A stretch of 64,000 nt of DNA from Corallochytrium limacisporum Hawaii (taxonomy: Eukaryota > Protista > Pluriformea). The DNA lies in assembly GCA_002811645.1 (NCBI GenBank), contig PDIP01000130.1:41775-105774 (forward strand), in the 5' to 3' direction. The notes under the pieces are model-generated. The model did not search any database and had not been told where the DNA came from. It saw only the letters and a list, made by a program, of their open reading frames with translations. The position numbers were made by a program, and so were the translations under genes. Shown here piece by piece: positions 1 to 64,000 of this stretch (its first letter is position 1; each line of letters starts with the position of its first letter).

Positions 1-1748
1 CGATGTGTTCAATGTCAAGCCAAAGTCAAAATAGTCCTTTTTTGAGAGTAGCAGGGACTCTTCGTTTGAATCAGCTATTGAAATATTTGTGCATGATTGT
101 TAAAAAGAGCAAAATATAATGAAATAGAATAGAATCAATATAAATTATTATACAATCAAGATTGAAAAAGATCCTCGGGAGTCAAGTTTTTCGGAGTTTT
201 GACCCTGACATACCAGACAGAGGGTGGTACACAGTCAGACAGAAGCACTTGACGGATGTCTCAAATGGCGGGAGACTACATATTGAAGTCTATATGATGT
301 TACACAAGCACGCCAGGGCCTTACTCCCCGGTCATGACCCTTGCTCCAGCCCATCGGAGCGACTACCGTTCAACTGGTACAATAGTTTGCCAACGGTGCA
401 CTAAATCCACTCGACTGCTGAACCCTGTGCTCCTGCTGTTCCTGTCCCTTTTCGCTCGTAATGGCTATAGAACTGCGACTGCATTGTGGTAGCGGTGCCA
501 GGCTCCCTGGCCGCTTCCTCGATGGGTGCGCTACTTCGACGAGGATACGCTAGGGACCGGTTTTGCAAAGGGGTTAACTGCACTGTGTTTGGTATGGCTG
601 CCAGAATGGAATCGAACGGAAGCCAATGGCGCCAGCACTCACTTGAATTTCCGAGAGTGGAACAGCACCACTGGGTTAAGAAAAAATTTTGGCCTTCATC
701 AGCTGAAATCGCCGACCCTAAATCTTCTACTATACAGTAGCATACCCCACACTGGCTCACTCCTCAGCCTTGGAATGTAAGGAGCGTAGCACACACACAC
801 ACCCCACCCTTCCCGCCCTTCTTTTATACGTACGTATGACTACGAACCGACACTCCCAACAAGCAACTGTCACATTCATTGAAGGAGCCCCTTGGCAACG
901 GTAGAAGTGGCCAAACGTTGCGGGACCGGGAAATAAGGGAGGGTGGACCGTTGGAACGAAGCCGGGCACACTGCCCTGCGCTGCTTCTCTGTGCTCGACG
1001 TTATGAGTGAATTTCCACGGACGGGACGACCATGACGATGATGACTCCTTGTAAAGGTGTGCACTTGGCTGGGCAGTCACACCAACGAGTTAAACGGCCA
1101 AGAAACAGAGAGCGAGCAAGGGGGTGGTACTGCCAACGCGGCCGGGCAGCCAGCGAGCACTGCGGGCCCTACCCGTTCGGACACCACTGCTTACTTGGGG
1201 ACGGAGTGGAAGGAGACCAGGGCTTGGGCGGAGGATAGGAAGACGAGGAGGAGGGTGACTCCATCAGTTTGCATCGCAAAGGACGTGCACGGAACAGCCA
1301 AATTGAGAATGGAGGGCAACGAAATATGCGGCTCCCAAACTGTCGAGCAGGGGGGGGCCCAGTAAGCGACAAGGCAATCACGGACAAGAAGGGAAACGGG
1401 ACGATCCCATCGCCATCCAGGGAATAAAGATGTAAACAGACAGTAAGTTTGATTTAACTGATAATGGTTGATTGGCTAAAGAAATGCTTGCTCATGTTGC
1501 GCAGAGCGCCCACCAACTCAAGAGCATCAACATCAGCTACGAAAGAAGTTAAGCATTTCCAGTCAGTGTACCTTCCAAATCGCTCTGAAAATTGTTAACA
1601 GTTTACACGAAACGGGAAACCCACACTTGGGCTTGCAGTAGGTTTGGCAGGATCTCTTTGAGCGGAGAATTCAAGGTGCATTCAGTGGTCACGAGTAAGG
1701 GACCAGTTTATAGATATCATATAGGATACGAAAGAGAGAAAAGTTATC

Positions 1749-2396
1749 ATGGGCAAAGTGAGCCCCCCAACACACATCAGCGTCATAACGCGGCAGCGTC
1801 GGGCCCATACTGCCCAGAACATATTCCTTTTCGTTTTTGTTGGATGGGCGGTATGCTCTGCAATTCCGTATATTTGGCACGCAACGGAGCTCAGTGTCGG
1901 TGATCCTGAACAGGAAATGAATCTCGGATACTGGCAGGCCTGCACAGGGTCCCCAGTGGTCCCCAGTGAGGAGCAGAATGATCTTGTGCTGAGCAAAGGT
2001 TGCGGTGTCATCGATGGCAAATGCTTGGTCCAAGTAGAAGCCGGTAACTTCCGCGTTGTGCAGTCCGACGATGCATGCACAAGTTTCACAGTGACACGAG
2101 GCCTTGTTCTTCTTGCGGGTGCGAGTCTACTGGTGCTTTGTATCATTTCCTGCTGTACCAACAATTGGCTTACTTTACGTGCAGTGATTGCTGGCGAAGG
2201 CTTTGCTTGTTGCCTAACAGTGGTGTACTACAACAATGCACTAATCCAAGACGGATTACGAGGGGACACCAAGCTCTACTACGCGCATTGGGCCCTATTT
2301 GTAGTCACTATCATATACTTCCTTGGCTTTTTGGTGCATGTGTCAGCCTTCACCAAGGTGGATATCCGCGATCTCCCCCCACGGGGGTCAGTATAA
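1749..2396 (+). CDS. Four-TM membrane protein, PMP22/claudin-like superfamily
   Basis: 215 aa with four hydrophobic segments. The first extracellular loop has W...LGYWQAC...C, resembling the claudin W-GLW-C-C signature. Start context is atcATGg. Confidence 0.65.
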   Translation: MGKVSPPTHISVITRQRRAHTAQNIFLFVFVGWAVCSAIPYIWHATELSVGDPEQEMNLGYWQACTGSPVVPSEEQNDLVLSKGCGVIDGKCLVQVEAGNFRVVQSDDACTSFTVTRGLVLLAGASLLVLCIISCCTNNWLTLRAVIAGEGFACCLTVVYYNNALIQDGLRGDTKLYYAHWALFVVTIIYFLGFLVHVSAFTKVDIRDLPPRGSV

Positions 2397-2976
2397 AGAT
2401 ACAGAATTTGACGATATTGATATATGAGAGTGAACCAGAACACATTCGCTGTAAGCTTTTCTGACCATGAAGCAATGAGGAAAACCCCGTAGACTCTGAA
2501 TCAAAGCTTGTACTAGCAAATGCAGTCACTGCAGATCACTGCCACTACAACACAAAATTTTGAATGAGATTAGCTGGGAGTGCCAAGTTGTAAATCGGCA
2601 TTCAGAGCCCCGTGAGCAAAGAAATAGCTGTATTCCTGCTGTGCAATTAAATTCCTTCTCAAGAGTTTAGTTTGTATTGTAAATATCAGTCATCAATCCA
2701 AATTCTATTTTCTGGTGTACACTTTTATTTGAACACATGATGTTTCTACGGTCCAAAACTATGATTCCAAATCCACTTGTAAGCTTTCAGCAGGAATCTG
2801 GTCCATGGGAGGCCTATAATTGAGAAGTATCCAGGAATTTGAATTATATTCTATTTATGCCTTATGTCTATTTCTATTGAATTCTAGACTTGAACGTCTA
2901 ATGTATTGAATTTGGTGCATGCCAATATTATCCATTGTACTACAATTCAGTCTGCCACTATCCAACTGGCGTGAAT

Positions 2977-3906
2977 TTAGTTGAAAGCACCACTGAGGAC
3001 TAGTTCAACTGCTGCGTTTACATCTCCACTTGTTGCAATTAAAGCTCGGATATTCAACGCACGGTCTGTAAATCCCATAGAAGACATCATATCCAGTTCT
3101 GACGCAAAGCGTTCCTCATAGTTCACTTGTTCTGCAGGGGCTTCGCGAGCAGCAGAGGGGGTGTCTCCTGCTTCTGCTACTGCTTCTGCCCCTGCTGGTG
3201 CTCCCATCATTCCGCTAGCGGCGCCAGGCGGGATGTTTGCCATATTGATACCATCTACACCCTGAGCTGCCCGATCCTCTAAACCCAGACGACGGATCAC
3301 ATTTGACAAAGCACCACTCAACTGCTCTCGGTTCACAATGGGCTCGGCAGGTGTGTCATCACCAAAACCTCCTTCGCCCATTGCCTGTGCCAGGGCCTGT
3401 TCAGCACCCGGATTTGCAAGCAGGTGCTGCACCTGCTCCTGAAATTGAGGGTCATCGACCCATGGACGCAGGGCAGGGTTCATGGCCAAGATCTGTTCAC
3501 GCATTTGTGGATCACTGAGAGCAAGGAGGATGTCACGCATGCTCTGCCCACGACCTTCACCTATGTCACCCATCATCTCAGCACCTGCACCTGTACCAGC
3601 AGCGCCTCCGCCACTTGCCGCCGCACCACCCGTCTGACGGGCTCCACTGGAAGCCTGTCCTTGCCTCGATGCTCCGCCAGACTTCACCATGTGCAAATTT
3701 GCGCCGTCCTGAACCCCGCAAGATTCTAAAGTTTGCTCATCCTTCAACACCTGCCCTAAGAAAATTAGACGCTGAGACTCTGGAGCAACGTTAAGCTCGG
3801 GTTGTATGCGCTCCTTCAATTCCCGTACAGTGCTACTGAGCTCCACATCCTCGACAACTATCGATTTGTTACCCACTGAGGGCGCCTTAATATTAATTTT
3901 CACCAT
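2977..3906 (-). CDS. DSK2: UBL-UBA shuttle protein (Dsk2/ubiquilin-like)
   Basis: N-terminal UBL (QRLIFLGQVLKDEQTL), STI1-like MNPALR segment, C-terminal UBA (MGFTDRALNIRALIATSGDVNAAVE). Start chosen at ATG 3906 (atcATGg); another in-frame ATG lies at 3954. Confidence 0.9.
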   Translation of the reverse strand: MVKINIKAPSVGNKSIVVEDVELSSTVRELKERIQPELNVAPESQRLIFLGQVLKDEQTLESCGVQDGANLHMVKSGGASRQGQASSGARQTGGAAASGGGAAGTGAGAEMMGDIGEGRGQSMRDILLALSDPQMREQILAMNPALRPWVDDPQFQEQVQHLLANPGAEQALAQAMGEGGFGDDTPAEPIVNREQLSGALSNVIRRLGLEDRAAQGVDGINMANIPPGAASGMMGAPAGAEAVAEAGDTPSAAREAPAEQVNYEERFASELDMMSSMGFTDRALNIRALIATSGDVNAAVELVLSGAFN

Positions 3907-5526
3907 GATACACTTGATGAAGATCTGACGTATTGTGTAGTTGAGCCTGCTCATATTTTTGCTCAACTACGGTTCTTAAACACTCTAAAACTCTACCCTT
4001 AAATTCCTGTTGCACACACAACACCTGGTGGGGAGCACACGTCCATGCGTGGGGCAAATATTACAATCAATGCCTTCCTTCGGTCATACGACAGACCCGG
4101 CATCTTCGGTTCGTGAGCTGCAACGAGTGTGGTTGGATGAGGGCGTACCGAATGCCAACCTTTCACTCTTCAGACTCCCCGCTTCCTCGCAATTTTCTAG
4201 TTCACAGAGTTCTAACTCCCGCTCTGCTGCTACCCAACCGCACAGGAGAAACACCCCGCTGTGTCTAGTAAGGCGCGGCACTCAACTACTATAATATCCT
4301 TCACGAAGGAAATTTGGGTTACTGAGTGCTGAATCTCGCGATATGTGTGTTCGCATTGAATTTGAGGACAAGGATGAACCACCCAGTTCCAATATTATAA
4401 GCTTCCGGTATATGTATAACTAACATAATAGTATATTGTTTAAGAATTCAGTATATTTTTTTACACGCACACGCTCAGACGCAACCAAGTCTTGGTTCTC
4501 GAGGGGCTGAAGAAAAAGCCACCCAGCTCAAAAACGAGTATACACAAGCAACAGCTGCCTCACAGTCTCGCGCCCAAAAAAATGATAAACACCGCCGGCG
4601 GCAGCTGAGCGCAACTGAGAACGAGAATCGGGAGGTGAATTTGGAGACCAGTCAGCCCGCAAACCTCCATCTATTGTACTCTGGTGTTTGTCCAGGTGCT
4701 GACGACTATTGAAAAGGAACAACACATGCGGAGTCGAGTACCGTAGAGTGCACTGTGGGTTGGGATCTACACGCCTCTTTCGTGACACACACAGTGTGCC
4801 AATAGACGTGTGCCTGGGTGCAACGGTGACGAATGACCCTTGCTCGTTGTACAGCACGAGCGAGTACGGATGCTGAAATCGGGACCGGAACAATACAGCG
4901 CGCTGTTCATACTTAAGCTGTGGCAGACGGGATGTACTAGCTGGTCCAGTGCGTAAATAACGAGTAATGAGGACGCGATGAAAAAAATGGGGAGTGTGGG
5001 GGAAGAGAGACACAACTGCACGGGAGGGCGATGGGGCCAGCGGTTGGGATGCACATTTGCTGCACCCTTGACTTTCAATGGCACCTGCGATCGTACAATT
5101 CCCTCGGCATGTACACACCAAGACCGGCAGGGGAAAGAGATTGCACTTTGCGACCGGTGCTTGGGCAGAATTGTGTCAAAATGCGAGGTCAACGTGACTA
5201 CCTTGTACCAGCAAACTGCTGATCGACTAGGATATTTGAAGTCTGCCTCCAATGAAGTGCACAATTTGTATGTCATCGCATAACCTTACACGGACGAAGG
5301 ACTTCAGGACCTTAGGACGTGGTGTGATAATTTGTTGCTCCACGTAAGAGTAAAACTGTTTGCGACTTGACTTCTCGTGAATTCAAGTCAGCAAACCTTC
5401 CACTAGAATACTCTATCACTTGTAATCATTGGGAAGCGACCGGCAAACTCCGATTCCCCACCTGGAGCAGCCACCGAAGAGCAACAACGTAAGAGACTGT
5501 CCGCAAGCCTTTCACAACCTTCGACC

Positions 5527-8500
5527 ATGAGCGACAGAAACGCCAACGGTGCCTCCTCCGGTGGGCAAGCCGGAGAGATTGACGAAAGCCTGTACAGTCG
5601 TCAGCTGTACGTGCTCGGCAAGGAAGCCATGCAGCGAATGTCTGGTGCCAACGTTCTGATCTCTGGTGTTGGTGGCCTTGGTTTGGAAATTGCCAAGAAT
5701 GTAGTCCTGGCGGGTGTCAAATCTGTGACAATTCAGGATGATAAGGTAGCCCAGTGGTCAGACCTTAGCTCTCAGTACTATTTGAGCGAGAGCGACATCG
5801 GACAGAACCGTGCTACTGTAACTGTGCCCAAGTTACAGGAACTGAACTCGTACGTGAACCTGAACTGCGAACCGGGACCGCTTACCAACGATTTGTTGGA
5901 TCGCCACAATATTATCGTGCTCACGGATGCGACCCTGGATGAGCAACTCAAGGTCAACGCGTACTGTCGCTCCTCGCAGCCCCAGAAATCATTCATTGGT
6001 GCCCGCATTGCCGGTTTGGCTGGCAGTGTCTTCTGCGACTTTGGTGATAAATTCGTTGTGTATGATACTGACGGCAACCAGCCTGTGTCTGTGATGATCT
6101 CCAGTGTCGATGAGGAAGGTGTGGTGACCTGTCTGGATGAATCTCGTCACGGTCTGGAAGACGGCGACTACGTTAGCTTCAAGGAAGTCGAAGGTATGCC
6201 GGCTCTGAATGACAGCACTCCCAAGAAGATTACTGTGAAGGGTCCCTATACTTTCAGCATCGGGGATGTGACTGGTCTTGGTACTTATGTACAGGGTGGT
6301 ATTGTGACCCAGGTCAAGATGCCAAAGGAGATCTCCTTCAAGTCTCTAGAGACTTCCCTCAAGACTCCTGAGTTTACCGAGACCGATTTCGCCAAGTTTG
6401 GCCGTCCCCAAACTCTGCATCTCTGTTTCCAGGCTCTGAGCAAGTTCCAAGCTGATAATGGTCGTTTGCCTGGTCCGCGCAACGCTGGAGATGCTGCTCA
6501 GTTCCTTACAATTGTGAAAGCTATTAACGAGGCCGCGGGTGATGCCAAGACAGACGAAATCGACGAAAAGACTGTAGAGCTCTTCAGTTTCACCGCTGCT
6601 GGTAACTTGGCTCCTATGTGTGCAGTGTTTGGTGGTATGGCCGCCCAGGAGGTACTCAAGGCGTCCAGCGGTAAATTCGGACCAATTCAGGGATTTCTGT
6701 ATTTCGATGCCTATGAGTGTCTACCCGAGGCTGAACTTGGACACACCATCACTGAAGAGGATGTTACTGCCCAGAACAACAGGTACGATGGTCAGACAGC
6801 TGTGTTTGGGAAGAAATTCCAGGAAATGATCGGAAACGCCAGGGTTTTCACTGTGGGTGCAGGTGCAATCGGTTGCGAGCTGTTGAAAATCTACGCGGCC
6901 ACAGGTCTGGCATCAGGTGCAGACGGCAAAGTCTTTGTCACCGATATGGATGCGATTGAACGCAGCAACCTAAATCGCCAGTTTCTGTTCAGACCCAAGG
7001 ATGTGGGTAGCTTCAAATCAGAGGTAGCTGCGGAAGCTGTAAAGGCCATGAACCCGAACCTGAACATAGAAACTAAGCGTGAGCGAGTGGGTCAGGATAC
7101 CGAGAACATATTCAGCGATGATTTCTTCGACAACTTGACCTTGGTCTGCAATGCTTTAGACAATGTCGACGCGCGACTGTATATGGACCGTCGCTGTGTG
7201 TACTACCGCAAACCTCTTCTAGAGAGTGGTACACTGGGCACCAGCTGCAACACCCAGGTGGTCATCCCTCATCTGACCGAGTCCTACTCTTCCTCCCAAG
7301 ACCCGCCGGAGAAGTCCATTCCCATCTGCACCCTGAAGAACTTCCCGAATCAGATCCAGCACACCATCCAGTGGGCCCGTGATTTGTTTGAAGGGATCTA
7401 CACTCAGCAGCCCGAGAGTGCCCAACACTACATCGAAGACCCCGACTTTGTTGACCGCCAGATGAAACAGAGTCAGCAGCAGGCCCTGGAGGCTCTGTTG
7501 CATGTTCAGGATCTGCTCCAGACGAACAAGCCTCACACCTTCGAGGACTGCGTCAGCTGGGCCCGCCTGAAGTTTGAGGAACTCTTCCACAACCAAATCA
7601 AACAGCTCCTCTACAACTTCCCCCCTGACCAGATGACTTCCACTGGACAGCCCTTCTGGAGTGGGCCAAAGCGAGTGCCTTCCCCGATGGTCTTTGATCT
7701 AAATAACCCTCTACATTTCGAATTTGTGAGAAGCGGTGCTGTTCTCCGGGCCGAGAACTTTGGCATTGAGCCCGAACCACAGAACATTGAAAAGATTAAG
7801 CAAGTTGTGGACAACATGATGATTCCCGAATTCCAACCCAAGGCTGGTGTGAAGATCCAGGCTAATGAGAACGACGAGAGTGCCCCGGATCCCACTGCTC
7901 AGGGTGTGACTCCCGAGGAAGTGATGGAAAAACTACCAAACCGCGACCAGCTGTCCTCTGTTAAGATCACCCCTCTAGAGTTCGAGAAAGATGATGACAC
8001 TAATTTCCACATGGAGTTTATCACCAGTGCGTCTAACCTTCGTGCAGCAAACTACCGTATCGATCCGGCCGATAAGACCGAGACCAAGCGCATTGCTGGT
8101 CGGATTATCCCAGCAATTGCCACCACCACAGCCATGGTGGTCGGTTTTGTGGGTCTGGAGATGTTTAAGGTCATTTGGGGTCAGCAGAAGATCGAGTCTT
8201 ACAAGAATGGATACTGTAATCTGGCCCTGCCGCTTTTCACATCCTCCGAGCCTATGCCGGCTCCGAAGCTCAAATACTACGATACTGAATGGAGTCTTTG
8301 GGATCGTTTCGACCTGAAGGGACCCATGACCCTTAAGGAATTTATTGACTACTTCCAGGACCAGAAGAAGCTGGAAGTTGGAATGGTTTCTGCTGGGAAC
8401 TCCATGCTGTTTTCCTTTTTCATGCCTGGGAAGAAGCGCGAGGAGCGCATGGGCAAAGGCGTTGAGGCCATCTATGAGGAGGTCACCAAGAAGTCTTTAC

Positions 8501-8598
8501 CTGAACACCAGCAGGCTCTGGTCATGGAGATCATGTGCAACGATGATACCGGAGAAGACGTGGAAGTACCGTATGTGCGGTATCAGATCAGCAAGTGA
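5527..8598 (+). CDS. UBA1: Ubiquitin-activating enzyme E1
   Basis: IDESLYSRQLY, GAGAIGCE, SNLNRQFLF, catalytic PICTLKNFP and C-terminal EDVEVPYVRY. 1023 aa, intronless. A possible non-AUG extension starts at 5428. Confidence 0.98.
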   Translation: MSDRNANGASSGGQAGEIDESLYSRQLYVLGKEAMQRMSGANVLISGVGGLGLEIAKNVVLAGVKSVTIQDDKVAQWSDLSSQYYLSESDIGQNRATVTVPKLQELNSYVNLNCEPGPLTNDLLDRHNIIVLTDATLDEQLKVNAYCRSSQPQKSFIGARIAGLAGSVFCDFGDKFVVYDTDGNQPVSVMISSVDEEGVVTCLDESRHGLEDGDYVSFKEVEGMPALNDSTPKKITVKGPYTFSIGDVTGLGTYVQGGIVTQVKMPKEISFKSLETSLKTPEFTETDFAKFGRPQTLHLCFQALSKFQADNGRLPGPRNAGDAAQFLTIVKAINEAAGDAKTDEIDEKTVELFSFTAAGNLAPMCAVFGGMAAQEVLKASSGKFGPIQGFLYFDAYECLPEAELGHTITEEDVTAQNNRYDGQTAVFGKKFQEMIGNARVFTVGAGAIGCELLKIYAATGLASGADGKVFVTDMDAIERSNLNRQFLFRPKDVGSFKSEVAAEAVKAMNPNLNIETKRERVGQDTENIFSDDFFDNLTLVCNALDNVDARLYMDRRCVYYRKPLLESGTLGTSCNTQVVIPHLTESYSSSQDPPEKSIPICTLKNFPNQIQHTIQWARDLFEGIYTQQPESAQHYIEDPDFVDRQMKQSQQQALEALLHVQDLLQTNKPHTFEDCVSWARLKFEELFHNQIKQLLYNFPPDQMTSTGQPFWSGPKRVPSPMVFDLNNPLHFEFVRSGAVLRAENFGIEPEPQNIEKIKQVVDNMMIPEFQPKAGVKIQANENDESAPDPTAQGVTPEEVMEKLPNRDQLSSVKITPLEFEKDDDTNFHMEFITSASNLRAANYRIDPADKTETKRIAGRIIPAIATTTAMVVGFVGLEMFKVIWGQQKIESYKNGYCNLALPLFTSSEPMPAPKLKYYDTEWSLWDRFDLKGPMTLKEFIDYFQDQKKLEVGMVSAGNSMLFSFFMPGKKREERMGKGVEAIYEEVTKKSLPEHQQALVMEIMCNDDTGEDVEVPYVRYQISK

Positions 8599-10475
8599 GG
8601 AAGAGAGCGCTTCCAATTACTCTGTAAGAGCAGGTGAATTATCCTGTACCGACAATGTTGTCAATAAACCCTAAGAAATTTCAAAACCGAACTTACTGAG
8701 TCAGTCTTTTCCGATATCGTTCTCGTGCTCGCATACTAGTTGAAAAAAGACGGGCAGTCGTCGCTAGAGACGTCACTATTGGGCATTGTATTGACTGAGG
8801 TGAACACAATTCCCTTATACTGGGAATTGAAGACAAAGAGGGTCCAGGCACTCGCTGCCATACAAGTAGGATCTCCGGGTCCCTTCTTACCTTATAGGAA
8901 TTGATCCGCACAGAGGAGACACGCCTGTGATTGCGAGATGGTGTCATGAACGCAATACTATGGTGTGGGGAAGAGCACTGGTGGTATCAGGGTCCTATCC
9001 TTTTAATCAAGCCAAAGTGTAGGACTGTTGGAAATTTATATCATTGTCGAAGGAACGTCTGGGATCCCGGCTGGAAGATGACTAAGGGACTCTTATTTAC
9101 AAGACATTGTACTTCAAACAATGGCTGGTTTCAGCCTATCAGTAGGACGTACGTACCCCACTGAGTGTGCTAGCTAAACCAGCACTCATGAACCAACTCA
9201 CCGTCTCTCTCCTCTCCCAAACTCCAGACGAGAGATGTAGCATTTCTGTCTCCAATCGAAGCGGATAATGACTCATTGAGGTGAGACAGTGCCGCCGCTC
9301 AAGGGCATCGGTTCCCCCTCTGCGCTTGTTCAACTTTTCAAACCCCTCGCCTCCTTTCAATTCCGCTGGTTTTTCATAAATTCAATGCGGAAAGCAGCCT
9401 CAGGGTTTCTGCCAAAGAAGGAAACTATTGCGACAACGAGCACGTTGGAAGAGTTTCGTGTCAACAGTGACGAGTATGGGGGTGAAAAAGTTGAGCTTTG
9501 TAGAATGGCATTCTGCACGTAAGAGTTATTACGCAGAAAATGCCCGCGCCACACAAGCAGCGGCACTTCCAACTGCTCAGACAGAGCACACCTGCCTTTA
9601 CCGTGATCACCGGGAACGCGCGAAAAGTTAGCTGTCAAGACCCTGGTTCTCCTCCTCCCCCACCACAAAAGCTTTCCCGCTTGCTGCTGGTATACTCTTG
9701 TCGTTCTGAACCGCGAAACATGCAAGCACATTTTGTCGGGGAAAATCCCAACCATTCCCATTCAGATGCTTCTACTCGCGGTGTCTGCGCAGCAATTCCA
9801 TGCCTCTCCCTTTGCCCATAGCCTATAGGGTCGGGGTATGGGTGATGAGTACCAACTGTCTGAAAAACGGAGATGGCAGATAGGGGTCTGAAACTGTCCC
9901 AATTCTGACGATGTCCATTCCGAGACCACGGATGCAAGAATGGAATTGGTTAATGGCCATCAAGCTTGGTGAATTGATGGTTGGAGTGCGACTACAATGT
10001 AGCCCCTATGCTGGCCGACAGAGACTGAGCTGGACAAGAATTTTTTCACTCTCCCAAACTTTAAGAATATTGTCAACGACTGTGCGTGCGGACCGGGTAA
10101 GCCAGGTGGAAGATCGGACAACGCCGAGCGATATCGTCGGATTATACGGCACACTGGTCGCAGGGCATGGTTGCTATATTGCGGTTCTGATTAGGGTACT
10201 TGGCATCAAGTTGGTGGCCACCGATTTAGTCCGTGAAAGTATTAGTGCAAGGTTCTTGCTACAGAAAGCGTTCCAAGCTAAACCGGAGTCACTGTGTTGC
10301 AGGCGGGTACTGAGTGCAAGACGGGAGTGTATCATAGGCTGACGAGCCCAATCTTCATCGCACCATTTTGTAGAGCAAGGGCCGAAACAGCGCGCAGCTA
10401 TGGGTTAGAATCAAAGCACAGAGACCAGGAGCGACTCTTTTAGTCGGTGTTATTCTGAGACAAACCACAATAGGG

Positions 10476-11789
10476 ATGGGGGTAAAGCGGGCAGCATCGC
10501 CCGCAGATGGCCAAGGGACGGCAGTGACCACTCACAAGCGTCAGCCTATACAAGGACAAGATGCAACCTCTGGAGCTACCGCGGACCACAACAGTATATG
10601 GGAACTCCTGGACTCATTCATGCGCGAGTGTTTGAAGGAAATGGGCTTTGATACCCTCGAATTGGCGGCACGAATCACTTTAGATCCCAGTCGAGTGGCC
10701 GAGCGCACAAACATCTATGCCATTGAACGCATCTTGAGGGATGAGGCAGCTGAAGACAGCACATTCTTACCAAACCTTGGAGCACCACGGTCCCTGGCCA
10801 ACAGTGGAGCCCGTTTCCACTTTAGACCGGGACACATTGCCCAGCTAGAGAACTTTCTGGCGGCCATTGAAGAGGCAGGCTTATCATCGCGTTCATCGAC
10901 GCTGATGAGAACATCATCTTCGAGTACATTGGCGAAATCTGGGATGCCAGTGAGTGCAGGTGCTGCTGATCCAGTAGGCGCACCCTCGCCTGGTGCTGTC
11001 GCAAACAACAACCACACACCCCACGCTGTGCCTGCAGCACCACAGAGTCAACACTGGCAACCTGGTACCCCTGTCGACCACTCACAACAAGCACAGTCCA
11101 CACATGGCGGCAACGGCCCTGAGGCAGTACCTGTGGGCCCAACCGCCACTTACGGCGTTCCACCTGCCTCTTCGGGGCACACAGCAGTAGCTGGAATCGC
11201 GCACTATCACCATTATCCGAGCCACCATGGTACCAGTAGTGGCGGCAGCACTGCTGCAACGCCCATGGTTGGCGGCCATGCCTACACTGCCGGCACGGAT
11301 GCAGACCGTAGGCGGTGGCGGGTTGTGCCTGTGCGCTCCAACACGGCGGGAGGCCCTGGGCTCCAGCGCGTGCACTATGCGAACGCTCCATTAGACAATG
11401 CTGATATGCGCAACCGCGTGACGGAGTTAGTGGCCACTCAGGTGCAGCTGCATATTGCACAGAACTTTGATGAGCACTGGGTCCTCGGAACCGACTATCG
11501 CCTGGATCTCTTTGCCAATCCAAACGCACCTGACCGTCTATGTGCTGCAATAGACTGCAAGTGCGGTGCTAAATGCAGCCTCGGGTGGCAGACGAATTCT
11601 AAGCCGGCAATGGGCAATTTTCACCGTCACACCAAAGCCTGCCGTGCCATTGATGAGCAGAAGCGCAAGGCCTACTTTGCAAAGAAGAACAAGTTCAGTA
11701 CCACCGGCAAATCGCCTGGTCACACAAATCTGACAACTATTGCCTCGTCCCGGGACCGACCGGCAACTACAGCCAGTGGTGTGGATTGA
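10476..11789 (+). CDS. Orphan, probably nuclear protein with a C-terminal CxC...HxxxC zinc-finger-like motif
   Basis: 437 aa ATG ORF with a bipartite-NLS-like N-terminus (KR...KR), a helical domain ending FRPGH, a low-complexity middle and CKCG...NFHRHTKAC. Confidence 0.75.
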   Translation: MGVKRAASPADGQGTAVTTHKRQPIQGQDATSGATADHNSIWELLDSFMRECLKEMGFDTLELAARITLDPSRVAERTNIYAIERILRDEAAEDSTFLPNLGAPRSLANSGARFHFRPGHIAQLENFLAAIEEAGLSSRSSTLMRTSSSSTLAKSGMPVSAGAADPVGAPSPGAVANNNHTPHAVPAAPQSQHWQPGTPVDHSQQAQSTHGGNGPEAVPVGPTATYGVPPASSGHTAVAGIAHYHHYPSHHGTSSGGSTAATPMVGGHAYTAGTDADRRRWRVVPVRSNTAGGPGLQRVHYANAPLDNADMRNRVTELVATQVQLHIAQNFDEHWVLGTDYRLDLFANPNAPDRLCAAIDCKCGAKCSLGWQTNSKPAMGNFHRHTKACRAIDEQKRKAYFAKKNKFSTTGKSPGHTNLTTIASSRDRPATTASGVD

Positions 11790-12402
11790 GGACATCGCCT
11801 TTCGTTAAGAAAAACCTGAAACATATAAACATCACTGTGAATAGCGAAAAGACTATTTCGTGCCAATAGCAACGATGATGAACACTGTGCAAACGTAAAT
11901 GACTACTACATTCGTATTCCCCACCAGCTTTCCCCCAAGCAATTTAAATAGGCCCCCAACGGAATCGGATCCTCGAAAGACGGAAAGGGAGACCTAACCC
12001 ATATCGCACTGGAGAAAGGGAAACTCAGTGATTGTGTGTGTTGTGTGTGCGCGGGCAGCGGATTCTTGCGGGACTGAAATCAGCGCCCCGGCTCGGAAAG
12101 GAGGGCCCAGAGCGCGCCCAATGGTCGGGCAATGGTTAAGTAAAGGAGGGCGGTGCCACGGAGTGGCTGTTTCCACTGTGTTTTGGCAAAGGGATATGAC
12201 AGCTGGGAGACACCTGGGCAGGTAGGTCAGGAAGAGTGGGTATAGAACATGAAGCGACTTTACAGTGCATAACTATTCATGCATTGTGTGTTAATCAAGT
12301 TGCGACCAAAAGCTTCGGGTGTGACAGAGTCCAACCATTTTTGTTAACCCCCCATACCCTAAAGCAAAGTCGATATAGCACACTCACATATACCCAAGAA
12401 TC

Positions 12403-13017
12403 ATGACACAGTATTCGGGAGTGAGTGGTGAGATGGCCCAGGGTGAAATGCAGCAAGGTGGTTTGGATGCTGGAACTCTGGATGAGCCCATCTTGGATAC
12501 AGTGAAGCGTGACGTGTACATGGTTCTGACAAAATTCAAGTACGTGCTCAAACCCGCACCTGGTGATAAGAATTTGCTTCATGATTGGGATCTGTGGGGT
12601 CCTTTGATCCTTTGCATTACTCTGGCCATTTCGCTACGTGGAGGAGCCAAGGAAGGACAGGAAGGTCTAGTTTTCTCCGGAATTTTTGTTATTGTCTGGT
12701 GTGGCGCTGGCATAGTTACTTTGAATGCGCGGTTGCTGGGGGGTACACTTAGTTTCTTCCAGAGCGTCTGCGTGCTCGGGTACTGCATCTTGCCCCTGAC
12801 CATCGCAGCACTGCTGAACTTCCTGATGGCCTTGAGCTGGGTAACGTACTACATTATCAGACCCATCCTGATCCTTCTGGCTCTGATCTGGAGCATTTAT
12901 GCCAGTCTGGGTTTCCTCGGAGTGACACAACCTCCGAACCGCAAGGCTCTCGCCGTGTATCCAATCTTTTTGTTTTACTTTGTCATTGCATGGCTGGTGC
13001 TTATACAACCACGGTAG
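12403..13017 (+). CDS. YIPF6: Yip1-domain Golgi membrane protein (YIPF6/Yip4-like)
   Basis: TLDEPILDTVKRD, DWDLWGPL, SFFQSVCVLGYCILP and RKALAVYP motifs; five TM segments. Confidence 0.93.
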   Translation: MTQYSGVSGEMAQGEMQQGGLDAGTLDEPILDTVKRDVYMVLTKFKYVLKPAPGDKNLLHDWDLWGPLILCITLAISLRGGAKEGQEGLVFSGIFVIVWCGAGIVTLNARLLGGTLSFFQSVCVLGYCILPLTIAALLNFLMALSWVTYYIIRPILILLALIWSIYASLGFLGVTQPPNRKALAVYPIFLFYFVIAWLVLIQPR

Positions 13018-13194
13018 TTTGATCAACAATTCTTTTTCGACACTTGAAACATGATAGGAAACACATCCATTACAGAAATCTCACTCACTCAACATTTGTC
13101 ACATCACAGACTGATTGGCTTTTGCCATCGGGTATTCCCTTTATACACATAAACGAAGAGACTGACTTTCCAATAGGTTAGAGAATGTCATGAT

Positions 13195-14352
13195 TCACTC
13201 TCCATCATCTGAGTCCTCCAGGTCCAACAGCATGGGTCTCTTTTTACTCTCACCGCCAACTGCAGCGGCCGCCGGTGCTGGGGCAGCCTTCGACGGCGAA
13301 GCGAACGCAAGCAACGACACCGGTGCCGCCGTCTCGCCAGTCTTTGCAACGCCTCCACTCCCAAAAAGGCCTCCGCCACCACCGCTGAAGAGCTTTCTAC
13401 TAGCAGCAGCGGCCGCAGCAGAGGCACCTGTCGCGGCCCCGCCGGCCGTGGTAGCCGCCTGTGCTTTGGATGGAGACTTCCGGACTGAAGGACTCCATTT
13501 CTTTTGGGACTCGGAGATCGATGCCACTCCTGCTGTCTTGCCTGGGGCCTTGCTCTCTGGTATTACTGATGAGAACAAAGCGGCTCTTTTCGCGGGTGGT
13601 GGACCAGTGGTCGATGCAGGCCTGTACCCTTCAGCCTCGTCCTCTCTTTCTGGGCGTTTCGTGCCTCCCAAAGCCTTTCCCAATGTCTCGCTGAAATCCC
13701 ACTCTACAAAGTCATGCTTCTCCCGGAACTGGTCGCCTTCTTCAGCGCCAATATTCATGGCACGGGTGACAGTGCCATCGCTCTCATCGATGAGATCTTT
13801 GGGCAGGGACATGGGTTCGTCCAGCGGGTTTTCTTCGGCAGTGCCGAGGTAAACGCACCGTGTGAAGACTACAACATCTCTGAAGATACCGTCGATTAGC
13901 ATACCGGTATTGCCGCTCGGGACGGTGGTGATTAAATTGCGCTTAAGATGCACAAGTGTGCCAGAGAACCTTAGTCGTTGTTTACCGAATAGTTCAATCG
14001 TCATTTCCGGATTGGGTGTGTTCATCTTGGCCAGCTTGCCAATGGATTCCCCACCGATCGGTTCAAATTTCCCCGGGAACGCAAAGAGGAATCTCTTCTT
14101 GTTGCTACTTTTCTTTACAATGTCCTTGCCATCCATCTGTGTAAGATGCTTGGGAATGTCAATGCCATCATCACCTTCAGTGACAGTGGCGGTCGTCCTG
14201 CTCAGAAACAGGTGGTTGCCCAAGGCTTCCTTTTGGATTTCTTTCGAGAACTGTTCCTGGCGTTGTTTGGCCAGCTTCTCTTCTTCCATTTCATGATTGG
14301 CACTGTCGACAGCAGCAGTCGCCAAAGTTTTCTCTTTCTTAGGTGCTGGCAT
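13195..14352 (-). CDS. RHL1: RHL1-like protein (topoisomerase VI accessory subunit homologue)
   Basis: DGKDIVKK..K.RFLFAFPG...IGKL..M.TPNP...RL...GTL...F...VVF....LGT.EENP.....PK.L matches the plant RHL1 core as I recall it; low-complexity C-terminal tail. Confidence 0.8.
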   Translation of the reverse strand: MPAPKKEKTLATAAVDSANHEMEEEKLAKQRQEQFSKEIQKEALGNHLFLSRTTATVTEGDDGIDIPKHLTQMDGKDIVKKSSNKKRFLFAFPGKFEPIGGESIGKLAKMNTPNPEMTIELFGKQRLRFSGTLVHLKRNLITTVPSGNTGMLIDGIFRDVVVFTRCVYLGTAEENPLDEPMSLPKDLIDESDGTVTRAMNIGAEEGDQFREKHDFVEWDFSETLGKALGGTKRPEREDEAEGYRPASTTGPPPAKRAALFSSVIPESKAPGKTAGVASISESQKKWSPSVRKSPSKAQAATTAGGAATGASAAAAAASRKLFSGGGGGLFGSGGVAKTGETAAPVSLLAFASPSKAAPAPAAAAVGGESKKRPMLLDLEDSDDGE

Positions 14353-15020
14353 GGTGGGCTATAGCTCTTGTGGTCCGCCGATGCTTTCGTCCGCTCAAAC
14401 CATGGCTGCTATTCTTGGTGTCATTCACTATGTTTGTTCCTCGCAAAGTTCGTATTCGGTCAGGTACAGCTGAATAGCATTGATCCTCCTTCACAGAAAT
14501 AGCACGTCTCTAGACAAGCCAACTAGGATTCCCATCCAAGAAAACGGTGGCGGATGTGAATTCGACTTATGCCAGTGTTTTGTCTGGTGCGTGTTGTCTC
14601 GGGCAGGCCAGCCATCGGCTTTTTCTTTTCGCGCCCGTACTCCCTCCCAGAATTCGGTGCTGGAAAGAAAAGGGAGCGGGGGCCTGCCTGGAGGCGTAGG
14701 GATAATCCGGTTTCCACTTTCCGGGTGAATGTGACGAAGGGTTCTGCTCAGAAACTCACCACCTCATGACTGGAAGGGATACGGAAGTAGATACCCATCA
14801 TCTGGTCAGGGAGGACTGCCTCTGTAAAGCAGTACAGCAGTGGGTGCAGAGGTTCAATCCAGTACCATACCAGCACTTATCTGCCAAGAGAAGCCATTGA
14901 AAGTTGCTTAAGCTCGAGATCAAGAGCAGCATCAGTGAAAGTGAGCGAAATCTGTAATAATTGTAGAAATACGTTCTTTATTTGTACCGGTTGATTGTCT
15001 ACTATGCATCACTGATCAAT

Positions 15021-15257
15021 TTATTCTTCCCCAAGCCAACGGGCTCTCCGATGTTCCCTGAGACTGGTAGAGTACATGCGCTGGCACTCCTTGTACTCTT
15101 CAAAGACCCTTTCGCATGCAGTCCGATCATAATCATTCATGTCCAGGCATTTGTAGCTTGCTTCTCGGAACTCGTCGCAAGGACCAGCCGCTGCCTTGCG
15201 CTTTCCTGGGTCCTGGTTGCGGACAACTTTGCGCGGTTTGTATTCTGACTCACCCAT
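15021..15257 (-). CDS. COX23: Twin CX9C mitochondrial intermembrane-space protein (Cox23/CHCHD7-like)
   Basis: PC-DEFREASYK-CLDMNDYDRTAC-ERVFEEYKE-C twin CX9C motif; 78 aa. Confidence 0.85.
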   Translation of the reverse strand: MGESEYKPRKVVRNQDPGKRKAAAGPCDEFREASYKCLDMNDYDRTACERVFEEYKECQRMYSTSLREHRRARWLGEE

Positions 15258-15706
15258 TGGTCCTTCGTTATTTACTTGGGCGTAAATTCAATAGTACGTA
15301 GGAGGAAGGATTTGCTACAATCATCTAGTAGTGTTTCATAGCTTAACCGTGCCCAGACAAACAGTAAGTCATACCGGGCGCACCATTCCTCCGGGAGCGG
15401 TGGATTCGTCACCTGCACTGGGGGATGACCGTCGGGGACCACCGCCGAGAGCAGGCCCCGAGAGAGGTTAAGGGGTGGGGGAGGGAAGGGGAATGATGTC
15501 TGCAGCTGTGCGGAGACCAGTTGGGAATAGAACCAGGCAGGGGGTTTACACTACAGGAAACACTACAGCTTAACAATGAGACCGAAGGACTATGATCACG
15601 CTTGCATACGCGGTAGGGCAGTTCTTTAATTTTTCTTGAACAGGATGGGATTCTAATGCATGGAAAGAGAGCGAGAGAGTACGCTTGGGAGAGAACTGGA
15701 TTCCTG

Positions 15707-17149
15707 TCATCCCTTCACATCAACCTGTTCTTCTTCATCGTCCTCCTTGAGAGCATTCACCCCTGACTTATAATCCTCGTAGTTCTCAGTCTTCATGTCT
15801 GCAACGCCGAGCTCAATGTTTTGCTCGGGACTCCGCTCGTACTCTTCAATGGTCATCTCTGGGTCAGGGTCCGGGGCGTATAGGTTCTGTACGTGCGAGT
15901 TACCAGCCATGTCATCGAGAATGAGAGTAAATGGAGTGTTGCCTTCCTTGATCTTCTCTAGATCGCTGAACAGCTTGTCAAACTTCGTCTTGGTCTCCTT
16001 CTGATCCTGAGCAGCAGAGTCACCGAAGCCAAATGGGTTGGCCTTGCCTAGGTTTTCCTTGAAATCATCCAATAGACCCTCAATGGTGGTGAATTTTCCA
16101 CCCAGAGTACCTGGTCCCGCATACATACCTATTTCCGGAATCTCCACGCTTGCGTCCGGTCCCTTTAGAATATCACGGGCCAGATCATCCTCGTTGGTAA
16201 TCTTCAAGGTGATTTTGCGTCCCTTCGGCTCGATTCCACCACCAGCCTTTACTTCGTTGCTCTTGTATCCACAGTGGTCACAGTTCTGGGCAAAGAGGAC
16301 AACTTCCTTGAAGTACGGGATGTCTACGAGCTTCATACGAACATCAGTATCCTTGCCACAGCTTGTGCATGGCTGGTGGAAGGTCATGACTTCGTCCCGC
16401 CCGATGCGACCCACGTCACCGCGGTCAAACTCAGCCTCCTGCTCCTCTCTCATTCGCGCAGCATCATCGTCTGTAATCAGCCCCAACTGCTGTAACTGGT
16501 CTACATTGCGGTTGTACTCAACCACTTTGCGACGCGGATGATCCTTTGGTGCCATTGGATTCTCCAGATAACTATTTCCGGCAGGATCGTCAATAATCAG
16601 AGTAAACGGTTCCTTGACGTCCTTCAATGCTCGAATCTTGGAAATGAATTCGTCTATCTGTGCCGCGATATTCTCATCCTGAGCACGACGCAGGGGCTGT
16701 AGACCTTCCAAATCACTGGCAGCCTTCTCAATCAAACCTTCAACGTTGGTAATGACACCCTTCTGAGTATTTGGAGGGATCTCAAACTGAAGCTCTGGTA
16801 TGCTCACGGTGGCACTATCGCTTTTCACCACCTGCAGATCCATGTCCTCCACCTCAGTTATCTTGTAAGTGATCTTCATACCCTTCTCGGCCACTACACC
16901 ACCACTCTGGACCTCTTGGTTACGATATCCACAGTGCGGGCAATCGAAGGCCATAACTATAACCTCTTTGAAGAAGGGAATCTTGGTGAGCATCAACCTC
17001 GTCGTACCCTGCTCATGACAGTTCATGCACAGACTAGGGATCTCCGCCGGTCCAGCATCCGGATTCAAATCTACATATATGGGCTCAGGGGCCTGTGTCA
17101 TGGTTGCTTCTCCAGAACCCTGAGTATGATGATGGTCTCCTTCAGCCAT
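15707..17149 (-). CDS. ZPR1: Zinc finger protein ZPR1
   Basis: Two tandem ZPR1 modules (CMNC..IPFFKEV..CPHC and CTSC..IPYFKEV..CDHC) with DDPAGNS and DDMAGNS. First in-frame ATG is at 17149. Confidence 0.96.
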   Translation of the reverse strand: MAEGDHHHTQGSGEATMTQAPEPIYVDLNPDAGPAEIPSLCMNCHEQGTTRLMLTKIPFFKEVIVMAFDCPHCGYRNQEVQSGGVVAEKGMKITYKITEVEDMDLQVVKSDSATVSIPELQFEIPPNTQKGVITNVEGLIEKAASDLEGLQPLRRAQDENIAAQIDEFISKIRALKDVKEPFTLIIDDPAGNSYLENPMAPKDHPRRKVVEYNRNVDQLQQLGLITDDDAARMREEQEAEFDRGDVGRIGRDEVMTFHQPCTSCGKDTDVRMKLVDIPYFKEVVLFAQNCDHCGYKSNEVKAGGGIEPKGRKITLKITNEDDLARDILKGPDASVEIPEIGMYAGPGTLGGKFTTIEGLLDDFKENLGKANPFGFGDSAAQDQKETKTKFDKLFSDLEKIKEGNTPFTLILDDMAGNSHVQNLYAPDPDPEMTIEEYERSPEQNIELGVADMKTENYEDYKSGVNALKEDDEEEQVDVKG

Positions 17150-17923
17150 TGTCGCGGTTACTCTGTTTCTATGACCAAATACAAACACTAATCAATGGTT
17201 GACACAGACAAGATAGTATGCTCTGCGTGAGTTTTCAGCATCAAATAGCAGCTGGCAGACAACAGATGACGTACATGGGTCCCTTGTTCAGAAGGACTGG
17301 GCTCATGAAGAGTGACTGACCCAGGACCGGTTCGGCACACCCACCACGCGAGTCCGTCTCTCCGCCACCCGAAGAGGGAATTGTGTGAGAGTTCCTCACG
17401 AACGGCCGCGAAAGGTCGGGAAGGTTTGCCCCCGTCTGGCCTTATGGCTCGTACCTCGAAGGAGCTGAAATGAACCCCAGCGGGGGCGGGGGAGGGAGCA
17501 ATTTTCGCGATTTGTGCTTGAAGTTGCTTCCCTGTGGGCCGGGCCTCACTGGCTACCCATCTGGCAGTGTGTGCCAATACCAAACGGGACACCCGCTCCC
17601 GCTGTGGGAGCTCTGAATTCAACTAATTCTCGAAATGTAGGGTTTCAGTTTCAATTCTAGATGACCCGTAGAAGGGTCCGTAGGAGAGAGTGTGAGCGGG
17701 AAGAGATTAGGACGCGTGCCCGGGTGACGAAGAAGTTCAGGCGTGTGTAAGACCCCTACGAGATTCGTGGGTGAGTTTATCTCTCTGGTGAAGATACTTA
17801 ATGAACATATCATGTTCTGTGTCCTTCCAAAGTAGGACCGTACACCAGTGCCAGCCATTACTGTCAGTGGCCACCTCGCAGGGACGAAAGTGGAGGTTAA
17901 TAGAAGCAGCGGAGGACAGAACC

Positions 17924-19354
17924 ATGGCAATCCTGACAACAAGCACCGCCATGAAGGTAGGTGCCTCCTTGGGTGGGTTGTTATTCGTCCTTAAGGTCTT
18001 TGGCAACTGGTATCCTTGGGCGTCTGCACCGCACCGCTACGTTCGAACAAGAACACTTGACCCGACCTACCAGAGGGTTGTTCAACTTTTTGAGAAGCGC
18101 ATAGAACGTGGGGAAGATCTCGGTGCCACAGTCTGCGTCTACAAAGACGGGAAAAAAGTCGTAGATGTGGCTGGTGGTTCAAAGGGCCGGAAACCTGACG
18201 CCAGTGAGTACAGCCACGAAACTCTGCAGCTTCTGTTCTCAACCACAAAGTTCATGGAGTCCGTGTGCATTGCCATTGCGGTGGATAGGGGCTATCTGAG
18301 GTATGAGGAACCGATATGCAAATACTGGCCGGAGTTTGCACAAAATGGGAAGGAAAATATCACTGTAGCGGATCTCATGCGTCATGAGGCGTGCCTAAAC
18401 AGGCTCGACCCAATCACTGAGGCCCGTGATCTTTGGATCGAAAACCATGAAGAATTTGGCGCAAAACTCGCCCAGGTAAAGCCGTACGTGCCGTATTTCA
18501 TGAAGAGCAAACTGGCCTACCACGCTGTAAGTCGCGGATTATTTGCCAGCTATTTGCTGTCGCGGGTGGACCCGAAAGGTCGGTCCATGGGTGAATTCAT
18601 GAGGGATGAAGTCTGTGAGCCTCTCGGCCTTGATATCCACTTGGGTACGATGCCCGAAAAGGATTATCAGCGAGTGGCACGCATGACTCTAAAACCGGCC
18701 TGGTACACCCTTTTGCATGTGATTCCACAGATTTTCATGCCATCGTGGATGGCACGGTTGATTTACAACTTTAATGTCGTCCCTGACCTTGACAAAAGCG
18801 CTGTTCGACGCATTCTGTTCCCCTTTACGCACATCCACAAGGCAATTATGGAGCCGTTCCCGCTTCCAGTAAAGTCCCTGGTCAACTTTGTGGGTCATTT
18901 CCATGGTGAGGATTGGTTCAAGGTCAATTCAGCCTCTGGCCATGGGTTTGGCAATGCGTCGTCAGTTGCACGCCTAGCACAGTGCATTGCCAATGGTGGC
19001 GAACTTGACGGTGTGCGCATCCTGAGTAAGGAAACTCTAGAACGATGCAATCAACATGAAGGCCCCAAGTTCTGTGATGTGATGCGTGGATATTTCACTT
19101 TCACCGACGCAGGGTGGGCCTATTTCGAGGAAGGTAACAACGAAACAGGCATCATGGGCTATGGATGGATGGGAATGGGGGGCTCCTACGTAATCTTCAT
19201 CCCCGAACTCAACATGTCATTCAGCTATGTCATGAATAGCTTTGGTCTGGGCGTTGTTGGAGAATACCGTGGAAAGGACCTGCTCTGGTTGGCAATAGAG
19301 GCTGCCCGAAGCGTTCAGGCTCCAACGAAGGGTTTATCTAACCGCCGAGTATAA
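17924..19354 (+). CDS. Beta-lactamase-family (class C/EstB-like) serine hydrolase with N-terminal membrane anchor
   Basis: Catalytic FSTTK (SxxK), YWPEFAQNGKENITVADLMRH, AYHA and GWMGMGGS. Start at accATGg 17924; an alternative ATG lies at 17801. Confidence 0.9.
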   Translation: MAILTTSTAMKVGASLGGLLFVLKVFGNWYPWASAPHRYVRTRTLDPTYQRVVQLFEKRIERGEDLGATVCVYKDGKKVVDVAGGSKGRKPDASEYSHETLQLLFSTTKFMESVCIAIAVDRGYLRYEEPICKYWPEFAQNGKENITVADLMRHEACLNRLDPITEARDLWIENHEEFGAKLAQVKPYVPYFMKSKLAYHAVSRGLFASYLLSRVDPKGRSMGEFMRDEVCEPLGLDIHLGTMPEKDYQRVARMTLKPAWYTLLHVIPQIFMPSWMARLIYNFNVVPDLDKSAVRRILFPFTHIHKAIMEPFPLPVKSLVNFVGHFHGEDWFKVNSASGHGFGNASSVARLAQCIANGGELDGVRILSKETLERCNQHEGPKFCDVMRGYFTFTDAGWAYFEEGNNETGIMGYGWMGMGGSYVIFIPELNMSFSYVMNSFGLGVVGEYRGKDLLWLAIEAARSVQAPTKGLSNRRV

Positions 19355-20027
19355 ATTTGGCCCTTGAGCATGAGAGTGGGCACAAGACATATAATAAAGA
19401 GAGCATGGGAAATAGTCCAACGTTACCGCTCTTCATGTGCAAGTGTCTTACTTAGAAACACCCTCTGAAGATAGATCTGCAGTTCCTCTGATTCTCATCC
19501 ACGATGAATCTCCCCCTGTCCCCTTCCCCGTTCCCCCTCCCCCCTTTTTTTCTAATTTTTCCTGTCCACACTCGAGAACTTCTACAAGAGTTTTTGCCGC
19601 GGCGACTGGTGACTATAACAGAAGCCAGGGAGATCGCTTTGGCCGACGAAATCATCCCCTTTTGCGTACAGGGTTATCCAATGCATGAAACTGGTCGCAC
19701 ACTGCAGTGGAGACGACGGGGATCAATAGGTGGGCACTGGGGGTGGGGTACTCTACGCACCTCGTTGCCTATTCTTCGGGGCTGTTCCTTTTCGGGGGGT
19801 ATAGGAAGAATTCGTCATGAGGGGGGTTTGGGGCGCTCTACCTATGCTGAGATCACTCGCGAGACACACTCTTCGGCACACACCACCTGATCCCAGACTT
19901 TCCGGATATCCAGTCTGCAGAGATATTTGAGGACTGAGTATGCATGTTGCCATAATTTCGCTTTCATCAATGGCTAGGTCTCGAATGGGATGCAACAGAA
20001 TAGCTGATCTTCTGTAGGGTACAAGCC

Positions 20028-21548
20028 ATGGGCCTTCTCACCGAAACGTTTTCTTCCGGAGGACTCGTTGCGGGCGTGGCGGTCGCTGTGATCACTGTTG
20101 CTGTAGTGCGATTCTTTGTGCATTTCAGACCGCTGTTCAAAATTCCAACGATCCATGTACACAATCCGAATTTGATGCCTTATCTGCCTCTGGAATGGTA
20201 TCCGTGGTTGACAAAGAATGCTAGGGACCTGGGTGGTATTTACGTCGCATGGAGTGGACCAATGCCTTTAGTATTCATACAGGACGCAGACTATGCAGCG
20301 CCTATCTTCCGATCTCAGGTGAACATCCGTAAGTCACTCGGACAGGAAAACTTCAGAATGACTCTCGGCCAAGGGCTGCTCACCAATACTGGGGATACCT
20401 GGAAGTTCCACAGACGAGGCCTGACCCCAACCTTCCACTTTGACGTGCTGAAGGACTACATGCAGCCCATGCAGGACTGCATAGACTTGTTTACGGAGAT
20501 TTTGACTCGAAAGTGCCATGGCGCGAAAGGCAACATTGACCTTTTCCCCATGGTACTCAACATGACCTTGGACATTTTCAATCGAACATCCATGGATCGA
20601 ATCACTGATGTGCAGACTGCTGACTTCAATGCATTCAGTCATGCCTTTGAAACATGCAACATCATGCTGTCTCGAAGGATAGGCAATCCTCTGTACACTT
20701 TGTCCGAGGCGCTTTGGCTGACCACGGCCGACGGTAAGGAATGCAGGCTCCACTCTGATGTCATCGATGACATTTGTAGCAAGGCAATTATGGACCGGCG
20801 GCTCCAATTTGAAAACGGTGAAGTTGAGTTGGATGTGAGCGGTCTTCGCCTCAAGAAGGGACGTATTTCTTTCATTGACCTGCTGATCACGTCGAAGAAA
20901 GAAGACGGTGTAACCAACCTGTTTACACACGAGGAGATTATGGACGAGGTCCGCACTTTCATGTTTGCTGGCCATGACACAACTGCGGTGACTATCGCCT
21001 GGATGCTCTGGGAGATTGCCCAACAAAGTCATATCCAAGAACACCTACAAGAAGAAATTGATGAGTTTCTGTTCAGTGGTGAGATAACTTTCGAACGCCT
21101 GAAAGATCTGCCTTACATGGACGCGTGTATCCGTGAGGCAACCCGCAAATACCCTGCTGCGACCATCATCACCCGCAACATTGAGCAAACCATGGATGTC
21201 CAGGAATACACCTTGCCAGCAGGTACCCAGGTCCTGTTCTTCATGCCAGGCATTATGAACAATCCGAAGCATTGGAAGAACCCGCAGAAGTATAATCCGG
21301 ATCGGTTTATTGGAGCGGACTGTGAGGTCAACTCTGTGAAGAACCCGATGGCCATGGCACCCTTCAGTGCCGGTCCACGGAATTGTATTGGACAGAAGTT
21401 TGCCATGCAGATCATGCGTCTGTTCACCATTACGTTCTTTTCCAAATTTTCCATCACCACTGACATCACAGACAATCCCTACGAGATGGTCGTCGTGGGT
21501 AAACCACACAAGGGCGTGCCAGTTACCGTGGCAGCTCGAACGGCCTAG
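20028..21548 (+). CDS. Cytochrome P450, CYP4-clan-like
   Basis: N-terminal TM, EVRTFMFAGHDTT I-helix, EATR (ExxR), PDRF and heme-binding FSAGPRNCIG. Confidence 0.95.
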   Translation: MGLLTETFSSGGLVAGVAVAVITVAVVRFFVHFRPLFKIPTIHVHNPNLMPYLPLEWYPWLTKNARDLGGIYVAWSGPMPLVFIQDADYAAPIFRSQVNIRKSLGQENFRMTLGQGLLTNTGDTWKFHRRGLTPTFHFDVLKDYMQPMQDCIDLFTEILTRKCHGAKGNIDLFPMVLNMTLDIFNRTSMDRITDVQTADFNAFSHAFETCNIMLSRRIGNPLYTLSEALWLTTADGKECRLHSDVIDDICSKAIMDRRLQFENGEVELDVSGLRLKKGRISFIDLLITSKKEDGVTNLFTHEEIMDEVRTFMFAGHDTTAVTIAWMLWEIAQQSHIQEHLQEEIDEFLFSGEITFERLKDLPYMDACIREATRKYPAATIITRNIEQTMDVQEYTLPAGTQVLFFMPGIMNNPKHWKNPQKYNPDRFIGADCEVNSVKNPMAMAPFSAGPRNCIGQKFAMQIMRLFTITFFSKFSITTDITDNPYEMVVVGKPHKGVPVTVAARTA

Positions 21549-21724
21549 ATCGTCGAAATATCCGTGCACCTGTTCCATCGTTTAGTCTAGTCCTTTGGTG
21601 TTGCACAGACACTCTCATACACTGACTGTTATGGTCATGATAACGTCTTGTTGAATGCGAATATTGTATAGTTCAGATTAGTAATTATTAAGAACAAGAT
21701 TAGAGACTCACTGGGCGGTCGATT

Positions 21725-22456
21725 CTACTTGGTAACGTTACTCAATTCTTTGGATGATCCCGATGTTGCCGGATCTGTGCTTGAGGGTTGCACATTAGAG
21801 TTACTCCTGTAGAGCCCAAAGAATGATGTGAGACTGCCCATGAGCGATCCTTTGCGTTGCTGCTGCTGCTGCTGCTGTTGATTTGACAGAGAGAAGTCCT
21901 CCGCATCTCCACGTTGTATTGGAAAGTAGGGTAAAGACGTCTTGCGCACAAGTGGCGGAGTAGATCCTCTGCCGTCGCTCATTTCGTCTGTGATGGTGGC
22001 TACGGACGTTCTTTTTGAGTTCACCGAAGACGGCCCACGATGCTCCGAAATATCAATGTTACCCAGCGCCGCTGGTAAACTCGTGCCGAGTCCAGCCCGT
22101 TCGGATGCTACATGACTCATGTCCGATACTTTTTCTCCAGAACCAGTACTGTTGCTGCTACCCACGATGTGTTTCTCCTTTTCCGACCTTGGAGATCCCA
22201 AGATTTGTGCTGCCTGCAGCGCTAGCTCGGAGTCTGCGTCTATGTGGGTAGATTTGTGGGTGCGCATGTTTAACGGCGCAACGGGATGCTTTGAGCCCCC
22301 TGTAACATCATTGTGTGCTTTACTACCCTTGAGTGGTGGTGTGTGATTGTGGTGACCTGGGCAAGGCGTAGCATAATTAGGTCCTGCGCTCCATATGGCA
22401 TTGCACGCATTCGTAACAAATTTGTCCAAGACTGAATCCTCTTTGGCACTTGCCAT
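21725..22456 (-). CDS. Orphan, mostly disordered protein with polyQ and basophilic kinase-type sites
   Basis: About 243 aa, Ser-rich, with KRTS/RKTS/RKGS motifs and Q8. Start is uncertain (ATGs at 22513, 22498 and 22456). Confidence 0.6.
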   Translation of the reverse strand: MASAKEDSVLDKFVTNACNAIWSAGPNYATPCPGHHNHTPPLKGSKAHNDVTGGSKHPVAPLNMRTHKSTHIDADSELALQAAQILGSPRSEKEKHIVGSSNSTGSGEKVSDMSHVASERAGLGTSLPAALGNIDISEHRGPSSVNSKRTSVATITDEMSDGRGSTPPLVRKTSLPYFPIQRGDAEDFSLSNQQQQQQQQRKGSLMGSLTSFFGLYRSNSNVQPSSTDPATSGSSKELSNVTK

Positions 22457-23606
22457 AGTGAAGCTTGTGTTATGAGAGCTCTGGTACCTCGAAATCATAA
22501 AAGTTTGCTCCATCAAAGTTATCTTTCGACGTGCAGTTAAATCCAGTCTATTTCCATTCTTTCAGCCATTCCTGGCGGGACTCGTCCCCGTGTGCGTTCC
22601 TACCAAGCCTGGTACTTACGTTGCGTATGATACACCAATCCCAACTTACTTTCAACAACAGAGCAAACTATTTCCTTTACGAACCTTCACGATCACTAAC
22701 GCGCAAAAATTCAAATTCTATGAAACATGGAGAATTCATACTCATCCACAGCGTTCTACCGAAGTCCACAATCTTTCGACCGCACAATTGTCGGCCGTCA
22801 GCGCGGACCACAAATTGCCCAATGTCGTTATGTTGAGCCCCTGGGCGGGTAACAGGTCAACACTGCCTAGCGGGCCTCCTCTTCTCGCCGCGCCCCACAA
22901 CAGAAGAAGGCCCGAAGGAAACCTTGAGCGGGGAGAAGGCGGCAAAAAGCGATGAAGCATAGGTGAAGAAAAAGTTGCGGGTGTTTTGTCCGGTACCCAC
23001 CTCCTACAAGCGAACCGGGGAACCCGCGCACAGTCGGACTGCTCCACCTCCCACAGCAGAGACAAAGAAATACACGAGGAGAGAAAGGAGAGCATCGAGA
23101 GGGTAAGCAGAGCGAGCACGGAGTCTATTTCTCGCCTTGTATGGAGCCAACATTGGGGGGAGGGGGTGGCAGGGTGAGTCCCGCTCCGCTCCCTCGCCCT
23201 CGAGGCGGCTGCTGCTGCGGCGAGGAGGGGGTTGGGCGGCTGGTAAAGCTGGGGGACCAACAGGGGGTGGTGGACCCCGGGCCGCAGGGAGGCGAACCGG
23301 CAAGGGGAGCCCCGAGTCAGTCCGCCAACTGCTATTCCTTGATATGGATGACGTATGGAATCTCGGAGCCGAGACTGTTGCGTGGCGTGAGGAGGGTGTG
23401 CGGTGGGGCACCACAGTGGAGCATGTTTGAATATGGTTGCAAGCCAACTCAGAGCTACTTGAAACCCGTACAGAGGATCAAAATGACGCAGAACTACTCA
23501 CCATTAGGCTGCTTCTGTTCGTGTGAAGTACCCCACCGTTCGTGAAACATTGTGGCGGTAGAAGCCAGCCGAAGTTGACAACAGACCATGAGATAGGCTC
23601 CACACA

Positions 23607-24902
23607 ATGAGCACCAACGCCAAACGCCGGTTCTTTTCCAGCGTTGGCATTTTGCTCTCCAAAAATCATGATCCGTTCGTAAATCTTGCTTTTGAGGAGT
23701 ACATATTTCGTCGATGGTCATTTGTTACTAAGCCATACCTCCTGCTGTACGTGAACCGGCCATGTGTTGTCATCGGGCGCAATCAGAACCCTTGGCAGGA
23801 GTGCAATCTCTCCGCAATGGCCGAAAGACAGATTCCGCTCGTTCGAAGGAAGAGCGGAGGTGGTGCAGTCTACCATGACCTGGGAAATTTGAATATGAGC
23901 ATGCTGACCACCGGTGACATCTACGACAAGTATCGCACTGCAGAGGTGGTCCGCAAAGCAGTCACATCCCTCAAAGACACAGATCGTTTCAAGGACCTCT
24001 CCACCTCGATTACACCCGCTAGTAGTGATCGGCAGGACGTACTGCTCGGGGACCATAAGGTAAGTGGCAGTGCGTATAAAATTGGACGCAATGCGTACCA
24101 CCACTGCACACTGCTGATCGACGCGGACCTAAACGGGCTGCGTGGATTGCTGCGCCACCCGTTTGGGGAGACTGCGGAGTGGCGGTCGAAAGGTGTGGAA
24201 AGTGTGCGTAGCCCGGTCACAAATGTTGGGGAATTTATGGCAGTCAATGAGCATGGCACCATCGATCGGCGGGAGAACCTAATGCATCAATCAGTGAAGT
24301 CCATTGCGCAATCCTTCGCAGACGAGTTCACAGACTTTGGGGATCAGGAGATCGTCCCGGGTAAAGGAATCCCAGAAGTCATAGAATTCGACCCTTTGGT
24401 CCCTCTGGAGGAGCAAATGATTGAGTCCCCTCTGCTCAAGTCCAAACGTCTTGCGGATGGCCAAACAAGTGCACAGGTTACTGTCACAAATGCCACCGAG
24501 CTCCGCAGTTGGGACTGGATCTTTGGACAGACGCCACACTGCGAGTTTAGCACGGCGTTGACACCGGACCTCGGTCTCTTTGTGACAATCTACCGTGGAC
24601 GGTTGAAGAAAGTCAGTGTGGCAGCGTCAACATCAGACGGAGCAGAGTCCGTCCAAGCCTCACCTCTCTCCCCTGATGCCAACACTTACATGGAGGAAAC
24701 GGTCCTGCCGCTCGTGAACGATGGCCTCCTCTCCCTGAAGGATTTGCTTTGTAGCCGAAGCACTGTACACGGTATTCTCTCATCCATGGCACTGAGTCAT
24801 AGGGGCATGCACCGAGAGCTGCTAGAACGGGTCAGGGACGGATTGGATGCAATGCTCGGCGATACGGACGCGCATGCTCAGCCGTCATCGACATCGAAAT
24901 GA
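23607..24902 (+). CDS. LIPT1: Lipoate-protein ligase A / lipoyltransferase 1 (mitochondrial)
   Basis: NLAFEE, VVIGRNQNPWQECN, RRKSGGGAVYHDLGN, KVSGSAYK, SVRSPVTN and WDWIFGQTP; short Arg-rich N-terminus. Confidence 0.93.
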   Translation: MSTNAKRRFFSSVGILLSKNHDPFVNLAFEEYIFRRWSFVTKPYLLLYVNRPCVVIGRNQNPWQECNLSAMAERQIPLVRRKSGGGAVYHDLGNLNMSMLTTGDIYDKYRTAEVVRKAVTSLKDTDRFKDLSTSITPASSDRQDVLLGDHKVSGSAYKIGRNAYHHCTLLIDADLNGLRGLLRHPFGETAEWRSKGVESVRSPVTNVGEFMAVNEHGTIDRRENLMHQSVKSIAQSFADEFTDFGDQEIVPGKGIPEVIEFDPLVPLEEQMIESPLLKSKRLADGQTSAQVTVTNATELRSWDWIFGQTPHCEFSTALTPDLGLFVTIYRGRLKKVSVAASTSDGAESVQASPLSPDANTYMEETVLPLVNDGLLSLKDLLCSRSTVHGILSSMALSHRGMHRELLERVRDGLDAMLGDTDAHAQPSSTSK

Positions 24903-27900
24903 GCACCATAGTGCTCTGTATATTAAAGCAATACCTGTATCATGGTCAGTATAAGTTACAGAATACGAGGTAGGCCAGGTTAAAATGGACTCCGCTTCAG
25001 AACTCCCCCGTTCCTCTCCGGCGGGGCTCCTCCCACAGCACCATTGACACAAATATACCCTACGGTCGTTATGGCAGGAACAGTGTGGGTACGAATCTTT
25101 ACTCGGGAATGTCCAGTATGATCGACAGCAAACTTCAGAGAATTGATACCTGTGACACCTATACTTTTTGCCCTCCCCGTTTTTTGCTCGCACCAATTCC
25201 AGGGAGCTTCGAGCAAACAAGGGAACTTGTAGTGAACGCACTGGGGCGCGCACTCCCTCGATGTGTGCGCGGAAGCGGAACGAATCCGTACTGTGGGAGG
25301 GTGACAGAGAGACAGATGGTCTGCGTGGATGACCGGCATCAGGCAGTCATTGAACTGCGTGTCGTAATAGGTATCGGCACGTGTTCATCCACATGTTGTT
25401 TTTCTTGGTCATTTATTAGGAACCAACCGTGTGCCATCGCTAGAGATCGCATGTCCAGCGCGTACCACCTCCCCTCCTGGGTTCATGGCAGAACGCTTGT
25501 GCGCGGAAGTGAATATATACTGCAAGCCCACAAAGGTTTTCCGCCACAAGGGCCCCCGCAAGGCCGCCCCGGCGCCTCCGTGTCTCTTCCTCCCCACCCC
25601 CCTCCCTTTTTTTTTTACCAGCGCAGAAGAGCCGGCCGTTCAAGTGTTTTTTCTTTGGTGTATTTTTTTTCTTTCCTTGCTTTCTCTTCACCATCCAACA
25701 CCGTCCGCACGGCCCACCCCCCGGTGCCCCCGGGGGGGGGGGGGGGGGGGGGGTGGGGGGGGCTCCCCTTTTCCATTTCTTTGTTTTTTNNGGGGGGGGG
25801 GGGGGGTGGTGGGGGTTGGGGAGGCTTCCCTTTTCCATTTCCTTGTTTTTTTTTGGTCCGTGCCCTCCTCCGGTCCGCCCCAGTGTTGCCTACAGCAACC
25901 AGCCTGGAAAGGTAAGGAGAGGCAAGAGCGCGGCCGGGAGCGGGAATATTCTCCACGGAGAGATAGAGAGCGAGAGAGCGAGAGAGCGAGAGAGAGAGAG
26001 AGAGAAAAAGAAAAAAACTAAAGAGGTCACCCGTGACACCACAACAAACAAGCAAAACCAATGGGAGATCTGGGCTGGAGGATAGGACTATTAGAAAGCA
26101 AGAAAAAAGGGAGGAAAGAAAACAAAGGTAGAAAAACAAGGGTGCAAACGGCCTTTTCTTTTCTTGTCGGGAGAGCCCCGAAAGGGGGGAGGAAGGGNNN
26201 NNNNNNNNNNNNNNNNNNNNNNNNNNNNNNNNNNNNNNNNNNNNNNNNNNNNNNNNNNNNNNNNNNNNNNNNNNNNNNNNNNNNNNNNNNNNNNNNNNNN
26301 NNNNNNNNNNNNNNNNNNNNNNNNNNNNNNNNNNNNNNNNNNNNNNNNNNNNNNNNNNNNNNNNNNNNNNNNNNNNNNNNNNNNNNNNNNNNNNNNNGGG
26401 GGTGCGGGTTCCTCCTTCTATTTTTTTATTTGCCCCTGTTGAACGCATGACACCCCAAGGAATCCTGTTCGGAGAGGACGAAGCGAAACGAGAGGGACCC
26501 CTCCCTTGCCGCGGCGGGACGGCTCTCGGAAGAGGGACGAGAGGACCGGAGGACAGAGGGCGGGTGTTTTCCCTTTTTTTTTTCCCGTTTTCTTAGTTCT
26601 CTCCGTGGTTCGTTTCCGGCCTTGTTCTTCCCCATCTCTTTTGCCCTCCCCTTTTTTCTTCTTTTTTTTTTTCATTAAAGCTTCTTTTGTTCTCGGGCTT
26701 CTTCTCGGTTCCCCCTTTTCATTTTTCTTTCTGTTTTTGGCTAGCAGTCTCGTTCTGAGGAGGAAGGGCACCCCTGTGAGTTTCAGCTTGCGGATTTTTT
26801 TCTTTGTTTTCTTTTTTTCGTCCCCCGCCCCCCCCCCCCTTTCCGGCATACTCCAGTACAGGGCGCAAATGGAGGAGTTGCAGGGCGGTGGAAAGGGGTG
26901 TGGGGTAGTTACTTGGACCCCATCAATCGGTTCATTCGTCGTCGTTCTTGGTCTTCACAAAGGCCCCTGACGTACAAAAAGGTTTGGCCGTTCGTAGACA
27001 GCGCCGAAGGTTTATTAGGTACCGACAAGCTGGCAGGCCTCAGCTATCGGATCTCTCTCTCTCTCTCTGTGCATGAGATTCCATCGGCAGTGTCGAGTGA
27101 GCATTTCATCACTTTGGGTCCTGTGCAGGCATCGACGATTTTGCTTCCTGTGGACAAAAGAAGGTCCCGCATGCATCAGGTTTGCATAGCGATACGCACC
27201 CTGTTCGGTTGTTTGCATGCAGCATGGTGATACACCCACACCCGTTGCAGATTTCCATACAACCAAAAAGAGAGATTCTGGAGAACCATTGTAGCCTACG
27301 TTCGTGCGTCACATCACGGTGAACCGGTCTGGATAGTCCACAAGAAGGGGCAGCAGGATCAATAGGTTACAAGCCCACGGATGGGCAAAATGGGCAAAGG
27401 ATCAGAATGTGAGCCAGACAACCCGAGCAACGACAGCCATTAAGGACCCAAGTGTTCGAGATCGCGGGCGAAAGAAAGTTCGAACCGTGCCCTATTTTTC
27501 TTTCCCGGACAGGCCGCGTCTTATCTGTTTCCTGCAGGCCCCGGGACCCCCTTCGTCCGTGGCACAGGCAAGCAACAAGTGTTGTTCACTCCGTGACGAA
27601 GCCCTTTTTCCTTCAAGAGGCCAGGTCTGGACGCAAATGTATCTTCGGACAAGTGTGTACAAGCTCTCTCCGTCAAGGACCCATTCTTTCTTCGACCAAA
27701 AAGCGTGTACGCCAAGAGGAGGACGCAACAAAGCAAGAGATTTTTGCATGATGACATGCTGAAAGAATAGCGCAATAAAAACACGGAAGCAACAACCACA
27801 AAAAAAAAACAAAACAAAAACTCCCCCTCCTTGTTTCATTGTTTCATAATATGATTATAGCGAAATTCTTTATATGGTGGTTGGCTCAGTATCGTCCCAT

Positions 27901-28018
27901 TCTTTTTGGTGTTACAAGCATAAATGTATGGGCCAGGGTATGGTTCTCGGTTGCCAATCTCCCTAAAAACACAACAAAAGGGAAACATGCGTTTGAGGAG
28001 GGACACCTGCGTAAGGCA

Positions 28019-31000
28019 TTAAGGCATGCTGCGAGTGCTGGCACTGCGCGCCAGTGTAGTGTTGCGCTTCATTCCTGTTTTCTGCACGTACGTACGGTAC
28101 GCACTCTGGAGCACACGGCCGAGATCTTCGCGATGTACTGGTTTCGGAATGTGCTGGTCCATGCCGCTCTGTTCGCACTGATCGCGGTCGTTGCTGGAGG
28201 CCATTGCAGTAAGTGCAATGATATACGTCTTCTTCGCATTCTCGAGCATACGAATCTGCCTGGTGGCCTCGAAACCGTCCATGACAGGCATATGCACGTC
28301 CATGAGGATGAGGTCGTACTCAGTCTGACGACACCGCTCAACAGCTTGAGCACCATCGCCAACAATCTCAAAGTCATCTACGTTGAAGCTAATTAGGTAC
28401 TTCTCGATGACCTTTTGGTTGATGCGGTTATCTTCGGCGACCAGTACCTTAAGAGCCCTGAAGCGGTTCGTATCATAGCCCTTGCGATGTCCAGGCATCA
28501 TATGGCTCCGCTTAAGACTGGCGCTCTGGCTAATGTCAATGGTGAAGTGGAAGGTCGTGCCTTCGCCCTTCTTGGAATCAAACCAGATGCGTCCGCCCAT
28601 CGCAGACACGAGCTGCTTGCAGATCGCCAGACCCAGACCAGTACCACCGTACTTCCGAGTGACACTGGAGTTTTCCTGGGCAAAGGGCTGGAAGATCTGA
28701 GAATGCATGGCTTCGGCAATACCGACACCGGTGTCTTTGACTCGCACATAGAGAATGGAATCATCAGAGGCGGTCGAAGTTGAGGTACTCAGGTCAGAGT
28801 CTTGGTCTGTGAAGTCCCGCACTGGATTAGCCATGGTCACGTTGACAGAAATACTTCCCTTCTCCGTGAACTTGGCAGCATTCACCAGCAAGTTGTTGAA
28901 AATCTGCATTAAGCGTGTAGAGTCAATGTAAACCGTATCCGGCACACTGTCATCAACATGGGTGGCCAGCTCAACTCCCTTCTGCACAGAGTACAGATGC
29001 AGATTGTACAAGCCAGAAACCAACGACCTCATGTCGTGGGGCATGATTTCCAATTCCAAGTGACCAGCACCAGCCTTGGAGTAATCCAAGATGTCATTGA
29101 TGATTAGAGCCAGAGACTTTGATGACTGGTAGATGGTGTCCACCATCATCTTTTGATCCTGCGACATATCAGTAGTACGCAGCACATCGCTCATTCCCAT
29201 GATGCCGTTCAGCGGAGTGCGCAATTCGTGGCTAACGGTAGCAATGAAGTGCACCTTGGCCATGTTGGCCTTTTCGGCAGCTTCCTTGGCTTGGTAAATC
29301 TCGTTCAGGGATTGACGAGAAGTGGTGATGTCGTGAATAATGCACACACGGCCGAGGCATTCGCCGGTATCGGGTGTGATAATGTCCTCAAACTTAGACT
29401 CGCACACCATTTCCGGTGCATTCTTGCGGACAATCAGGAACTCTTTGACTGCGGATGCATCAGACTCTGCGTCATCCAATGCCTGCGCACCAAACTGGAG
29501 GTCGTCCACCAGGTCCAATTTGAGCGGATTGCCGTCCGTGTCTTCAGTCATCTTCATCTTGTTGGCGACCATGAGACCGTACCGAGGGTCCTCTTCATGC
29601 CACGACTTCAGCTCCTCAAGAGAGCGCACACCGAACATGCGCTTGGCCGTGTCATTCATCAAGGTTTCCCCTCCATTCATATTGAGGATGATGACTCCAC
29701 TGGTCATGGAATGGAGCGTGGCATCCAGGAGTGTTGCATTGATCCTGCTCTTTTCTTCACTTTCCACCCAGTCGGTGACATCGTGGAAGATGCCAAAGAT
29801 ACCCTTAATGGTCTCGCCGTCCTCGTGGACCTGGACGTGGCCAGTGCTACGCACGTGCCTGATAGAACCGTCCTTCCGGACCAATCGCAACTGGAACTTA
29901 AATCCAGACTTGTTTGTAATGGCATCCTGGATGGCCGCCGAAACAGAGTCGCGGTCGTCAGGATGGTAGTAATGGATGCCTTGGCTAAGCAGTGGTTCAT
30001 AGGTCAGAGGATCCTCGCCATGGATGCGGTAGGTCATTTGAGACCAGTGAATGCGCCCGTCACCAGCGGCCAGAGTCTCCCCGGGTACGAACCAATGTCC
30101 GAGGTTAGCCTGCTTTTCTGCTAATTCCAAAAGATGCTTCTGTCCCTGGAGCAATTCCTGTTCGTCAACTTCCTTGCTGTTGTCCAAGGTGAAGCCTTGA
30201 ATAATACCGCGCAGTGACTGTGGAGTATCAGGAGACACACCCAGAACCTTGCTGCTTTCCTCCCGTGTCCACGGAACAAACTGTGCGCTTAGGCGCATAA
30301 AGCGGACGTCGCTCCCCTTTTTGTAGCTAAATTGTAAGTTAATAGAGTCCTTCTTGCGCTTCATAAGTTCCCCAAACTGAAATTCCATTCCTGGCCCGTC
30401 ACTCTCTGATACTGCGGACACGAATTCTTTCATGCCGCAACCACGGCGTAGTCCCATAGCGGAAAGGAGCGTGTCGCTCATACTGAACTCCCCAGTCAAG
30501 GGGTCCATAGCAAAGTGACCACCCCCAACTGCCTCCTTTACGCTGTCTCCGATGGTATTGATGGGAGCCACACAGTTGGCATACTCCACTGCGACAATGT
30601 AAAGGGGATTGGACGCAGCCCCATTTTCTGTGCTGTCCATGGACGTAATCTTTACAGGTACACATGCCGTGGATCCTTTGATTGAAAATGGCGCATAAAG
30701 TGCTATGTCTGGATCATCTACAATGCTACTGAGACTCACAAGATGGCTCTTGAGGGCCACAAGAAAATGAACTAAACTGCGCTTGTCCAGACCGTGCCAG
30801 TCAGTCCATTCGCCTATCGACTCAACTATCTTACCGTCTACTTGTGCACATATTCCCAAGAAGTCACTTAGCCCTTGGGTAATGTGCACCACAACTACAT
30901 CTTTGTCGTCTGTTACCTGCAGAATCATACATTGTGCCTTCGTAATATTGAGCAGCTGAATAAGAGAAGCACGCGACAGATCGTCTCCGACCACAAGTGC

Positions 31001-31126
31001 CGACGACCCATCGCTCAGGGTGCTCATATTTTCGCTACCCTTGATTGAAACGATATGGTCTCGTTCAATACTATCAATTTTTGATACCGCCTTGACGGTA
31101 CAGTCCGTCATTTTGTACAAATTCAT
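28019..31126 (-). CDS. Hybrid sensor histidine kinase (PAS/PAC-HisKA-HATPase-receiver)
   Basis: PAS_3-like YYHPDDR...RLVRKDGS; H-box VSHELRTPLNGI; N-box NLLVNAAKFT; G boxes DTGVGI and GGTGLGL; receiver AEDN..ILMDVHMPVMDG..KP. No obvious TM segment. Confidence 0.96.
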   Translation of the reverse strand: MNLYKMTDCTVKAVSKIDSIERDHIVSIKGSENMSTLSDGSSALVVGDDLSRASLIQLLNITKAQCMILQVTDDKDVVVVHITQGLSDFLGICAQVDGKIVESIGEWTDWHGLDKRSLVHFLVALKSHLVSLSSIVDDPDIALYAPFSIKGSTACVPVKITSMDSTENGAASNPLYIVAVEYANCVAPINTIGDSVKEAVGGGHFAMDPLTGEFSMSDTLLSAMGLRRGCGMKEFVSAVSESDGPGMEFQFGELMKRKKDSINLQFSYKKGSDVRFMRLSAQFVPWTREESSKVLGVSPDTPQSLRGIIQGFTLDNSKEVDEQELLQGQKHLLELAEKQANLGHWFVPGETLAAGDGRIHWSQMTYRIHGEDPLTYEPLLSQGIHYYHPDDRDSVSAAIQDAITNKSGFKFQLRLVRKDGSIRHVRSTGHVQVHEDGETIKGIFGIFHDVTDWVESEEKSRINATLLDATLHSMTSGVIILNMNGGETLMNDTAKRMFGVRSLEELKSWHEEDPRYGLMVANKMKMTEDTDGNPLKLDLVDDLQFGAQALDDAESDASAVKEFLIVRKNAPEMVCESKFEDIITPDTGECLGRVCIIHDITTSRQSLNEIYQAKEAAEKANMAKVHFIATVSHELRTPLNGIMGMSDVLRTTDMSQDQKMMVDTIYQSSKSLALIINDILDYSKAGAGHLELEIMPHDMRSLVSGLYNLHLYSVQKGVELATHVDDSVPDTVYIDSTRLMQIFNNLLVNAAKFTEKGSISVNVTMANPVRDFTDQDSDLSTSTSTASDDSILYVRVKDTGVGIAEAMHSQIFQPFAQENSSVTRKYGGTGLGLAICKQLVSAMGGRIWFDSKKGEGTTFHFTIDISQSASLKRSHMMPGHRKGYDTNRFRALKVLVAEDNRINQKVIEKYLISFNVDDFEIVGDGAQAVERCRQTEYDLILMDVHMPVMDGFEATRQIRMLENAKKTYIIALTAMASSNDRDQCEQSGMDQHIPKPVHREDLGRVLQSAYRTYVQKTGMKRNTTLARSASTRSMP

Positions 31127-34100
31127 TCAAACCATCCCAATGTTATCGACCCAATTCTTCCTATCTATCCCTTGAAAATATTAAACTTTCTGATCACTGA
31201 GAACGCCGGTCTCTATCGCATATATACATATATCTGGGCACAGATACACCTGATGTGGGAAAGAATGGCCGTCATGGTGTTGCATAAATATGTGCAAATC
31301 AAATGTGCAATATATTGCACATGGATCTCTGAAATAGCGCCCAAAAAAGTTCGCGATCGGGACCCATAGTCTGGATAAGTCTTGAACATGTCAAGACTGG
31401 TCATGTTGGCTTCACGACGAGAACACATTACAACTCATTCCCTTTGCCATTCAGTCATCACAAGTCTCCGACGTTACGAGCAAGGGAACCGGTAGTTACT
31501 GTCGTCGTCGTGCGAGTCCGAAAGGAAGCGATCAGACGCAACCTACGCTACGGGAACAGCAGCCAGAGAGGGGGGGGTAAGGGGGGGGGGAAGTTGGCAA
31601 CCCCGCGGAGGTGAGCCAAGAGGTGCAAAGCATATAGTCTGTCATGCTGGTCAAAGACTCCGGGGCTTCCAGGTACATATATAAAGTATATAAAGAAAAG
31701 GGAGAGAGCAGACGGGAAGACCCATAAGTAAAAAAAAACTCAGTCGCGGACGCGAATGGCAGCGTTTTCTTTCGAACGGGTGTGCTGTAGAACAGAGCAG
31801 GACGGAATTGAAAATCCGGGCCCTCCCCGGACGGAGAGGCAGGGAAGGGAAGGGAAGGGAAGGGAAGGGGGGGGGGGGGGGAGGAGGAGANNNNNNNNNN
31901 NNNNNNNNNNNNNNNNNNNNNNNNNNNNNNNNNNNNNNNNNNNNNNNNNNNNNNNNNNNNNNNNNNNNNNNNNNNNNNNNNNNNNNNNNNNNNNNNNNNN
32001 NNNNNNNNNNNNNNNNNNNNNNNNNNNNNNNNNNNNNNNNNNNNNNNNNNNNNNNNNNNNNNNNNNNNNNNNNNNNNNNNNNNNNNNNNNNNNNNNNNNN
32101 NNNNNNNNNNNNNNNNNNNNNNNNNNNNNNNNNNNNNNNNNGGGGGGGGGGCCTGCTGGTGAAAACGGAAAGAGACAGAGAGTGAGGTAGCTAAGCCTTT
32201 TACCCTTTGCCCAGCCCTCTCACTCTGTATCCCTACCGAGCGTCGAACAATACATAGATCTGTGGTCGTGCGGTACTTCGGATCTCAAAGACCCAATAAT
32301 GCTTAATCTTTCATTTCGATTTTGCAAACCAATCCTGATCCACCATTGCCACATCCCTACTCTCCCTTGCAACTTTTTCTTCTCATTCTGATTTGTGTGC
32401 ACTCTATCTTGTCCTGCATTCGCTGCTGAAACTTTTCCCACCACGGGCCATCCAGTACCAAACAGTACCAAGGGGGGCAGCTACAACTCGTTTCTGTGTC
32501 CGTTTCATCGCGCAATTTCCAACCTTTTTTTTTTCGTCAACTCCCTCCCTTTTTCTTCTTTATACCGGCAAGGCTTTGAAAATAAGTATCTGACGAACCA
32601 TTCATAGGTAAAAAGGTTACCTGCCGCTCCTTTTCTGATTTCTGTTGTTGGTCTGACAGGCTGTGACATTGGGGGAAAGGTACAAAGAACAAACCCCACC
32701 TCTCCCCCCCCCCCAATGGGACCACACAGAAAACGACTAAAAAGTAAGAGCTCTTACAAGGACGGGGCACATAGACAAGATGTTGTATAGAATAAGACAG
32801 CTGTGATTGCTGGCTGTTCCCCGTCATACACACACACACACACACACGCACACACACACAAAGACGCTCTCTACCCAAAGGGATGGCGATATCCCCTTCC
32901 CCGCACACACCCCCACACCCTCCCATCACCGCGGGGCGCCCCGGGGCCCCTCCCTTCTCCTCCCCCCCTCTCCTCTTCCCTTCCCCCCCCCCTTCCTCCT
33001 CGTTCCCTTCCCTCTCCTCAGTGTTGAATGCACTTGATCAAAACTGGGGCAGGGCGAGGGGAAGCATATGGAATTTGCCCTGACAGGGCTCTATTCATAT
33101 CGAATTGCTATATCAAAACACCAGCGAAGCAATTTCACGGCAGTACGGCTCATGTTTCATACGGCCCGGCCCCCATTTCTTGTTTTGCGAAGAAGAGAAA
33201 CATCAGACGACCAAACAAATGTTCTTGTGGACTGATGCCCAAGTTTCCGAAGACCATACAAGCCCCGATCAGCCAACAAAATCTTCAATGAGACAGTTTC
33301 TCTTCATGTGCACAGAAACAAATGGATAAAAGGAAATGCAAGCATCATGCAGAGAACATTTCGCTTCCGTACTTTGGGATCTCCGGTGCTCTGAAGTTGT
33401 TCGGTCAACAAAACCTTTAGTGAGCTGACATCGATCATCAGCTCACTCCCCTCCGCATGTTCCCGCTGTCCCTCCCCCCCCCACCTCCCTCCTCAGTGCA
33501 TATCACATACGTTGTTCCCAGACAAGGGCAAAAACCACAGCATGCAAAACCTCGATTTGGGCAGGACAATCTTTGGGCTCGGTTGGGTCCCGACTCTTGT
33601 AGAGAGACCAAGGAAACAGATATGTAAAATGGAGTCAGAAAAAGACCGAGATAAGGCCCCTTGGGGACCTACGCCCCCACAGCAGAAACTTGCCAACAAC
33701 GCCGATGAAACCAAACACTGCCGCAACCACGTAGGCAATGTGTCCAGATCACATAGATGGCTTTGCCTTGTCCTGCCCTTTCTCCCATACTAAAATTACG
33801 CATATTTCTGCAGACCATTTCCCTCCCGCCGAGTTGACGAGGCTTGCCTTTGACCAGAATTGGACTTGTCGCCTGACCTTCTCTAGTTTTTTACTCCCGT
33901 TCCCTGCTGCAAAGGAAAATTATGAAAACCTATGCTTGGTACTGTGTTTTGTCTTTCTTTTTGTTTCATAGGTTTTCTATTTCTTCTCATTTCTTAGTGT
34001 TACATTCCTTTGATGGCTCCCACCTTCCCCTTCCCCCCGCAGTGGCAGCGTCCGATAACCACACAGAATATTGGGGCCAACTAATTCTAAATGCACACTC

Positions 34101-37100
34101 ATGTTTCGAGAGGTCTTCTGTCCGTGCCTTTGGCTGGAGACACTCCGTACGCAAATTCTCCGTCTTTATCGATAGAGACAAGTAAAACCAAATGAGTCGG
34201 GGAATAAGAAAATACACAGTTCGGTTGTCATAAGAATTTTAAAAGGATAGACATATTAGTGCGGAAGAGCCCGGTTCTGGGACGCAGCCATGGTGCAGTT
34301 AGGTACGCTCTCCGTGGTGGTTCGCGTCGGTGACACAACTCGAAAATGGGAATGCATATGGTATACCAATTTCACTGCGGCAGGGGAGAGATGGACAGTG
34401 TATGAAATACGAGCACACCACTCTGGCACAACTTACCAAGCTACCTATTTGTTTCGCTTTGCCCCTGTCTTGTCCGGTCCCCGGCCGAGAACATATCTCA
34501 TCGTTTGTGTTCGTAGTTTGCGAATCTCATTGACCCTTATGGTTTCTATACCGAATACCGCCGATACACAATCATGCACGCTTCAATAGGCAGATCATGT
34601 GCTTCGGATCTTTTGATTATGGGACGCTCACCAGCATCTCTGCGCCCTGCTTTTGGACATAGTCAGCCGCTATTTGAAGGCGTCGACTTCTTGTATTGTG
34701 TTTCGTGACTGCAAATTCTTTGGTCTGTCCATTAACCTTCCTTAGTCTTGCTCTTCTATTTCGATCATGCCTCCCGAGCCCGCCTGGAAGCAAGACGCGC
34801 CTTGACCGGTGTTAAGGCAGGCACCGACATCTCCAACAGTGCTCGTCCCTACTTGCAACGTTGCTGTTGTACTCTGCGGGTGCTGGGACAGATGAGATAG
34901 TGGATGGCTTTGTTATGATTTTCGATTACACAACATAGTCGCCAGTGTGGGCATAGTCGCCATTATTCGTGAGCCAGGGACAACTGTGTGGAGACTAGAC
35001 AATTCGGGGCCCAGACGAGTATTGCTACGGTTTACTCAATAAATTCCTATAAATCTCCGCTGCGCCTTGCGCATATACACGTATCATATACAAACCGATG
35101 AATAGCGTATCACTACACGGAAGCCGCGCATAGTTTCCGAAGGAAAGTCTAGAATTTCCGAGGGATATTGTCCATTTTCCCTCAAATTGAACTGAACTTC
35201 CGTAGACTTTGTTATGTTTTTTTACCGCCGAGCGGCCTCATGTGCTGGCAGTGTGTGCCGTTATAACCAGTGAGATGTGGTGCTGTCGACTTCATTGAGA
35301 AATCTTCGTGGTACTCTGACACCTACTGTGGCCGTTGTTGCCGGGTACCAGACAGTTTCACCTAGAGGCAAGAAACTTGTTCCCCAAATAGAGAAGAGTG
35401 TTTTTTGCCATCGTTGATAACGGTACAGACTTGGAAATCAGAGCGGGGTTACTTTGAAACATCCTGCGATATTGGGGAAGAGGAAGGGGGGGCTGTTTCG
35501 TATGGGTATTGGTCGCTCGGTTGTTGGAGACAAAAGCGGACTGGTTAGACTGGCTATTTATATATGACATCAGCTGTGGGCTCAATGGCCACACTGCTAT
35601 GATGACATGGGGGCCATTTAAACTCTGTTGGAAAGCGGCGTTGGGGGGGCCGGNNNNNNNNNNNNNNNNNNNNNNNNNNNNNNNNNNNNNNNNNNNNNNN
35701 NNNNNNNNNNNNNNNNNNNNNNNNNNNNNNNNNNNNNNNNNNNNNNNNNNNNNNNNNNNNNNNNNNNNNNNNNNNNNNNNNNNNNNNNNNNNNNNNNNNN
35801 NNNNNNNNNNNNNNNNNNNNNNNNNNNNNNNNNNNNNNNNNNNNNNNNNNNNNNNNNNNNNNNNNNNNNNNNNNNNNNNNNNNNNNNNNNNNNNNNNNNN
35901 NNNNNNNNNNNNNNNNNNNNNNNNNNNNNNNNNNNNNNNNNNNNNNNNNNNNNNNNNNNNNNNNNNNNNNNNNNNNNNNNNNNNNNNNNNNNNNNNNNNN
36001 NNNNNNNNNNNNNNNNNNNNNNNNNNNNNNNNNNNNNNNNNNNNNNNNNNNNNNNNNNNNNNNNNNNNNNNNNNNNNNNNNNNNNNNNNNNNNNNNNNNN
36101 NNNNNNNNNNNNNNCCCTGCTCCCCCGGGGGGGCATATTCCGTGGTCAACGGTGGCCAAAGTCGGTGAGGCAAGAGAAGAATGATTCGTGGTGAGTAGGA
36201 AGGTAGCATAGGGACCCGTTGGCTTGAAGACGAAGCGGGTGCTGAGTGTTCCTGCTTAGTTCTGTTTGCTGCGGGGAAGGAGGAAGTATGGAATGGACAA
36301 GAAGAGGCTGGTGCGCGAATTCCTGTACCATGTTCAAAGCCAAAGTTGCGCCTCAATGTGCAATTTAGGGGCGGCCTTACCCACGTACCCTCGAATTGCT
36401 CTGACCTAGACTGCACTCCACCATGCATGTTGGCTTATGGGCTCCGGATTTGCATGGTTCACCCATAGGAAAACCCATGTTCATGGCGGAGCGCAGAAGG
36501 AAGATGTCAGACAAAGGACCATCAGTGGAGAATCCGTTAGACACCAATTAGCTGTGCGAACTTTTTGGGTTCTTTGGGATCAGGTCCTGAAAGCCACAAG
36601 GTGTATGTGACTCACATCCTCTACGAGCCGTCCATCCCGTTCGCCGCTCGGCTATATCTGCTGCTGTTCAATGAGTTATGTTCGGGATGGGCATGGTCAC
36701 AACCAGGGGTGGTGTAGATGCCAGTGTCTTGATATCGGTACGGAATGTTTCGCTATACGCGACGAATAGATATGTTGTTATAGAAAGTTGCTGCAGTTGA
36801 TTTGAGGATAACTTGAAGACATGCTACCTTTGAACCATTCACCGCAATAGTCACGGTCTCAATTCACTGCGATCTCCGACCTTTATTATCGATCTTGCAT
36901 CGACGATGACTGGGTTTGGTAGAGAATGTACATATCGGCAACCCAATTTTCGATCTGAGAGTAGCACTTTCTTAACGGCTTCTTCCCATTCCCGTTTATC
37001 TCTCGTCTGAGGAAAATAACTTTGGTTGAGGTTGCGGGAAACCTGTAGATCCACTCCCAACCCCTCGCCACACCGATTCTCTTGCTTCCTTCACTCACTC

Positions 37101-40100
37101 ACCCGACACAAAGAAAATAGGAGAGGAGTCAGAAAGAATGAAATGGAATGAAGAATTGCTTAGAGACCGCACTGTATGTGTAGCTTTTGGCTGACTCGCT
37201 CAGAGGGGGGGGTGAGGGCAAAACGAACACACAACCAAACAATCCCCACGGGTTTTGTACCGCAGCCCTGTTGGTAATCTGCATGGACGACGAGTTTGCA
37301 CACTTACATTCCTTACCAATATTCATCATTGTCTCCTAGACGGCCGCCACACACCCCTCCCGCCCGAAGCAGCTACGCAATCTGCTGGTACACAGACGAC
37401 AGTGAGCTTGTTCCTCCTTGAGGATGGTTTTTGCGGGTTTGATGGCGAACCAACAGTAATGGGTACGATACTACCATTTTTTCTTCTCACCAATGTATCC
37501 TTCTCCTTTCCTTTCCAGGGGAATCGAAACTATCACAATACACTGCGACAAATAGTAATAGAGAACATATAGACCATATCAGCGATGGCAATTGCCCATG
37601 TTAACCCCTTGTTGTAGTAGTTCTCGAATCGCCCCCGCTCAATTTACCGGACCATAGGAGACGACATCGAGCCCATGCAAAAAATGGGCTTGTCTTCGCC
37701 ATTCGGGGCTCAGCCCCTGTGATCCAGTGCAGTAGCGATCACCCCAACCTTTCCCTGTTTGGTTCACTTCCNNNNNNNNNNNNNNNNNNNNNNNNNNNNN
37801 NNNNNNNNNNNNNNNNNNNNNNNNNNNNNNNNNNNNNNNNNNNNNNNNNNNNNNNNNNNNNNNNNNNNNNNNNNNNNNNNNNNNNNNNNNNNNNNNNNNN
37901 NNNNNNNNNNNNNNNNNNNNNNNNNNNNNNNNNNNNNNNNNNNNNNNNNNNNNNNNNNNNNNNNNNNNNNNNNNNNNNNNNNNNNNNNNNNNNNNNNNNN
38001 NNNNNNNNNNNNNNNNNNNNNNNNNNNNNNNNNNNNNNNNNNNNNNNNNNNNNNNNNNNNNNNNNNNNNNNNNNNNNNNNNNNNNNNNNNNNNNNNNNNN
38101 NNNNNNNNNNNNNNNNNNNNNNNNNNNNNNNNNCTCTCTGATTCGTCGGTGAAAGAGATTGCTCCACAACATACAAGAAACTCGCTGAGGAGATCTAGAG
38201 ACGAGTATTATACCCTATGTCTGAAGTCACGTGGACGTGACCGGTACAGACACAAGTGTTTCGGAGTTATGTGCCCAAAACTCAAGTTATCCGACTGAAC
38301 CTGATTGACGTTTGTGGTGATGCGGAGATCGCTGTTCACCGTTGTTTTCCTTCCTTATTCATGCCTTTCGTTCTCTGATCCTGTGTGATCCAGAATGCCC
38401 GAAGGTGTGTCGGCTTCTTTTTTGGCATCAAGAAAGAAACTTCTGCCGGAGTCCGAGCATCGCGTCCCTTGCACTTTCACTTTGGCACCTTTTGGAAAGA
38501 ACTCTCTATTCGAGAGGGACGCAAAAGGGGGGGGGGGAGGGGCGGCCGCCGTCACACAGACTCGCCGCAAGTTTTGGATACCTTGCTAGCCGAAACTCAT
38601 GATTGAAGCTCTCTGTGAGAAGAACATCAGCGAAACCTCCCCGGCCCATTCGAAAATGACACAAATTGCATAGCGGCGGGTGCGACGCTCAGGCAATGTC
38701 ATCAGCTGCCTCAGCAGATCATGTACATTATTATTAAAGGTCCTGTTGGTGTGAAAGAAGGGGGCAATGGGAGCGCTCCCGAAATCCTATCGATTCATGC
38801 ACACACCCTTAACTGCCTTCTGTCCCTTGCTTGTTTTCTTCCCTTCTTTCTATCCTTATTTCTCGCGATTGAATGTGCTATATATGTTAAACGTTCTTCT
38901 TTTCTATTTTTTCTTCCTTTTTCACGCTCATTAATTTATCTTCCCTCAAGTGTCACAGCTCTATTCGTCATAGGAAAGGGCGCAAGCAGCCTGCAGCAGC
39001 AACTCCGAAACAGCCACACCATTATGCAAGCCTGCCTCAATACGGCCATCCCCAATACTTGTACGGCACCTACTGACTGACATACACTCTTTTCTGTGTG
39101 AAAAAGAGTGATGACCGGAGATACGGCGCTTTAAGTGTGTGTGGCTCCAATTTCTTCTGCGGTTGATAAATCCCTCCACACCCCGCCCAAGCAAAATTTG
39201 TGTGTGGCAGGCACCGTTATCTCGTCTCAGCGTAGCGGTGTCTCATATTCGATTGTTCTCAGCGTCTGGTGCACGGCTACAATTCATGAGTAATGAGTTC
39301 GTTAATAAAGCACCCATACGGGGCGGGCGGTTTGGGGAGTTGGGGAGGAGAGGGGGGGGGGCGAGAAACAACAGTGACCTACCTTCGGAACCGGAAAGGA
39401 GCGCAAGTTTTGGCCGGCGACAGGGGAACTGCCCCGGGGGTCAGGCCTGGGTCCTGTGAGCTCTTGGTTGTGTCTTTCTCGATCTGTGTGTGTGTGTGTG
39501 TGTCTGTGTGGTTCGAGTTCAGTCCCTCCCCAGATCTCTCCCCTAGCCTTCCGGATCCCCCCCTGGTCGGACCAGGGCGATCAGATACTATTCCACCATC
39601 CTGCACCGTTGACCAACTCAACAAGGTGCACAGCAGAAGCAAAGCAAATTGCCTCAAGTAACGACTACTCCTGTCCATCAATGAACCAACGCATGGGGCT
39701 CACAGCCGCGGCTAGTTGTGCAATCTTCTCCATTATTATTGCATACATCGCGATGCATGCACGATCTCAGTCCTTACAAACAACCCAAGCATTTTGTATT
39801 CCAATATCCCCAGCTATCCATAAGTTCTGCATGGCTCGTATGCTAGTCAAACATGGGCAGACACCGGTAAGAGGTGACTAACGAGGAAACGATTTCGGTG
39901 ATCAACACACGAGCTAGCACTCTGGACAAGGTACCCCGTGTGCACACTCTCTGTAGGTTATACTCGTCCTTGAATTCTTGGACTATTTGAACTCGTATTA
40001 CCGTAAATGCACACTTCGCACCTACTTCGTCGAGGATGCTTCATCATACCTCACATTGATGACACATTAAGGCTAGGGGAATATCTGATTAATGGCCACA

Positions 40101-40590
40101 CACTTTCTGTTGTCTGGAGTCGTTCTGCGAATTGGGAGCTGCTGCCGCCCATCCGGTGCGCTTGCGGTCTGCATAAAAGTGCTATCGGTTCACTACCGTG
40201 GAAACCGTGAAGCCACCGCGGCCCATTGCTTCAGTACCCATCGACGGCAACGCCAAACAAGTGGCCCGAAACAGTCATGAACCGCACCAAGCCTCATGAA
40301 GTTTTAACTGCTGCCATGCTGAGCATGCTGATGTCACTGTGTTTCTTCTGCTGTGCTGTGACCGTCATGCGATCGCTTTAATGGGGGGAAACTGGAGGAC
40401 ACCATGGCGGAGACGATATCATACCAGTAGGACACATGGTGACGATGTTGTTGCCGTTTTGTTGCCAACGGCGATTCACGAAAGATCGAAGATGCCCACA
40501 TTGCAACGATGGTGCATGTTTGCTGGATTTTGCAGGATTACGGGCAAATGTGAGGGCACGGCTGATGGCGATCAAGACAGGACCCAGTCT

Positions 40591-40635
40591 GTTGTCGGCA
40601 ATCCAAAGTTGTCGACAATCCAAAGTTGTCGGCAT
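40591..40635. repeat. 17-nt tandem repeat, about 2.6 copies
   Basis: GTTGTCGGCAATCCAAA GTTGTCGACAATCCAAA GTTGTCGGCAT. Confidence 0.85.
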
Positions 40636-42114
40636 ATATCCCCAGCATTGGTATGTGTGCGCAATAGAAGCGAAGCATTGACTCAGCCTCACTAAGATCG
40701 ACCGGGCCATCCAGCTGTAGAAGGACCATACTTCAAAGCCAGATACCCGAACTTGACACTGTAACGAAGGCGTAAGTCCTAGAGGATTGCTTACGTGGGC
40801 ACGGCGCGCTGGCTCGATTCTGCACACCGTCTAATTTGATGCGGAAGATGAGAGTGATCTGTGCTAGCAACCTACCAAACATGGAAAGGGGATGGGTTTA
40901 TGGATGGCCATACACAACCCAACCAAATAACACGGTCCTACATCAGATACCTGCGCACCTAGCCTCTTGTCACTTGACATGATGGAGAAATTTCCCAGAC
41001 ATGATGCGGAAATTGGCACACAAGTTCTCCTTGGTCCTTCCGTACACTGCGGTACGAGCACGAGTAGCGACCAGCATGCGCAACTTCACCACCAACCCGG
41101 TAGGATGCAACCACGATCACATCTGTAAAGGCTATATAGATGATGAGCATGGAGGACCCCGACCATCTCAGGAGACGAAGTGGGCGGAGTTGCCATCATG
41201 GCCAGTGGTCACAAGCAAAGTCTCCGATGCGCGCGCCCGACTGAGATTTTCCCGGGGGGTAACGGCCCCCCCCCCCCCGGGAGGAAGGGGTGTATTACAA
41301 TAAATAGGCCCCGTATTACAAGCTATTACATAGACTGAAAACCTATTTATTATGGGTTGGGTTGTGTGCCTGCGTCATACATTCACTACTAGATTTCGTA
41401 TGCGGGAGGAAGAGCACCGTGGCCCGTCGGGTAGTGTCACGTCCTCCTACTTGTTTCGATGATTCGCCCCCTTCTACCACAACTCATCCGATGCATTCAC
41501 TGCGAAAATCTCGCACCCACACGCTCCTTCAGCAAAATTTCCCTGTTCGGCAGGCCCGTTCCGGGAGTGTAGCAGAGGGAGTTGCTGGTTGACCCGGCGG
41601 GAAGGGTTGCACAACCCGGCCGCACCATTGGGGCAAGCACGTCGTTCCTGCGTTTTACTTCTCCTCGCTTCGGACTTTCGCCTCACCGGGGTGGGGGAAG
41701 GAAGAGGCAGATTCTGCGCCAATTGGTCGTTCACATTCTACGGGAACACAGGCACATCTACCAAATGCAAAACCACGTAGTCTCCACCGTTACATGTCAC
41801 ACCGCTATGGTATCGTTCGGTGCCCGCCTTCGCCAATCGGCATGCCGAAAAGTGAGAAGCTGGAGGAAACTCTGAGGCAATTAAGTCGCACACAGGGGGT
41901 GGGGTGGGGAGCTATGCCGACGGATCGGGTCTGTGTACTTTTCCTTTGATTTGAAGATGGCAATTAGTGATGAGGATGGTGGTGGTGGCCAAACAAAAAG
42001 ATTGGACAGTTAGACAGCGGGATGGTGGATGATGATGACGAACGGTTGCTTTTGTGTCTATTATGTTATGTACGTTGTGTGCTAGTAGGGGTTCAATTGT
42101 GTTGAATGTACAAG

Positions 42115-42750
42115 TTAGTTGGCGTAGATCTTGGGCAGCTGCTCAACCTGGTTCTTCCACTTGCTCTTCATGGCGTTGGACAGAGCAGCGGGGACGTTGC
42201 CACCGGCGTGGGTCTGCACGAAGCGGATGACTTCAATCTTGTTGTCGCCAACTGGGCGGGCAACGAAGCTGCCGCGGTAGCTGTTGGCGCGGACGCAGCT
42301 CTTGTAGGGGGCCTTGCGGTCGTCGACGAACTCGTCGCAGCTGAAGGAGACAAGGCCAAAGGTCTCGCCCTGGTTGCGCTTGCCGACGGAAATGAGCAGA
42401 TCCCGGTTGGACATAATCATGGGGGTCTTGAGCATCTGGTGAACGATGGAGTGCTCACCCCACTCCTCGAGGGTGGTGCGGTCCATCAAATCGGGCTCCA
42501 TGACCTTGGCTACAGACTTGTCGAGGACGTAGAGCTTTTCAATCAGGTCCTCGGCAGAGGGAAGGTCGTCAAAGGTCTGCTTAATGCGGCGGACGGGCAC
42601 CCCAGTGTCGTCAACGTGCTTCTCGTGCATGACGGCCTTGCCAGCCAGGACCTGGTTCCAGTCATCGGCATCAACCCAGTCGAGGACCTCGCCCCAGATG
42701 GTGTCGAGGTGGCTCTCGAGGGCCTTCTTGGTGTTCTCAGTGGCAGGCAT
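42115..42750 (-). CDS. START/SRPBCC lipid-binding domain protein
   Basis: TPMIMSNRDLL, SCVRANSY and QTHAGGNVP match the START pattern (P...RD, VRA, D.gG.iP). GC3-rich codon usage; accATG start. Confidence 0.8.
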   Translation of the reverse strand: MPATENTKKALESHLDTIWGEVLDWVDADDWNQVLAGKAVMHEKHVDDTGVPVRRIKQTFDDLPSAEDLIEKLYVLDKSVAKVMEPDLMDRTTLEEWGEHSIVHQMLKTPMIMSNRDLLISVGKRNQGETFGLVSFSCDEFVDDRKAPYKSCVRANSYRGSFVARPVGDNKIEVIRFVQTHAGGNVPAALSNAMKSKWKNQVEQLPKIYAN

Positions 42751-45700
42751 GGTTAGTGTAGGATAGGTGAATATTGAACCCGAGCGTTGCAAAGTAACTA
42801 TTGCTTGTTGGATCAAGTCTGGAAGTGGGTCCGATGTGGCGGGCCAGGGATCCTTAAATACCACGACCGGTCGAAGTTAGAGTCCAAGGCAAGATAAAAA
42901 ATCCTTTAGACACTTCATGAACACGGTCATCTGACATATGACTCAATTCCGGCCGCCAGCAAACAACAGACGTGCCTTACGCACCAAAATCGTCTGACAC
43001 AGAGTGGTCACAAGTCAGCCCCACACTGCAAGGCTTCAGGTGTGTTCTCCCAAGGCTACACTACTACTCTTCCGAAGAGGGAAAAGGAGGATCAGGACGG
43101 TTGTGTCGGACCCCCTCTGACGGGGCGCGGTTGTGCGAGAGTGAGTCGGTGAGATAACTTTGTTTGAGGCCCCCCCCCCCTCCTCGGGTTGATTTCGCAT
43201 CTAGTGTCGCGCAGTTTTGTTGTGCAAAAATGAGCCAAACCGACGCCCCGCATACGCACATTGGGTACGCAATGCTGACCCAAATAACACCGGGGCCAGT
43301 GTCTGACCCAACCCTTCCGAGGGCGAGGCAAGAAAAAAAAAGGGGGAGGGGGGGGGCAAGNNNNNNNNNNNNNNNNNNNNNNNNNNNNNNNNNNNNNNNN
43401 NNNNNNNNNNNNNNNNNNNNNNNNNNNNNNNNNNNNNNNNNNNNNNNNNNNNNNNNNNNNNNNNNNNNNNNNNNNNNNNNNNNNNNNNNNNNNNNNNNNN
43501 NNNNNNNNNNNNNNNNNNNNNNNNNGGAGGGGGGAGGGGGGAGGCCGGAAGAAAAAAATAAAGAACATGAGACTACGGTCGCTCACAGAGACACAACCCA
43601 GAGATTACGGGTCCCACAGAGTGGTTCCACTGCCGCGAGCCCGGGCGAACGTTTTTTTAGTGTGTGTGTGTGGGGGGTGCCATATTTGCTTCTTCACGTA
43701 GCACGCTTACCTGGCAATACGACATACTGAATGTACCGACTTTCAAGCCCTTGTCCTTCCCACTCCCCTTTTTCTCCCGGTGCTGACCACTCTTACCCTA
43801 AAAAGGAGGGGGGCCACATCCATCCGTACCAAAGGAAAAAATTATTGCACGGATTCGTATCGGACGCACCATTCATTCACTATCACATCGGTCTCCAACG
43901 GAAGCACCCTGGCCGAGGGAAGCAGATCAATTGCGGAGGGACCACTGCGGTGGAAATAACACAGGGAGAGGGGGAAAGCGGATGGAAAAAAAAGGGGGAA
44001 GGCCCGGGGCAGACCACCGGAGGAAAGGAAGACACCCTCCCTGCCTCCCCTTCCCCGGAGTACCTTCTACTGGGTCGCGCAGTGGTGCCTCCACATTTCG
44101 TCTGGATGGGAACGTAGGTGCCACAGACGACGAGGACAAAACGATTAGGGGGTGGGTTCTTGTATGTGTTCAAAAAAAAATAAAAAGGACAAAAAAAAAG
44201 AAAGGGAGGGTTTCGATGATGGCTTGGTTCCGGGAAACAAACGAGGAGAAAATCAACTACGTGCCTGTCAAACTGGCGCATCTCATCAGGCTCAGACCTT
44301 TGGCCCCCCCCCACGGCGGGCACACACATCGGACTTTTGACCATGATATTCCGATATCCCGGTCTCCTGAATTGGAACCGGTAAGAAGCGGTTACAATAT
44401 TAAATATGTGCTGTATTTTGATGGATCTGGTCGGGATTCGGTACCTTTTGAGACCTCCGACCCTGAATGAGACCACCATCCGCAACAGCAGCGCCCCCCC
44501 CCCCCTCCGCTTCTTTCAAACCTNNNNNNNNNNNNNNNNNNNNNNNNNNNNNNNNNNNNNNNNNNNNNNNNNNNNNNNNNNNNNNNNNNNNNNNNNNNNN
44601 NNNNNNNNNNNNNNNNNNNNNCTTTTGAGCCCTCCGACCCTGAATGAGACCCCCATCCGCAACAGCAGCGCCCCCCCCCCCCCTCCGCTTCTTTCAAACC
44701 TTCCCCGCGCGCGACTCCCGTGAAAAAGGGGAAGCGTCGGCGGACATAGCAGATAACGGCATCTGCCACATCCGGTCGGTTCCAGTACCTACCTCCGCTA
44801 CGGGAAGTTGTCTTACGCAATCTACATCTGACCCGTGCTGTACATTTTTCAACGGGGTGTGCGCGCGTTTTCGCGGACGAGAGGGTGGTGGTGGGGTGGG
44901 TTTCCTTGAAAATGTGCGTGCCCGGTTGAGTGAATTTCAAGGGAATATTTATACAGGACGAGTCGCAGGACTACTACTCAGCAGTATCGAACGGAACCGG
45001 ACCGCCTCCTCGCGCTGATGGAAAAGAAAAGATGGGTCTCCCGTGTCGTGCAGCAGATCTCGGACTCCTTCTTTCACTTTCTGTCGTTTCTTCCCTTTTG
45101 GTTCCCCTCTCCCCCCCTCCTTTTGCTTATTCTTTTCTGGCTTTTCTTTGGTTTTTACATTCTTTTCGGGCTTGAACACAGTGGAGGAGAAGGTTTTTTT
45201 CTTCTTCTTCTTCTTCCTTTTGGTGCAGACGGACAACTTTGCAAGGGTTGCAACTCTTCTCCCCCTCATCTCCACTGCAAGCGCTCGTTTTTTTCATCAT
45301 TTTTTTCGGGCATTTTGAAGGGCCCGTTGCCAGCCGACTTCCTGAGCACCCAAGAAACCCAACTGCGATCTATACAGTGCCGTAGTAAATGTACTAGAAA
45401 AATTTTGTTGTTAGGTAAGAGCCTACTCCAGCAGCCGTTCAAAAAAAAACCCTTTATTTTTGCTTCCTTCCAAAGAGATCGATGCCAAGCACCGCACCAC
45501 CCGGAGCAACAGTAGAGTCCTTCCAAGCCACTTTCCCGGACACCAGTAGTACTACAGGTCACCGTACTGGAACAGCAATAGCCAAAAACTCCCCGTTCTC
45601 AAAAATCTGTTCCAGGTTGCGCTGTGTGGATTTTTTTTTTGTTCCGGGATAACGGTGTGGTGGAGGCCCTTGGCCTTCCCAATATAGTGAATTGAAGACG

Positions 45701-48700
45701 ACTGACTGACTAGACTCGCCCAGGAGATGGGGGGGTGGGTGGCGAGAGAGAGAGAGAGAGAAAAAAAAAGGAAAGAAAAAATGGGCCCGAAACGAAAAGA
45801 CACCAGCCTGAAAAGAACCGAACGATTAACCACGCACGTCACTGCGATAGTGCCACAACCAAGTCCACCCACCCCACCAGCTTTCTACCATGTGCGTAAC
45901 ACACCTTCATCACCTCACAATCGCTGCTCGAGCCAGCAGAGCAGAGGACACTGGAGGACAACTCATACTGTTTCTTCCAACGACCACTGCGGAGGAGGAG
46001 GAGGAGGTGGGGGGGGTGGACCGGCCCCACATCATCATCTCATCCGACATGCTGAGCGCAAACGGCAACACGCACCGAACACGCTTCACTGCTTGGTGTA
46101 TACACGTCGTCTTTTCAGTGGTGGGAGGATGCTCTGCATTGTAGTCCAGAGGCTTTTGCCAAAAAGGAAGCCCGCCCCGCGGAAAACAGCTCCACCTCGG
46201 CTCATGAGAGCACGACGCAGAATGACACACACAGAGATAGCGGGGCGTGCCCGTCGCCCATTTTCCGTTGTCAGAAATCACTGCGCAGTGGTGCCGATCC
46301 GGTCGACCCCTGAGGCCAGGACGCACTACAGCCGTGCCTGCGATCTTCACAAAACTGCTAGGGGAGCTTCGTACTCCTCTTTCTTACTCGGCTCTGGAAC
46401 ATGTACCGCTGTCCATACATAAATTACTGCGTTCTTTTCCGGGGATGGTTGGTTTGCGTCGCTTTCTTCGTCACCTCGGTTTTTTCTTGGCACTGGTGCG
46501 CACGGAAACCAGGCAGGAGTGAAGGAAGAATACCGTAAGAGAAAAAAAACCAGGGAGATACGCAAGACTAAAAGTCCCAGAAAAAAATAGCCTCCCACAA
46601 ATAAGGCGAGGGGGGGGGCCGGGGGCGGGGAGCGAGAGAGACGATAAAAGGGAGAAAAGGGGGGGTGGGGAACGGGAAAAAAAAACCAACGGAAAACCCG
46701 CATGCTTAACCGGTAGTAGCCAAATGATTTGTTGCCCGTTGTGTTTTTAATTTTATGGGTTTATTTCCTTTCGAGGCTCCTTTTGGTTTTTTTTTTCCCT
46801 TGGCTTGTCTCCGGTTCCCATCGGCAATTTCCATCTATGTCAGACGTTATTTCTTCCCGTCTCGCCCCTCATTCTTGAGGGGCGTGCAGGGCCCATACTT
46901 TGGGTACTGAAACCGGTCCCCTGTCTGTCTCCTTCGCAAGGACTGGCTCGACCTGGCAAACACCCCGCGGGACGTTACACGCGACCCGAAAACCGACAAA
47001 AAACCACTAGACGTACGCGCAAGATGGTTCTCCTCCTGCAACACTCGCGGACGTTCTGGGAACCAAGTGTTTATCTTGACCACTTGTTGTACCGTGCCAC
47101 AGCTGCGGCACACACGGATGAGCTGGGGCGACATGTTGCGCCGCCATCCCGACGATTGGCTGAGACGGAGGGGGACCAATTGTGTTGGTGCGTGGCTGGC
47201 CGTTCGATATCAGGCACGGACGAGGTCAGTACTGTCTGCGCTCTATGAGATATCCGTGTGCTGCTGTATGTCGCGCTCGTTGTATGCCTGGGCGACCCCG
47301 TCGTGCCATCGCCTGATATGTGCACTGCTCTGTTGTGTTTCTCGCTGCACATGGTGTTCGCAACCACGCACAATGATCTTTCGTCAGACGGAATTGATAG
47401 GCCTGTACTCTTTGGATTTCTCTCGTCCCCAGGGGTTGAAACTGAGCCTTTAAAGAACGTGGGCTCGTTTGTGTGTTGGGGCCATATCACTGATATGGTT
47501 TCCTTTGGGAAGGTTTTGGGGGCCATCATCATGCATTTTCCATACCAGGAAACAAAGTCTGTCACCGGGGCGTACAACCACTATGAGGTCTCTGCGAAGG
47601 AGGGTCATTGCTCAGCGTAATAGGGTTTTCAAATTTCTTGCAGGTATAGGACCATGCGAGTTCCAATGGAACTTGGTGGACTCGCATCACTTTCGCTGCT
47701 CCTAATGGATCACCGTGGACTTCTGCGCAACATAATTAACGGACACTGGACAATAGTAGACACCACACTCGCACTCAGGATGGTATCGTTCGACGGGTCA
47801 TGTTATACCGTCTTCATACAAAGCGAACTGCTGGAACCAGCTCAGCTGATCAGGGCTCGTAGATGCGATTTCTTTGAACTGTTTGTCCTCCACCTCATTC
47901 ACACCCTCATCATCGATAATCCGTACCTGAAGCATGTCATGGGCATGTCAATCTTCACCTGACTGGTGCAAAGGACAGCCGGGTGACTTTCTTGTCCATG
48001 GTTGGTGTGCCTCTGTTTCACACACCAAAACACGGCTTCCTTATCAAGAAAGCAAGATGGTGTGTTTATTGCAAAACAATGTGTTGTACGCCCCCTGATT
48101 ACACGGACTAAATGGTCTCCAAAGAGGCTGCCGATTGTCAGGGGACAAGGACGGACGGAGCGTCATCAGCAAGTGGCAGCTGGCCTGACCTCAAGACCAG
48201 AACCGACACCAGATGCACTGCGCACTGAAATGGACAACTCTCAGCAGCAGGCAAGCAAATAGGCAAACCTGACCGGGGCTCTTAAAAACAAAGTTCGTAC
48301 GTCATGTTTAGTCCCGGCCACCTGGAGCCTCAAGGTGACACTTCACTGCAGGATTGGCGCGCTCCCCTGCAGCAACCCGTACCGTACTCACACCAAGACC
48401 ATGGAAACCCTACCCCTCGGGGAAACCACATACTGACTATTTTGAAAACGTACACAATGCAATCGCAAAAAGTCAATGTAGAAATACGTACTCTTTGAAA
48501 TATGCAATGGTACATTCACTATGCAGTGATATTTTAGCGGAGGTGCTGACGGAACTCGACCCTTCCTTCCAGGGTTACTTTTTTTTTTTAATTGGAGACG
48601 GGCTGGGCTGGGCTGGCTGGCTAGAGCCTTTTAAACTCTCCTTCCTCTGCGCTTGCGGCAGGAGCAACGGATGATTGTCTTAAGATCTCCCTTGACTTTG

Positions 48701-50744
48701 TCTCTTGGTCGTTCTTGGCGGTTTCCCTGTTTTACTTTTGTTTTTTTTTTGCTTTGTTTCAATATTTGTTTCGCCCTTTGGGCACCCAGAACTAAGCAAA
48801 GTTTCTAGGGAAGTGGCGGGAAGGCCCCCAAAAAGAAAAAAAAAAGGAAAAACGGAGAAGCAAAATAACCAAGAGCGCAGTACACGCCAAGATTTTCACT
48901 CGACTACCTGCGCTGGGGAGGGAGTTCGGACCTAGGGCAACTCTGCGCGCGCCAAAAAAATTTAAATATAAACCCAAGAAACCAAACGGGCAAAAGCCCA
49001 AAGGGTCAGAGGCGCGCAGGTGCCAAGCGAGAACCACCCACACTTACCACCGAGACCAACGTCTGAGGCAGACACCAAACCCGGAGACCAAAAAAAGAAA
49101 CGGTTCTGAACGCGCCGGAAGGGGGGGGCCTTTCTTTATTTTTTTTTAGTGTTTAAAAATAAAATTCAATCGTGGGCGAATGGTGGGGGTTCTTAAATAG
49201 GTCTCGGTATTCTGTGTATATTCTCTGATGTGGCCCTTTGTATGCTTTCATTGCGACTCTAATTTTGGATTGTTATTTTTTTTATCTCCAGCCCAGATCG
49301 TCGGGACGCTTTCTTTATGTGTGTGTGTGTATTTAATTTTTAATTGGGGAGCGCAAGAGCGCTCTACCTTTTGCCCATTTCATTTTTTTTAGTTCTCGTT
49401 TTCTTTTTTATTTCCCCTTGTTTCGACCGCACCGGGAGGTGGTGACTGTGGAGAGGAAGAGGGGTTGGTTGTGTGGGGTGAGGGAGGGGGGGGGGGCCAA
49501 AATTAACTGTGCCTTAGATTGCAGAGAAATCGCACTCCCCGGAACGGGTCCCGAATGGGCCCAAAAAATAGAAAGCATCGGCGGTTTCTTTCATTTTTTT
49601 CTTTGGGCACCCAAGAGAGGCCGAAGTTGACAACCGAAAAAAGCTCGGGGCACAACGGCCCCCCCCTTCTTCTCTTCTTCTACCTTAGCTCCCGCCTCCC
49701 ACCACCACCACCCAACCCACACACGGCCAGCGGGCCGTAGCGGGGCCCCCCTACGCCCAAAAAAAAAAAGAATGGAAGGGAACGAGATAGGGACGGCGGC
49801 GGTGCAAATGTTAGCCAGGCCACCACAAAAAACCCCGGGGGGAGGGNNNNNNNNNNNNNNNNNNNNNNNNNNNNNNNNNNNNNNNNNNNNNNNNNNNNNN
49901 NNNNNNNNNNNNNNNNNNNNNNNNNNNNNNNNNNNNNNNNNNNNNNNNNNNNNNNNNNNNNNNNNNNNNNNNNNNNNNNNNNNNNNNNNNNNNNNNNNNN
50001 NNNNNNNNNNNNNNNNNNNNNNNNNNNNNNNNNNNNNNNNNNNNNNNNNNNNNNNNNNNNNNNNNNNNNNNNNNNNNNNNNNNNNNNNNNNNNNNNNNNN
50101 NNNNNNNNNNNNNNNNNNNNNNNNNNNNNNNNNNGATCTTTGGAAACATGTCTTGTCTGTGTCTCAGACCTTCGTTCGATACTCGCAGGTGTGCTTCACC
50201 AGTGCTGGCTGACCGTAAACCACGGCAGAAACAAGAGGTGCAAATCCTCTTCTTCATGGGATTATTTGACAATACCAATCCACGTACGGACACATAAATC
50301 TAACAACAGAGTAAGAATTATTCTCCGGGTCCATCTGGTTTGCAGCTTGTCCTGACGGTAAGGTATTTTGGTCATGGCCCCACACTAATTAACCACAGGG
50401 CACAAACAAAGTTTACACACACTATTCATGGACCTTGTGAACTCGATCTCTTATCACGGATACACTCAGGTAGTTGTCCGAACTTGTAATTGTTTACTGT
50501 GGGAGACGAACAAAGTTCAGTGGATATTTTCGACGCTTCGGGGCGTTGACGACACAAGAAAGGCAAATCATAACAGCCGGAGAAAACCAACGGGTAGCAC
50601 TGATTATACCACACATAGAAAGCATGTAACGCGAGAAAAAGAACAAGTTCACAGAAAAAGTCGCGACAAACGAGCAGTCACTTTTTGCGAACGGAACCAC
50701 GGAAAACCAGAACCCACTGTACACGCAAAATAACGGGGGATTTA

Positions 50745-51884
50745 ATGGCTGACGCTGTCGTTCAGCAGCCCCTGCCGTCAAGTACATCAAAGGACCCATT
50801 GTTGCCTCGGGCACAGGGAGGAGCAGCTGGCACAGGACCCTACAATACAATGTCTGTGGAGGCAACTAGCAACGACAATGGGAAAGCTAATTCGAACGGT
50901 CTACTAGTCAATAACGGGATCGTGACCAATGAGCATAGCAACAACAGCACCTCCGGAATGGACGACGCCAACACAATCAATCCTGAGGGGAGAACAGATT
51001 CTAATGACTTGCTTCAAACCAACGATAGTAACAGCCATGTGAACTACTCCCCTCCGGGCAACATTATCACACAAGTCCAGCAGGATGGCACGCCGATGCC
51101 GCAGCCTGGCGTGACCATTACGTCTACCGAAAATATCATTACTTCGCCACTGACGGACGACTATGCTGGAGGGTCTGGGCAACACCACATGCACGACCGC
51201 GCCGTGTCGAGTCGGTTCCGCAGTTTTGTGAATTCGCTGCTGTGCTGTCTGGGTACGCAAAAGCCGCACTCGTCGCTACACGACTTTGCGCGGCAGAGCA
51301 CGGTTGAGGCAGAGCCAACGCTGCCAGAGGGCCACTTGCTCTCACCCCAGACTCCGCGGGTCGCCGGGAAAAAGTGCCTGGTCTTGGATCTCGACGAGAC
51401 GCTGGTCCATTCAAGCTTCAAGCCTGTCGGTAACCCGAATTTTATCATTCCCGTCAATATTGATGACAATGTGTACAATGTGTACGTCACGAAGCGGCCG
51501 CACGTCGACGAATTTCTGGCCAGGGTCAGCAAGCTCTATGAGGTGGTCATGTTCACGGCGTCGCTGTCAAAGTACGCGGACCCGGTCTGCGACATGCTCG
51601 ACCAGGAGGGTGTGTTTAGTCACCGCCTGTTTCGTGAGTCTTGCGTGTTTTACAAGGGCACTTACGTCAAAGACTTGAACCGCCTGGGACGGAATCTCCA
51701 GCATACCATCATTATCGACAACTCTCCCATGTCGTACATCCTGAACCCGGACAATGCGATCCCGATCACCTCCTGGTTCACCGACATGGATGACCGCGAG
51801 TTGCTGGACCTGATTCCTCTGCTTGAAGAGCTAGAAAAGGCTGAAGACGTCATGCCTATCCTGGCCATGTCATGTGAAGGGTGA
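50745..51884 (+). CDS. CTDSP1: CTD small phosphatase (SCP/Psr1; FCP1-like HAD)
   Basis: [36 protein letters not shown] and IIIDNSP, with an upstream LLCCL palmitoylation-type motif. First ATG is at 50745. Confidence 0.93.
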
Positions 51885-52177
51885 TGGTTTGTCAACTGCT
51901 GGGTTCGTGTAATTCCCCATGGTTCCCTCAATGAGCAGCCACTACAGATCCTGCACACGTTTTCCCATAGCCCATTGTCCATCATCGCTTTAAAATGCTT
52001 TGAAGGCACGGAAAAAGAAAAGTTTATAGTCAGCCACAGCATTGTCTTGGCGAATACCATCTTTGTGTACAAACTTAACACCCCCGTTGATGCCAGCAAA
52101 GCAACAAAAGCAACATCAGCTACGCGTTGTTAGGTACAAGAACACAAAAAGCGCACTCGCCTTACCCATAATCACCA

Positions 52178-52274
52178 ACGAATACAATGGTTTAGTTATA
52201 CAATCTGATTCCGGATACAACGCTCTGGTTGTACAATCTGGTTACCTACGAATACAATGCTTTAGTTATACAAT
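52178..52274. repeat. Degenerate tandem repeat (about 35-nt period) between convergent genes
   Basis: ACGAATACAATG(G/C)TTTAGTTATACAAT at 52178 and 52248 (26 of 27 nt identical), with a diverged copy between them. Confidence 0.8.
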
Positions 52275-52364
52275 TATGAAATGCCGGATATCGTGTGGTA
52301 CCCCTTAAATGGGATTGCGCGTGCGCGCGCGCGCGCGTATGTGTGTGCGTGTGTGTGTGTTTCT

Positions 52365-52904
52365 TTAGGCGGACGCTGCCTCACGGCGTTTCCGCACATC
52401 CCAGTTGTAAACACGGGCCATGTTGACCTCCATGGTGGTGATTTGTTCCTTCAGGTAGCCCATTTCGTTCTCGACCTCTTCCAACTTCTCCTCCGCAGTG
52501 GCCTTATTTCTTTCGAGTAGGGACTGGGCCTCCTCCTGTGTGTACTCGAGCATGACGTTGGCACCTAGCCACAGGCATACGCTTTCGGACGGTTTGACCT
52601 CTGCCTGGCTCCAGCAGTTGGAGGTGAGCTGGAAGTTAACGTCCGCTGTATCCTTGCCGGCCTCGTTGAGCTTGCGCAACTGCATGATGGCGTCGAGGGC
52701 GCCCTGAATCTCCGGAATCTTCTTTTTCAGGTTGTTGCGGCGCTGCACGATGTTGATTTCCATAAACTTGTATTTTTGGTACATCTCGTCCATACCGCGC
52801 AGCACATCCTCAGCGGACCCGCGCTCTGCCATGTACTTGTCCAGGTCATCCGGAAACGGGGCCTCCGGGATGCCCATCACAGCCGATTTATTTTCCTCCG
52901 ACAT
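52365..52904 (-). CDS. VBP1: Prefoldin subunit 3
   Basis: GIPEAPF, YQKYKFME, VCLWLGANVMLEY and QITTMEVNMARVYNWDV. Confidence 0.96.
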   Translation of the reverse strand: MSEENKSAVMGIPEAPFPDDLDKYMAERGSAEDVLRGMDEMYQKYKFMEINIVQRRNNLKKKIPEIQGALDAIMQLRKLNEAGKDTADVNFQLTSNCWSQAEVKPSESVCLWLGANVMLEYTQEEAQSLLERNKATAEEKLEEVENEMGYLKEQITTMEVNMARVYNWDVRKRREAASA

Positions 52905-53091
52905 ACTGCTTAAACGTTGTGGAAACACTGATCTTTCTGAACAACACACTCAGTTTCCAGTCCGAACTGGACTTATTGTATTGTTTTCCTTTCCTCGCCT
53001 TTGGTACCTTTTACTATCCGCTGTGGATTCAATTGGGTACGGAGTGCTGGGCACTCAGCAGCTCAGCATCGAAAAAGCACAAAACCCTGGT

Positions 53092-53092
<1 letters not shown>

Positions 53093-53152
<60 letters not shown>
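53093..53152. repeat. (CA)30 microsatellite upstream of prefoldin 3
   Basis: Uninterrupted CA run read directly from the sequence. Confidence 0.97.
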
Positions 53153-53153
<1 letters not shown>

Positions 53154-53850
53154 CCGCTGTGTTGCATACAAAGGGTGGATGGTAACACTCGGTGGAGCCT
53201 TTTTTTTTGTCTTTCTTTGGCATTGGCTTTTTCTCTGCGTCTTCCATGGGCGTCGTCGTGCCGAGGCCCCCAGGAGGGGGGGGGGGTTCAGTCCCCTCGG
53301 GTGTGTGCGTTGTTGTGCGTGTGTGTGTGATACTGCCAGCCAGCCAATCCCGAAAACAAAAGCGGCGAGGCGGGGAAGGGACCGGGCAGAGAGCGCGAAA
53401 GCGCGGCCATTTGGGCATTTTTACTATTCTCTCTGTCTCTGGTCTCTCTCTAGATTCTAAGAAAACAAAAAAGAAAAGGTTGAAGGAAATAGGCCCCGGA
53501 TTTGCCCCCTCCCCCTTCCTAACAAATTTGGAAACCCGCGTAGGGAACACAATGCCTTACGGGTCTAACCATTTCGGTGGAAACCACGGAGAAGGAAAAC
53601 TTATTGGGCACAGCCCAAAGGAGAAAGTACGATCAAAGAATTAAGTCCCGAGAAACCACAAACGAGGCACCAATACCACGGCTTGCGCAGTTTCTCCAGC
53701 ATGACCATGACTCTACTAGTGCATGTATTCTGGAGCAGGTATTTCGGAATAGTCAGGAGGGATCCAACCATGGACAGGTCTCCGAGCACCAATGAAACAG
53801 CGTCTTCGATCGGTCAAAGTGACAGGTCTGCAGACAAGAGTTAGTGTACC

Positions 53851-54501
53851 ATGGCACTTCCACCACAGTATGAGGCACCACGGCAGGAAAAGACCGCCAA
53901 AGTGCGGGAAGAATTGCAAAAGTTTGTCAATTCGGAGGCCGGCAAGCAATACTTTATGACCAGTTTCCAGTCACAGTGGTTTGCGCCCGGATGGTGTGGT
54001 CCGGCAATTCACCCGAGGTTCGAAGTTCGGGACAAACAGGCAATGGAAACGTTTGCCACCAGCGGTCTGCCGGCCACTCTGGAGAAGCAGGGCCTGCAGG
54101 TGTCTGCCGAGCTGACGGCTACCCTGCTTACCATGCTCGAGGATACGGATGTCCACATTGACGATGAGAAGACCACGGAGCGCGGTGTGGACGTCTTCCT
54201 CAAGCCTCAATGTGGACACCACGACCCCGAAGAACTGGCAGTTGATGATGACCAGGAAGACGGTACACCAGCCTGCACGCACCCGATCCACATAGCGCTG
54301 GCCAAGCTACAAAAGGCCTTGATGACTGCGACACACGCACCCACAGCTACTCGCGTGCAGCACGCCGCAGAACTACTCCTGGCCTACCGCACGCAGGTAC
54401 CGCGCTTGGCCTCATACTGCCTAGGCGACGCGAAATGCTACAGCGCTGATTTCCAGTCACATCACGACGCCATTGTCAAGGCCATCAATGGAGAACAGTA
54501 A
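53851..54501 (+). CDS. Orphan protein, 216 aa
   Basis: accATGg start, coding-like codon usage and an A/T-rich 3' flank; no recognised domain. Confidence 0.7.
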   Translation: MALPPQYEAPRQEKTAKVREELQKFVNSEAGKQYFMTSFQSQWFAPGWCGPAIHPRFEVRDKQAMETFATSGLPATLEKQGLQVSAELTATLLTMLEDTDVHIDDEKTTERGVDVFLKPQCGHHDPEELAVDDDQEDGTPACTHPIHIALAKLQKALMTATHAPTATRVQHAAELLLAYRTQVPRLASYCLGDAKCYSADFQSHHDAIVKAINGEQ

Positions 54502-54910
54502 AAACATGACCAGAGAGCACAAAACCCCCAGAAGGCGCCACATTAAAGCAAGCCAAACAAGAAAGCCACATGTATGGTGCAAAACTACGACTAGTGTTGT
54601 TTTTATGCCTTTTGTTTTCTTCATGCTGAAAACAAAAAAAAAAATAGGAAATGATGAATAATATTTGAGAAAAGTATTTTGATATGCAGTGAGCGAGAGG
54701 ATTGAAAAAAGAAAAAAGAAGGAATCAAGAAAGCGGGCGAGCGAGCGACATGGTCATGTTCCAAATCTTCTTCGCTGGCACACTTGTCCTTCTCCGTCTT
54801 TAATCCCTAATTCCCGCCGAAATGAAAAATCTTAATCTACCCGTTACTTGTATGTAAGTCTTTGTCCCATGATAAACTTTGAAAAATCTTTCAGACAGAT
54901 TCTCAAAAAT

Positions 54911-55255
54911 CTACTTGCGCTGGGCACCCTGCTTGTCACCGGGGCGAGGACGGAAACGAGGAGGAGGGTCACGGTTGCGGCGACCCTCGCGGCTGCGGAC
55001 ACGCACAATCTTGGAGTGAATGGCGGCAGAGATGCTGTAGTAGACCTTGCGGTAGATCTTGGGCACAGAGTATCCCTCGTACACGGAAGCCTCCTGCAAA
55101 TCACGCAAACTGCTGGCGTCGACGACATTGCGGATAATGTAGCGCTTGATGGCCTTGTCCTTGGGCACCATGGCACCAGAGGACTCGCAGCGCACACGTT
55201 TCACGCGGCCACGGCCAGACTTGTTACGTCCATTGTTACGGCGCTTCTTGGTCAT
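54911..55255 (-). CDS. RPS26: 40S ribosomal protein eS26, zinc-finger-deficient variant
   Basis: [29 protein letters not shown] and PPPRF; only one Cys remains. Confidence 0.97.
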
Positions 55256-56033
55256 GATTAACTAACCCGGATTCAAACAATATTATCTGAGTGTCAAACC
55301 GTGGGTACAATGGTTTAAAATTTGGAACTGTAGATTACATGTACCTCATTATGTAGCTTGCATATATCTGTACTATCCGGGTTTCGTGCTCTATCCCGAT
55401 ATTACGGAAGTTTTCTATTATGACTGTACGTCGCATTCAACAATGAAGCCCCCCGATAGCTGGGGTTCTCGTCTCCAAAATGTTGGAACATTGGACAGGG
55501 GAGCGCAAGGCTACGGAAGCCCAAAACCGGTGGCTCAGCCACCGGCCCCTTTCACTTTTGGGCAGGCGTCGTCCACCCATAGGTTTTGGCCCGGTATACC
55601 AACTCCCCTTCCCCCACCCTTCCCATGTTTAAAAACTTCGCCGGGAACGGGACACCCACTGGTGGGTGCTACCTGCGCCACATATTCACTATATGGATCT
55701 GGTACATGAGGTCGTTGCAGTATATTCAATATAGAACATCCCTGGCCGAGGGCCCACCGTCAATTCGGTCGAAAATAAAGAAATTTGTAAGAATGGCCAA
55801 AACTTTTCCTGCTCTGGTCCCCATCAAAAACTTGTGTGTGTTTTTGTCCTTTTTTCATCCACAATTTCCCAACACGAAATATTTGTGTGTGTTTTCTTCT
55901 TTTTCTTCGGTTTCCGCCCCCCCCCCCCAACCCCCTTCCCCAATAACACATACTGACATGTACGAAATTATCCACAACAATGAATATATATATTAATTTT
56001 TCAGCAAGTGGTTACGTACCGCGCTTATACACA

Positions 56034-56115
56034 GACAACGTGCCCGAGTGGTTATGGGGTTTGGCTGCTAACCAAATGTGCTTCGCACGCCAGGGTTCGA
56101 ATCCCTGCGTTGTCG
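56034..56115 (+). tRNA. tRNA-Ser(GCT), intronless; CCA follows at 56116-56118
   Basis: Acceptor GACAACG/CGTTGTC; anticodon stem TTTGG/CCAAA with loop CT-GCT-AA; long variable arm GTGC-TTC-GCAC; T-arm CAGGG-TTCGAAT-CCCTG; discriminator G; oligo-T terminator from 56123. Confidence 0.96.
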
Positions 56116-56520
56116 CCAGGTCTTTTTTTTTTATTTTTTATTTTTTTTGCACTTGACAAGTCCCGTTTGGTGCCAATTATCACTCTGTGTATCATGCTGG
56201 CTCCATGTTGCTGCATGTCCGAGTCTGATCANNNNNNNNNNNNNNNNNNNNNNNNNNNNNNNNNNNNNNNNNNNNNNNNNNNNNNNNNNNNNNNNNNNNN
56301 NNNNNNNNNNNNNNNNNNNNNNNNNNNNNNNGGGGGAGGGAGCGAGTGTACAAGTGGGTTTTTCTCTTTTCTTTTTCTTTGTGGGGGGGGGGGTGCGTCT
56401 GTGGGACGGGGTATCATAGGCCAACGGATTCAGAGCAGTTCACTACCGTGCTTGGGTGAGGGCGCGAAGATCTTGACAATGGGGTCTCAATGCTCGAGGT
56501 TTCCAAGCCAAAAATAATAA

Positions 56521-56662
56521 GGTTCGAATCCCTGCGTTGTCGCCAGGTCTTTTTATTATTTTTTTTTATTTTTTTTTTTGCACTTGACAAGTCCCGTTTG
56601 GTGCCAATTATCACTCTGTGTATCATGCTGGCTCCATGTTGCTGCATGTCCGAGTCTGATCA
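56521..56662 (+). repeat. Direct repeat of 56094-56231 (tRNA-Ser T-arm and 3' end plus downstream flank)
   Basis: GGTTCGAATCCCTGCGTTGTCGCCAGG...GAGTCTGATCA occurs twice, differing only in the T tract. Confidence 0.9.
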
Positions 56663-57063
56663 GTTTCCAGATGAGCCCAGCAGATATTGGTTCGACATTG
56701 TTCCGACCCAATCGATTTCTCGGCTAAAGGTTGGGGGGGGGGGGCGAGTGCACTGCGCACTGAAGGGCGGCCAGGGAGAGAGGAGAGGTTTTTTTCCTTT
56801 TTTTTTTTTTTCTGAAACACGGATGCACTTGAGTTTGTCCCCTCTGATCAATTCGACTGTGGAATTTTGAAGGGGGTCGAAGGTGAAATTGTGGTCCTTT
56901 TCTTCATTTCACTATAGAGTCCTCAAAGCCGCGAAGAACTTGAGAATAAGGGAGCCGGGGGGAGGGGGAGGGGCGCCGCAGGAAACGCGGGTCTCACCCC
57001 GCACCTGGAGGATGAGACTACCGTGCCCATCGACGCCAGCATGATGTGTGACTAGATTCAAAT

Positions 57064-57936
57064 ATGAAAGACTGTGACGAAAAAGGTATCAATGGGGAAC
57101 TGGCCTGGGAGCTTTTCCTCGGTCTTTTCCCTAAGGAGTTACGACGTGAGAAAGTATGCGCAACTCGAGCACACGCACACAAAATGGGACACTCGCAGAA
57201 CTCCAGAAGGGTGCATGTCGTGTCAATGGGGCGCTCTAGGCATGGCACCTCCACCAGAAAGAAAGGGATCGGTTCCAAGGTCAACATTAAACGCCAAAAA
57301 TGGAACAAGAACTGCAAGACTGGGAAACGATGGGGGCAGCGGACCACCATTCCGCCTGGTGAACCGCATCGTCGGCCAGTGTGGGACAGACTGCAGATCA
57401 ACACTCCAAAACCAGTGTGGCAACGCGTCCAATTCAAGGCAAGAAAGCCTCCAGTGTGGGACCGCTTGGTGCGCTTTGGTGGCACAGGTAGGGATGGCGG
57501 CGGTGCCAGTGCGGCCGGGCCGGCGAGCAGCAGCCATTCGCAGCAACAGAGACACCTACTGGAGGTATGCGAGTCGTATGCTTGCGTTCGAGACCGGTAC
57601 TTGTGTGGAAACTGCGGAGCGACAGATTTGGAATCCTACGAGGCTCTCGCCACTCACAACTGCCCCTTGCTGGTGAAGCAGGAGGAAGACCTTTTTACCT
57701 TACCCGCACCACTGATGCAGCAACGGATCCGGGAAAGCACGCAATTCCTCAAGCTGGAGTACACTCTGCGACCCACAAGAAAGACACGGGCGGCCCGGTG
57801 CCAGCTTCAGGCGGCCCTGGCCAAGATTGCTCAAAGGCATCAGCAGAGATGGCACGGGCATGCACTTGCCAAGTCCCATCTCGCAGGATCGTGCAAGCTC
57901 TGCGTTTGGTACAGGACTCGGGTGCCCGTAGCCTGA
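57064..57936 (+). CDS. Orphan basic protein with three PVW(D/Q)R(L/V) repeats and Cys/His clusters
   Basis: 290-codon ATG ORF. The peptide repeat is conserved across synonymous codon changes. Contains CGNC...HNC and H...CKLC. The true start may be a later ATG (57184 or 57226). Confidence 0.6.
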   Translation: MKDCDEKGINGELAWELFLGLFPKELRREKVCATRAHAHKMGHSQNSRRVHVVSMGRSRHGTSTRKKGIGSKVNIKRQKWNKNCKTGKRWGQRTTIPPGEPHRRPVWDRLQINTPKPVWQRVQFKARKPPVWDRLVRFGGTGRDGGGASAAGPASSSHSQQQRHLLEVCESYACVRDRYLCGNCGATDLESYEALATHNCPLLVKQEEDLFTLPAPLMQQRIRESTQFLKLEYTLRPTRKTRAARCQLQAALAKIAQRHQQRWHGHALAKSHLAGSCKLCVWYRTRVPVA

Positions 57937-58528
57937 AGCACCGAGCCAAGAGATCCGCCAAAATGGTGGGGGAAGGGGGGGGGTTTGGGGGTTGGGGAGA
58001 GATGGCCAGCTCGGGTCTCCCTCTTACCACCCCCCCCCCCTTCTCTCCCTCCCACGGCGCCTCTTTCTTCCCCAGTGGCTTCGTCCTCCGAAGCACCGAC
58101 TGAAAAGGGGTGACGACGCCACCGGCTACGGGATTGCGGGACACTCTCATATTTTTTAACCTATATTTTTTAAAAAAAGCCAGGGGCTCTTGCTCGGCTC
58201 GTGCTCGGCCCCTGGCCGTTCTCCATTGAGATTTTCGAGAGCAAATATTCTTCGCCCTCCGTACGCGCGCGCGTCCGAACGTGCAGAATTGGGGCCCACG
58301 TTTGGAGGAAGAAAAACACCTACAAAGGAAAAGAAGAAAACAACGAATAGTAACAGCGTAAATCAGTAACAACACCCTGCAATCCTGTAGTAAATGGTCC
58401 TTACTGCATTCGTCGGACAATCACCTGGAGACTGCGCAGCGTGGTAACTGAGAACAGGAAGTAAACCCCCAGAATGGTGTGGTGACCCATAGATTACCAG
58501 GGTGGTCTCGGAATAGAAACTCGCAAAC

Positions 58529-60934
58529 ATGGCAGCCAAAGAAGCGCTCGGAGGTGGTGTAGAAGACAGATATGTGAGTGGGGATGCAACTGTGGTGGAC
58601 ATGACCCAGCACGGGCTCGAAGAGTTTCCGGACCTCGTCAATGGACCATGTGTCAGGCAATTGTTCCTGGACCACAACAACATTACTCGATTTAGCCGCC
58701 TGCATCTGCTCAAGAACCTCGTGGAACTTCATCTGCCAAGTAACCGATTAATCTCCCTGGAGGGCCTGCTGGCACTGCCCAAGCTACAGGTGCTCAATCT
58801 GCAAGGAAATTCCCTGCTCAGCACCGAGGGCATTGACCAGCTAAGCAACCTTCGGCATCTTAACCTGTCCCACAACGGCCTCCAGCAGGTCGTTGACTTG
58901 AGCAAGTTGGTGAAACTGAGCGTGCTCCAGCTGAGCCACAATTATTTACACGATTTGCCCCAATGCTCTTCGATGGTGCGTCTGGAACGTCTGCACTTGG
59001 GACACAACTCCCTCACCAGTCTGGAGGATACGTCCCGCGCACTGCCGCCGTCCTTGCAGTGGCTCAGCATCGAGACCAATCCCCTCGCGGACATTACGCA
59101 ATTGTACTTTTTGAGTTATTTGCCTGATCTCCAGGTCGTCAACATTGAGGGCACACCAATGATTGCGGACTGTTTGGACCTCGCGCTCGACTACAGACCG
59201 TTTGTGGCATACTGGTGCCCGAAACTGGAGTACCTGGACGGCCTGCCGTCGGAGACGAGTGTGGAGGAGGGCCAAATCATCAGCCACTGGCCCATCAAAA
59301 TCGGCGACCACGACAAGACCCTGAACCTCATGAAACAACATTTCACAACCATCAACACCGCTTCAGGGGTGTCCGACGATGGGCAGGAGCACCCAATCGA
59401 GGCGCACCAGCGCCTGAACCGTGTACGTAAAGACATGCAGCGTGACATGGCTGATTGGAACAGTCGCCTCGGCGAGCTCCTGTCCTGGGAGACCACGCCA
59501 CAGCCGCACCTCCGTAGTGTTGCCTCCGAGATCAGCAGGGTTCCGGACCACGAAAGCGAACAGCAGAACCATCCAATGTCTGCTCAGCCTGCCGTGCCTG
59601 GCGCACCAATGGTGCCGTCCGTAAGCCACAACAACTCGACGTTTATCACAGAAATGCTCGACATCAATGCAAGTGAGGACAACCATCAGTTCGCATCGGA
59701 CGTGCAGGTGCACAACGGAAGTTCGGCAAGCACTGGTCTGCCCGCCGAAAGCGAATTTGTGCTGTACGGTGACCACCTCTTCCGCAGCCTCTCCCCCGTG
59801 CGAGGCGCCAGTGGTCCCGCTGCCTCGGATCCGCACTATTTGTACACAGCCAGCAATCCCGAAGGCGCCGGAGACACCGCAACTGGCGGGCGCCAAGCAC
59901 GGCCCCAGACGGCGCCCCTGGACGTGAGTAGTGGCCACCACACGGTCCTGCCTGCACTGCCACAAGTGCCTCAACGGTCTGCAAGTCCCCCCAGCGGCGT
60001 TGTTGTTGCTGTTGCTGACGCGAATGACGCCGTGGTCGAGCACTGGCGGCTACAGTGCAACCAACTGAGCAATGAGAACACGGAACTCCTAGAAACGAAC
60101 CGATCACTGCGGGAGGAAGTAGCCCGTCTGCAGGCGACCCTGCTCGCTGGGGATGTGGAAAGCGATGGCCCAGTCGGCGACCAACGGCTGCAGCACGAGA
60201 ACGCGACCCTGCGAGCTGACTCTGAGCGCATGGAACGTGCCCTGGAGAGTGTCGGGCGGAGATTAGTCGAGCTCAATTCGGTCAAGGAAAAGACCACCGC
60301 TGAGCTGGTTCGCGTGCGTGAGCGCTGTGCGGAGCTGGTGCGCAGTGAAATGCGCCTTAACGATCGTGTCACGGATCTCCAGCGTCGACTGGACCAAGAG
60401 ATTCACCGCAATGCGCAGCTGACGTCGCCGAAAGTCAAGGATGGAAGTGCTGCAGCTGGTGCCGCAGCCGTCAGCGGCAGTCCAATGGCCGCCATGAACA
60501 TTAGCGCCAGTGGTCAGTCACCGGCCATTGACCGACCCAAGGGCATCACCAGTGCCATGACCACCGGTGCCAAAGAAGAGCCACTGGAACAACTTGCCGA
60601 ATCTGGTGACCAGACGGCATTGATGCATCTGATCCTACAGATGAACCACAAACTCAAGACCATGGAAACCATCAGCAGCAGCACCGCGCAGGTCGCGTCC
60701 TCCGATGATGGTGGGTCATCCGTGGAGGTGGCCTCCTCGCCACCCCGGATCGGCGTTGCGCTACCGGGTCAAGTATCAACCCCAGATCTTCAGCGTGTAG
60801 AGGAGGCGCGGGAACAGTCTCCTGTGCGCCTGCCGCGGACGCAGTCAACCTCGCCGACACGGCCTTCCCGCACATCGTCCTCCTCCCCTCCGCCATCCAT
60901 CGATCCCTCGCTTCCAAAGGAATGCCAGGCTTGA
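58529..60934 (+). CDS. CEP97: LRR plus coiled-coil centriolar protein, CEP97-like
   Basis: SDS22-type LRRs followed by LP.SL..LS...N...D....FL..L and DYRPFVAYWCPKLEYLDG, which resembles the CEP97 LRR cap DYRPYIVSWC.NL..LDG; long coiled coil. Confidence 0.78.
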   Translation: MAAKEALGGGVEDRYVSGDATVVDMTQHGLEEFPDLVNGPCVRQLFLDHNNITRFSRLHLLKNLVELHLPSNRLISLEGLLALPKLQVLNLQGNSLLSTEGIDQLSNLRHLNLSHNGLQQVVDLSKLVKLSVLQLSHNYLHDLPQCSSMVRLERLHLGHNSLTSLEDTSRALPPSLQWLSIETNPLADITQLYFLSYLPDLQVVNIEGTPMIADCLDLALDYRPFVAYWCPKLEYLDGLPSETSVEEGQIISHWPIKIGDHDKTLNLMKQHFTTINTASGVSDDGQEHPIEAHQRLNRVRKDMQRDMADWNSRLGELLSWETTPQPHLRSVASEISRVPDHESEQQNHPMSAQPAVPGAPMVPSVSHNNSTFITEMLDINASEDNHQFASDVQVHNGSSASTGLPAESEFVLYGDHLFRSLSPVRGASGPAASDPHYLYTASNPEGAGDTATGGRQARPQTAPLDVSSGHHTVLPALPQVPQRSASPPSGVVVAVADANDAVVEHWRLQCNQLSNENTELLETNRSLREEVARLQATLLAGDVESDGPVGDQRLQHENATLRADSERMERALESVGRRLVELNSVKEKTTAELVRVRERCAELVRSEMRLNDRVTDLQRRLDQEIHRNAQLTSPKVKDGSAAAGAAAVSGSPMAAMNISASGQSPAIDRPKGITSAMTTGAKEEPLEQLAESGDQTALMHLILQMNHKLKTMETISSSTAQVASSDDGGSSVEVASSPPRIGVALPGQVSTPDLQRVEEAREQSPVRLPRTQSTSPTRPSRTSSSSPPPSIDPSLPKECQA

Positions 60935-61740
60935 TATGCCATTCTCGCAAATCACAATAAAGAAATTATACAGTCACTTGCACACACACACACACACAAA
61001 TGTGAGGACACGGTAGTAGTTTTGCCTGCGTAACAGCACAATTCAAGAGAACCCGTTTGCAACTTCGTTCCCCCCTCCTTCCCCATCGACACCTCTATTT
61101 GTACTGCCACGTGCTGCCCTCTCCGTAATCCACGTCACACTTGCCGCCGGCCTTTACGCCGAGAGCGACGGCGGGAATGAGAGGTTTCAAACCGTGAACG
61201 AAGGTGAGTGGGGTTCGAAGGGTTATGAGGGTGCACAAAGGAAGGGTAGAGTGCCGTGAGTTGGGAAATTTAACCCCTTTTTTTCTTCTCTTCGCGCATG
61301 AACATTAATGCACAGCCCGGCCGCTAGCATCAGCACGTCACGCTCCGACTCTCCTTCTATCCGCTTCCGAGTGGTGTCTCTCTCCAACCTGCGAGCTGTC
61401 CCAGTGTGGTTGGTGGTACTAGTCTTGGATTGGCCATGCACGGCAAGGGGTTACGTTTCGCAACGCGAACCACCGTCCGCTCAGCTGACCGAAAGGGACA
61501 AAGAGATCGAGACCACCGGCACGGCACACCACCCAACCCCAAACCCCGCCACCACTTTTCCCTCTGCGCCCCTTGCAACCTGGGAGAGTGGTGGAGGGGG
61601 GGGGCCGGAATATCGGCCGTGGTTGGCGTTTCGTGCCAGGGGCGTGGGGGGGGGGCCTTCACTGGGAGCGCAGGGGTCTCTCGTTAATTTTTTTTTTTTC
61701 TCTTTCGGCTCTCTCTCCCCCCTTTCGGCTTCTGGAACGA

Positions 61741-61790
61741 CTCTCTCTCTCTCCCTGTCTCTTTCTCTCTCTCGCTCTCTCTCTCTCTCT
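61741..61790. repeat. Imperfect (CT)n microsatellite
   Basis: Read directly; a similar (GA)n tract lies at about 25965-26005. Confidence 0.85.
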
Positions 61791-62310
61791 CACCTTTTCC
61801 CTGGGCTGCTTTGGGGGTGGAGTGGTTTTAGTAGAGAAGGACTACGAGCGAGACGACTCTTTGGCCCCCCCTCCCCGCCTTTGCTGCTGCCTGCTGTTGC
61901 TCCCCAAATAACAACAAAAAAGAAAGTTAAAGGGCCATTGGGACACGTAGGCAAACCGGGAAAGAGGGAAGGTGAGTGACGGCGAGAAGGCCCCCCCCGG
62001 GGGGGGGGACTCTCCGGCGGTAGGGGGCCTCCCATCCGTTCCAACAGACAGCGCACATCATCCTTTTGGGCAGCAGAGAGTGCACGACGGTGGCACACAA
62101 GGGCAACCAGAGTCTCCGGTGTTTACAGCGCATACATAACGAAAGTACGGAAATGTTAATGACGGCTATTTCAAACAGAAGATCACCCTGAGATCTGTTG
62201 CTACAACATGCACACAAGAGTCGTTCACCGGAGATACACGTCATGAGAAAAAACATGACCTTAAAGAATTAGTGAACTGTAGATTCAAGATTTTTACATC
62301 CTAGCCAACC

Positions 62311-64000
62311 ATGGGTATAGCCAATAGTCCCGTGACGGTACAGTCCAAGAGTGTGACGAAGCTCACACTCTACCGCATGCGACAGCCCTATGAACGCCTG
62401 GACTTTGTGCTCTTTGCCGTGGCGTACGGCGTGGCGTTTAAGATGTGCTACGATACATTCGGTGATCCGTACCGTGAAGCCATGGCAGAGCTTGCACGGC
62501 GTGAGGAGGCTGGTGAATTCGGCGCTGATGTGACTGAAGCTGAATACGAGGAACTGCTGGCCGAGATCCCGGACTGGTTCATGCCGGGATTCTGGGCCAA
62601 TTTTGTCCTCTGTGTGACCATAATTGTTCACGCCATTAGCCAGCTAGCGAAGGAATGGGACATGGGCTACAAGGCCTGGCTGCTTGGTTTGCCTACACAG
62701 TCCCTGGACACTGCCACGCACATTCTGGCTACTCCACGGGAGCACCGGGGCAAGGCTGATTTGGTCCCGCTTGATCGGGTCAAGAGCCTAAACGCCAAAA
62801 GCGGCCAAGTTTGCCGCTTTGAGTTCCAAAAACGGATTTACGTGGCGGACGTGAAGAGCGGGGAGCATGCCTTCCACAAAATTAGTGCACCCATGCAGGA
62901 GACCATTGCACACTATGCTGGCAATGCCAAAGGCATTCCGTCCGATGTGGAAATGCGTAAGCTGATGGAGCTGTACGGACACAATCGCTTCGAGATTCCC
63001 ATTCCGACATTCTGGGACATGTACCAGCAGCAAATCCGGTCACCATTCTTCTGCTTCCAGATTCTGTGCATTCTGCTTTGGGCCATGGAAGAGTACTGGC
63101 AGTACTCGCTTTTCTCCCTGTGTCTGCTGTGTGGTTTCGAGGCCACAACGGTCAAGACGCGACAACTAAATCTGCAAAAATTGCGTGGCATGGGCAACCC
63201 GGCCCGTCCAGTGCTAGTGCGCCGTCAGGGCCGCTGGCGTAAGGTAAGCAACGAAGATCTCGTACCGGGTGACATTCTGGCGCTTGAGGGGGGCCGCCCG
63301 GGCGACGAAGCCACTGTTCCGTGCGATTGTCTGTTGCTGCGCGGTGTTGCTGTTGTGAACGAAGCGACCCTTACTGGTGAGAGTGTGCCACAGATGAAGG
63401 AGGCGGCAAAGAAGGAAGATCAGACCACTTTGGACGTTAAGAACAAGCACAAGTTGCACATTCTGTTCGGTGGCACCACGTTGATGGAGGCCAAGGCGAA
63501 GAGTCACAACCTGGAGGACGGGGACAACGAGGCAGCAAAGCAGCAGGATGTATTCGATGGGCTGAATGTGGATGCTATGATGGGCCGCCAGATTAACCGT
63601 GCCGAGGTGTGCATCGTGTATGTCCTGCGCACGGGCTTCAGCTCCAGCCAAGGCAAACTGGTGCGTCGCATTGAGTATTCGACTGACCGCAAGATTAGCG
63701 ACAATCAGCAGAGTCTGTACCTGATTCTGTTTTTGCTGATCTTTGCCGTATTCTCTGCCGGTTACGTTCTGTTCAAGGGTCTAGAGGACGAGACACGCAC
63801 GCGCTTTGAGCTGCTGAGGCACTGTATCCTGATTATCACCAACGTAGTGCCCCCGGATTTGCCCATGCAGCTCACTTTAGCGGTGAATTTAAGTCTTGCA
63901 GCTTTGATGAAGATTATGGTTTACTGCATTGAACCGTTCCGGATCCCCATTGCCGGCCGCGTTAAGGTTCTCTGCTTTGACAAGACCGGTACAATTACCA
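62311..64000 (+). CDS. P5A-type ATPase (Spf1/ATP13A1-like), truncated by the window end
   Basis: Not in the ORF track because there is no stop before the window end. Frame from accATGg 62311 includes YGHNRFEIPIP, SPFFCFQ, DLVPGDI, VPCD, LTGESVPQMKE, TGFSSSQGKL, VVPPDLPMQL and CFDKTGT at the end. Confidence 0.93.
   Translation, partial: MGIANSPVTVQSKSVTKLTLYRMRQPYERLDFVLFAVAYGVAFKMCYDTFGDPYREAMAELARREEAGEFGADVTEAEYEELLAEIPDWFMPGFWANFVLCVTIIVHAISQLAKEWDMGYKAWLLGLPTQSLDTATHILATPREHRGKADLVPLDRVKSLNAKSGQVCRFEFQKRIYVADVKSGEHAFHKISAPMQETIAHYAGNAKGIPSDVEMRKLMELYGHNRFEIPIPTFWDMYQQQIRSPFFCFQILCILLWAMEEYWQYSLFSLCLLCGFEATTVKTRQLNLQKLRGMGNPARPVLVRRQGRWRKVSNEDLVPGDILALEGGRPGDEATVPCDCLLLRGVAVVNEATLTGESVPQMKEAAKKEDQTTLDVKNKHKLHILFGGTTLMEAKAKSHNLEDGDNEAAKQQDVFDGLNVDAMMGRQINRAEVCIVYVLRTGFSSSQGKLVRRIEYSTDRKISDNQQSLYLILFLLIFAVFSAGYVLFKGLEDETRTRFELLRHCILIITNVVPPDLPMQLTLAVNLSLAALMKIMVYCIEPFRIPIAGRVKVLCFDKTGTIT

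What the first reader, a model, noticed from the sequence alone, without database searches (positions are those of the whole stretch)
54911..55255. Zinc-free ('C-minus') ribosomal protein eS26
Seen: the canonical C23-x2-C26 / C74-x2-C77 zinc site (RCTNC...YCVSC in animals, equivalent in yeast) is replaced by RCESS...YSISA, so three of four ligands are lost (S26, S74, A77) while the rest is highly conserved. Established: bacteria swap Zn-binding ribosomal proteins for Cys-less paralogues under zinc limitation, and yeast Rps26 is exchangeable and oxidation-sensitive. From recall, chlorophyte algae carry nearly the same VRCESS.AMVPKDK / [16 protein letters not shown] version. Inference: either algal-to-holozoan transfer of a core ribosomal protein, or a zinc-sparing or oxidation-resistant alternative-ribosome system if a Cys-containing paralogue coexists.
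Basis: partly seen in the sequence, partly recalled or inferred. Interest (0 to 1): 0.8.

Follow-up and report, generated by a model that had tools for sequence, protein, structure and literature searches.

The report
Zinc-free ribosomal protein eS26, sole copy
A single-celled relative of animals has as its only eS26 ribosomal protein gene a version lacking three of the four zinc-binding cysteines; the same version occurs in every green alga sampled (Chlorophyta) and arose separately in sea squirts, although yeast experiments indicated this zinc site is essential.

Summary
Window 54911-55255 (minus strand) is an intronless 114-aa eS26 gene (Pfam PF01283, 161 bits). It keeps C23 but has S26, S74 and A77.

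- **Real host gene.** It is the only eS26 locus in the 24.1-Mb assembly. It lies on a contig whose UBA1 gene is holozoan-like, uses the host's ribosomal-protein codon bias, and occurs in two independent probable RNA assemblies.
- **No zinc-sparing switch.** There is no Cys-containing paralogue. eS27, uS14, eL37 and eL43 all keep four Cys.
- **Widespread class.** The motif is not unique: all 19 named chlorophytes, three tunicates, stramenopiles and many marine protists carry Cys-poor eS26.
- **Recurrent loss.** On columns outside the zinc-coupled set, tunicates return to chordates. Zinc loss therefore recurred, at least three times, with the same replacement residues.
- **Origin unresolved, leaning to transfer.** Syssomonas (Colp-12), from recall its likely sister lineage, is canonical. 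The full alignment rejects a holozoan placement (AU p = 5e-6). The 78 uncoupled columns lean green but reject nothing (p = 0.21 and 0.26). I put replacement by a green-algal-type gene at about 0.55 and parallel loss in place at about 0.33.

The scan noted this same stretch twice before, not on other DNA. I found no paper describing natural Cys-less eS26.

The parts
54911..55255 (-). Complete intronless CDS of cytosolic small-subunit ribosomal protein eS26, 114 aa plus stop
   Evidence: ORF. Pfam PF01283 at 161 bits. Full-length match to solved eS26 chains. GC3 0.72, Arg 21/21 CGY and Lys 11/12 AAG, like other ribosomal-protein genes of the host.
55151..55201 (-). First former zinc knuckle, residues 19-35 ([17 protein letters not shown]): C23 kept, C26 replaced by S, with E24, S25 and G27
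   Evidence: The 17-mer is identical to several chlorophyte sequences (for example P0017 and P0003). Canonical proteins have R-C-[ST]-N-C-[AGS]-[RK]-C here.
55007..55060 (-). Second former zinc knuckle, residues 66-83 ([18 protein letters not shown]): C74 replaced by S, C77 by A, H/Q72 by Y, with R69 and V71
   Evidence: The 18-mer is identical to several chlorophyte sequences (for example P0006 and P0016). Canonical proteins have Y-C-[VI]-S-C-A-I-H.
53800..55221 (.). Span covered by contigs of two independent 2015 runs of the same organism, probably RNA assemblies. It covers eS26 and the convergent neighbour gene; the flanking intergenic DNA is absent
   Evidence: records 2 and 3 (1415 and 1377 nt). 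They are colinear with the genome, with no joint. The tool guesses the RNA nature of these runs; it is not on record.
55340..55348 (-). TGAGGTACA element about 90 nt upstream of the ATG. The same 9-mer lies about 100 nt upstream of the host's eS27 gene, and AGGTAT variants lie upstream of eL37 and eL43. Possibly a 5'-UTR intron donor or a ribosomal-protein promoter element
   Evidence: by inspection only. It was not tested statistically or with reads.

Best explanation
This is the organism's only, constitutively used gene for ribosomal protein eS26. The protein sits on the 40S platform at the mRNA exit channel like any eS26, but it cannot form the canonical four-cysteine zinc site because three ligands are gone. 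Inference: the knuckle is instead held together by a fixed set of replacement residues, namely E24-S25-S26-G27, Y39/I40, D46, R69, V71-Y72, S74 and A77. This makes the ribosome's most oxidation-prone zinc site metal-free and thiol-poor. The protein belongs to a widespread 'green-type' Cys-poor eS26 class. That class is fixed in all sampled Chlorophyta and arose independently at least in tunicates and stramenopiles. In this genome the gene most likely replaced the native holozoan eS26 by transfer from a green-alga-type lineage and was then fully adapted to host codon usage. The transfer step is the weakest link. The confidence given is for the whole statement including transfer. For 'sole, constitutive, canonical-zinc-site-free eS26' alone my confidence is about 0.85.
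For: - **Identity and motif:**
- **Sole copy:**
- **Other zinc ribosomal proteins intact:** eS27, uS14, eL37 and eL43 each keep four Cys.
- **Host context:** UBA1 on the same contig hits animals, Syssomonas (Colp12) and Capsaspora at 55-58% and no algae. A DNA contig spans the gene and both flanks, and two independent probable RNA assemblies cover the gene. Codon bias matches host ribosomal-protein genes. The eS26 chaperone Tsr2 is present.
- **Class is widespread:** all 120 best word-search hits are Cys-poor. Among 50%-identity representatives, 101 are CCCC and about 45 are Cys-poor, of several subtypes.
- **Recurrence:** on 78 columns outside the tunicate-defined coupled set, tunicates group with vertebrates inside a starred Holozoa clade. 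The Cys-poor label needs 5 changes on that tree, and starred branches force at least 3.
- **For transfer, trees:** with all columns the Cys-poor clade has 100/99 support with the query inside the green-type group, and the AU test rejects query+Syssomonas+animals at p = 5.5e-6.
- **For transfer, uncoupled columns:** on the 78 columns a starred opisthokont clade (97/92) still excludes the query. A green-versus-opisthokont profile score is +7.7 bits for the query, against -16 to -49 for 21 real opisthokonts, -22 to -35 for the zinc-free tunicates, and +15 to +45 for 19 real chlorophytes.
- **For transfer, signature residues:** the query lacks N86 and K93. All six canonical holozoans and all three tunicates in the sample share these residues.
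- **Likely sister lineage:** Syssomonas eS26 is canonical CCCC.
- **Yeast context:** C23S and C74S are lethal and zinc-free, C77 mutation causes a strong growth defect, and C74/C77 are the preferred oxidation sites (bioRxiv 10.1101/2022.07.28.501866).
Against: - On the 78 uncoupled columns the AU test does not reject query+Holozoa (lnL 9.0 lower, p = 0.21). It does not reject query+chlorophytes either (3.2 lower, p = 0.26).
- With another mask (columns 19-31 and 66-80 removed, 97 rows) the tree holding the query with opisthokonts had a higher likelihood than the quick free tree (p = 0.83).
- The query's score on uncoupled columns (+7.7) lies below the range of every real chlorophyte and resembles land plants (+4 to +8). 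It is 'generic' rather than specifically green.
- I41 and G91 are opisthokont states never seen in the 19 chlorophytes. D96 is shared only with Syssomonas.
- Tunicates prove that 11-14 of the same states can arise in place.
- The gene has no intron, so gene structure gives no clue to origin. No neighbouring algal gene was seen.
- Zinc content was not measured. The structure prediction was too poor to show what replaces the metal.
Confidence: 0.55

Rival explanations
1. Same function, different history. The native holozoan eS26 lost its zinc site in place, as in tunicates, and structural constraint drove it to the same replacement residues as green algae. No gene transfer occurred.
For: - Tunicate Cys-poor eS26 shares 14 of its 25 derived columns with the query, including E24-S25-S26-G27-A28, Y39, I40, D46, V71, Y72, S74 and A77. 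Yet it keeps the animal signature and returns to chordates when those columns are removed. The AU test does not reject tunicates+animals even with all columns (p = 0.18).
- For the query, identity over the 78 uncoupled columns is similar to chlorophytes (82% Trebouxia), fungi (79.5%) and Syssomonas (78%).
- The holozoan placement is not rejected on those columns (p = 0.21; p = 0.83 with another mask).
- I41, G91 and D96 are opisthokont- or Syssomonas-like.
- S26 (TCT) and S74 (AGC) are each one nucleotide step from Cys codons.
Against: - Unlike the tunicates, the query keeps almost no opisthokont signature outside the coupled columns: +7.7 bits against -22 to -49.
- It lacks N86 and K93, which are shared by Syssomonas, animals and tunicates.
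- By my count from the alignment, about 31 of its 37 differences from Syssomonas land on states common in chlorophytes.
- With all columns, the placement with Syssomonas and animals is rejected (p = 5.5e-6).
Confidence: 0.33
2. Zinc-sparing or oxidation-resistant alternative ribosome. The Cys-less eS26 is a stress paralogue swapped for a Cys-containing copy, like the bacterial C-minus paralogues.
For: Only by analogy with Zur-regulated bacterial C-minus paralogues and with Tsr2-mediated Rps26 exchange in yeast. A Tsr2 homologue exists in the genome.
Against: - There is one eS26 locus in the whole assembly.
- eS27, uS14, eL37 and eL43 keep four Cys and are single-copy hits.
- The gene has the codon bias of a highly expressed ribosomal-protein gene.
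- It is present at high word depth in both probable RNA assemblies from ordinary cultures.
Confidence: 0.03
3. Algal contaminant or chimeric assembly. The gene does not belong to this genome.
For: The closest homologues are chlorophytes.
Against: - The best chlorophyte identity is only 79%, so the gene matches no sequenced alga.
- It lies inside a contig of more than 100 kb with uniform GC of about 0.5 and holozoan-like genes.
- One DNA contig covers the gene and both flanks, and two further independent runs of the same organism hold it.
- It has host ribosomal-protein codon usage and no intron, whereas the two chlorophyte genes examined have 1 and 4 introns.
- The published culture was axenic (PMC5560861).
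Confidence: 0.02
4. The protein still binds a metal, through C23 plus non-thiol ligands. It would then be 'zinc-poor' rather than zinc-free. This is not exclusive of the explanations above.
For: C23 is invariant in all 34 aligned Cys-poor and canonical sequences. Many chlorophytes also keep C74 (pattern CSCA). H80 is invariant and E24 is a new carboxylate next to C23.
Against: In yeast a single C23S or C74S change already gives zinc-free protein. Here three thiolates are missing, and A77 cannot ligate a metal.
Confidence: 0.1

Closest known systems
Canonical eukaryotic eS26 (yeast Rps26A/B, human RPS26)
   Same: It has the same family, length and domain (PF01283 over the full length). It is 60-65% identical to chytrid, Syssomonas and vertebrate proteins, with the same invariant basic N-terminus, PKDKA and AIH motifs and the PPPRF tail. 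The dedicated chaperone Tsr2 is present.
   Different: Three of the four zinc ligands are replaced (S26, S74, A77), together with about a dozen co-varying residues. In yeast, C74S is lethal and C77 mutation is strongly deleterious.
Chlorophyte eS26 (Trebouxia, Chlamydomonas, Chlorella, Picocystis, Micromonas and others)
   Same: Both knuckle motifs are the same, in places identical over 17-18 residues. These proteins give the highest overall identity (up to 79%) and group with the query in full-length trees.
   Different: The host is a holozoan, not an alga. The gene is intronless, while Chlamydomonas incerta has 1 intron and Chlorella vulgaris has 4. Outside the coupled columns it scores below every real chlorophyte and carries I41, G91 and D96, which the 19 chlorophytes lack.
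Tunicate 'eS26-like' (Styela clava, Clavelina lepadiformis, Ciona savignyi)
   Same: It is another holozoan with C-S-S-A at the ligand positions, with E24-S25-S26-G27-A28, Y39-I40, D46 and V71-Y72.
   Different: Tunicates keep the metazoan signature (K38, N86, K93-D94, T96) and group with vertebrates once the coupled columns are removed. The query does not. The tunicate genes have two introns at positions of their own, after nt 125 and nt 245.
Bacterial C-minus ribosomal protein paralogues (bL31B, bL36B, uS14 C-minus; Zur regulon)
   Same: A zinc-ribbon ribosomal protein has lost its Cys ligands while keeping its ribosomal function.
   Different: The bacterial proteins are conditionally expressed duplicates beside a C+ copy. 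Here there is no C+ copy, and the Cys-poor form is the constitutive one.

Membership tests
eS26 / Ribosomal_S26e (PF01283) | Full-length match to the family profile above the curated cut-off | tested here: met
   161.4 bits against a cut-off of 27, profile positions 1-105 of 108. E about 3e-41 to solved eS26 chains.
eS26 / Ribosomal_S26e (PF01283) | Four-cysteine zinc site (C23, C26, C74, C77) | tested here: not met
   The pattern is C23/S26/S74/A77. This feature characterises the canonical subfamily, not the Pfam family: 101 of about 147 diverse representatives have it.
eS26 / Ribosomal_S26e (PF01283) | Incorporated into 40S subunits | not testable with these tools
   Indirect support only: sole copy, codon bias of a highly expressed gene, presence in probable RNA assemblies.
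Green-type Cys-poor eS26 class (defined here) | C23 kept; E24, a small residue (S/A/T/Q) at 25, S26 and G/A27; R69, V71, Y72, S or C at 74 and A at 77 | tested here: met
   All states are present in the query. They are shared with the 19 named chlorophytes at 63-100% consensus frequency.
C-minus ribosomal-protein paralogue system (zinc-responsive switch) | Loss of the Cys ligands in a zinc-ribbon ribosomal protein | tested here: met
C-minus ribosomal-protein paralogue system (zinc-responsive switch) | Coexisting C+ paralogue in the same genome | tested here: not met
   One PF01283 locus in 24.1 Mb. The only other hit has E = 0.088 and is spurious.
C-minus ribosomal-protein paralogue system (zinc-responsive switch) | Induction under zinc limitation | not testable with these tools
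   No zinc-limitation expression data were available.
Horizontally acquired (xenologous) gene | Supported nesting within a donor clade, away from the host's relatives | tested here: inconclusive
   All columns: inside the green-type clade, and the holozoan placement is rejected (p = 5.5e-6). On the 78 uncoupled columns the query is outside a starred opisthokont clade (97/92), but AU gives p = 0.21 for Holozoa and 0.26 for chlorophytes.
Horizontally acquired (xenologous) gene | Close relatives of the host carry the native type | tested here: met
   Syssomonas (Colp12) eS26 is CCCC and groups with animals at 97/90. Other unicellular holozoans could not be retrieved.
Horizontally acquired (xenologous) gene | Physically integrated in host DNA, not a contaminant | tested here: met

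The most novel reading that the evidence does not exclude
A core cytosolic ribosomal protein of a close unicellular relative of animals was replaced by a green-alga-type, metal-free version. More generally, the eS26 zinc knuckle, reported as essential in yeast, has been discarded repeatedly in eukaryotes: in all sampled Chlorophyta, in tunicates, in stramenopiles and in this lineage. Each time evolution followed nearly the same path of about a dozen compensating substitutions. The result is a ribosome whose most oxidation-sensitive site no longer needs zinc or thiols.
Probability: 0.45. Interest if true: 0.75.

Novelty: new variant of a known kind. Interest (0 to 1): 0.6.

Why it matters
Current work treats the four-Cys zinc site of eS26 as conserved across eukaryotes and as essential. 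It is also the preferred oxidation target that triggers Tsr2-mediated ribosome repair.

Natural Cys-poor eS26 proteins contradict the generality of that view. Here one is the only copy in a holozoan, and the same type is fixed across green algae and present in tunicates. Together they supply a ready-made set of compensating substitutions that can be tested in yeast.

The parallel evolution in tunicates is a clean case of highly repeatable molecular evolution in a core machine. If transfer into this lineage is confirmed, it would be a rare replacement of a core cytosolic ribosomal protein between eukaryotic supergroups. It would also be a warning for phylogenomic data sets that include rps26.

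Tried and rejected
- **AlphaFold2 on a 34-row alignment:** mean pLDDT 59.2 and pTM 0.39. This is too poor to show what fills the zinc site, so no fold search was run.
- **PDB search for a solved Cys-poor eS26:** the best matches to both the query and an oomycete Cys-poor protein are canonical vertebrate chains. No structure closer to the Cys-poor class than canonical vertebrate chains turned up.
- **Intron positions as a test of tunicate gene origin:** not decisive. Tunicates have their own positions (after nt 125 and 245) and lack the intron after nt 181 that a catfish, Chlamydomonas incerta and Chlorella vulgaris share. The exons were only threaded on the genomic loci.
- **Quick trees on 97-104 unnamed representatives:** unstable. 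The constrained tree beat the 'free' one, so I rely on the careful named-taxon trees.
- **The listing of cluster members on representatives:** most carry no name.
- **ESM Atlas:** returned only generic eS26 clusters (one search failed).
- **Literature searches:** searches for natural Cys-less eukaryotic eS26 found nothing relevant.
- **Not obtained:** Raw-read evidence for the 5' end of the transcript is also missing, because the one read-laying run was used on contigs.

Full report
**1. The observation**

The ORF at window 54911-55255 on the minus strand encodes 114 aa. It matches Pfam Ribosomal_S26e over profile positions 1-105 of 108 at 161 bits, against a cut-off of 27. It aligns without gaps to solved vertebrate eS26 (E about 3e-41). 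Against the canonical ligands C23/C26/C74/C77 it has C23/S26/S74/A77. The codons are TGC, TCT, AGC and GCC.

**2. It is a real gene of this genome**

- **Genome.** The window is G000:C34:41775-105774 of a 24,109,830-bp, 286-contig assembly. The size matches the published 24.1-Mb genome of Corallochytrium limacisporum, which was grown axenically (PMC5560861). That identification is an inference.
- **Context.** GC is uniform, about 0.5, along the window. The 1023-aa UBA1 on the same contig finds animals, Colp12 (Syssomonas, by recall of the strain name) and Capsaspora at 55-58% identity, and no algae.
- **Reads.** A DNA contig covers 53600-56000 without difference. Two runs of the same organism from two other studies hold contigs covering only 53800-55221. 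That span is eS26 plus the convergent neighbour gene, without the intergenic flanks, and it is colinear with the genome. The tool guesses these are RNA assemblies, so expression is likely but not proven.
- **Codon use.** The CDS uses only CGY for Arg (21/21) and AAG for Lys (11/12), with GC3 0.72. The host's eS27, uS14, eL37 and eL43 genes show the same bias.

**3. No switch and no general zinc economy**

A six-frame PF01283 search of the whole assembly finds this locus only. A second hit (E = 0.088) lies inside a 688-aa ORF and is unrelated. eS27, uS14/eS29, eL37 and eL43 each keep two CxxC pairs. A Tsr2 homologue is present. The Cys-poor eS26 is therefore the constitutive one.

**4. The motif defines a widespread class**

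All 120 best hits of the word-indexed search are Cys-poor: 62 CSSA, 30 CSCA, 26 CSSS, and one each of CSSV and CTSA. The named hits include:
- Chlorophytes from most classes: Trebouxia (79%, the best hit), Chlamydomonas, Dunaliella, Chlorella, Coccomyxa, Ostreobium, Bryopsis, Neomeris, Tetraselmis, Picocystis, Pycnococcus, Cymbomonas and Micromonas.
- Three tunicates: Styela, Clavelina and Ciona savignyi.
- The oomycete Thraustotheca.
- Many marine transcripts.

The exhaustive search of 50%-identity representatives gives 101 CCCC sequences and about 45 Cys-poor ones of several subtypes. The subtypes are green-type (C-E-S-S-G ... K-V-Y-Y-S-x-S-A-A), stramenopile-type (C-[VA]-S-T-G-K ... Y-Y-C-x-E-A-A) and two marine types. 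Land plants, fungi, animals and Syssomonas are canonical.

I found no solved structure closer to the Cys-poor class than canonical vertebrate chains, and no paper on it. One recent paper states that eS26 maintains the motif across diverse eukaryotes (PMC13090322).

**5. Zinc loss recurred, with the same replacements**

I defined 'coupled' columns without reference to the query. They are the 25 columns in which all three tunicates agree on a state that no canonical animal has, plus the four ligand columns, 26 columns in all. In 14 of the 25 the tunicate state equals the query's state. In 11 it equals the chlorophyte consensus.

On the remaining 78 columns a careful tree gives three results:
- A starred opisthokont clade (97/92) and a starred Holozoa clade (99/89).
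- Tunicates beside vertebrates (93/90).
- Five changes of the Cys-poor label, of which starred branches force at least three.

Even with all columns the AU test does not reject tunicates+animals (p = 0.18). Parallel zinc loss on an animal backbone is therefore well supported.

**6. Origin of this copy**

*With all 104 columns.* The Cys-poor sequences form one clade (100/99), with the query in the green-type group next to the tunicates (85/20). Holding query+Syssomonas+canonical animals together costs 51 lnL units (p = 5.5e-6). Holding all holozoans together, tunicates included, costs 45 (p = 0.014). These tests assume independent sites, and the tunicates show that assumption fails here.

*On the 78 uncoupled columns.* The query stays outside the opisthokont clade. 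However, query+Holozoa costs only 9.0 lnL units (p = 0.21), and query+chlorophytes costs 3.2 (p = 0.26).

*Profile score on the same columns (green versus opisthokont, leave-one-out):*

| Group | Score (bits) |
|---|---|
| 19 chlorophytes | +15 to +45 |
| 21 canonical opisthokonts | -16 to -49 |
| Syssomonas (included above) | -38 |
| Zinc-free tunicates | -22 to -35 |
| Land plants | +4 to +8 |
| Query | +7.7 |

*Column by column.*
- Green-like or generic states in the query: K3, S48, Q54, G61, R104.
- Opisthokont-like states never seen in the 19 chlorophytes: I41, G91.
- D96 is shared only with Syssomonas.
- N86 and K93 occur in every holozoan sampled, tunicates included, but are absent from the query.

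*Reading.* Unlike the tunicate gene, this gene has lost, or never had, the holozoan signature, which favours replacement by a foreign gene. It is not specifically chlorophyte outside the coupled columns, and no test on those columns is significant. I put replacement at about 0.55 and parallel loss in place at about 0.33.

An earlier mask (columns 19-31 and 66-80 removed) on 97 mostly unnamed representatives gave contradictory quick-search results. I discount it.

**7. How it probably works**

Established: eS26 lies on the 40S platform at the mRNA exit site. In yeast its four Cys hold a structural zinc. C23S and C74S are lethal and zinc-free, and C77 mutation is strongly deleterious. Zinc-less protein does not bind ribosomes. 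C74 and C77 are the preferred peroxide targets, and oxidised Rps26 is extracted by Tsr2 (bioRxiv 10.1101/2022.07.28.501866).

Inference: in the Cys-poor class the co-varying set (E24/S25/S26/G27, Y39/I40, D46, R69/V71/Y72, S74/A77) replaces metal coordination by packing and hydrogen bonds. The protein would then fold and bind 18S rRNA without zinc and would lack the two oxidation-prone thiols. C23 is invariant in all 34 aligned sequences, so it presumably has a role beyond zinc binding. A residual non-canonical metal site cannot be excluded. The structure prediction was uninformative (pLDDT 59).

**8. Verdict**

The finding is real. The gene is a sole-copy, constitutive eS26 without the canonical zinc site, in a holozoan. 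The switch model and the contaminant reading are refuted, and transfer is plausible but unproven. The broader result is that eS26 has lost its zinc site repeatedly, by the same route each time. That result appears undescribed in the literature I could search, and it can be tested directly in yeast.

**Limits**
- Only one unicellular holozoan comparator, Syssomonas, could be retrieved.
- The protein is short (104 alignable columns).
- Assembly completeness is published as 83% BUSCO.
- No raw reads were available for the transcript's 5' end.
Exons of five reference genes were only located on their loci.

Noticed in passing
window 53851-54501 (+): A 216-aa ORF with no Pfam family lies convergent (tail to tail) with eS26. 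It is co-assembled with eS26 in both probable RNA assemblies. One run shows A>G at 54345, C>T at 54438 and a 2-nt insertion behind 54767 relative to the assembly, which suggests strain differences.
   Followed up: partly
window 56034-56118 (+): ARAGORN calls a tRNA-Ser(GCT) about 780 bp upstream of eS26. Runs of N (X in the translated ORFs, roughly 56160-56330) follow it, so there is an assembly gap here.
   Followed up: partly
window 55340-55348 (-); L003, L006, L007 upstream regions: TGAGGTACA lies about 90-105 nt upstream of the ATG of both eS26 and eS27. AGGTATT[AT]GTGAG lies at a similar distance upstream of eL37 and eL43. AG dinucleotides lie 7-25 nt before each ATG. The host's ribosomal-protein genes may share a short 5'-UTR intron or a common promoter element.
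   Followed up: no
window 28019-31126 (-): A 1035-aa single-ORF hybrid histidine kinase (PAS, HisKA, HATPase_c, receiver domains) in a holozoan genome.
   Followed up: no
L009 3001-7020 and L012 1501-6025 (Styela clava, Clavelina lepadiformis): The tunicate zinc-free eS26 genes have two introns, after nt 125 and nt 245. They lack the intron after nt 181 (codon 61, phase 1) that a catfish, Chlamydomonas incerta and Chlorella vulgaris share, an apparently ancient position.
   Followed up: yes
P0029 (EukProt Lentomonas sp. LEN2): A Cys-poor, green-type eS26 from a phagotrophic euglenid transcriptome falls weakly among opisthokonts on the uncoupled columns. It is either another independent origin or prey/contaminant sequence.
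   Followed up: no
L005 (G000:C154:101727-101828): A second PF00253 hit is a Cys-poor S14-like ORF (one Cys in the matched stretch). It is presumably the mitochondrial uS14, not a cytosolic paralogue.
   Followed up: no
P0016/P0052 (Coccomyxa elongata), P0038/P0057 (Nannochloris): Some chlorophytes carry two eS26 genes, one CSSA or CSSV and one CSCA. The number of retained Cys therefore varies between paralogues within a genome.
   Followed up: no
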